DNA of 64,000 bases from Saccharolobus solfataricus P2 (lineage in GTDB: Archaea; Thermoproteota; Thermoprotei_A; Sulfolobales; Sulfolobaceae), in assembly GCF_000007005.1 (NCBI RefSeq), contig NC_002754.1. The stretch is one strand, 5' to 3'. Shown here one piece after another: positions 1 to 64,000 of the stretch. Positions within the stretch are counted from its first letter, which is position 1. Each line of letters begins with the position of its first letter. The notes beneath the pieces are model-generated. The model worked only from the letters and a program-made list of their open reading frames with translations. It did no database searches and had not been told where the DNA came from. The position numbers were made by a program, and so were the translations under genes.

Positions 1-123
1 TTCCTCACCTTAAATCTTTCTTCAATTAGTTGCGTTCTTGTTAAAGCTATAAATTCTATTATTTTTCAGAATCTGATATTACCCAACCAAAATTATTTTT
101 TGTAAAATGATTTTGGGTCTACC
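1..123 (-). mobile_element. End of an ISH3-family IS (ISC1200/ISC1225-like) that runs out of the window to the left
   Basis: Terminal motif ATTTTGGGTCTACC ends at 123. The reverse complement of 1..123 resembles the left ends at 50121, 3742, 11380 and 31967. Confidence 0.7.
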
Positions 124-143
124 GTTAGGACGGGGTAGTTCAC
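124..143 (+). repeat. 3' half of an IS200/IS605-type right-end hairpin (GTTAGGACGGGGTAGTTCAC)
   Basis: Same GGRCGGG...TAGTTCAC motif as at 51219..51239, abutting the ISH3 terminal repeat. Confidence 0.55.
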
Positions 144-186
144 CGTAAGAATGTAACGATTTTCTAAAAAGTTTATTGGTGGTTTC

Positions 187-927
187 TCACTCACCATGAC
201 ACTTCACGTCCATCTCCTTTATATCTAAACTTCCATATCCTCTAGTTACTTTTCTCCCCCAGCCTATTCTCATTGAAAAAATCATAGTCTTAAGTAATAA
301 ATATAAGGAATCCTTTCCACACTCATTCAACTCTTTATTATCGAAAGCTAAATACGTCTTGAACGTAATACCCTTATTTATAGCTAAGAACTTTATAGGA
401 ATTGGTTTAACATTGTATTCGTCTTTAGCTCCATTATAATGCGGAGTTATTATATCATACGTTAAGACGTTCTTACCATCTATGGGGTATGCGTTGAAGA
501 AAATCACCTTTCCCATCTTTCCTTCATCACCGTATAAACAAGATTCTACTTTATCGTTACTGGTTACTTCTTTAAAATAATTCTTCACAATCCCCTTTAT
601 TTCGGATCCGGCAATATAAGGAGTATCTAGTATCATATCCCATGCTAGTGGAACTTCTGTTATGAAATATATTGGACTCCAACCCGTTAGCAATTTACTT
701 AGAGTTATAAAGGTAATTTTCACATAACACAATCCCGATCTATCTAAAGCTCTTTCCACATCATCGAGGTAAGATTTTATAAGATTGTATCGTGGTGTGA
801 AATTTACTAAATTCTCCATTGTATTGTCTTTCGCTAACTTCTGTCCTTTTTCTTTAAGATTAGTCATATATTCAGATATTATTCTAAGTAACTGATTACC
901 TCTTTGTCTTTCCATAATTATCGACAC
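187..927 (-). CDS. cmr6: Type III-B CRISPR RAMP protein Cmr6
   Basis: PYIAGSEIKG, GKVIFFNAYP, DIITPHY, PIPIKFLAI and C-terminal G-rich loop GWGRKVTRGYG; operon position. Confidence 0.9.
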   Translation of the reverse strand: MSIIMERQRGNQLLRIISEYMTNLKEKGQKLAKDNTMENLVNFTPRYNLIKSYLDDVERALDRSGLCYVKITFITLSKLLTGWSPIYFITEVPLAWDMILDTPYIAGSEIKGIVKNYFKEVTSNDKVESCLYGDEGKMGKVIFFNAYPIDGKNVLTYDIITPHYNGAKDEYNVKPIPIKFLAINKGITFKTYLAFDNKELNECGKDSLYLLLKTMIFSMRIGWGRKVTRGYGSLDIKEMDVKCHGE

Positions 928-2330
928 TCTTTCATTATATTATCCTTTAATGCAGTAGTATAAACTTGAATCAATTTGCTCACATTATCTGGGAAGGATA
1001 GATCCTTGTTATTTATAGCAAGCTCTTTTTCTTTGTCGAAGAGATAACTATCAGCTTTATTCATGCTAATTATTTCCTTTAACGGTACTATGTGAATTGT
1101 TCTACCATCATGTATGCCTATGTGTACTAAGTTATCGAGGGCTTCTTCGTTATCCTTAAGAGACAAGAACGGCAATATGGAAATGGTGTAACTGTTATTA
1201 CTTGTTCTTATCGGTGAAATGATAAACATTGATTCTCTTTTAACGTCAGTAAGTTTAGAGCCTTCCAGTTTATAATATCCAGAAGGAGAGCGTAAATAAT
1301 GCACTTGTTTATTTGCCCTTTTATCATATCTTTCAATAATTTTGATGTTACCGCTTTTCTTTAAATTTTCGAAGAGATCTTCAATTTCCTTTCTAACGTT
1401 ATTCTCTCCCACCTTTTCCTTTATTTCGACATCGCGTATATCTGTTAGCGTAGTGGATACCGTTATACTTGCGTTCCTCGGCAATCCGTAAATCCATGTG
1501 TGTATGTGAGGTGCAGGATCTCTGATATTAGATTTAAAGGAACTCTTTAGGACAGATTTATGTATGACGTTAAGTACATCGATGATATCGTTTTTATTAC
1601 AAGCCTCTATAATTTGAATTCTGTCTGGGCCGTTGCTTTCAGTTAAAGGAGCCAGAGGAACGTGAGATTCCTCCCAACCATTTATCCTATTACAACCTTT
1701 TTCTATTTCGCGGAACTTCTCATAAAACTTATTGAATGCATCTATTATTTTACCTTCTATAACTGAACTACATATATCCTTAGCTACAGTATCATTACAT
1801 TCAGCCGGAATAAATCTACCGAAACCCCTATTGGGGCTAAATCCTATACCCAAAAAGGCTATGGTGATTAAAACTCCTCCGACTACTATTTCGTCATATT
1901 TAGGATCGTCATTACTTCTGAAGATTTCTAGCGTGAAATTCATATCTCTTGGAATTAAATTTTCCTGCTCTTTGCCTCTAATTATAACGTTTACTCTGTT
2001 TAACTTTTCATATTTCTTGTTAGGTATTGATCTAGAGTCACTTACTTTGAAAATATAGAGCGATTTTCGATTTCCAGAGCCTAAATATTCAAAAACGTAA
2101 CTATCGGCTTCATCATAACTATTCAAATTCTTGACGCAAAACCTATTGTATACAGTTCTCAAGAACCACCTGAGCTTACCTACAATTCCGTCCTCATCTA
2201 CGTGATCTGACGTATAACCCCTATGATCCCTTCCCCACCAAGGGGTTACTCCAACGAAATTAATTCTAGCAACTCTTTTACTCCTAATTAACTCTTCTAC
2301 TTCTTGTTTTAACTCATCTAGATTAACCAT
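918..2330 (-). CDS. cmr1: Type III-B CRISPR RAMP protein Cmr1
   Basis: N-terminal TPWWG...GIVGKLRWFLRTV and G-rich loop LGIGFSPNRGFG; lies between cmr5 and cmr6. Confidence 0.85.
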   Translation of the reverse strand: MVNLDELKQEVEELIRSKRVARINFVGVTPWWGRDHRGYTSDHVDEDGIVGKLRWFLRTVYNRFCVKNLNSYDEADSYVFEYLGSGNRKSLYIFKVSDSRSIPNKKYEKLNRVNVIIRGKEQENLIPRDMNFTLEIFRSNDDPKYDEIVVGGVLITIAFLGIGFSPNRGFGRFIPAECNDTVAKDICSSVIEGKIIDAFNKFYEKFREIEKGCNRINGWEESHVPLAPLTESNGPDRIQIIEACNKNDIIDVLNVIHKSVLKSSFKSNIRDPAPHIHTWIYGLPRNASITVSTTLTDIRDVEIKEKVGENNVRKEIEDLFENLKKSGNIKIIERYDKRANKQVHYLRSPSGYYKLEGSKLTDVKRESMFIISPIRTSNNSYTISILPFLSLKDNEEALDNLVHIGIHDGRTIHIVPLKEIISMNKADSYLFDKEKELAINNKDLSFPDNVSKLIQVYTTALKDNIMKECR

Positions 2331-2796
2331 ATGGTAACGCCTCCAATACCTTTTTTATCTCATTTAAGTATGGAAGAATTAGCCTTTCTTCTTTAGACCC
2401 AACGCTAGAGGCTACGTCTAGTAATGAATAATATATATCCTTAGGGTCATCTCCTATCCTTATCCGTTTACCTATATTATTTAATACCAAGAGTATAATT
2501 GCTACGTAGCCAGCATAACCCGAACCTTCTCTTTTATCCAACTCCTTGCAAATTGAGGCAGGATTTCCTTTACCGCCTGATAGATAATTGTAAATGTCCT
2601 TAAAACGATTGTAATCCTCTATTTTTGAAATGTAGAATGTAAATGCAGGAGAAAACCCTATACCTAACATTAGTGATGGAAAATCTGCGGATCTCCTAAG
2701 CAATCCGGGTTTAGAAGGCCCGGATTGTATTTTACATTGGGCTGAAACTATTCTCTTACCTATCTCTGTAGCGAATTTAACGTATTCTGATTCCAA
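2323..2796 (-). CDS. cmr5: Type III-B small subunit Cmr5
   Basis: 157 aa helical protein with RSADFPSLMLGIGFSPAFTFYISK; TTG start with GGGTGAG RBS; between cmr4 and cmr1. Confidence 0.8.
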   Translation of the reverse strand: MESEYVKFATEIGKRIVSAQCKIQSGPSKPGLLRRSADFPSLMLGIGFSPAFTFYISKIEDYNRFKDIYNYLSGGKGNPASICKELDKREGSGYAGYVAIILLVLNNIGKRIRIGDDPKDIYYSLLDVASSVGSKEERLILPYLNEIKKVLEALPYG

Positions 2797-2798
2797 AC

Positions 2799-3608
2799 CT
2801 AACTCACCCTTTTTAATTTAATCTTAGTTAATCCCTTACCTATGCTCTCCTTACCACCTATAAATACTGAAACATTATCAATCAATTTTAAGAATTCATT
2901 GTCTATATTAACATTATTTCTATTTAATTCCTCACAATAACTATTACTTATTTCTCTTTCGAATATCCCGCTAAGCAATATCGTACCTTGAGGTATATAT
3001 TCCTCAGACCATATGTTTTTCGAAGTCTTCGTATTATCATCTAATTCAGTTCTAGTAACTCTTGTTAAAGCGGATTCGACGGCCGATAATCCTATACTAT
3101 TATCTAAAACGTAGACTCTATTTTTATCTTTGATTAAATTACCTAAAGATCTCACCTCATCACTTAACTGAAGAGATAATTCAGTACTGATTTTGCCCAG
3201 AAATATCCTTACCTCGCTCTTCTCCTTACTTTCTTTGTATAAACTGCCTATACCCAGTCTACTCATCAAATCTTCGATATGATTTATTAAATATCTGGTG
3301 GTAATATAAATGTATCCTTCATCAATACTTGAAACGGGATAAAATACTGGAATGAGGTCAGTGAGTACGTATTTACTCGTTAAAATATTTTCCTCCTCTG
3401 GCTTTCCGCCGAAAACGCATTTTGCTAAACTTTCATTTTTCGCTATTAAGAACGACTTTAATGAGCCTTTAAGACTTGAGCCGTAAACTATGGGATAACC
3501 GATAGAGTCTCTTACAAGGGGCGAATCAACTACCCCAGTAGAGGATTTCCCTGCACCTACGTGTATGGGTGTTATTGCATACGCCAATACTAGATATTTA
3601 GGAACCAC
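2799..3608 (-). CDS. cmr4: Type III-B CRISPR RAMP protein Cmr4 (RNA-cleaving backbone)
   Basis: TPIHVGAG...VDSPLVRD (catalytic Asp region), GSSLKGSLK, WSEEYIPQGT, IGGKESIGKG. Confidence 0.93.
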   Translation of the reverse strand: MVPKYLVLAYAITPIHVGAGKSSTGVVDSPLVRDSIGYPIVYGSSLKGSLKSFLIAKNESLAKCVFGGKPEEENILTSKYVLTDLIPVFYPVSSIDEGYIYITTRYLINHIEDLMSRLGIGSLYKESKEKSEVRIFLGKISTELSLQLSDEVRSLGNLIKDKNRVYVLDNSIGLSAVESALTRVTRTELDDNTKTSKNIWSEEYIPQGTILLSGIFEREISNSYCEELNRNNVNIDNEFLKLIDNVSVFIGGKESIGKGLTKIKLKRVS

Positions 3609-3741
3609 ATTTTATCTAATCTGAAGATAGCTTATAAATATATAGTTTCAATAGCTGATTGTACTTTCATGTAGTGTGAAGGACAAGAATATCTCTAAAG
3701 CCTCAACTCTCACCAATAGTTTAGGAAACCTCGCCCTTTAC

Positions 3742-3961
3742 GGTACTCCTAAAATCATCTTACAAAAATAATTCTGATTGAGCAATATAGAATTTGTTGA
3801 ACACAACCAAGTTTATAACAATATTAAGAATTCAACAAATTGAAAAAAGGTTTAAAGCGAGGGAATCGGTATTACCATAAGGGCTCACGATATGCCAATT
3901 CCCTCATTAAACATTCAACAAATAGGGTATAAATTACTTTCCATGATTATAGCCTTTTTCC
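3742..3961 (+). mobile_element. Left-end fragment of an ISH3-family IS with the first codons of the transposase
   Basis: Starts GGTACTCCTAAAATC, aligns with the rc of 31790..31967, and encodes MPIPSLNIQQIGYKLLSM before being cut by an IS630 end. Confidence 0.7.
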
Positions 3962-4372
3962 TAATAGATGCGAAGTAGAAATTAATATTTCTCAATACAA
4001 AATATAGAAGAACACTCGAATAAGTCTGAATAGTTAATGAACTAAACTTGATAGAACTTGAGAATAAATAATAAAGGAGAATCGATAAAAACTTTTTCAT
4101 ACTAACCTCTTCCTCCAGTTTCTCGAGCACGTCGCGAAACTTATCAACCCAATAGCTCGTATAATCATGCGTCAAAAGTGAATAATAGAACTCCTTCTCC
4201 ATTGAATCAAGGAGAATAGCTAGGAAAAGATTGAAAATCCCCTACATATAACAAGAAGAGGCCCTTTAACGCAGATAACATCTTGAGGGATAGACTAAAG
4301 GGTGTTATTAAGAAGGGTGTTAAGGTGTTTTTCACGGATGAGTCCGGTATTCATCACAATCCTTCTAGGAGG
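3962..4372. mobile_element. Scrambled remnant of the IS630-family element found at 39274..40423
   Basis: About 3962..4210 is the reverse complement of that element's right end (TAATAGATGCGAAG terminus). About 4220..4372 is a forward copy of about 39685..39830. Confidence 0.75.
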
Positions 4373-4466
4373 CCCCGTATATCACCCCTCTCCCCTTAAT
4401 TATTAATAGTCTGAAGACTAAGTTTTTAGCCAGATTGCTAACACTTTGAATAGACTACGAGGTAAA

Positions 4467-4937
4467 CTATTTCCCTATTATATTTATTACATTATCCAAC
4501 ATTTCCTTAACTTTTCTTAAATGTTCACTAATGTCTGCAGTTGAAAGCTTAGCCTCATGAAATCCCCATACGTGAAGAATATAGGCAGAATTCCAACCGT
4601 TTAAAACCCAATCTCCTAAATCTTTAGCTAGTCTATTAACTGCTGAAGCTAACCAATAAGTATACCACCTTCCCTCTTTCAATGCTTGTTGATATTCTGG
4701 AATATTGAACTTCTCTGCTAGTGCTTTAACGATCTCTTCAGCAGTTTTATAAGCCTTTTCCGAGGCTTGTACCGCATCACCTTTCTTCAAATAGTCTTCT
4801 GTTTCTGTAATGTATTTCTTTGCTAGCTCTATTCTTAAGTTAATTGCCTCCTTAGGATCTTTCCTTGAAATAGCGTCAATTATTAAGTCGTTAATATCAA
4901 TGTCGTACTCTTTAGCCTTTTTAATTAGTTCCTCCAT
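4467..4937 (-). CDS. PaREP1-family (HEPN-like) protein
   Basis: LKKGDAVQASEKAYKTAEEIVKALA, GRWYTYWL and AYILHVWGFHE are typical PaREP1 motifs. Confidence 0.85.
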   Translation of the reverse strand: MEELIKKAKEYDIDINDLIIDAISRKDPKEAINLRIELAKKYITETEDYLKKGDAVQASEKAYKTAEEIVKALAEKFNIPEYQQALKEGRWYTYWLASAVNRLAKDLGDWVLNGWNSAYILHVWGFHEAKLSTADISEHLRKVKEMLDNVINIIGK

Positions 4938-5297
4938 GCTTAGAGTATTATATCATGCAGTTTTAAGTGTTATTATAGTATACTTCAATTCTCTTTAACC
5001 AACACGGTATAGTTAGGACTTTAAAGAAAAGTTAATTAATCTGATAGATCGTGATCTTGTTATAGTCAATTTCTTAGTAAGTGTGAAGAGTAATAGCTTT
5101 TGTCTATACAAAATATAGCCAGTTAAACTCCTTAACTTACTCATTCCCAACATTCCCCCATTTAATAGCCCTTTTTACTCCTTTGCAATTATTATGAAAA
5201 TTATTATGAAAAAGATTATAAAAAATTTGTAGAAATTCAAAGACAATTTATAGTTTATGTGAATATTCTAATTACTGTGGTTGACGTTATGCTCGTA

Positions 5298-6444
5298 TAG
5301 CATTTATCGGAAAATCCTGGCAGTTCAAGAGGCCCATAAAAACTTTTTAAAATTAGAGCCTTTAATTTTAGTATGACCAAAGAATTGACGAGGGAGGAGT
5401 ACTATAAGGCATTGGAAAAGGCAGTTAACGAGGTCATACTATCCATGACTGGAACGAGGAAGGATGTTGCCAAGAGGCTCGTCCTGGGGGCGGTTGTGGG
5501 AAGAAATGCTACCGAGATAGCTCAGGAGGCCGAGATGGACTACGAGACCGTACTGAATAACTTGGACAAAGCAGCTCAAGCCAAACTAATCGAGGTCGTG
5601 AAGAAGTTAGTCGGGGATCATCCTGTCCTTCTCATAGTGGACGACACCCACGACCACAAGCTCTACGCTAGGGCCATGCCGGTCTCCAGAAACGGGGCGC
5701 AGATCTTCTACTGTAGGGCGCACAAGAGGTTCGAGTCCGCGATCCAACTCCTTGTGATTGGCGTCAAGGATCTGGTGAACAACCAGATCTACGTGATCCA
5801 CATAATTGCCTACATACCCCGAAAGGTGGAGGAGGAGCTCAAGCGTAGGGGTGAGGAGGTGAAGTTCAAGACCAAGATAGATGCCCTCTTGGAGTTTCTG
5901 TCCTCCCTCTCAGGTTTGAATGTGAAATCCAAGGTCTTCGACTCGTGGTACGTGAACTCGAGGACTCTCCAAGGGAATACTGTGGGGGAACTCAAGGCCA
6001 ACGCGCGGGTCGTCGAGGGTGGCAGATCCGTGCCCGTTGGCGAGTTCCCCCAAGGGGAGTACTTAGTAGAATACTTGGGTACTCCCATAAAGTTACTTGT
6101 TATAGATGATTATAAGGGTTACGGGAGGAGGTATTTCTTCTCCACCGACCTTAACGACACGGCTGAAGATATTATAACAACTTGGGAGAACCGTTGGGAC
6201 ATCGAGGTCTTGATTAGAGAGCTCAAGGCCTTGGGACTCGAGGGTGGGTCCTTCCTTACCTGGGTTAGGAACTCAGGTTTCGTGGCCTTGAAGGCTCTCT
6301 CCCTCCTCGTTGTCCAATACTTCAAGTACTCCACGGGTCTGAGGCTCGGGGCCAAAAGGTTGGCCAGGCTGATAAAAAGTATTTATCACGAGGTGGGTGG
6401 AATCAAAAAACTGTTCAAGAGGAGGAGAAAACCGTAAAGTGCTA
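5298..6444 (+). mobile_element. Intact ISC1217-type insertion sequence (1147 bp)
   Basis: 13-bp imperfect TIR TAGCATTTATCGG / CCGTAAAGTGCTA; 6-bp target duplication CTCGTA at 5292..5297 and 6445..6450; GC-richer than flanks. Confidence 0.9.
5373..6437 (+). CDS. ISC1217-type DDE transposase
   Basis: 354 aa; LIVDDT, VFDSWY, TWENRWDIEVLIRELK. Confidence 0.9.
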   Translation: MTKELTREEYYKALEKAVNEVILSMTGTRKDVAKRLVLGAVVGRNATEIAQEAEMDYETVLNNLDKAAQAKLIEVVKKLVGDHPVLLIVDDTHDHKLYARAMPVSRNGAQIFYCRAHKRFESAIQLLVIGVKDLVNNQIYVIHIIAYIPRKVEEELKRRGEEVKFKTKIDALLEFLSSLSGLNVKSKVFDSWYVNSRTLQGNTVGELKANARVVEGGRSVPVGEFPQGEYLVEYLGTPIKLLVIDDYKGYGRRYFFSTDLNDTAEDIITTWENRWDIEVLIRELKALGLEGGSFLTWVRNSGFVALKALSLLVVQYFKYSTGLRLGAKRLARLIKSIYHEVGGIKKLFKRRRKP

Positions 6445-6621
6445 CTCGTAGCCTACAAGTTTTCAAAAACTTTTTATGTAAACCCTCTACGGATTAATTA
6501 TGAGTGTATTTAGAAATTGCGAATTCTCATTTCTCTCCATCTCATTTATAATTTCATTTTCATTACAATTAATGGGTGCTTATTTAATTTTATGGTTTTA
6601 TAGTATAGGATTGACTTTCAC

Positions 6622-7668
6622 TAGTATTTCCTGAAAGTTCTTAGACTTCAATTTTATCTAATCCTAGGTATGTTATTGCATTAAGATTAAATCTATACTT
6701 ATTTTCTTCAAAGAACTGTTTAATACAGTTTTTAACGTCTTCTATCGTATAGAATATTTTATTGCTCATGTAGTTCTTGAGGGACTTGAAGACCGCCTCA
6801 GCCATATTAAGCTCAGGCGAGTAAGGAGGAGTAAACACGGGATGAATACCCTTCCTGCGACAAACCTCAAGCGTACCCTTAGTCTTGTGAGGAGAGTAAT
6901 TATCCATGACCATGTAAACCCTAACCCACACGCCTCTTAAAGTACCTCAAGAAATACTTAACGGATTCAGAGTTAGGCCTTTTAGCAAGAGAAACCACTA
7001 CTTCGCCGGTCCAAGCGTTTATAGCTAGAATAACATAGATTGAGGAAAAACCTATATTGACGCGCATTACGGGCTTACTGCCAACCTTAGCTAGAACCTT
7101 CTTAATTGACGTGCTAATTACTGTCCTACACTCGTCTAGAAAGAACAGTGCCTTTCTTTCCAATTTCTTTATTTTTTTTTTTAAAATCTTCCCACTTGTC
7201 CTTTTCTGCTTGGATGTTGGTAGGTCTGGGTTTTACTAGGTTGTATCCTAGTTCGTGGACTAGTTCGTATAGTCTGGATTTCTTGTATTCTATTCCTTAT
7301 TCTTGTAGTGCTATCTTGAGTGTTTTCATTGTCCAATATTCTTGTTGTATTCCGTATTTTTGGGGCTTATCTTCCAGAATTTGTTTTATCTTTTCCTCTT
7401 CTACTTTTCTGGGTCTTCCTGATCTGGGCTTGTCCTTTAGTCCATCAAGACCTTCTTTCTTGTACTTGCCAATCCACAATTTTATCGTGGAATAGCCCTT
7501 GTTAAGCATTTTCGAAACTTCTTTCTCCGATTTACCATCAACTACGTGCAGCTTCACCGCAAGAATCCTCTCCTTAATTCTCGCGTTCTTCTCTTCCTTA
7601 TAAGCTTGAACCAAATCTTGCATAGTTCAATCTGGTAATACTAATCTATAAACTTTTCGGAAACACTA
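6622..7668 (-). mobile_element. ISC1048-type IS630-family element, transposase disrupted
   Basis: TIRs TAGTATTTCCTGAAAGTT / AACTTTTCGGAAACACTA; 1047 bp; HTH part 7297..7623 ends at an in-frame stop; DDE parts 6921..7163 (FLDE) and 6641..6931 (MDNYSPH, PPYSPELNMAE) are in different frames. Confidence 0.85.
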
Positions 7669-7860
7669 CCGTATACTGCTCTCCAAATCTCTCTGCTAAT
7701 ATTTTCCCTTAACTTTATTTATCTCTTTTTCTATCGCATAAATTCTCTTTCTTCTCCTTAGGTTTATAACGAAAAGCATATAACGCCTCGATAATAATTA
7801 AGACGGCGTAAAATTAAATTTTAACTAGATGGGTCCTTTCACACTCTTAACCTCATCAAG

Positions 7861-8685
7861 TTAAATCAGTTTTAAGAATCTTAAGGTAATTCTGAAAACA
7901 GCATTAACTGCAATTTCCCTTCTTGCCTTAATCAATTCCTCTTGCTTATGCAGTTCTATTAAAGGCATATCTGAAATTCGTAATACTGCAACAGCTCTTT
8001 TACCGTAAAATCTAGACATCTTATAAAAAGCACTGACTTCCATATCTATCGTAGAAACGCCGATATTTAATAAGTAGTTTAGGAACTCAGTAGTTTCGGA
8101 ATAAGGGAAAAGTAGTGTTGCATGTAAGGTTGAGTGGGTTTTAACTCCAGTTTCCTCAGCGTACTCATAAACTTCGTTCAGCAACTTTTCATCAGCTTGT
8201 GGAATTGCTATGGTAGGATCAGCGTAAAAATCACTTACGTTTTCGAATGGGATGGCGTATTTTGGTATATTTAGATCTCCTATTAATATTTCATTAGATA
8301 ACGATCCTGCAGTACCAATAAATAATATATCTTTAATGCGCGAAACTGTAGCTAAAATCCTTATCCTCTCAGTGAAATCTATCAGACCTCTGCCTATGAA
8401 CGCAATAAATCCTCTATTACCGTCTTTTTCAAGCAATAAATTTCCTCCGAATTGTCTAAGTATTTGGTCTTCCACTTTTAACCTATTTACTTTAATTCCT
8501 AAGTTAGTTAAAGTATCTTCAAAGTTTTTAGGAAATTGAGTATTAAATGGCATAGGTGTTACAACTACCCTTTCCGGGATTTCGTCTTCTTCTATCCCAA
8601 GTTCTTCCTTTGTAATTCTTTTTCTTACCTCTTGATTTCTAATGAAATCACCATATACCATGGAACCATTTTCTAAAAATGGCAC
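7861..8685 (-). CDS. Purine/uridine nucleoside phosphorylase family protein
   Basis: FIGTAGSL, IDMEVSAFY and AVAVLRISD motifs of the PNP/UDP family. Confidence 0.8.
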   Translation of the reverse strand: MPFLENGSMVYGDFIRNQEVRKRITKEELGIEEDEIPERVVVTPMPFNTQFPKNFEDTLTNLGIKVNRLKVEDQILRQFGGNLLLEKDGNRGFIAFIGRGLIDFTERIRILATVSRIKDILFIGTAGSLSNEILIGDLNIPKYAIPFENVSDFYADPTIAIPQADEKLLNEVYEYAEETGVKTHSTLHATLLFPYSETTEFLNYLLNIGVSTIDMEVSAFYKMSRFYGKRAVAVLRISDMPLIELHKQEELIKARREIAVNAVFRITLRFLKLI

Positions 8686-9210
8686 ATATAAATATTTTCT
8701 TTCAATATACTTTGTTTAATCCTTCAATTTTCTTAGATAGACATTAAACTAGTTAAATTTTCTTAAATTTAAAATTAACAGTAAACATTTGACTTTTCAT
8801 TATAAATTCATTATATTTCAAAAATTATGACGAATTCAATTAAATGAAGATGGTTCATAAAGGGAATACATGCTTAATCGTGTTAACACTTTTTATTCAC
8901 AAATTACAACTATCAGTGTATTCCTGAATCCCCTTGCTAACGGATAAATCTTGTGGTGAATCGAAACTAGATTTATACCATTTATGATTTATACTGAATT
9001 AACAAAATTGTTACCTATATGCTGATACGATTCATTAAAGATATCTAATTTGGACATGTTTATATTCGATATTTATTAAAGAAGGATAGATTTTCACGTA
9101 ACTACTTATAAAGAATTATAGAGTATAGGAATTCTTCGCCAAATGCTACATATGAAGCTTCCCTCAATTTTTTATAAAAAACTATTTTCCCTCTATTTCC
9201 AACTATACTT

Positions 9211-9658
9211 GTGAGTGGAAATAGGGTTAGATTACTTAAAAAGAGAGCGTTACGCTTTTTAGATGAAGCAAAAAGAGATCTTAACGAAGGGTATTATGAT
9301 ATAGGTGCCTTTCATGTGGAGCAAGCATTACAATTATATGTTAAAGCTTGTGATCTTTGAACTTTTCGGAAAGGAGTATGAAGGACATGGAATAAGAGAA
9401 TTGATAAGCTATTTATCAAAGCTACTTAAGGAAAGCGAATATGAAGATTTAGCCAAAAAGATTAACGAATTAATTGGAGAATATAGGCAACAGTTGATAG
9501 CTATTGAGGATGCTTATATAGATTCTGGGTATGAGAATATCGAATATGAAAGTGAGGATTTAAAACACTTAATTGAAGTCACAGAAATTATAGTAAAATT
9601 CTTGGAGAAGGTGATAAAGATTGTCAAGCTGGGTTTAAGTTCAGATTTTCGCATTTAA
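9211..9658 (+). pseudogene. HEPN-domain protein (frameshifted), followed by a stub of its nucleotidyltransferase partner
   Basis: GTG at 9211 gives MSGNRVRLLKKRALRFLDEAKRDLNEGYYDIGAFHVEQALQLYVKA, then a one-base frameshift into VIFELFGKEYEGHGIREL. An overlapping TTG-TCA-AGC-TGG start resembles an MNT N-terminus and is cut near 9660. Confidence 0.7.
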
Positions 9659-9660
9659 GG

Positions 9661-10578
9661 GGTAGATTCTCTAGAGTGTATAAACCCACAGTGTGGTTAA
9701 CACCAAAGCTAAGTTACTCAATAAACTTTGAAAGAATGACTGTTAGGATTGCAAATGTTGGTGAACTACCAATCCTAGGTTATCCAAGTAACCTCTCCTT
9801 CTACAAGGACTGGAAGATGAAGGAGGCTAGACTTGTAATTAAAGATGGTAAAGCATTCCTTAAGGTTGTTTTCGAGAAGAAGCCGGTAAGGGTTGAAGCT
9901 AAGGGTAGTGTTGTTGTTGATATTAATATTGGCGAGATAGTTGTAGGGAAAGATGATACTCATTACGTTAGGATACCAACCCGCTTATCTGAGGTTCATC
10001 ACTTGAAGTCTTTAGCTGAGGGTTTGCAGAGAAAGTATCCAAGAAGGTGGAGGGAGAATAAACACATTAGAGCAAGGATTTCTCATTTTCACGCTAAGGT
10101 TAAGCGTATTATGGAGGATTTTGCCAAGAAGGTTGGCAAGTGGGTTGTTGAGATTGCTGAGGATTTTAATGCTAATGTTACCAAACTGGAAAGGTTGACT
10201 AACTTGATTAAGCGTTAGTGCTTTCAGAAAGTTTATAGCTTTAGACAAAGGATATACCACTAGATCATAGTCTAAGAACTTTTCCAAAATACTAGTGTGA
10301 AAGATCTGCCTTCAGAGTTTAGGGATAAGTTATATTTGATGCAGTATCGTAGGGTTCGGTATTGGGTTGAGTGGCAAGCTAAGAAACACGACTTGTTGGT
10401 TCAATACGTTAATCCAGGTTATTCTTCCGTCTCATGTCCTAAGTGTGGGAAAAGGATGGTTGAGGTTTCTCATCGTTGGTTTAAATGCGGTTGTGGTTAT
10501 GAGAATGATCGTGACGTTATTGCAATTACGAATTTGAATGGGAGGGGGTCTCTGATCCTCTCGACTGCCCTCAAATGA
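9661..10578 (+). pseudogene. tnpB: TnpB (IS200/IS605 OrfB) RNA-guided nuclease, N-terminally truncated and MITE-interrupted
   Basis: RuvC-like VDINIGE, LERLTNL and ENDRDVIA; Zn-finger CPKC...CGCG; split by SM1 at 10216..10294. Confidence 0.85.
10216..10294 (+). mobile_element. SM1-type MITE (79 bp)
   Basis: TAGTGCTTTCAGAAAGTT...AACTTTTCCAAAATACTA; ends resemble the ISC1048 ends; flanked by a GT duplication. Confidence 0.9.
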
Positions 10579-10636
10579 GAGATGTAAGAGCGAATCGATG
10601 AGGGAAACATCCGCCATTTATGGTGAAGGAAGTCAG
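10540..10636 (+). ncRNA. IS605 right end / putative TnpB omega(re)RNA scaffold
   Basis: Overlaps the tnpB 3' end (GCCCTCAAATGAGAGATG...CGATGAGGG) and ends in GGAAGTCAG, like other Sulfolobales tnpB right ends. Expression not shown. Confidence 0.55.
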
Positions 10637-10679
10637 ATTGGACTTTAAATATTTTAACTAGTTTAACTAGTTAAACTAT

Positions 10680-11012
10680 ATGAAAGTACTTATAAAAGAT
10701 GTTGATGAAAAGCTTTACAGAATGTTAAAGGCTAAAGCGTTAATTGAAGGTATTTCCGTAAGTGAGGCAATAAATGAGGCAATAAAACTTTGGTTAATAA
10801 ATAAAGATTTAGATAGAATTATGGTAATAAAGAGTAAGGACTTTTGGGACGCTGTAAATGAGGGAAAGTATGCGTTATTCTGTGATAATAATTTCATAGG
10901 CAGTTTTGAAAACGAGGATGAAATGATAAAAGAGGCTAGGAAATACAAGAAGTGTTACGCTTTAAGCGAAAAGTGGTTAGTTGGAGAGGGTGAACTCACT
11001 GGAGTGTTTTGA
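10680..11012 (+). CDS. Ribbon-helix-helix (CopG-like) domain protein
   Basis: MKVLIKDVDEKLYRMLKAKALIEGISVSEAINEAIKLWL is RHH-like; overlaps the next ORF. Confidence 0.6.
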   Translation: MKVLIKDVDEKLYRMLKAKALIEGISVSEAINEAIKLWLINKDLDRIMVIKSKDFWDAVNEGKYALFCDNNFIGSFENEDEMIKEARKYKKCYALSEKWLVGEGELTGVF

Positions 11013-11361
11013 TATAAATGAAAAGCCTTTACTTCACGTAAAAGTATCTGACTTCAAGAATGAAAATTCTGTTGAGATAGATGCACTAATTGACACTGGA
11101 TTTTCTGGTTGGTTACTCCTCAACTACGAAATTTATACGAAACTTAACTCTCTGGAGATTCCTATTACTAGGAAATATAGAAGCATTTTAGGTAATATTG
11201 AAGTTTTCATGTCCAAAGCAAGTATTACCATTAATCGTTTAAATATAGATGCATTTATTGAGTCCTCTCCTTATATAGAAATGAATCTACTAGGGAGAGA
11301 AATATTGAAGAAACTAAATATATGTTTCTATAGAATGAATAAAGTATGCATTCTGCTCTGA
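10981..11361 (+). CDS. Clan AA (retropepsin-like) aspartic protease
   Basis: ALIDTGFSG catalytic motif and C-terminal LLGREIL; exact start uncertain. Confidence 0.8.
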   Translation: MERVNSLECFDINEKPLLHVKVSDFKNENSVEIDALIDTGFSGWLLLNYEIYTKLNSLEIPITRKYRSILGNIEVFMSKASITINRLNIDAFIESSPYIEMNLLGREILKKLNICFYRMNKVCILL

Positions 11362-11379
11362 CGTCTTCCCGTCCTGTAC

Positions 11380-11495
11380 GGTACTCCCAAAATCATTTTA
11401 CAAAAATAATTCTGATTGAGCAATGTTAAATTTATTGAACATAATCAAGTTTATCCTAATATCGTGAATTCAATAAATTGGAAAAAGAGGTAATA
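11380..11495 (+). mobile_element. Left-end fragment of an ISH3-family IS
   Basis: GGTACTCCCAAAATCATTTTACAAAAATAATTCTGATTGAGCAAT is nearly identical to 3742 onward; preceded by the rc of an IS605 right end (CTGACGTCTTCCCGTCCTGTAC). Confidence 0.7.
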
Positions 11496-11602
11496 ATAAC
11501 GATAAAGAAACAGAAGAATGATTCAATCATAATATTGAATATACAAGCGAAAGTAGAGGAAGAAGAGAGCGAAGATATCGTATAGCATTTATATTCGAGA
11601 AA

Positions 11603-12841
11603 TTGAAGAATAATATTATGAAAGTTGTAATAATTGGTGCAGGTCCAGCAGGAGTTTACTCAGCATTAACCTTATCCAAACACGCAAAAGTTACACTTAT
11701 AGAAAGGGAAGAAAAACTAGGGGGTACTTGCGTACTTTACGGATGTATACCCACAAAATCCATACTAAGCCAGCTTATCATATCTAGGCAAGCATCCAAT
11801 ATGAGTTTAAATACGCTCAGAGAATACGCATTGACTTCAATAAATACTATAAGTAAGAGTTTAGAACACTTGCTAAATAGTCATGGGATAGAGGTTATTC
11901 ATGCTAATGGCTTTCTAAGATCGTCTATGGTTCACGCTTCAAATACTTCACTTGCGGCTGATAAGGTTTTAGTTTCAACCGGAACCAGAAGAGAAAGATT
12001 AGGAAAGGTAAAATTCACAGAGGATTTAGCCTATACTAATGAGGATTATAATAAGGTGGTTATAGTAGGAGGAGATGCAGGTGGGATAGAATTAGGTTGG
12101 ATGATGAAGAAACTGGGTAAGGAGGTACATCTTATAGACAAGAACGATTTACTTTTACAAAACATTGATAGGACCCTCTCTGAGATAGTTACAAATTTTC
12201 TAAGTCAGATAGGGATTAAATTATACTTAGGTAAAAAGGTCTCTAAAATTGACGAAACGTCTGTTACTCTTGAAGATAATCAAAAGATCTCTGGCGATGC
12301 TGTATTCGTAACCTTCGGTCGTAAACCAAATATTGAAGGATTCGAGGAAATTCCCCACGAGAAGTACATATACGTTGACGAATATTTGAGAACTCAAATT
12401 CCTAACATCTATGCAGCAGGGGATATAATAGGTACGTTTACTGCACATGAAGCCATATATGCTGGTATTATAGCTGCGAAGAACATGTTAGGCGAAAAAA
12501 GGGAGTTCATCGTAGAAGGAATACCGAAGGTTATATACATTTACCCACAAATAGCCTATGTAGGTACTACTAATGGTAATTGTGTTACTTTTAACACGTT
12601 AAATTTAACTAGAACAATAGTAGAAAGGGAAAGTGAAGGATTCTTAAAGATATGCGAGAGAGATAACAGAGTAATTGGGGCGGTAGCGTTCATGCCCTAT
12701 GCAGAAGACGTAATTTCTCTTATTTCGGTATTAATACGATACCAAATAAGTTTGAAGGATACGATAGATCTTGTTATGCCTCATCCTTCTTATCTGGAAG
12801 CAATTACTGAGGCTTTAAATATGTTACAAAGTAAAGGGTAA
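11603..12841 (+). CDS. Dihydrolipoamide dehydrogenase (E3)-like flavoprotein; probable start ATG 11618
   Basis: GAGPAG FAD motif, GGTCVLYGCIPTK redox disulfide, HPSYLEA; TTTATA box about 25 nt before ATG 11618. Confidence 0.85.
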   Translation: MKNNIMKVVIIGAGPAGVYSALTLSKHAKVTLIEREEKLGGTCVLYGCIPTKSILSQLIISRQASNMSLNTLREYALTSINTISKSLEHLLNSHGIEVIHANGFLRSSMVHASNTSLAADKVLVSTGTRRERLGKVKFTEDLAYTNEDYNKVVIVGGDAGGIELGWMMKKLGKEVHLIDKNDLLLQNIDRTLSEIVTNFLSQIGIKLYLGKKVSKIDETSVTLEDNQKISGDAVFVTFGRKPNIEGFEEIPHEKYIYVDEYLRTQIPNIYAAGDIIGTFTAHEAIYAGIIAAKNMLGEKREFIVEGIPKVIYIYPQIAYVGTTNGNCVTFNTLNLTRTIVERESEGFLKICERDNRVIGAVAFMPYAEDVISLISVLIRYQISLKDTIDLVMPHPSYLEAITEALNMLQSKG

Positions 12842-13376
12842 AGAAATGTTCATTGCTGAGTGGAACTCATAGTTTCATTATTAACCTATTTTTGTATTAC
12901 GAGTATTAGGACGTAATCAAGTATTCCATTGCCCTAGTCTTGCGGAACAAATCGCTAATCCTTGAGTTTATTGGTCAATAATTACACTATAATATGTTGT
13001 ACGTCATTTAGAGATTGAAAGCAGATCCATATAAGTTTTTTATATGAATTTTTAGGGGTGAGGTTCACTACTTAACAATAAAAGCATATTTTACGATTTA
13101 TCAAATAGCAGTATTTTTAGAGAAATTTCAAGGAATTAATGATCTTTATGAAAATATCGATAAAAATTTTAGAGTTTCTAATTTGAGACCCATTATTTGC
13201 GTTACTGACTTAAAGAGAAGTATAAATTTTCTCATGACTATTCATTGGAATCTTTAAATTTAACGATTTTCTGATACCGCAAATCTAAAATTGCTTGCAA
13301 CAACGACGTTTTACCCTCTCATAGCTATTTTGTTAACATTTAAATACTTCAATTTTAATATACTTTTATTGAGATA

Positions 13377-14375
13377 ATGTTTCAAGATATCCCTAAAAGT
13401 AAATTATTAGACATGTATAAAAAGATGCTATTAATTAGATACCATGAGCTTACTGCTAAAGAGCTCTTCGCATCTGGTAAGATTCCGGGATTTGTGCATC
13501 TCTATGTAGGTGAAGAGGCTGTAGCTGTAGGGGTTATGAGTACGCTAAGAGATGATGACTATATAACTAGTACGCATAGAGGACATGGGCATTGTATAGC
13601 TAAGGGTTTAGACGTAAAGAGGATGTTAGCAGAGATAATGGGTAAGAAAACTGGAGTGTGTAAAGGAAAAGGTGGATCGATGCACATTTTTGATTATAGT
13701 AAAGGTATGTTAGGCGCAAACGGTATAGTTGGTGGAGGAGCTCCTCATGCTGTAGGCGCGGCATTAGCGTTTAAACTTAAAGGTTTGGATCGTGTAGCTG
13801 TGGCATTTATTGGAGATGGGGCTATGAATCAAGGTGTGGTTTTGGAGTCTTTAAATCTCTCTGCTATATGGAAACTTCCAGTAATATTTGTAGTAGAAGA
13901 TAACATGTATGCGATGTCAACTAGAAGTTTAGTACCTGGTAAATTACAGCCTAGGCATTCAGCTGCTAAAAGTTATGTTGAGAGGGCCTTAGGTTTTGGA
14001 ATACCAGCTGTAGAAGTGGATGGGATGGACGTACTAGCAGTTTATGAGGTGGCTAAAGAAGCTGTTGATAGGGCTAGAAGAGGAGGAGGCCCATCCTTAT
14101 TACATTGTAAGACTTACAGATTCTTTGGACACTTTGAGGGAGATCCTTTAGTTTATAGAGATAAAGAGGAGGAAGAGATGTGGAGAAAGAGGGATCCTAT
14201 TACTCTATTTAGAGATAAACTTGTTTCAAATAATATTATAAATTCAGAGGAATTGGATAAGATAGACAGAGAGGCTAAAGCGGAAATAGAGCAAGCATTG
14301 AAATTTGCTGAGGAAAGTCCATATCCAGAAGTAGAAGAAGCTCTCACTGACGTTTTTACAGACAACTCGTATTAG
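13377..14375 (+). CDS. acoA: Acetoin/2-oxoacid dehydrogenase E1 alpha subunit
   Basis: STHRGHGH, GDGAMNQG...EDN TPP motif, TYRFFGHFEGD; co-located with acoX. Confidence 0.88.
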   Translation: MFQDIPKSKLLDMYKKMLLIRYHELTAKELFASGKIPGFVHLYVGEEAVAVGVMSTLRDDDYITSTHRGHGHCIAKGLDVKRMLAEIMGKKTGVCKGKGGSMHIFDYSKGMLGANGIVGGGAPHAVGAALAFKLKGLDRVAVAFIGDGAMNQGVVLESLNLSAIWKLPVIFVVEDNMYAMSTRSLVPGKLQPRHSAAKSYVERALGFGIPAVEVDGMDVLAVYEVAKEAVDRARRGGGPSLLHCKTYRFFGHFEGDPLVYRDKEEEEMWRKRDPITLFRDKLVSNNIINSEELDKIDREAKAEIEQALKFAEESPYPEVEEALTDVFTDNSY

Positions 14376-14386
14376 GGTGCATGTAA

Positions 14387-15361
14387 ATGAGGCAGATAAC
14401 GTTTACTGAAGCAATAAATGAGGCCTTAAGGCAAGAAATGGAAAGAGATCCCTCAGTCATATTAATAGGGGAAGATATAGGTGTTTATGGCGGAGCTTTT
14501 GGAGTAACTAAGGGTTTAATTGAGAAATTTGGCTCCGATAGAGTTATTGATACTCCAATATCTGAGGCTGGGTTCATAGGTGCAGCAGTAGGTGCTGCAT
14601 TAGCTGGCTTAAGACCAGTAGTGGAGTTAATGTTTGTAGATTTCTTTGGAGTTGCAATGGATCAGATCTATAATCAAATGGCTAAATTAAGGTATATGTC
14701 TGGAGGGCAATTGAAAGTACCCCTTACTTTAAGAGCACCAATAGGTGCGGGAATAAGTGCTGCAGCTCAACATTCGCAAACCCTTTACTCAATTTTCGCT
14801 CACGTACCTGGTTTAAAGGTAGTTGTACCCTCTACTCCTCACGATGCTAAAGGTTTGTTAATCTCATCGATACGTGATGATAACCCAGTAGTATTCTTAG
14901 AACATAAGGTGTTATATGGGATAAAAGGTGAAGTACCGGAAGAAGAGTACACTATACCTCTAGGTAAGGCAGAGATAAGAAGAGAAGGAGATGACGTAAC
15001 AGTAATTGGAATAGCCAGAACAGTATGGCATAGTTTAGAGGCTGCGGAACAACTGTCTAAGGAAAGTATAAGTGTGGAGGTTATTGATGTGAGATCAATA
15101 GTTCCTTTCGATAAGGAGACCGTTATTAAATCGGTTAAGAAAACGGGGAGGGTTGTAATTGTGGATGAGGATTATGACAGATGTGGCTTCGCCTCATGGG
15201 TTTCTTCCATAATCGCAGACGAAGCCTTTGAATACTTGGATGCGCCAATAAAGAGAATAACTACTCCTAACGTCCCTATACCCTTCAGTCCTCCCTTAGA
15301 GCAATATATATTACCAGATTCTAAAAAGATTGTTAATACAGTTAAATCAATATTGGGGTAA
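14387..15361 (+). CDS. acoB: Acetoin/2-oxoacid dehydrogenase E1 beta subunit
   Basis: GEDIGVYGGAF, DTPISEAGF, AAQHSQ, DNPVVFLEHK. Confidence 0.88.
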   Translation: MRQITFTEAINEALRQEMERDPSVILIGEDIGVYGGAFGVTKGLIEKFGSDRVIDTPISEAGFIGAAVGAALAGLRPVVELMFVDFFGVAMDQIYNQMAKLRYMSGGQLKVPLTLRAPIGAGISAAAQHSQTLYSIFAHVPGLKVVVPSTPHDAKGLLISSIRDDNPVVFLEHKVLYGIKGEVPEEEYTIPLGKAEIRREGDDVTVIGIARTVWHSLEAAEQLSKESISVEVIDVRSIVPFDKETVIKSVKKTGRVVIVDEDYDRCGFASWVSSIIADEAFEYLDAPIKRITTPNVPIPFSPPLEQYILPDSKKIVNTVKSILG

Positions 15362-15368
15362 ATTTTGA

Positions 15369-16388
15369 TTGCCGGCTGTAGGAATTATTGTTAACCCTGA
15401 ATCTGGAAGGGATATTAGAAGGCTAGTTGCAAAAGCTACCTTTGTCTCTAACTACGCTAAGATAGATACAATAAAGCGTTTTCTTTATGGGCTAAACATA
15501 ACTAACTCTGTCGATGAGGTCGTATTTATGCCAGACTTTTACGGAATTTCCTTAGATATAATAAGTGATATTAAGGATGATGTTAAGTTTAAGTTAAGTA
15601 CTCTAGATATGAGGGTAGAGAATACCGCAGATGATACTATTAACGCTTCAAAATACATGATAGAGAGTGGAGTAGATGTCATAGTAAGCGCTGGTGGGGA
15701 TGGCACTCTACGGGCAGTATACAAAGGGGCAGGGGACAAGGTACCAATACTTGGTCTCTCCTTAGGAACAAATAACGTCTTAGGTGCCTTATACGAACCA
15801 ACAGTTTTAGGGATGATGTTGGGGTTCCTCCTTAAGGAGAATAAGGCTATCTCAAATGTAGTTGAAAGAATAAAGACCATAAAGCTTTTTGTTAATAATG
15901 AATTTAAAAATCTGGCATTAGTGGATTTAACTTTTATGAGCGGTTGGTATGTAGGGGCTAGAGCGATATGGGATGAGTACTCATTAAGGTATGCTTTTAT
16001 ATCCAAGGGTGAATTAGGTGATATTGGAATACCTTCAATAGCCAGTCTCATTAGACCCATAACTTTTCAAGATGATTTAGGTCTAATGGTGAAATTCGGG
16101 TTAGGTAAGATTAAGGTCGCTGCAACACTTGCGCCAGGGTTGGTAAAAGAGGTATTCATAGACGGAATTAGTATACTTAAACTGGGACAAGAGGTACACT
16201 TACCTAGTGGTAGCTACGTTATTGCATTTGACGGTGAAAAGGAAATGGTAGTGAATTCCAAAGATGAGGCAATGGTTAGAATTGATAGAGATGGTCCTCT
16301 CTTAGTTAGTATACCTAAGTCTTTAAATTATATAAATAGTTATTATAGAGAGGAGATGGGTGAACTAAGATGGGCAAAGAAGTATTAA
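15369..16388 (+). CDS. acoX: AcoX / ATP-NAD kinase-like protein
   Basis: IIVNPESGRDIRRLVA, SAGGDGT and LGTNN motifs typical of AcoX. Confidence 0.8.
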   Translation: MPAVGIIVNPESGRDIRRLVAKATFVSNYAKIDTIKRFLYGLNITNSVDEVVFMPDFYGISLDIISDIKDDVKFKLSTLDMRVENTADDTINASKYMIESGVDVIVSAGGDGTLRAVYKGAGDKVPILGLSLGTNNVLGALYEPTVLGMMLGFLLKENKAISNVVERIKTIKLFVNNEFKNLALVDLTFMSGWYVGARAIWDEYSLRYAFISKGELGDIGIPSIASLIRPITFQDDLGLMVKFGLGKIKVAATLAPGLVKEVFIDGISILKLGQEVHLPSGSYVIAFDGEKEMVVNSKDEAMVRIDRDGPLLVSIPKSLNYINSYYREEMGELRWAKKY

Positions 16389-17553
16389 TGCCTAAGTTAG
16401 GCTTAACCATGACAAAAGGGAAAATAGTTCAATGGAAGAAAAAGGAAGGTGACAGAGTTCAAGAAGGAGAGGACTTAGTAATAATAGAAACTGAGAAAAT
16501 AACAACTACAGTAAAATCACCAGTTAGTGGTATCCTACTTAAGATTTACGCTAAGGAAGGTGAAGAGGTACCCGTTGGTCAAATAATAGCGTACATAGGC
16601 GAAATTGGAGAACAACCTCCACCCTCACCTACTAAACCCGCTTTAGCTACTCAACAACAACAAGCGCAACCAATTCGAACCGAAGAGGTAAAGGTAATAG
16701 GCGAAGTAAGAGCTTCACCTAGGGCTAGAAGACTTGCCAAAGAAAAAGGAATAGATCTAAGTAAAATTAGGGGGACAGGACCAGGCGGTATGATAACGGA
16801 AGATGATGTAATTAGAGAGCTGGAAAATATCGAAAAAGGAATGAAATTCACCGCAACTGGTCTTAGGGTTAAAGAAGTGATACCAATGAGTGTAATAAGA
16901 CAAGAAATAAGTAGAAGAATGGTTCAGAGCCTTCAGACAATGGCCCAAGTAACACTAAGTATTGAGATTAATGCAAATTCGTTAGTTAAAATGAAAATGA
17001 AATAGAGTCTAAGTATAGCATGAAAATTACCTATACAGATATTCTAGTTAAGGTAGTAGCTAAACTCCTCAGGGACCATCCATATTTAAACGCAACATTA
17101 GAGGGAGATCAAATAAAGATAATTGAAGAGGTTAATATAGGAATAGCTGTGGCTTTGGATCAAGGATTAATAGTACCAGTAATAAGGAACGCAGATACTA
17201 AGCCAATTACTGAAATAGCGAAAGAAAGTCATGAACTCGCTGATAAGGCCAGAGAGAATAAGTTAAACCCTGATGAAGTATCTGGAGGCACGTTTACGAT
17301 AAGTAATTTAGGAATGTACGATATAGACTCATTTACACCAATTATAAATCCTCCTCAAACTGCCATATTGGGAGTAGGTAGGATAAGAAGGGCACCAGTA
17401 GTAGTAGGCGATAACATCTCAATTGGTTATATTATGTGGCTGAGTTTAACGTTCGATCATAGAGTGATGGATGGACATACTGCAGCCAAGTTCCTAAAAG
17501 AGCTTACTGAAATATTAGAGGATGAAAACAAATTGAGAACGTTTCTAAGTTAG
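16370..17553 (+). pseudogene. acoC: Dihydrolipoamide acyltransferase E2, split by a one-base frameshift near 16997
   Basis: 16370..17005 has the lipoyl domain (ETEK) and E3-binding domain (ASPRARRLA). 17020..17553 has the catalytic DHRVMDG. One extra A in ATGAAAATGAA joins them in frame. Confidence 0.85.
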
Positions 17554-17826
17554 GGGAGATTCAGTTATCCATTGTATATTCACTTTATTTTAAAGAAACT
17601 ACGAAATTAACTAAATGAAGGCGACTGATTAGCAGAGATACATGATTACTGATATTGACATTTTTATAAGCACATTATTTACAAATTACAATTCGCAAAG
17701 GAGAATTGAGTAGCACAATCATTAACTAAAACGAAAATAATAGTGGCTCAGCACAGAAATATTCAATAGATCAACTATGAATCACTGGCCGAAAAAATTA
17801 TTAATGTTCTTCAAGATTATGTTTTA

Positions 17827-19182
17827 ATGCAGGAGTTTATAAATGAAATTCAGAGGAATTTTTCAAATTGCGTAGTGGAAGACTTAGATAAGTATAAAAG
17901 GGACTGGACACCACTCTTAATTCTAGAAGAACATTTAGGAAAAAATTTAGGAAAACCGTTGTTAGTTCTCTCTCCATCAACTACCGAGGAGGTTTCAAAT
18001 ATTGTTAAGTTGGCTAATAAGTATTATGTCTGCATCGTTCCTTACGGAGGAGGTTCTAGCGTAGTGGGTGGGTCTTATCATAATAATTGCGTAATCCTTG
18101 ATTTATCTAAACTAAACAGAATAATAGAGTTCAATGAGGAAGACCTAAGCGTAACAGTTGAGGTAGGAATAAAAATTAAGGATCTTGAAGAATGGTTAAA
18201 TAAAAGAGGATATACTCTGGATTATCATCCTCAATCCTTTTATCTAGCTACCATAGGTGGGGCTATAGCTCATAAAGGATCTGGATCACATAGTAGTAGT
18301 AACATAGAGAATTTAATATTGTGGTTAGAAGTGATTTTGCCTAACGGTAAAGCAGTTAAAGTCGGTAGTTCCATAAGAACTTCCATGAGTCCAGATCTTG
18401 TAAGGTTATTTATAGGCTCCGAGGGAACTTTAGGAGTAATAACTAAGGCTAAACTGAGAATATTCCCTCTTGCACCATATCATACTGACCTTTCCTTTCT
18501 CTTTCCTAATTTTCATAATGCAATAAAGTTTACTAGGGAATATGTTTTGAGGACCTCTCCTCCACATAGGATAGTAGTTCACGATAAGGAAAGCAGTGAA
18601 ATGATGTTGAATATCCCTTATAATATTGCATTAATAAGAGTTAGGGGATATGACGAAGATTTAGTTAACGTGAATGAGAAGATAATTAGACAGCTTGCTA
18701 TGAGACATAACGCAAATGAGGGCGACAGAAGTCTGATAAGAAGCTGGAGAGAGGTCTTTGCTAGAAAGTATGAAGAGCAAATGACTAAGATAATTTCACA
18801 AGGTTTATGGAATGACACATTAGATTTAGGTGCTACTTGGAGTGCGATGCCTAAGCTTTATGATAAGCTAAAGGAATCCTTAAACTCCATGAAAGGTATT
18901 AAAAATGTTCTGTCCAGAGTGACTCATGTCTATACTAACGGTGCCTCACTATATAACGTGGTGGTTATGGAACAAGACCTTGAGTTATTAAAAAGAGTTT
19001 GGGAGACTGCTGCTAGAGTTATAATGCAATTAGGTGGTACAATTTCCCACCATCATGGAGTTGGCATTTTAAAGAAAAATTGGGTTAAGGAAGAATTAGG
19101 CGAGCAATACGACTTATTGCTTCTAATTAAAAGAATGATTGATAGTAATAACATAATGAATCCAGGTAAAGTGTTTTCATAA
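17827..19182 (+). CDS. FAD-binding oxidoreductase (GlcD / alkyl-DHAP-synthase-like)
   Basis: PYGGGSSVVGG, ATIGGAIA, GSEGTLGVIT, SHHHGVG, NIMNPGK. Confidence 0.85.
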   Translation: MQEFINEIQRNFSNCVVEDLDKYKRDWTPLLILEEHLGKNLGKPLLVLSPSTTEEVSNIVKLANKYYVCIVPYGGGSSVVGGSYHNNCVILDLSKLNRIIEFNEEDLSVTVEVGIKIKDLEEWLNKRGYTLDYHPQSFYLATIGGAIAHKGSGSHSSSNIENLILWLEVILPNGKAVKVGSSIRTSMSPDLVRLFIGSEGTLGVITKAKLRIFPLAPYHTDLSFLFPNFHNAIKFTREYVLRTSPPHRIVVHDKESSEMMLNIPYNIALIRVRGYDEDLVNVNEKIIRQLAMRHNANEGDRSLIRSWREVFARKYEEQMTKIISQGLWNDTLDLGATWSAMPKLYDKLKESLNSMKGIKNVLSRVTHVYTNGASLYNVVVMEQDLELLKRVWETAARVIMQLGGTISHHHGVGILKKNWVKEELGEQYDLLLLIKRMIDSNNIMNPGKVFS

Positions 19183-19857
19183 ATTTCTTTTTCTCTAAAT
19201 CATTATTTTATTAGCCTTAATATTAACATCCATAACTGCGATACCTTTCATATTTTTTTAAATTATATTAATTTTAGATATTCTAGTATTTGAGAACGTT
19301 TATAATGTACAAATTTCTAACAATATACATCTATTATCCTTAAGAAAAGCTCATAACTTTATACTGGTATTATATTAAAACTAGAAATGAAGTTGTAGCT
19401 AAAAGAAATGCGTTATAAGCTATTACAGAGCTATGCTACTTTATTGACCCATTAAATTTTTGCGGGAAATATAAGAATTATTTCGAACTTAATTTATACA
19501 TCTTTACATTAATAGGAAATGCAAAGATAATAGCGGTTATGTTCAGAAATATCCAATTAGATCAACTATGAATCACATACTACTTTCTTTAAATTTGCAT
19601 GATATTTACATTATTCTACACTTTAGCTCTCCAAAAATCAGACAGTTATTGGAAAATTGTTTTTTTTTTATTTAAAGATTATAATGAATAGTTATGACAA
19701 ACTCTATACTTCCTATAAGTCAATAATAGCAAATATTGGGATAGGATTAAATACTTTAAAATCCATATGTTATTTTCAGAAATATTATTGATTCCTTGAA
19801 ATATCCTAAAAATACTAATCTAGGAGTATAACGATTACACTAAATCGCTATCTAAAT

Positions 19858-20883
19858 TTACGTTATAAAGTCAAGCTCTATACCTCTCTCTTCAAGAAGT
19901 TTAGCTACTTTCTCTCTAATATTAATAAGGATATCTTGTATCAAAGCTAACGGCTTCATACCGTAATCTACTAGGAACATTAATCTATTAACCTCTGTTA
20001 ATTTCCATATTTTATAGATCTGATTTGCGACATCCTCTGGACCTCCGAGTAATAGTAGTCCACTGTTATAAAGGTCGTCTAACGTTCTCCTTTTTGCATA
20101 AAGCCTAGAGAATACATATCTATGTAAATATTCTTTACTCTCCTCTACTGCATCGTGAAATGACTTAGAAATGTGTGTATGAAAGGCTAAAGAGATCTCG
20201 GCATTAGTGTTTTCTTTCAGCCCTTGTTTATACGAATCTGTTACTGGTTTTACATCATCGATTTTATCTACTGTAGCATAGGGTATCATCATTAAATTAA
20301 ATCCCTTCTTTCCAACGTGATATGCAGCCTCAGCCCTTAGTACGGCAATCCAAATTGGTGGATAGGGTTTCTGCAAGGGCAGAACATTTATTTTTATATT
20401 CTCATATTTGAAATATTTACCATTAACTGATACACTTTCTCCACTCATCAGCTTCAGAATTATGTCTAACGCCTCGTCGAAAATCTCCCTCTTAGCCTCT
20501 TGAGGTATGTTAAATCCCGCGAACTCATGCTTTAAATACCCGCTTCCCATGGCTAGATTAAGTCTCCCATTTGATAGCGTATCAAGTAGTGAATATTCTT
20601 CAGCAACTTGTATGGGATTCTTAAATACTATTGTTGCGACTGCAGGGCCAATTCTAATATTCTTTGTCCTAGATGCTATGTGAGATAAGTATACTGATGT
20701 CGATGGGACTATACCATAGTCAATAAAATGATGTTCTGCAATCCATACTCCCCTATATCCTAACTTTTCCGCAAATTCTATTTCTTTTGCGACTTGTTCA
20801 TAATACTCCCTTTTAGTAAGTCCAGATTCTGAGTAATAATCCATAACCCAGAACAGTTCAGGTTTTATCTTATTTTCGACCAT
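19858..20883 (-). CDS. Luciferase-like (LLM class) flavin-dependent oxidoreductase
   Basis: AEKLGYRGVWIAEHHF, NPIQVAEEYSLLDTLSNGRLNLAMGSGY. Confidence 0.88.
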   Translation of the reverse strand: MVENKIKPELFWVMDYYSESGLTKREYYEQVAKEIEFAEKLGYRGVWIAEHHFIDYGIVPSTSVYLSHIASRTKNIRIGPAVATIVFKNPIQVAEEYSLLDTLSNGRLNLAMGSGYLKHEFAGFNIPQEAKREIFDEALDIILKLMSGESVSVNGKYFKYENIKINVLPLQKPYPPIWIAVLRAEAAYHVGKKGFNLMMIPYATVDKIDDVKPVTDSYKQGLKENTNAEISLAFHTHISKSFHDAVEESKEYLHRYVFSRLYAKRRTLDDLYNSGLLLLGGPEDVANQIYKIWKLTEVNRLMFLVDYGMKPLALIQDILINIREKVAKLLEERGIELDFIT

Positions 20884-20982
20884 ATATATTCCTAGCTGAA
20901 TTCCATAAAATAAACTTTACATGGAAACTTTTCCATTATACGCTTAAATATTTCTTTTACCCTTTTATATTATTGATAGAGT

Positions 20983-22137
20983 ATGGTATTTTATCATAGA
21001 CAAGGTGAATTGCCTAAGAAGAGGCATACTGTATTCATGAAAGATGGGAAGTTAATGAGGGAGGAAGTATTTGGGCTTAATGGGTTTAATGGGAGATATT
21101 CCCTTCTCTATCATTTAAATCCCCCCACAAGGATAATGAAATTAGGGGAGTGGAAAAGTAATACAATAGGGGAGTGGAAGGACGCTGAGTATAGACACCA
21201 TAAACTCTCAACCTCAAAATTAAGGAAAAGTAGCGATGTTTTCCTAGATCGTATAGCTCTAATATTTAATGATAATCTCATCATATCCTTTTCAAAAGTA
21301 GACGAGGGAGATACTAAATTGTTTTACAGAAACGCCGATTTTGATGAGATATATTACGTACACTCAGGGGAAATATTATTTAAAAGCGTATTTGGGGAAA
21401 TAGAGGTAAAAGAGGGAGATTATTTAGTAATTCCCAGGGGAACTACTTATACACTCTCCTTTAAGAAGAACGCAGAGCTTTTTATTATCGAAGGCAAGCA
21501 GATAGAAGTGCCTAAAGACTACAGAAATGAATATGGACAATTAGTTGAGGGCTCCTTCTATTATAATAGAGATCTAAAATTACCTGTTTTAAGAACTTAT
21601 GACGAAAATGGTAATTACAAGCTAGTTATCAAAACAGTTAATGGTTTTCAACTGGTAGAGTTAGATACGCATCCTTTTGACGTTGTTGGTTGGGATGGTT
21701 ATCTTTATCCTTTTGCCTTAAGTGTTTACGATTTAGAACCCATTACCGGTAAACTACATCAACCACCAACAGCCTATACTACTTTTGCAGCTGACGATTT
21801 TGTTGTATGTACGTTTGTGCCTAGATTATTCGATTATCACCCCCAGTCTGTTCCGATATCTTATTATCATAATAATATTGATGCTGAAGAGATAATCTTC
21901 TATTCCTCTGGACAATTTATGAGTAGAAGAGGAATAAATAAGGGTGACATAACCCTACATAGGGGAGGCCATATACATGGACCACAGCCAAGTGCAGTTG
22001 AGGCAAGCCTTAACAAGAGAGGTACATATAACGATGAGGTAGCCATTATGGTAGAGACACAGAAAAGAGTGAAAGTGTCTATTTACGCAAAAGAGATAGA
22101 TGATCCAACATATCCATTATCATGGTATACCTCATAG
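20983..22137 (+). CDS. hmgA: Homogentisate 1,2-dioxygenase
   Basis: YRNADFDE, HPFDVVGWDG, KLHQPP, YYHNNIDAEE, TLHRGGHIHGPQ (Fe ligands). Confidence 0.9.
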   Translation: MVFYHRQGELPKKRHTVFMKDGKLMREEVFGLNGFNGRYSLLYHLNPPTRIMKLGEWKSNTIGEWKDAEYRHHKLSTSKLRKSSDVFLDRIALIFNDNLIISFSKVDEGDTKLFYRNADFDEIYYVHSGEILFKSVFGEIEVKEGDYLVIPRGTTYTLSFKKNAELFIIEGKQIEVPKDYRNEYGQLVEGSFYYNRDLKLPVLRTYDENGNYKLVIKTVNGFQLVELDTHPFDVVGWDGYLYPFALSVYDLEPITGKLHQPPTAYTTFAADDFVVCTFVPRLFDYHPQSVPISYYHNNIDAEEIIFYSSGQFMSRRGINKGDITLHRGGHIHGPQPSAVEASLNKRGTYNDEVAIMVETQKRVKVSIYAKEIDDPTYPLSWYTS

Positions 22138-22467
22138 GGACATTTTGTGGAATTCATCAGATAATAATATTTCATTTAGCTTAGATCTATTTTATTGTTT
22201 TTAATTTTAATAAGTAAGAATGTGAAGGGATTTGGGCTTCATAGGATTTCACGATATTTAATCCTCAATCTTTTGACTTCACCAAAGCCAAACCCGTTCA
22301 TCTTTCTTCGCCTCATTAGCGGAAAGTCCCGAGTAAGATAAACTCCCTTTTACTAGTCATGAAAAACTTTATAGACTTTACTGTTCGTCTGAAACTGCTG
22401 ACCACAGCTTAAAAACTAAAAAATGAAAAGTTAATTTTCGTCTCAAATTCAGTCTAGCTTTCATTAC

Positions 22468-23892
22468 TTAAGCATAGGTTGTAGTAGAGGGTCTTTCCCT
22501 TATCCTAGTCGCTAAGATAGTCACTAAAACAGTTGTAGCCATAGAGATTAAAAATGCATATTCAAAGGCCAATCTGGAAGGAACAAATGCAAATATCGGT
22601 ATATTATTTAAATACCCCTCAAATATTGGAGTCTTAAATGTATCCTCTAATGACCCAACAACTATTGGACCTAAAGTATTACCCATTAACCTCATTGAAG
22701 TATTAGTTCCAGTTAAGGTGCTCATCCTTTCTCTTTTTGATGAAGCGATTAGCAAAGTTACCCTTGTCACATTCATTCCAGAGATAAAAAACAAGATTAA
22801 TGACAAGAAGCCCATTAATTCTAAAACGGAAATTCTAAGGGAAATTATATATGCGAGGAAAAGTAAAAGGAAAGATGAGACTGAAGACGAGGTAAGGATT
22901 ACTTTCATATAGCCAATCTTTGTGACTAATCTTCCAAAGAAGGGACCAGCAATTAGAATTATTAAAGCAATTGGTGCCATTGTCTCTCCCGTCTGTAAAA
23001 TAGTCATACCGTAACCTATTGGAGACGGGAGTTCAAAAATGAAGACTAAAGACTGGAAAGTTAAGAATAAGCCAAAACCAGTAATAAACGAGGAAATAAG
23101 TGGGACAGCAACATTAGGATTCTTAAAATCATAAGGGTCAATTATCGGGTTTCTACTTTTGCTTATATGAAGTGCAAAGAGGTAAAACAGAAGAATTGAG
23201 AGAAGTAAAGAGGTGAAGAACTGTAAAGATGTCCATCCCCATGTAGGAGCTTCGGTTAAACCAATACCAAGGATTAGGAAAGATAGGGAAAGAAGAATAA
23301 CTCCCACATCGTCTATTTTCCTATCACTACCCTTTGACTCGGATGAAGGTAATATCACATAGATAATTATAGTAGAAAGAATTAAGAGTGGTATTGCTGT
23401 TTCGTAAGCGAATTCCCATGAGAAATATTGTGAAATGTAACTACCAATAGGAAGTGCTACAGCTGCACCTATCGCAAATGTTGATGCAATTATACCTTGG
23501 GCTATTGGTAGTTCTCTATCCGGTATTCTTTCCCTTAGTATCGTATAAGCTATTGGATTTATACTTAAACCTATCCCTTGTATGCTCCTTGAAATTAAAA
23601 GGATGGAATAGTTTGGTGAGATCGCAGTTAAGAATACACTTAGTATATATACAACTAGGATCGAAATTAAGACCTTTTTCCTTCCATAACTATCAGCTAA
23701 TTTTCCTAAGAAGGGAGCTAAGGTCATACCAGCTAATGTTTCAGAAGACAAGACCCATGATGCTTCTGATGATGTTATTGAGAATTGGTTTTCTATTTCT
23801 GGTAAAGAAGGCAAAATTACCATTTCTACATACATTGTCATTATTGTTATAAATGCTAGGATAGGGACATATCTCAGAAATGCTCTCTCCAT
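22468..23892 (-). CDS. MFS transporter (14-TM drug:H+ antiporter type)
   Basis: GKLADSYGRKK motif A; many hydrophobic segments over 474 aa. Confidence 0.88.
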   Translation of the reverse strand: MERAFLRYVPILAFITIMTMYVEMVILPSLPEIENQFSITSSEASWVLSSETLAGMTLAPFLGKLADSYGRKKVLISILVVYILSVFLTAISPNYSILLISRSIQGIGLSINPIAYTILRERIPDRELPIAQGIIASTFAIGAAVALPIGSYISQYFSWEFAYETAIPLLILSTIIIYVILPSSESKGSDRKIDDVGVILLSLSFLILGIGLTEAPTWGWTSLQFFTSLLLSILLFYLFALHISKSRNPIIDPYDFKNPNVAVPLISSFITGFGLFLTFQSLVFIFELPSPIGYGMTILQTGETMAPIALIILIAGPFFGRLVTKIGYMKVILTSSSVSSFLLLFLAYIISLRISVLELMGFLSLILFFISGMNVTRVTLLIASSKRERMSTLTGTNTSMRLMGNTLGPIVVGSLEDTFKTPIFEGYLNNIPIFAFVPSRLAFEYAFLISMATTVLVTILATRIRERPSTTTYA

Positions 23893-24064
23893 AATAGATA
23901 TATCTACTTGATGATACTAAACTTTTACTCCTCAAATAGAGTACTTTTACGATCATTAATCGTACAGTATAAACGAAAAGTGAAATATTATTCATCTACT
24001 ACGTAGAGTTAACATCATATTGTAAAATATTACCTCGTAAGTTAATAAAAACCACCAAGCACAT

Positions 24065-24120
24065 CAGTGATGTTTCACCAATTTTACTAGAAATGATATA
24101 TTTTATTGAAGAGAAAAAGG
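24065..24120 (+). mobile_element. Left-end remnant of an ISC1439-type IS
   Basis: CAGTGATGTTTCACCAATTTTACTAGAAATGAT matches 54678 onward and 33293 onward. Confidence 0.7.
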
Positions 24121-24375
24121 CGGAGAAAGAGGAAGTGGAAAATCAGAGAAGACGATTAGAGAAACTAATGGGCATATGGTAAGAATTGATTGATGTATGC
24201 TTAGTTGATATATTGAATATATTTTACGTTAAACTGGTATTATATTCCTTTCAATTAATGATAAGATACGCTATTTAGACTTATGATGTCTCTTAACTCA
24301 TTTGCGGAAACTCGACATATCCACAAACCATCATATAGAAGAATATTTTTATTCTTTAATCTATTAAAGTAATTT

Positions 24376-25023
24376 ATGGAAAAGCTGTCATTAATATCTG
24401 CAGATCTCGTACATCCTGATTGTTGGACTGAACGTACTGAAAAATACCTCGTCAATGTCAAACTATTATCTCAGCAATTCAGTGACGATAAGTTTTTCGT
24501 CTCCAAAGTTTTGATTTTAGGCAAAGATTCCAGAAACCTAATTGACGAGCTTAAGAATTTTAAAGGGGTTAAAATAAATAAATTATATTGCTTGGATGAA
24601 GATTCTTTTGTAATGGACTTCATTTATCCTAGATACAATTCTGTTTCTAGCTTATTTTATGATACCAATTCCATAGTTATATCTCATAGAATAGTTGATG
24701 GTATAGAAAAATGGAAGATAATTGCTAGCTCCTCAATGGTAAGTCACATATTGGAGAAATTAGAGAATACCACTAATTTGATAGATTTTAAAGAAATAAA
24801 TCTAAAGAAATTGGAAAGACTATTGGATAAGTTAACGGATAGGAATTTAAGTTTTCTTAAAATTGCCCATAAGCAAGGTTTATTTGATTATCCTAAGCGT
24901 AAAACTCTATTATCCTTGAGTAAGGAGCTAGGAATCAAACCTAATACGCTTCTCTATCATATAAGAAAGTCTGAAAGTTCGTTGTTGGAGATCTTGATAG
25001 ATGAGTACTATAGTTTATTATAG
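24376..25023 (+). CDS. Bacterio-opsin-activator-type HTH transcription regulator
   Basis: C-terminal LKIAHKQGLFDYPKRKTLLSLSKELGIKPNTLLYHIRKSE. Confidence 0.85.
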   Translation: MEKLSLISADLVHPDCWTERTEKYLVNVKLLSQQFSDDKFFVSKVLILGKDSRNLIDELKNFKGVKINKLYCLDEDSFVMDFIYPRYNSVSSLFYDTNSIVISHRIVDGIEKWKIIASSSMVSHILEKLENTTNLIDFKEINLKKLERLLDKLTDRNLSFLKIAHKQGLFDYPKRKTLLSLSKELGIKPNTLLYHIRKSESSLLEILIDEYYSLL

Positions 25024-25058
25024 TAAATTTTTTAAATAACAAGAAACTTGTTTATGAT

Positions 25059-25868
25059 ATGAGTGTAAGTAAAATTTACCTTTTAGATCACGGAAAAATT
25101 AGCGCAGATCTAGCGTGGTTCCTTCCGAATCCAATGACAATAGAGGACATGAAGAATCCTAAACCTCGAAATTGGGTTGACGTAAGTGTAATGAGTGCAG
25201 TAATTGAACATAAGGATGGCGTAATACTCTTCGATACTGGAATACCAGATAATGTAAGTGGGAAATGGCCTCAGATTGCGTTGAGTGTATTTCCAGTTAC
25301 TAAATATTCAGAAGAAAATAAAATGGAAAATCAGTTAAAGAAAATTGGGTATAAACCAGAAGATATACACTTTATAATACTTTCTCATTTACATTTGGAT
25401 CATACTGGAAGTCTAGAGCTATTTAAGAACTCTAAACCTGATGTAATTGTTCACGAGAAAGAATTAAAGTACGCATTACTAAATTTGTGGTTAAATAAAC
25501 CTGTTCCTTATCTATTAAGAGATTTAGAGATCTTACGAGAAATGAACATTGTCCCAATGTCTACCGAGTATTTGGAAATACTGCCCGGCGTTGAATTGCT
25601 CTTGATTGGGGGACATACACCTGGGTCAATATTGCTAAAGGTAAGAACGCAAAATGATAACAATTATATATTTACTGGAGATTTCATACATGTCCCAGAA
25701 GAATTAAGCTTTGAAAGTAAAGGCTGGTTATTGGGCAATGCAGAAGAATACTATACTAGAATAAGGCTTCTTAAATCAATGCAAAAGTTACCTAGAACGA
25801 ATATAATAATCTCACATGATCCGAAACTATGGGAGAAGTATCCAAAAGCTCCAAAAGAACTAAAATAG
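25059..25868 (+). CDS. Metallo-beta-lactamase-fold N-acyl-homoserine-lactonase family hydrolase
   Basis: FDTG, SHLHLDHTG, GGHTPG, FTGD, ISHD. Confidence 0.8.
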   Translation: MSVSKIYLLDHGKISADLAWFLPNPMTIEDMKNPKPRNWVDVSVMSAVIEHKDGVILFDTGIPDNVSGKWPQIALSVFPVTKYSEENKMENQLKKIGYKPEDIHFIILSHLHLDHTGSLELFKNSKPDVIVHEKELKYALLNLWLNKPVPYLLRDLEILREMNIVPMSTEYLEILPGVELLLIGGHTPGSILLKVRTQNDNNYIFTGDFIHVPEELSFESKGWLLGNAEEYYTRIRLLKSMQKLPRTNIIISHDPKLWEKYPKAPKELK

Positions 25869-26101
25869 TTCATAAATTAGACTAGAGGATTATGGAATTT
25901 CCAGAGAAAATGAAAGAGGAAATTTAAGCCTTGTGAATCTATTGAATATTTTTTACAGAATTTCTATTATCTCCTTTTCAATTAATCTCAGAATTTACAA
26001 TTGGTGTTTGTAATACCCCTCAATTCTTTGTAAAAATTCGATAAGTATATAAAGTTAGAAATTTACTAATTTTTAAAAATCTTCAAACACGTTTGCAGTA
26101 T

Positions 26102-27334
26102 TTATTTCGTCTTATTGGATAGTTCTAATACTAATAGTCCTAAAACCTTGATGGAATCCAGTAGGTCCTTCACATATATGTACTCATCATTAGCATGAGC
26201 TAGCTCAATTCTTCCTGGACCGTAATTAATACTTTTTATCCCTTCATTAATAGTGAATCTAATATCAAATGTCCCTGCTGATAATACGGTTCTAGCCTCA
26301 ACTCCTCTTACCTCTCTAATCTTTTCCCTCAATGCACTTATTAATCTCTCATCATCGCAACGCATAGTATTTACCGCATAAAATTCGTCATATTCGTACC
26401 TTACTCCAGTACTTTTACTTATGTTATCCAAAACCCTAATTATGCTATGTCTCACCTCCTCTAAATTTTCCTCTGGGATTAGCCTTCTTACTATACTAAA
26501 TTCACAATAGTCCGCTACCGTATTTACCCATGTTCCGCATTTAACCACGCCAACTAATATGGTAGGCTTTTTACCCGACTCTGGAGATATCTCGTATTTA
26601 GATACAATATCGGGAATTGCCTTATAAAGCTCTTCTATCATTAGGGAGGTAGCTTTAACCGCATCGATTCCCAACTGTGGAAACCCACCATGACTTTTCT
26701 TACCATAAACCCTTACAATAGCCCATATTGCACCCCTATGACCATTACACACATTATCTGGCCCAGTAGGCTCAGTGAATATGACGTAATTTACATTCTT
26801 AAATATACCCTTTTGGACCAAATAATAAGTTCCTGCATTCCTATTACCGACAGTTTCCTCATCTGGAACAATTGTTTGAATCACTTGGATATTTGATGGT
26901 AACAGTTTAGCTCTCCTTAACATCTCTATTGCGTAAATTTGCGCAACTATACCAGACTTCATATCTGAGGCACCTCTCCCGTAAATTTTACCGTCCTTCT
27001 CTATTCCTTTATAGGGATCTACACTCCATCCCTCTCCTGCAGGGACTACATCGTAATGAGCGTTAAAGGCTATTCTATTGTTACCATTACCTAAATATCC
27101 AACTAGATTAGGTCTTTTACCATAACCAAATCTAATCAGACTTTTCAACTCTTCATCAGTGGGCTCTATTACTTGAGTTTTATAACCAAATTCATCCAAT
27201 TTATTTTTTATAACATTAACAATTTTCTCATAATTCAATCCAGGGGGATTCTCAGTGGGGATTCTTATCAACTCCTTTAAAAAATCGACTATCTCCCCTC
27301 TTAGTTCTTCAATAATCTCATCAATTTTTGACAT
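26102..27334 (-). CDS. M20 family metallopeptidase (ArgE/DapE-like)
   Basis: NAHYDVVP, GRGASDMKSG, PDEE, FTEPT, AHANDE. Confidence 0.88.
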   Translation of the reverse strand: MSKIDEIIEELRGEIVDFLKELIRIPTENPPGLNYEKIVNVIKNKLDEFGYKTQVIEPTDEELKSLIRFGYGKRPNLVGYLGNGNNRIAFNAHYDVVPAGEGWSVDPYKGIEKDGKIYGRGASDMKSGIVAQIYAIEMLRRAKLLPSNIQVIQTIVPDEETVGNRNAGTYYLVQKGIFKNVNYVIFTEPTGPDNVCNGHRGAIWAIVRVYGKKSHGGFPQLGIDAVKATSLMIEELYKAIPDIVSKYEISPESGKKPTILVGVVKCGTWVNTVADYCEFSIVRRLIPEENLEEVRHSIIRVLDNISKSTGVRYEYDEFYAVNTMRCDDERLISALREKIREVRGVEARTVLSAGTFDIRFTINEGIKSINYGPGRIELAHANDEYIYVKDLLDSIKVLGLLVLELSNKTK

Positions 27335-27413
27335 ATATTTAATTAAAAATTTCCCCTTAATAATGTTTTGCGGGCAAAACTTTAGAAGTATACAGAAATT
27401 TATAATTAATCAT

Positions 27414-27492
27414 TAGTATTTTGGAAAAGTTCTTAGACTATGATCTAGTGGTATATCCTTTGCCTAAAGCTATAAACTTTCTGAAAGCACTA
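27414..27492 (-). mobile_element. SM1-type MITE (79 bp)
   Basis: Reverse complement nearly identical to 10216..10294. Confidence 0.9.
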
Positions 27493-27825
27493 ACGTTAAG
27501 GATGCTCTGTGAACTTGTTGATTTTTCTTGAGCCTTTGAAGGTATTTTTAAACATAAATTGCACATCTGATCATTAGTTGAAAGGAAGATAATAGTAATT
27601 TAGTGGAAAATGTTCAACAGATCAACTAGGCGTTAAAAACATGCTTTGTGGACTATTTCAAATTTTATAGGGATCAACGCTAAACCCATTTTCAAATCGA
27701 CGTCGAATTTTGAATTTAGGAGTATACAATGAGTTTAACATATTATAAAATTGAAGTGATCCACAAAGTTTTAAAAACAGAAAAATTTTTAAATTGTTTA
27801 TATTAGTATATATTGAAGATACAAA

Positions 27826-29118
27826 GTGGTATACGGCCTAAATAAACAACAATGGCTAGCAGTGTTCTCTACATGGTTAGGATGGTTAATGGATGGTTAT
27901 ACTTCTATAGCTTATGCTCTAGTTGCAGTTACTATTTCGAAAATATTTTTCCCTTCAACCATAGGAATTCTAGGTTTAATAGCCACTTTTGGAGGATTCG
28001 CAGTTGGTGCATTAGCTAGGCCCGTAGGATCTTTAGTGTTTGGAAATTTCATAGGAGATAAGATAGGTAGGAAAAATATGTTAGTTCTAACGATTTTAGG
28101 TTTTTCCTTAATAGCCTCTTCTAAAGCCCTATTACCTTCATACGAAACCGCGGGAATTTTAGCTCCACTATTTCTTTACATCATATTATTTGCTGAGGGC
28201 ATGTTTGCAGGTGCAGAATATGGAGGAGGAACCACATTGGCGTTAGAGTCTGTACCTGTAGGCAAGAGAGGATTTATTGGCTCTTTTGTGCAAAGTGGTT
28301 TTGGTACAGGTTATTTCGTAATATCGTTAGTATACTCAGCTCTGTATAGTATGTTTGGGAATGAAGGATTCCAAACTTTAGGATGGAGAGTCCTTTTTGC
28401 AACTTGCATATTGCCTGGATTAATTACGTTAATAATTAGAAAAATGACAGACGAAAGTCCAATCTTTAAGGATATGAAAAGTGGGAATGAAGTGGTCAAG
28501 ATACCTATAAAGGAGTTGTTCAAAATGTCTTATTCCTCAGTATTAATAGGGTTAATGATAACAAGTGGATTGTTATACATAAACACTGCTACCTTTTCTT
28601 TCTATCCTACAGTGTTGACTATTCAAGGAATACCAGGGACAATTGTGGGATTAAGCGTTGCTATAATAAATTTGGTTTCCCTTTTTGGAGTTTGGTTTGG
28701 CGGATTTCTAGCTGATGTCATTAAAAGGGGAAGAAAAGTTCCAATGCTAATTTATTCAATAATATTCATTTTCACCGTATACCCAGTTTTGTATCTGGGA
28801 TTGCTAAAGAACGTGTATTTATCCACTATCGTATTTAGCTTACAAGCATTTTTAGAAGCTATGATATTCTCCACTTTACCTGCATTTCTTGCAGAACAGT
28901 TTAGTAAAAAATATAGAACTACGGGAGTAGGATTTACATATAATGGGGGAGCAATAGGAGGTGGTTTTGCTATATCTGCTACTTTAGCGTTATCAACGTA
29001 CTTAGGCTTACTTTACTCATGGTCGATAAACATTATTATAGCTGGGATAATAATGATAATGGGTATTGTCTTAGCAAAAGAAACTTATACTGGAAAAGAA
29101 GATCCAATTTTGAGGTGA
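27826..29118 (+). CDS. MFS transporter (metabolite:H+ symporter type)
   Basis: ARPVGSLVFGNFIGDKIGRK, GAEYGGG, AEQFSKKYRTTGVG. Confidence 0.88.
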   Translation: MVYGLNKQQWLAVFSTWLGWLMDGYTSIAYALVAVTISKIFFPSTIGILGLIATFGGFAVGALARPVGSLVFGNFIGDKIGRKNMLVLTILGFSLIASSKALLPSYETAGILAPLFLYIILFAEGMFAGAEYGGGTTLALESVPVGKRGFIGSFVQSGFGTGYFVISLVYSALYSMFGNEGFQTLGWRVLFATCILPGLITLIIRKMTDESPIFKDMKSGNEVVKIPIKELFKMSYSSVLIGLMITSGLLYINTATFSFYPTVLTIQGIPGTIVGLSVAIINLVSLFGVWFGGFLADVIKRGRKVPMLIYSIIFIFTVYPVLYLGLLKNVYLSTIVFSLQAFLEAMIFSTLPAFLAEQFSKKYRTTGVGFTYNGGAIGGGFAISATLALSTYLGLLYSWSINIIIAGIIMIMGIVLAKETYTGKEDPILR

Positions 29119-29122
29119 GATT

Positions 29123-29971
29123 TTGAAAATAGGTATAAATGGAATAAAAGTAGGTGGATATACTGATGAGAAGTCCAAGTCTGGAGTTACAGTAATATTA
29201 AGCGAGATTGAAAATAATACTGCAGGGATTTCTCAAAGAGGAGGGTCACCTGCAACTTTGGGTACAGATTTGCTAAGACCGAAACATAGAGGTAATCAAT
29301 CAGTAAATGCAATAGTGTTAACTGGAAGAAGTGTTTTCGGAATAAGAGTAGTTGATGCGGTTTTAATGAAGTTGTTTGAATTGGGAGTAGGGTTTAAAAT
29401 ATCTCAAAACCTAAAAATTCCAATCGTGGTCTCGGCATCTATATTTGACTTTTACGATAACACTATTATGCCTACTCCGGATTGGGGATATAACGCCATG
29501 AGCAATTTAGGCTATGACATACCGATAGGTAGATATTGGGCTGGTAGAGGTGCAACAGTCGGAAAGCTTAAGGGAATAAAATATGCTAAACCATCTGGAC
29601 AAGGCTATTATGAGATAGAAAACAACAACTTAAAAATAGGTGTTATTTCGGTGGTGAATAGTATAGGTAATATATACGATGAAAAGGGGGAATTATTAGT
29701 AGGAGAAGAAACCGAAGAGTTCAAAATCAATACTCCGGGAACTACGTTAGGCGTTGTAATAACTAACTCAAAGTTAAATAACTCAGACGCTTGTAGAGTT
29801 GCCAGCAGTGCAGAAAATGGATTTTCCTCAGTGATAAAACCATATAACCTTTCTCTTGATGGAGATACAGTATTCACTATAGCAACTAATGAAATGGAGG
29901 TCCCAGTGGACAAAGTAATAGCACTAACCTACGAAGCATCTAGGGAATCAGTACTCTCCATTTTCAAGTGA
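29123..29971 (+). CDS. P1/S58 (DmpA-like) peptidase / aminopeptidase
   Basis: RGGSPAT, VLTGRSVFG, GAGRG-like WAGRGATVGK, NTPGTTLGVVITN, DGDTVF. Confidence 0.75.
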   Translation: MKIGINGIKVGGYTDEKSKSGVTVILSEIENNTAGISQRGGSPATLGTDLLRPKHRGNQSVNAIVLTGRSVFGIRVVDAVLMKLFELGVGFKISQNLKIPIVVSASIFDFYDNTIMPTPDWGYNAMSNLGYDIPIGRYWAGRGATVGKLKGIKYAKPSGQGYYEIENNNLKIGVISVVNSIGNIYDEKGELLVGEETEEFKINTPGTTLGVVITNSKLNNSDACRVASSAENGFSSVIKPYNLSLDGDTVFTIATNEMEVPVDKVIALTYEASRESVLSIFK

Positions 29972-30735
29972 TAAGAATGGAACTATTTTCACTGAAAGGT
30001 AGAACTGCTGTAGTAATAGGAGCTGGAAGCGGAATTGGGAAGGCTATAGCCAAACTATTTACAGATTTAGGAGGAAAAGTAGTCGCTAGTGACGTAAAAG
30101 GCTTAGAGGATCTCCAAAGCACATATGACACATTCAAGGCAGATATAACTAATGTTAATGATGTGAGACAATTAGTAGAATTTAGTCTAAACAAACTAGG
30201 TGAAATTTACGCTCTATATATAACCCCTTCCATTAACATTAGGAAACGAATAGAGAATTACACATTGGATGAGTTCGATAGAGTTGTCAATCTAAACCTT
30301 AGAGGAAACTTCATAGTATTAAAGGAATTTCTAAAAGTTATGAAGGAAAACAAAAACGGAGGCAGCATCGTACTCTTTTCATCGATAAGACATCTAGTTA
30401 CGGAACCTGGACAAGCAGTATATGCATCAACTAAAGCTGCAATAGTCCAGTTAGCCAAAACAGCAGCTGCAGAATATGGTAAATACGGGTTAAGAGTTAA
30501 CGTTATAGCACCAGGGGTTGTCGATACTCCATTTACACAACAGATAAAGAATAATCCTGAATGGTATAGAGCATATACTGAGAAAACAATTCTCAAGAGA
30601 TGGGCTGATCCGATGGAAATAGCAAGTGTCGCAGTGTTCCTAGCTATGCCAGCCTCATCTTACATAACGGGTACAGTCATTTATGTAGATGGAGGATGGA
30701 CCGCCATAGATGGAAGATATGAACCAGATATCTAA
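29968..30735 (+). CDS. Short-chain dehydrogenase/reductase
   Basis: GAGSGIG, YASTK (YxxxK), NVIAPG, YVDGG. Confidence 0.9.
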   Translation: MIRMELFSLKGRTAVVIGAGSGIGKAIAKLFTDLGGKVVASDVKGLEDLQSTYDTFKADITNVNDVRQLVEFSLNKLGEIYALYITPSINIRKRIENYTLDEFDRVVNLNLRGNFIVLKEFLKVMKENKNGGSIVLFSSIRHLVTEPGQAVYASTKAAIVQLAKTAAAEYGKYGLRVNVIAPGVVDTPFTQQIKNNPEWYRAYTEKTILKRWADPMEIASVAVFLAMPASSYITGTVIYVDGGWTAIDGRYEPDI

Positions 30736-30830
30736 AATCACAGTAGAAATATTATTTTAACGTAGTTTAAAGATTTCCATCAGCCCGCTACCGGTCATTT
30801 TACAAAATGTTGAAAGCCTCGTCCCTTCTC

Positions 30831-31967
30831 AATAGACCCAAAATCACATCCCTAAAAATAAATCTATAGTATTAATAAGCGTTTTCTCTGGCTTAAATAG
30901 AGAATTTTCCAGATTGAATAAATCATCAGGAAACAAAAGGATAAGCAATAACCTAAACTCCTCCCTCCTCACCACACCCTTAAATAAGGAGTAAAGAACC
31001 ATAGCACGAAGATCAACACGCGGAAGACGAACCTAGTGGAACTGGTGAAGGGAAGGAAAGCCTTTATGTCCCTGTAAGAGGTCCCTATCGTACTCCTTAC
31101 CTTGTTGTACAACACCTCATTCTTCGGTAGGTCAAGATTAGTCCTCCTAGCGAAGTAAACAACCTCCTTCTTTCTCCTCTTGATCTCCCTACTATAGACC
31201 AGAAGCCTGAACTTAACTTACTCATCCTCACTATGCCTCTTACTATTCGTAACATATTCACCATCAAACTCCTCATAGATCTTGACATCGCCAACGGGAA
31301 CTCCAAATTATATAATTGAACCTAAATGAAGTTGAGCACATCAACTGTGTAGAAGCCATCAAGAGTTATCAACCTTATCTTGAACCCCATTGCAATTGCT
31401 CCACGAGGATCTTCACGATATTATCCTTGGTCATCCCGTTCACTTGTGTGACGAAAGCCAGTAGGCCATCATGTGTAGTAGTATAGTTCCACGAGTTTCC
31501 CTTTTCTGAGTCCTTTCACCGGTTTTCCGTACCAAGTTTTAGTGGTCCAGTCTATTTCCTTTTCTCCTTTCATCGTCTCCAAGGATTCCTCACTTGTTTC
31601 AAGAGTTTCTCAACTATCCACTCCTTGCTCCTCCGCGTAGTTTCTCACGGTTTGTGGTGATATGTTGTACGCGCTTGACTTGCTCTCTATGGAGTCGTTC
31701 CATAAACATGCTGAGATTAATGTTTTTCTAGGTTTTCTGCCTTTTTCCCTTGGAAGTTTAACATGGAAAGTAATTTATATCTTGCTTGTTGACTATTTAA
31801 TGAGGGAATTGGTATTCTCATGAACCCTCATGGTAATACCGATTTCCTCGCTTTAAACCTTTTTTCCAATTTATTGGATTCTTAATGTTGTTATAAACTT
31901 GATTATGTTAAATAGATCTAATATTATTCAATCCAAATTATTTTTATAAAATGATTTTGGGTCTACC
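30831..31967 (-). mobile_element. Degenerate ISH3-family IS (ISC1200/ISC1225-like, about 1137 bp)
   Basis: Inverted termini TAGACCCAAAATC / GATTTTGGGTCTACC; broken minus-strand transposase including YFARRTNLDLPKNEVLYNKVRSTIGTSYRDIKAFLPF. Confidence 0.8.
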
Positions 31968-31997
31968 GTTTAGGGCAGGCAGGAGTCAGAAAAACGA

Positions 31998-33068
31998 TTA
32001 AGAAAAGGCTAAACTAATTAGAGGCTCTGAAGGGCAATATTTTTCACCCTCCTTAATTATCCATGAGTGTTTTGTTAATTGTGTTAAATAGTTATAAATT
32101 TCTGAGTCAGATATTTCTATTCCCTCTTCCAATTCCAAAGCCCTCTTGACATCACTCCATTTACCGCATTTTGATAAGGTCCTCATTATATTTAAATACC
32201 TCTTTCTAGCGATTTCTCTGCCATGTAGAAAATTCTCAAATTCCTTTAAGATAAGCTTTTTAGCGTACTCCAATGTTTGATTTATTGCAAAATCTAAATT
32301 CTTATTATCTAAATAGATAAAACCAAAGTAGGTTAGCCAACCTGGTATTCCTCCAATTTTCTCATAAACGACTTCGTAATCCTTAAAATCAATATCTGCC
32401 TCTTGAAAACCTCTCCTCAAAAACTCTATAGCTTCTTCTCTAGAAAAGGGCTTTAATTCAACCGTTGAAAAGGCTCTCCCGAAAAGCGGACTTTCTGGAT
32501 CTTCAACTCTTAAGTAATCGTAAAGCAAACCCATCTCTGAACCACTCATAATAAATTTAATTCGCTTTAAATTATCATACGCATAAGCTAGTGCTGGTAA
32601 AAGATTAACTCCTCTTAACTTAACCAGCTCCTGAGCCTCATCAAGGACAATAATCACATTATCCTTTGATGCCTGCTCAAAGCTCTCCAATAAATTCGCA
32701 AAACTTAACCTATCCTTCCTATTCCAATTGAACTTAATTTCATTTCCCATTATCACAATCCCTTGAATGTTTTTTAGCGCCTTCAGTAATGAAGGAAGTC
32801 TTTTTACCAACTTGTTAATCTCCTTTTGAAGTTCAAGTAGGAAATCCTTATAGGAAATGTAATTTCTCTCTTCGAATTTTCTTAGATCCAGATAGATGTA
32901 AGGGAGATTTAACTCATTTATTCCTATCTTTATTATGGATGATTTCCCTGTTCTTCTCAATCCTAAAACTAAGGTTATTGGCGCCCTCAATCCTTTCAAC
33001 TTCTCAATTTCTTTTTCTCTATCAAAGAAATCTTTTCTGTTATCCTTAGGTGAAGTATCGAATAGCAC
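31998..33068 (-). CDS. Archaeal AAA+/STAND-like ATPase with C-terminal winged helix
   Basis: MLFDTSPK...FFDRE, Walker A GLRRTGKS, Walker B VLDEAQ, GGIPGWL. Confidence 0.88.
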   Translation of the reverse strand: MLFDTSPKDNRKDFFDREKEIEKLKGLRAPITLVLGLRRTGKSSIIKIGINELNLPYIYLDLRKFEERNYISYKDFLLELQKEINKLVKRLPSLLKALKNIQGIVIMGNEIKFNWNRKDRLSFANLLESFEQASKDNVIIVLDEAQELVKLRGVNLLPALAYAYDNLKRIKFIMSGSEMGLLYDYLRVEDPESPLFGRAFSTVELKPFSREEAIEFLRRGFQEADIDFKDYEVVYEKIGGIPGWLTYFGFIYLDNKNLDFAINQTLEYAKKLILKEFENFLHGREIARKRYLNIMRTLSKCGKWSDVKRALELEEGIEISDSEIYNYLTQLTKHSWIIKEGEKYCPSEPLISLAFS

Positions 33069-33103
33069 TTCTACCCCCAGAAGTAACTTCTACCCCCAGA
33101 AGT
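33067..33103. repeat. Tandem pair of 18-bp palindromic units ACTTCTACCCCCAGAAGT over the ATPase start codon
   Basis: Exact duplicate at 33067..33084 and 33086..33103; each unit is ACTTCT-N6-AGAAGT. Confidence 0.85.
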
Positions 33104-33292
33104 TAAAAAACTTCCCTCGACTTTTTTGGCTTTACCAGCAACTCGTTAAGTTGGTTAATCGGTTTCCCAGAAGATACTCGAATAGCATTTATAGGAAAAT
33201 CGTTACACTTTTACGTTACATTAAAAATATATAACGAATCTTTCCTGATTAGATGAGAAATGCTTATTGATAAGCTATAATATTAAGAAGTA

Positions 33293-34367
33293 CAGTTGTG
33301 TTTCACCAATTTTACTAGAAATGATGTAATTTCTATGGTAGGGGAAAATATCGAGTTATGGTTGTGAAAATCGGCTTATTTCAACATGATTATCAAAAAA
33401 TTTTTAGATTAAACGAGAAGCATGGTTAAAAAGGAGTTTGTATATAGAGGGTAATATCATCTGTTTAGCATTATCAAGCGGGGAGGGGAGGTCTAGGGAG
33501 GAGGTGAACAGGAAAGGGTTAAAGCGAGGGACTCCATGACTCCGTTATGCAAGTTTATGAAACGGGATTCAAAACGGAGTTGAAGTCCCTCGCTAGTTAT
33601 TTCATCGTCAATAATCTTAACGTTATCTCCCAAGAGTTGGACACGAGGATCGCGGACGCAGCTCCGTTCCTGTTGACAGGGAACAGGGAAAAGGAGTACT
33701 TGAAGGTCGTTAGGGAAGGAGAGAAGGTGATGAGTCAAGGGGAGAGGAGCTTCAAGTTCTACCCTCACGTGAAAGTTGAGGGAAAGACTACAATCGTTGC
33801 AGTGGACGAGACCGCGATAACCGTGGGAGAGAAGGAGTCGAGGAAGGTGGAAGGATTTCAACTCTACAACGGGAAGAGGAAGGGAGTTAAGTTGAGGTCC
33901 GTGGACTTGGTGTTCCCCTTGAGGTTGTCCCTCCTCGAGGAGATAGCTGACTTGAGAAGCGATACTCCCTCCCAGTTCCTGATGAGGGCCGTGAGCGAAG
34001 TTGCTCAGCACCTCAAGATAGACTACGTTGTTGCTGACGCGGGTTTCCTGAACTTGAAGGTAATCAAGGAGATGCCTGTGAAGACCGTGGTAGGAGGTAA
34101 GACCAACCTGAAGGGCTTCAAGGAACTCTCCAACGTCTCTCTAACCGAGAAGAAATGCGAGGTAAATGACAGGGTTTACGTTGCGTATAGGGTCCTGAAG
34201 TACAATGACCTTTACTACTATGAAGTGATATACGTCAAGGAGAAACCCAGGCACTTCATCTTCGTTACCAACTTCAATGGAGATCCCTACAAGCTAGCTG
34301 AGCTCTACAGGTTGAGATGGCAGAGCGAAGAGGGCTTCAAGGTCAGGAAGGCCAGGATAAGATACGT
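33293..34367 (+). mobile_element. Truncated ISC1439-like IS (transposase 33547 to about 34367)
   Basis: Left end CAGTTGTGTTTCACCAA; protein clearly homologous to 54932..55897; cut at KARIRYV by SM1. Confidence 0.85.
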
Positions 34368-34447
34368 TAGTGCTTTCAGAAAGTTTATGGCTTATAGGCA
34401 AAGGATATACCACTAGATCATAGTCTAAGAACTTTTCCAAAATACTA
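34368..34447 (+). mobile_element. SM1-type MITE (80 bp)
   Basis: Identical to 44621..44700; flanks GT and AC do not form a duplication. Confidence 0.9.
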
Positions 34448-35540
34448 ACGAATATAGGTGTGACACAAGGGTAGGGGTAATTGGAATAGACGTATCAAAA
34501 GAACACTTGGTAACAAGTAAGGGGAGGGTGAGGAAATTCACAAACAACGAGAAGGGCTACGAAGAAATACTAACCATGAAGCCAAACATCATCGTAATAG
34601 AACCCACAGGAGTATACTCAACAAGACCTTGCCAATACTTCAAAGAAAGAGGAGTGAAAGTCCTACTAGTCAGCCTTGTTATGGAAAGAAAAGGACGTAA
34701 GGGGAAAGAAAACAGATTTTTACGACGCAGAAAAACTTGAAAACATGGTAAATAAGGCTAGAGAATACGTTAACAACCCCTTAAAAGAATTAGTATCACT
34801 CTACCTCTTCATGAAGGATGTGCAAACGAAACAAGAGAACAGGTTAAGGAGAGCTCTCTTCCTCGTGAGCGACGAGGAGAAGTTGAGCGAGGAGAGATTG
34901 GAGAAGTTCTCTAAGGGAGACTTCTCTGACGTAAAACTGTATCAACTGGAATACACTGGTACAGTACTACGTGAGATTCAAGTCCTAGCGAGAACACTAC
35001 TTCAAACGCGAGAAGAGTTGAAGGAGGTGAGGAAAATGATAGAGGGTAATGTGCCTCAAGACCACGTGTTACTCACGATTCCCGGAATAGGGAAACTGGC
35101 AGCTGGGATTATAATTGGGATTGTGGGTGATATTAAGCGCTTCCCAAGACCTGAATCCTTCGTTGCTTATTGCGGTTTAGACCCGGTAGTTGAGAGGAGT
35201 GGTAGGATTGAGGTTAGAAAGGGTATCTCTAAGAGGGGTAACAAGTATTTGCGTAGCTTGTTTTATTTCCTCGCCGAGACTCAATATTCGCGTAACCCAA
35301 CTCTCCTTAAGTTCTACGAAGCTCACAAGGATAAACTGAAGGGTAGGAAACTGTACACTGCCTTAGCTAGGAAGTTGGCTAGGATAGTGTGGAGTGTTTG
35401 GTATAATAATAAGCCTTATGAGGTGAAGTGACCCTCCCCTAATCGCCACGCGGATTGAAAGAGTCCGCGTGGCAATAGTAGCTGATACTATGCTCAAAAT
35501 TTGACCGAAAGATTTATTACTGAACGCCCTCGCACATAAG
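34448..35540 (+). mobile_element. ISC1190-like IS110-family element, left end missing, recombinase frameshifted
   Basis: GIDVSK and IEPTG, then a frameshift into 34676..35431 (FYDAEKL, IPGIG, SGR...GNKYLR). Right-end hairpin GCCACGCGGA/TCCGCGTGGC at 35445..35473. Right boundary approximate. Confidence 0.8.
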
Positions 35541-35673
35541 CTTTTTCAGAGGCTGTTTTCATGTTCTAATTCATTGGCTGCATCTCGATCGAAACGATTA
35601 ATTGTGGAAATTTCTAGCCTAATTTAATTTTACTATATGATATCGAATAAGATGACTGCATGAGAACACTCCC
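35527..35673. repeat. About 148-bp MITE-like repeat (copy 1 of 2)
   Basis: Closely similar to 43235..43382; internal imperfect TIR GAGGCTGTTTTCATG / CATGAGAACACTCCC. Confidence 0.7.
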
Positions 35674-35794
35674 CAAATGATATTAGAACGTTTTCTAAGT
35701 GTAGTCAGCGATATTTAGCTTAGCGGGTACACTATGGACATACTCAAAGTAAAAAGCTAACATGAAGTAAATTGTCTGAGAGGCTACGCAGTTT

Positions 35795-36979
35795 TTATTG
35801 CTTAAACACATTCTTAAACACCCACAAGGCGAGGACAATATAACCAAGTAAGAGTTCTGAGACGACTATCACAACGTCCTTTTGTCCTACCAATAAATCC
35901 AGAAAAGACAACAAAATATTCCCCAAAGCACCGAAAATACTGCCTAAGGTCGCGAGTAGGCCGTTATAAGACGCAATAATTTCTTTAGGTAACTTCATCT
36001 GGAAAATAGGACTTGCAAATGAGCTGTAAAGGGTCAAGGAAAGCCAATAAAACACTATAAGGATTAAAGAAAACTGAGGCTGGACAAAAGCCAGAGAAAC
36101 CAAAAGTATCGCGGGGATAAGACCCCTGAAAAATATAAAGATATAATATAGATTATTTCTGTATTTTTCTACCTTAATTTTAGTAAAAATTAGAAGTGAA
36201 ATACTACTGTACGCGATTGTCATCGAGTAGTAGATCATGTAGTTGAGGACGAAATAGGACTGTGGAAAAAACACTAGAAAGGTCGGAAATAGACCGCCTA
36301 TAAAGTTTGCGAAAAGTGTATCTATGAGGAAGAACGTTATCGCCCGATCCTTTTTAAACGCTGAAATTGAAAGGGAGAAGAGGAGTTTAGCATTACCAGT
36401 GCCTTTAGGGTATTTAATCTTGAAAATTAAAGGAGTATGTATTAACAACATGAATAAGCCGAGGACTAAAAGCAGTGATCTTAAGCCGATTATGAAAAAG
36501 GTTAGGTACAAGAATACGATCGCCGAAGCCGTTCTTACAATGTTTACAGTAATCCACACCACTCTGTACTCTGATGCAGAATTTACCAAATTCCTTAATA
36601 CCTTTACGTGGTTTGTCCCCTTAAAAGAGTGTATGGTGACAATCACAGTATAAGCTAGGAAAATAAAACCTAGTTCAAAACGGTAAAGGAAATAAAATAG
36701 TAAAAAAGAAGTCCCGCTTAACAGTGAAAGTATTAGATCGTACCTCCTAGTGTTTACTATATAATCTGTTAGGAAACCTGATATACCGCTCAAATGCCCC
36801 AGAACGTAAGAAATGCTGAGTAAAGCTCCTACCAGTAACGGGTTTTTAGTCTGTAAGAAAAGGTAAGCCGGAAATACTGCCGAGATGATTATTACAGGCT
36901 GTAGAAAGTGCTGTAAAAGGTAAAACTTGACGTTAGTATTAGATAGTATTTTACTCGGCTTCGACTCCAACAACTTCAC
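35795..36979 (-). CDS. MFS-type exporter, coupled to the radical SAM gene
   Basis: 394 aa, about 12 hydrophobic segments, GFLTDYIVNTRR in motif-A position; start overlaps the rSAM 3' end. Confidence 0.75.
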   Translation of the reverse strand: MKLLESKPSKILSNTNVKFYLLQHFLQPVIIISAVFPAYLFLQTKNPLLVGALLSISYVLGHLSGISGFLTDYIVNTRRYDLILSLLSGTSFLLFYFLYRFELGFIFLAYTVIVTIHSFKGTNHVKVLRNLVNSASEYRVVWITVNIVRTASAIVFLYLTFFIIGLRSLLLVLGLFMLLIHTPLIFKIKYPKGTGNAKLLFSLSISAFKKDRAITFFLIDTLFANFIGGLFPTFLVFFPQSYFVLNYMIYYSMTIAYSSISLLIFTKIKVEKYRNNLYYIFIFFRGLIPAILLVSLAFVQPQFSLILIVFYWLSLTLYSSFASPIFQMKLPKEIIASYNGLLATLGSIFGALGNILLSFLDLLVGQKDVVIVVSELLLGYIVLALWVFKNVFKQ

Positions 36980-37970
36980 CTAACTCATGTAATCTAGGAC
37001 ACCCCCTACTCAACGGTGAAAGGATATATTTAGCCCATCTGTTGATTTTACTTTCATCAAGTACTATGCTTCCATCTTCTTCTATGTGGCCTACTGACTC
37101 ATCATCTATCATTACAGTTAGAGGACATTTAAATAATTTACCATCATTTCTTATAATTATAGAAAACGGATACAGCGCTTGACATAAATCATCCATCGCT
37201 GGAACACCATCAATTTGAAGTAACGTGTCTTTATCTGGAATATTCAAGCCTAGTTGCGTAGCATACATATATAATTCTTGAATTATTTCCATTCTTTTTT
37301 TAGGTTCTATGACTTTTAGGTTTTTATCGTTGTCCCCACCAGATCTAGTCACGGGGAAAAAAGTAAAGTAATATCTTCTATCTCTGCTAAAGTAATTCGA
37401 CGCTAAGTCTAAGAATTTCTTAATTGAGTCTAAATTATCTGGCATTACGTTTGATCTTATAAACATAAAGAAATTATCAGTTACATTTCTTGTTTGAATA
37501 AGATTTTCGAATATTTTATCAAACGTAGGCTTACCATTTAATAATGGTCTAAGCTTATCATGAGCATCTTTATAACCATCTATTGTCACCTGAAATATCT
37601 TTACACCTTTTTCTAATAAGATCTTGAATTTTACTATATCTAAGAGGTAACCATTAGTTATAATCTCACCAATTATATCCGTTTTATACGTTTTTCCTAT
37701 CGAATTAGTGAAATCCATAATATCTATAATAGTTTTAAAATCTAGTAACGGCTCTCCTCCATACCATCTGATGTGAACTTTTCTGAAAAAGCCAGTTTTA
37801 ATATTATTTTCTAAAAATAATTTTATTCTTTTTGTCATTTCTGATGTAGTTATCATATTTTTAATTTTATAATGGTCATTCTCGTAGCAGTACACACATC
37901 TAAAATTACACCAACTAGATGGAATGATAGTTATCGAAAAAATTTTCTTATCTTGTATTTTTCCTATCAT
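36951..37970 (-). CDS. Radical SAM enzyme with a reduced SPASM/Twitch-type C-terminus (339 aa from ATG 37970)
   Basis: CNFRCVYC, WYGGEPLL, ITNGYLL, QVTIDG; C-terminal CQA...NDGKLFKC and GCP; AGGTGA RBS upstream of ATG 37970. Confidence 0.9.
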   Translation of the reverse strand: MIGKIQDKKIFSITIIPSSWCNFRCVYCYENDHYKIKNMITTSEMTKRIKLFLENNIKTGFFRKVHIRWYGGEPLLDFKTIIDIMDFTNSIGKTYKTDIIGEIITNGYLLDIVKFKILLEKGVKIFQVTIDGYKDAHDKLRPLLNGKPTFDKIFENLIQTRNVTDNFFMFIRSNVMPDNLDSIKKFLDLASNYFSRDRRYYFTFFPVTRSGGDNDKNLKVIEPKKRMEIIQELYMYATQLGLNIPDKDTLLQIDGVPAMDDLCQALYPFSIIIRNDGKLFKCPLTVMIDDESVGHIEEDGSIVLDESKINRWAKYILSPLSRGCPRLHELGEVVGVEAE

Positions 37971-38032
37971 CCCACTCACCTAACTTACATATATGTATTA
38001 TTAGGTTTCGGAATTTCGAAATCTTGTATGTG

Positions 38033-38182
38033 TCAGCATGCACTATATAAATCTGAACCTCCTCCTGGCCCAGCTTCACACACTATTTCATTCGCTGCTC
38101 TTATTTCTGGATGGCGATATATTTCTTCATATATTGGCTCTATTTGTAGTACATTCTCCATAGATTTTATTCTTTTAGCCAT
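38033..38182 (-). CDS. Putative RiPP precursor peptide MAKRIKSMENVLQIEPIYEEIYRHPEIRAANEIVCEAGPGGGSDLYSAC (49 aa; or 42 aa from ATG 38161)
   Basis: Hand-translated; same strand, 62 nt upstream of the rSAM start; charged leader-like N-terminus and Cys/Gly-rich C-terminal core; TTAAATA box 31 nt before the second ATG. Confidence 0.7.
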   Translation of the reverse strand: MAKRIKSMENVLQIEPIYEEIYRHPEIRAANEIVCEAGPGGGSDLYSAC

Positions 38183-38449
38183 CGTTATTTAACTTAGAAT
38201 TCGTCCTTTTTATTTTTTACTATTATAATACCTTATATGTTTTTAGAAATAATAATGATATAAATTTTAAGTATCTTATATAAAGCTGGTTTATGATCTG
38301 ATAAAAATAAAAAAAAGTTTTTATCGTTTCCTATCTACTGTAATCAGGGCTATTCACGGATCCATCGCGATTTCAATTTGTTTCTCTAAATATAGTACTG
38401 CTTCTTAAGTAATACATAAATATTAAAGTATTTAGTAAGATTTTTACTT

Positions 38450-38548
38450 TAAATTTTAGCTAGTTGTCAGATAGTTATAAACTTTAATTGCTTAATTTCT
38501 ATAATATTTCGAAGTGGATTATTTCTGGAAATAGATTTTGGGTCTACC
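38450..38548 (-). mobile_element. Isolated ISH3-family IS end
   Basis: GATTTTGGGTCTACC ends at 38548; inner boundary approximate. Confidence 0.55.
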
Positions 38549-39125
38549 GATATACAACTGATAACGGGATTGAATGTATGAGGAGTACCTAGAGTAAAAT
38601 TCCTCTTTCGTTAGACCTACCCTCTCTAATGTCCTTTAACGAGGCAATTCCCATGGGATTTTTAACTTCCTCAAACACCTTATCGAAATCTATCTCTATG
38701 GATTGGCCTAACTTTTGAAGAATAATGTCCAATTTTTTATTAATCTCTTTCAGTAGTGATGTAATTTCTGAACTATCACTTTTCCCCTTCTCTTCTTCAG
38801 ACTGCTGCGCACTATTGGTGCTATTTCTTTCCTGAATACCTTTATCTAATAGTTGGATACTACTACCATTTGACCTTCTTATAACACTTATTATCCCTTC
38901 TTTTTCTAGCTCATTTAGTAGTTCCTCAGAAGCCCATTTAACTTTAGATCTCGCTATTTTTCCTCCATGATCCCTTAAATACTTAATTAGTTTCTCCTTA
39001 CTATTCACAATATAATAAATATAAATGGAGATTTTTAACTTAATGGGGTTTGCCTTTAGGAGACTAAGATGGCGAAAGTCCATTCTTGGAACTGCTATCT
39101 TCATTACCTTCATTTCAATTAACAC
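38549..39125 (-). pseudogene. Hypothetical winged-helix/coiled-coil protein, frameshifted near the C-terminus and cut by an IS end
   Basis: ORF 38589..39125. After ASLKDIRE an alternative frame continues VGLTKEEFYSRYSSYIQSRYQLYIG straight into the ISH3 terminus. Confidence 0.45.
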
Positions 39126-39132
39126 TACATGG

Positions 39133-39195
39133 AGTTAAGGGGGTGAAAGTCCACTTCCGTGAGAGATGAATAACCCCTTATAGAAACGTTTTTAC
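39133..39195 (+). mobile_element. IS200/IS605-type left-end remnant
   Basis: TTAAGGGGGTGAAAGTCCACTTCCGTGAGAGATGAATAACCCCTTAT; similar remnant at about 50090..50120. Confidence 0.5.
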
Positions 39196-39240
39196 ATAGT
39201 CTTTTTCATATTAGGCACTACATGCTCCGCCTCTAACAAA
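39196..39240 (+). repeat. Left arm of a 45-bp inverted repeat bracketing the IS110 element
   Basis: ATAGTCTTTTTCATATTAGGCACTACATGCTCCGCCTCTAACAAA matches the rc of 41860..41904 at 43 of 45 positions. Confidence 0.85.
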
Positions 39241-39273
39241 GTGACCGTAGCAGATCGGGATTCTCTGCCACCG

Positions 39274-40423
39274 TAGGAGATGCGAAGGGGGACTGGAAGG
39301 GATTATTAAACTTAGTGGGGAGATGCTGGAAAATGGACGTGCTTAGAACACTAAAAAGGAGGATCAGAAAGCTGATCGAAAAGAAGCCCAAGAACCTAAA
39401 CGAAACCAAAGCAAGAGGAATATTACTATACTTGAAATGAAAACTAAAAAATAGCCGAGATACTACAAGTACACTTGAGCACAGTTTACAGATGGATCAA
39501 CCAATTCGAGAAAGAAGGAGAGAAATGCCTATTCTACAAAGAGAGAAAAGGAAGAAACAAGAAGATAGACGAAAAGGAGATAAAAGTAGAAGAACTTCAA
39601 GGTAAAACCATATGGGAAGCAAAGGCTTATATAGAGGAGAAGTTTCACGTTAAATTAAGCTACGTAACAGCTTGGAGAATAGCTAGGAAAAGATTGAAAA
39701 TCCCCTACATATAACAAGAAGAGGCCCTTTAACGCAGATAACATCTTGAGGGATAGACTAAAGGGTGTTATTAAGAAGGGTGTTAAGGTGTTTTTCACGG
39801 ATGAGTCCGGTATTCATCACGATCCTTCCAGGAGATTGGGGTTGTATAATGTTCCCGTTGATTATCCCAGTAGGAAGCTTAATGTTCTCGCTTCTATTCC
39901 CTTGTTTGGCGGTGTTCCTTGTTTCATGTTCACCTATTCCAATGTTAATTCCGAGATCTTTGCTGAGTTTCTTCGCTTGTTTAGGAATTCCGGTCCTATT
40001 GTGTTGATCCTTGATAATGCTAAGTTTCACAAGAATGCTTATGTTTTCTCCGTTGCTTCTCAGCTCGGCATTATCTTGCTTTTCTTGCCTCCGTATTCTC
40101 CGGATTTAAACCCTATTGAGTTTGGAAGGACTTGAAGCGTTGGGTTAATACTTATTATAATCTTGAATACACTCTTGATTCGATGGAGGAGGAGTTCTAT
40201 TATTTGTTTTTGACGCGTGATTATACAAGCTATTGGGTTAATAAGTTTCGCGACGTGCTCGAGAAACTGGAGGAAGAGGTTAGTATGAAACAATTTTTAT
40301 CGATTCTCCTTTATTATTTGTTCTCAAGTTCTATCAAGTTTAATTCATTAACTATTCAGACTTATTCGAGTGTTCTTCTATATTTTGTATTGGGAAATAT
40401 TAATTTCTCCTTCGCATCTCCTA
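39274..40423 (+). mobile_element. IS630-family element (ISC1078-like, 1150 bp), frameshifted transposase, nested in the IS110 left end
   Basis: Perfect TIR TAGGAGATGCGAAGG / CCTTCGCATCTCCTA; CG duplicated on both sides; FFTDESG, LDNAKFH, PPYSPDLNPIE. Confidence 0.85.
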
Positions 40424-40509
40424 CGGGGAATTCACGCAAAACTAGAGAACGAGTAAAACCAAGTATTACAAGAGAAAAACAAATAAGCAAGGAAGGAGAA
40501 AAACAACAT

Positions 40510-40634
40510 AAGCCCAGTCGCAACATGGGGATAAAAACCCCAGCTAATAGGCTGGCTGTGAAGCCCCTAGAACGATCTAACAAGAGGGGACAAAACCCCG
40601 AGTAGGAGTGCGCAAGTAAATTTTTCTAGGGGCT
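40510..40634 (+). ncRNA. Candidate bridge/seek-RNA of the IS110 element (two stem-internal loop-hairpin modules)
   Basis: 11-bp stem AGCCCCTAGAA (40562) / TTCTAGGGGCT (40624) encloses GGGG-ACAAAA-CCCC. The upstream module AGCCCAG.../...CTGGCT encloses GGGG-ATAAAAA-CCCC. Confidence 0.55.
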
Positions 40635-41859
40635 GAAGGTAGTTAATATTATGCGAGAAAAACGTGGTATTATGATAGTAAAGAATATCTCGCATACACG
40701 AGCAATATTCTATCATGGAAAGTGAGATTAAGACAAGGGGTTTCGCAATAGACGTTTCAAGGGACAAGTTGACGGTAGCGAAAGCTGAACTTGTAATAAC
40801 GCAAGAGAAAAGGGAAGTAGAGGTCAACGAGGTGAGGGAATTCAAGTACGACAACGAGGGAATAGAAGAACTAATCAAATTCCTTGGCGAATATAAGGAA
40901 GGGATAATGGAGTCAACCGGACCGTACTTCTTCTACCTACACGAAGAACTAACAGAAAAGGGATATAAGGTAACATTAATAAATCCCTTACACTTGAAGG
41001 AAGTATTCGGAAAGAAGACCGACAAGCTAGACGCGCAAAGACTGGCAAAAGCCTTCATCCTGGGAGCAGTTAAGGGGTCATACATACCGACCGGGGAAAT
41101 AAGGGAATTGAGGGAGTTAACGAGGTATAGGGAGAGTTTGATGAGGAAGATAACACAAGTAAAGAACGAGATAAGGAAGTTTCTAGAAATGGCGGGATAC
41201 AAGATAGAGCCCTTTGATAAGAGGGGAATAGCGTTGCTGGAGAAGTTAAGTAGGGGAGAAGGGCTGAGCAAGGAGGAAAGGGACGAGTTGAAGGAGAAGT
41301 TAGGGAGAAGTTTGAATGATGCTGAGAAGCTAGCTTTGAAGCAGCTGGTAGACTTACTGAAGAGCTTGGAGGCTATGGTTAAGGAAGTTGAGGACATGAT
41401 AATTTCTAAGATTCCTCAGCCTGTGGTCGAGTTGAGCCGGGAGTTGGTTTGATCAGTGCTGCAACCATTTACGCTGAGTTCGGTGATGTTTCTCGTTTTT
41501 CCAGTTCTAAGGCTGCAAGGGCTTATGCTGGTTTTGCTCCCAGGACTAAGCAGAGTGGTGAGAGCGAGTCTCACTCTGGTATGGGTAATAAGTATTTGCG
41601 TAGGGCTTTTTTCTTGGTTGCTAGGGTTGCTAGGAAGTCTGAACGTTTTAAGGAGTATTACGATAGGCTTGTCTCCAAGTGGAAGAGTGCTACTAAACTT
41701 GTGCTCTTGGTGGGAAGCTTGCTTGTATTTGTTATCACGTTATAAAGGATGGTGTTTACAAGGGCGATGTTAAGAAGAGTTTTAGGGCACCTAGGGGGAA
41801 GGACGTTAACGTTCAAGATGTTGATGTGGGTGATGTGCTGGACTCGTTGTCCCAGTAGG

Positions 41860-64000: not shown

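What the first reader, a model, noticed from the sequence alone, without database searches (positions are those of the whole stretch)
35795..38182. Candidate archaeal RiPP system 2: 49-aa two-Cys peptide + atypical radical SAM + MFS exporter
Seen: the minus-strand ORF MAKRIKSMENVLQIEPIYEEIYRHPEIRAANEIVCEAGPGGGSDLYSAC lies 62 nt upstream of a radical SAM gene, which overlaps an MFS transporter gene. The core ends CEAGPGGGSDLYSAC, with a Gly-rich spacer between two Cys and a C-terminal Cys. The cassette is visibly AT-rich and bounded by IS/MITE debris on both sides. Known: precursor-rSAM-exporter cassettes make thioether- or C-C-crosslinked secreted peptides. Inference: this is a horizontally acquired exported RiPP, possibly an antimicrobial, with Cys-to-Asp/Ser/Ala thioethers. 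No protease gene is present, so a host protease would be needed.
Basis: partly seen in the sequence, partly recalled or inferred. Interest (0 to 1): 0.85.

Follow-up and report, generated by a model that had tools for sequence, protein, structure and literature searches.

The report
Decaying archaeal radical-SAM peptide operon
A real three-gene operon in a Saccharolobus genome (small Cys-containing peptide, a stripped-down radical SAM peptide-modifying enzyme, a 12-helix membrane protein) is shared by heat- and acid-loving archaea. In most of them the enzyme is broken, and here the peptide gene itself is cut short by a stop codon.

Summary
A 49-codon ORF (38033-38182, minus strand) lies 62 nt before the ATG of a radical SAM (rSAM) gene (36951-37970). 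The rSAM gene overlaps a 394-aa membrane-protein gene (35795-36979) by 29 nt, and IS elements flank the whole.

The peptide gene is real. Homologues sit directly 5' of the same rSAM or its remains in Stygiolobus caldivivus, Sulfolobus sp. S-194, Acidianus brierleyi and one metagenome. The leader evolves under purifying selection (dN/dS 0.16) while the core varies.

The enzyme belongs to the thioether-forming CteB/PapB/TIGR04463 clade. It lacks the RRE leader-binding domain and all four ligands of the second auxiliary cluster, so it is Twitch-like rather than SPASM.

- The C-terminal Cys is secondary. The ORF ends at a TGA where relatives have Trp, and the next 15 in-frame codons still show a coding-type substitution pattern.
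- "MFS exporter" is only suggestive.
- The rSAM gene has been inactivated independently at least six times elsewhere while the membrane gene stayed intact.

Cross-genus DNA identity of 97% supports horizontal transfer. I read it as a new RRE-less, single-auxiliary-cluster variant of rSAM RiPP systems, of uncertain present activity.

The parts
38183..38338 (-). Conserved 5' region of the cassette (promoter region). It contains an A/T-rich box at 38207-38218, about -25 to -36 from the ATG, that could serve as a TATA box for a leaderless or short-leader transcript.
   Evidence: Alignable with S. caldivivus KN1 (75.5% identity) and Sulfolobus sp. S-194. Homology starts at 38338. The promoter role is inferred and was not tested.
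38033..38182 (-). Precursor peptide gene of 49 codons plus TGA. Leader is about residues 1-34. The core starts at Cys35, followed by a Gly-rich stretch, Asp44 and Cys49.
   Evidence: Homologues: P0087 in S. caldivivus (73% identity), S-194, A. brierleyi, L037. Leader dN/dS is 0.16, p=0.002; core is about 1.3. The ORF is called as a gene in other S. solfataricus assemblies.
37985..38032 (-). Former C-terminal tail of the precursor: 15 in-frame codons (HIQDFEIPKPNNTYM) and a TAA, now lying behind the TGA stop.
   Evidence: Translation. S-194 and A. brierleyi have a Trp codon where the window has TGA, and they continue in frame. Window versus S-194 in the tail: 4 synonymous and 1 non-synonymous change, Fisher p=0.0012; other frames are not significant.
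37975..37980 (-). Shine-Dalgarno-like GGTGAG, 4 nt before the rSAM ATG.
   Evidence: Read directly from the sequence. The same GGTGA lies before the rSAM ATG in A. brierleyi, overlapping the precursor stop. An SD-led internal gene implies an operon (inference).
36951..37970 (-). Radical SAM peptide maturase, 339 aa from the ATG (the mechanical ORF starts at GTG 37979 and gives 342 aa). It is RRE-less and Twitch-like.
   Evidence: Pfam Radical_SAM 1.2e-16. NCBIfam best hits are TIGR04463, CefB, FlmE/OhkG, the geopeptide maturase and PapB. The family profile matches CteB 5WGG at 4.7e-43. AF2 pLDDT is 80 and the Foldseek top hits are CteB, then anSME.
37887..37910 (-). CX3CX2C motif (C24, C28, C31 in 342-aa numbering) for the SAM-binding [4Fe-4S] cluster.
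   Evidence: It is intact here. The third Cys is Phe in the CP850M-type copies and Arg in A. brierleyi.
36999..37184 (-). C-terminal Twitch-like region: C266-X13-G-X4-C285, then C327.
   Evidence: In alignment A2 these three Cys align with the first, the second and the last-of-CX2CX5CX3C cysteines of full SPASM relatives. The other four SPASM Cys are absent. In CteB those three positions ligate auxiliary cluster 1 (PMC10177961).
35795..36979 (-). 394-aa polytopic membrane protein with about 12 helices in a 6+6 arrangement. Possibly a very divergent MFS-fold transporter.
   Evidence: The family has only 8 clusters, all from Sulfolobales. dN/dS is 0.18 against KN1. MFS evidence is weak; hhalign and the PDB profile search were negative.
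35680..35794 (-). 3' flank that still belongs to the transferred unit.
   Evidence: Homology with S. caldivivus KN1 runs to 35680.
33547..35431 (+). IS remnants downstream of the cassette: a DDE transposase and the C-terminal part of an IS110-family transposase.
   Evidence: Pfam DDE_Tnp_1 and Transposase_20.
39184..41916 (.). Nest of IS elements upstream, bounded by 57-nt inverted repeats. It holds an IS630-like unit with 18-nt perfect inverted repeats and an IS110-family transposase.

Best explanation
This is a Sulfolobales-specific, horizontally mobile three-gene operon of the radical-SAM RiPP type.

Proposed mechanism:
- A ribosomal precursor carries a conserved about 34-residue leader, then a variable core with at least two conserved Cys separated by a Gly-rich stretch.
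- The adjacent rSAM enzyme binds it without an RRE domain.
- The SAM cluster generates a 5'-deoxyadenosyl radical that abstracts an H atom from a core residue.
- The single auxiliary cluster has three Cys ligands and an open iron, as at auxiliary cluster 1 of CteB, PapB and Tte1186. It holds a precursor Cys thiolate and takes up the second electron, giving one or two intramolecular thioether (sactionine or ranthionine) rings.
- The translationally coupled 12-helix membrane protein then moves the product out of the cell and/or protects the cell from it.

What is shown: the three genes are real, are linked in five lineages, and are under selection; the enzyme's clade and domain make-up are established.

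What is inferred: the peptide is the substrate, the chemistry is Cys-thioether formation, and the membrane protein exports or confers immunity.

In this genome the enzyme and membrane genes are intact. The precursor stops at codon 50, losing a tail of about 15 residues that relatives keep, so present-day activity is uncertain.
For: Gene reality and linkage:
- The peptide is the only hit family in 1.84e9 proteins.
- It lies 5' of the rSAM or its remains in KN1, S-194, A. brierleyi and L037.
- The A. brierleyi peptide aligns collinearly with the S-194 and window peptides at z=7.4 and z=6.3, with 0 of 2000 shuffles reaching the score.
- Leader dN/dS is 0.16 against about 1.3 for the core, the classic leader/core pattern. 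Window versus S-194 gives pS 0.51 and pN 0.14, p=0.0002.
- The internal genes are SD-led, and the stop and start codons overlap.

Enzyme clade:
- NCBIfam top hits are all Cys-peptide maturases.
- CteB is the best PDB match by profile and by fold.
- The closest short homologues, P0001 and P0004, are also RRE-less and Twitch-like. They sit next to tandem or single small ORFs ending in Cys-rich cores.
- CrpC, a member of TIGR04463 (this enzyme's best-scoring NCBIfam family), installs ranthionines (PMC13692751).
- The three auxiliary-cluster-1 ligands are retained (PMC10177961).
Against: - No biochemical or expression data exist for this cassette.
- The enzyme scores far below every curated NCBIfam cutoff (145 bits against 525 for TIGR04463), so its chemistry cannot be transferred with confidence.
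- No acceptor residue is conserved across all precursors. Asp44 is missing in S-194, and the Acidianus cores have Thr where the window has none.
- There is no RRE and no protease.
- The membrane protein has no significant match to MFS or any other family. It persists where the enzyme is dead, so it need not serve the peptide.
- The window's precursor lacks the conserved tail.
- No locus examined has all three genes in the apparently ancestral state.
Confidence: 0.6

Rival explanations
1. The cassette in this genome is a relic on its way out. The stop codon in the precursor has already abolished the product, and the rSAM gene is intact only because too little time has passed. Only the membrane gene is still useful.
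For: The TGA lies where S-194 and A. brierleyi have Trp, and the tail still shows a coding-type substitution pattern. The rSAM has been inactivated independently in every other lineage examined. Some S. solfataricus assemblies even have the membrane gene split (L027, L030).
Against: The rSAM ORF of 339 codons has no lesion and keeps all its motifs. Both family-wide conserved Cys of the precursor lie upstream of the stop. In rSAM RiPP systems recognition generally resides in the leader, which is intact here.
Confidence: 0.3
2. The modified peptide is not a secreted antimicrobial. It is a cell-associated factor such as a redox or metal-binding cofactor or a signal, comparable to PQQ or mycofactocin precursors made by SPASM/Twitch enzymes. 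The membrane protein is a transporter with an unrelated substrate that merely shares the operon.
For: The membrane gene is kept under purifying selection (dN/dS 0.18) after the rSAM is lost, and in L023 it sits next to ABC-transporter genes with no rSAM. There is no protease or dedicated peptidase-exporter. The conserved Tyr and Cys near the C-terminus recall cofactor precursors (memory-based lead only).
Against: The nearest families by sequence and fold are thioether maturases, not PqqE or MftC. The cassette is accessory, mobile and frequently lost, which is unlike a cofactor pathway. The tight stop/start overlap of the rSAM and membrane genes is kept in all lineages.
Confidence: 0.15
3. The rSAM acts on a non-peptide or distant protein substrate. 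The small ORF is an unrelated upstream gene or a regulatory leader peptide.
For: There is no RRE domain. The enzyme is below all the NCBIfam curated cutoffs listed (the best 25 of 67 families).
Against: The small ORF travels with the rSAM in five lineages and has a leader/core selection pattern. The short RRE-less homologues also sit beside Cys-rich small ORFs.
Confidence: 0.07
4. The 49-codon ORF is a chance open frame in AT-rich intergenic DNA.
For: None remains beyond its small size.
Against: It is conserved in position and sequence. Excess synonymous change is clear in its own frame (leader Fisher p=0.002); of the five other frames only one antisense frame reaches p=0.04, the rest being not significant.
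Confidence: 0.02

Closest known systems
CteB / Tte1186 / PapB thioether (ranthipeptide, SCIFF) maturases
   Same: They are the best structural and profile matches (5WGG 4.7e-43 by profile; Foldseek top hit). They share the radical SAM core, a CX13GX4C beta-hairpin, and three Cys at the positions that ligate auxiliary cluster 1 with an open site. Their substrate is a small precursor with Cys in a C-terminal core, encoded next door.
   Different: This enzyme has no N-terminal RRE; only about 20 residues precede the first cluster Cys. All four ligands of auxiliary cluster 2 are absent. Identity is only 17-19% in the structural alignment. The precursor has 2-5 Cys, not the CX3D or six-Cys patterns. 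The host is archaeal and aerobic.
TIGR04463 family (CrpC of Methanococcus voltae, ranthionine-installing; PMC13692751)
   Same: It is the best NCBIfam hit (3.7e-42). It is archaeal, and its substrate is Cys-rich with a conserved N-terminal leader-like region.
   Different: The score is 145 bits against a cutoff of 525, so this enzyme is not a member. CrpC has an RRE, a full SPASM domain and three clusters, and its substrates are large repeat proteins.
SkfB (Twitch-domain sactisynthase, PDB 6EFN)
   Same: It is a peptide thioether maturase with only one auxiliary cluster, held by three visible Cys ligands.
   Different: SkfB has an RRE and a CX33CXC ligand pattern with a [2Fe-2S] cluster. It is a more distant match (profile 1.5e-12).
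Short RRE-less homologues P0001 and P0004 (uncharacterised, metagenomic)
   Same: They are 331-334 aa with the same domain loss and the same three C-terminal Cys, at 33-35% identity. They lie next to small ORFs ending in NCSTCATNVYCPPKA or KTCGGHCGDSNCG.
   Different: No membrane gene was seen alongside them, but L005 ends 60 bp after the rSAM gene, so only L004 was checked downstream. Their precursors are unrelated in sequence, and they are not from Sulfolobales.
Major facilitator superfamily efflux pumps of bacteriocin/RiPP clusters
   Same: About 12 helices in two bundles of six with a central loop. An invariant G-x-L-x-D...R-R stretch after helix 2 resembles MFS motif A. The 50 best Foldseek hits listed are all MFS proteins. 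Two members carry the UniRef label 'MFS transporter'.
   Different: Pfam MFS_1 scores E=3.7 for the window protein (best family member 0.065). There is no PDB sequence hit, hhalign against local MFS proteins is negative, and the AF2 model is poor (pLDDT 46).

Membership tests
Radical SAM superfamily (PF04055) | CX3CX2C cluster motif and a Pfam score above the gathering threshold | tested here: met
   The motif reads CNFRCVYC. The score is 61.8 bits against a cutoff of 29.5.
SPASM-domain rSAM maturases | Seven-Cys motif CX9-15GX4C ... CX2CX5CX3C ... C that binds two auxiliary clusters | tested here: not met
   Only C266, C285 and C327 are present. The CX2CX5C part and the last Cys are absent, as they are in P0001 and P0004.
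Twitch-domain rSAM enzymes | Truncated SPASM fold (beta-hairpin plus helix) binding a single auxiliary cluster | tested here: inconclusive
   The sequence pattern and the AF2 secondary structure fit (strands 273-283, helix 309-320). Cluster content cannot be measured with these tools.
TIGR04463, CefB, PapB, SCIFF and other NCBIfam equivalogs | Whole-protein score above the curated cutoff | tested here: not met
   145 bits against 525, 119 against 600, 94.5 against 340 and 74 against 425.
RRE-dependent RiPP maturases | N-terminal PqqD-like RRE domain, or a discrete RRE protein in the cluster | tested here: not met
   The NCBIfam models are matched only from position about 78 onwards, and the alignment shows about 90 residues missing. 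The upstream 178-aa wHTH-like ORF is not conserved in any related locus.
Sactipeptide / ranthipeptide RiPP classes | Cys-S to C-alpha or C-beta/gamma thioether in the mature peptide | not testable with these tools
   Needs mass spectrometry and NMR. Only the precondition (conserved Cys in the core) is met.
RiPP precursor peptides | Conserved leader and variable core, encoded beside the modifying enzyme | tested here: met
   Leader dN/dS is 0.16 (p=0.002) against about 1.3 for the core. The gene is adjacent to the enzyme in five lineages.
Major facilitator superfamily | Significant match to MFS profiles or an MFS fold (12 TM as 6+6, motif A) | tested here: inconclusive
   MFS_1 is the only family that recurs, found in 3 of 8 members at a best E of 0.065; one other family hit a single member at E=0.25. 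All 50 Foldseek hits listed are MFS proteins, but with TM-scores of 0.24-0.36 on a pLDDT-46 model. hhalign and the PDB profile search were negative.

The most novel reading that the evidence does not exclude
The rSAM has been knocked out independently at least six times, while the membrane gene is kept under purifying selection and moves between genera at 97% DNA identity. This could reflect an arms race around a thioether 'archaeocin'. In that reading the membrane protein is a stand-alone immunity or efflux determinant, most Sulfolobales are immune non-producers, and S. solfataricus is the last lineage with a working maturase. The enzyme would also be a natural minimal thioether synthase that needs neither an RRE nor a second auxiliary cluster.
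Probability: 0.15. Interest if true: 0.8.

Novelty: new variant of a known kind. Interest (0 to 1): 0.55.

Why it matters
I found no description of an rSAM-modified peptide from Sulfolobales. An archaeal RiPP mining paper never mentions the order (PMC12144867). The first archaeal ranthionine enzyme to be characterised comes from a methanogen (PMC13692751).

This cassette sits in a genetically tractable model archaeon. Nature also supplies a series of knock-outs: enzyme deleted, cluster Cys mutated, precursor truncated, and membrane gene alone.

If active, the enzyme would show that thioether installation can work with one auxiliary cluster and no RRE. That bears on the debated role of the auxiliary clusters and would give a small thermostable catalyst. 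The retention pattern of the membrane gene offers a direct test of producer-versus-immunity dynamics in archaea.

Tried and rejected
- **Peptide in the pseudogene loci.** tblastn and blastn found no peptide in L001, L008, L009 or L011. Homology there stops 38 nt before the rSAM start because the 5' region was replaced, so this does not count against the peptide.
- **Membrane protein identity.** The PDB profile search found nothing even at E=10. hhalign against three bona fide MFS proteins gave a probability of 0.1%. The AF2 model has pLDDT 46, so its Foldseek hits are only a hint.
- **A discrete RRE or regulator.** The upstream 178-aa ORF (38589-39125) has only weak winged-helix hits and no homologue in any related locus, so I rejected it as part of the cassette.
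- **Alternative start at ATG 38161.** Rejected. The first seven residues are conserved in KN1, A. brierleyi and L037, and Met8 is Ile there. The S-194 ORF starts at Met8 only because of a 1-nt insertion in a decayed locus.
- **Known RNA families.** Rfam finds none in 35400-39300.
- **Terminator-like hairpin at 38053-38073.** It lies inside the Gly-rich coding stretch and was disregarded.
- **The 19-nt repeat at the peptide start and inside the rSAM gene.** It is not paralleled in A. brierleyi, so I treat it as chance.
Full report
**1. What is in the window**

Three co-oriented genes lie on the minus strand.
- A 49-codon ORF at 38182-38033.
- A radical SAM (rSAM) gene. The mechanical ORF runs 37979-36951. 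The likely start is ATG 37970, 4 nt behind a GGTGAG Shine-Dalgarno sequence.
- A 394-codon gene at 36979-35795 whose start overlaps the rSAM stop by 29 nt.

GC content is 27-33% over the peptide and rSAM genes, against 36-38% over the membrane gene. IS elements flank the cassette on both sides.

The host is a Saccharolobus solfataricus-type genome. The window's proteins are on record on a 3.03-Mb contig. A neighbouring dihydrolipoyl dehydrogenase falls in the same 90% cluster as the S. solfataricus protein of PDB 3L8K. The same cassette, including a called 49-aa gene, occurs unchanged in other S. solfataricus assemblies.

**2. The enzyme**

Pfam gives Radical_SAM at 1.2e-16. The NCBIfam hits are led by maturases of Cys-containing peptides: TIGR04463, CefB, FlmE/OhkG, the geopeptide maturase, Clo7bot, PapB and SCIFF. 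All score far below their curated cutoffs, so the enzyme belongs to none of them.

A profile of the enzyme and its relatives finds CteB (5WGG) at 4.7e-43, then anSME, TigE and SkfB. An AF2 model (pLDDT 80, pTM 0.83) gives the same order by Foldseek.

The alignment with full-length relatives shows two losses.
- The roughly 90-residue N-terminal RRE region is absent.
- Of the SPASM cysteines only three remain: C266-X13-G-X4-C285 and C327.

These three align with the first, the second and the last-of-CX2CX5CX3C cysteines. In CteB those positions (C344, C362, C413) hold auxiliary cluster 1 with an open coordination site, and the four missing cysteines hold cluster 2 (PMC10177961). A truncated SPASM domain with one cluster is the definition of a Twitch domain (PMC6231123).

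The best database relatives, P0001 and P0004 (33-35% identity, 331-334 aa), show the same two losses. They sit directly downstream of small ORFs with Cys-rich C-termini: at least three tandem copies in the stretch read (L005), five small genes called upstream on a second contig, and a single copy for P0004. The short form is therefore a functional-looking subfamily and not a fragment.

**3. The peptide gene is real**

An exhaustive HMMER search of 1.84 billion representative proteins gave one hit, a 60-aa ORF of Stygiolobus caldivivus KN1 at 73% identity. In that genome about 1 kb, corresponding to window 38006-37001, is missing. Nearly the whole rSAM gene is gone, so the peptide gene abuts the intact membrane gene.

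Further homologues:
- Sulfolobus sp. S-194 has the peptide in front of a fragmented rSAM gene and a split membrane gene.
- Acidianus brierleyi has a 71-aa ORF 6 nt before a 329-codon rSAM gene (54% identical to the window's) and the membrane gene.
- A metagenomic Acidianus-like contig (L037) has a 72-aa ORF before an rSAM pseudogene.

The Acidianus peptide aligns collinearly with the others through the N-terminal M-x-x-K/R-x-K-S/Y-I/M-D/E, a V/P-C, a Gly-rich run, and S-S/A-C followed by W/L-x-I...P-K. Smith-Waterman z-scores are 7.4 and 6.3, and 0 of 2000 shuffles reached them.

Between the window and KN1, leader codons 1-35 carry 8 synonymous and 7 non-synonymous changes. That gives dN/dS 0.16 (Fisher p=0.002), the same as the membrane gene at 0.18. 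The core has dN/dS of about 1.3. Of the other five frames, one antisense frame reaches p=0.04 and the rest are not significant. Window versus S-194 gives pS 0.51 and pN 0.14 (p=0.0002). A conserved leader with a variable core beside the enzyme is the RiPP precursor pattern.

**4. The precursor here is shortened**

The window's ORF ends in TGA at the position where S-194 and A. brierleyi have a Trp codon and KN1 has Ser. In those genomes the frame continues for 10-22 more codons.

In the window the next 15 codons (HIQDFEIPKPNNTYM) are still in frame. They end at a TAA 14 nt before the rSAM ATG, the same tight spacing as in A. brierleyi. Across the 12 tail codons shared with S-194 there are 4 synonymous changes and 1 non-synonymous change (p=0.0012; other frames not significant). 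The tail was therefore translated until recently.

The tail motif is also shared with the distant Acidianus peptides (SSCWSIPYPKYPKKR against SSCWHIQDFKIPKPNN). Whether the 49-aa form is still a substrate is open. Both family-wide Cys and the leader lie upstream of the stop.

**5. The membrane protein**

It gives no Pfam or NCBIfam hit at E<0.1 and no PDB sequence hit. Its family comprises only eight 90% clusters, all from Sulfolobales.

The AF2 model is poor (pLDDT 46) but shows 12 long helices as 6+6 with a central loop. All 50 best Foldseek hits listed are MFS transporters, at low TM-scores. MFS_1 is the only Pfam family that recurs at lax thresholds, in 3 of 8 members, with a best E of 0.065. 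hhalign against three true MFS proteins found nothing. An invariant GFLTDY..NTR.YD stretch after helix 2 resembles MFS motif A; this is read from alignment A3 and the resemblance is recalled from memory.

I call it a probable but unproven divergent MFS-fold transporter.

**6. Distribution and decay**

The membrane gene is intact in nearly every locus. The rSAM gene is damaged in different ways:

| Locus or lineage | State of the rSAM gene |
|---|---|
| Stygiolobus sp. CP850M and metagenomes L008, L009, L025 | Frameshifts; third cluster Cys changed to Phe |
| L011 | 5' deletion, with a toxin-antitoxin pair upstream |
| KN1 | Almost completely deleted; only the last ~50 nt remain |
| A. hospitalis-type loci L003, L013, L036 | Only the last 48-79 codons remain |
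| A. brierleyi | ORF otherwise open, but third cluster Cys changed to Arg |
| S-194 and L037 | Early stops |
| L023 | Membrane gene beside ABC-transporter genes, no rSAM trace |

Between the window (Saccharolobus) and Stygiolobus sp. CP850M, the membrane gene is 96.9% identical at the DNA level and the rSAM pseudogene 94.6%. The flanking genes differ in every genome. From general knowledge, such identity between genera, together with the differing contexts, indicates recent horizontal transfer.

No locus examined carries all three genes in the apparently ancestral state. The window is the only one with an unbroken rSAM gene that keeps all its cluster ligands.

**7. Interpretation**

The best reading (confidence about 0.6) is an rSAM RiPP operon. 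An RRE-less, single-auxiliary-cluster enzyme installs thioether link(s) from the conserved Cys of the precursor. A coupled membrane protein exports the product or confers immunity.

The chemistry is inferred from the nearest characterised relatives:
- CteB, PapB and Tte1186 (PMC10177961).
- The archaeal TIGR04463 member CrpC, which makes ranthionines (PMC13692751).

RRE-independent leader recognition has precedent in DarE (PMC10705402).

Rivals:
- This copy is already dead because of the precursor stop (0.3; partly compatible with the main reading).
- The peptide is a cell-associated factor and the membrane protein is independent of it (0.15).
- The enzyme has another substrate (0.07).
- The ORF is a chance open frame (0.02).

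**8. Novelty**

rSAM RiPP clusters are predicted widely in archaea (PMC12144867), but that paper never mentions Sulfolobales. My literature searches found no description of this cassette.

It is a new variant of a known kind: a minimal Twitch-type, RRE-less thioether-clade maturase with its own precursor family and its own membrane-protein family, confined to Sulfolobales, mobile and mostly decaying. Interest is moderate (0.55). It is testable in a model archaeon, and the natural knock-out series is attractive. Against that, the class is familiar, activity is unproven, and the precursor here is truncated.

Noticed in passing
window 48210-50080 (+): A second rSAM gene (394 aa, 25% identical to the first). 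About 85 residues precede the cluster motif and the SPASM Cys set is complete (CRECPFLPLCMGGC...C). It overlaps a metallo-beta-lactamase-fold gene.
   Followed up: partly
L022 3012-4001 (Acidianus brierleyi CP029289.2): The rSAM ORF is open and 54% identical to the window's, but the third Cys of CX3CX2C is Arg (CNFRCIYR, codon CGT). The CP850M lineage has Phe at the same position. The same essential residue has thus been hit in two independent lineages.
   Followed up: partly
L001 5700-5930 (also L008, L009, L025): A GC-rich element of about 230 nt replaces the peptide gene and promoter upstream of the rSAM pseudogene. Its core matches Rfam Sso133 (Sulfolobus sRNA133) at 41 bits, E=2.8e-6, just under the gathering score. 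It is not present in the window.
   Followed up: partly
window 38164-38182 and 37820-37838: A 19-nt near-repeat (17 of 19 matches). The peptide start ATGGCTAAAAGAATAAAAT (MAKRIK) resembles an internal rSAM segment ATGACAAAAAGAATAAAAT (MTKRIK). It is not paralleled in A. brierleyi and is probably chance.
   Followed up: no
L024 2558-2620 (Sulfolobus sp. S-194): An insertion of about 59 nt carrying a perfect hairpin (CTGTCCGTTACGGACAG) sits inside the precursor tail. There is also a 1-nt insertion just after the first ATG, and IS110-family remnants lie directly upstream.
   Followed up: no
L027 and L030 (S. solfataricus assemblies and reads): The rSAM and 49-aa genes are identical to the window's, but the membrane gene is called in pieces (104 aa; 187 + 218 aa). 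Some strains or cultures have therefore lost the membrane gene instead.
   Followed up: no
window 33067-33103: Two tandem copies of a palindromic 18-mer, ACTTCTACCCCCAGAAGT, 1 nt apart. They lie right at the start of the archaeal ATPase/MCM-C wHTH gene at 31998-33068.
   Followed up: no
window 39184-41916: 57-nt inverted repeats (89% complementary) enclose a nest of an IS630-like element (perfect 18-nt inverted repeats at 39271-39288 and 40409-40426) and an IS110-family transposase gene.
   Followed up: no
window 38589-39125 (-): A 178-aa ORF with weak winged-helix hits lies 400 nt upstream of the peptide gene on the same strand. It was seen upstream of the cassette only in S. solfataricus assemblies (L026, L028) and in none of the related loci.
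   Followed up: partly
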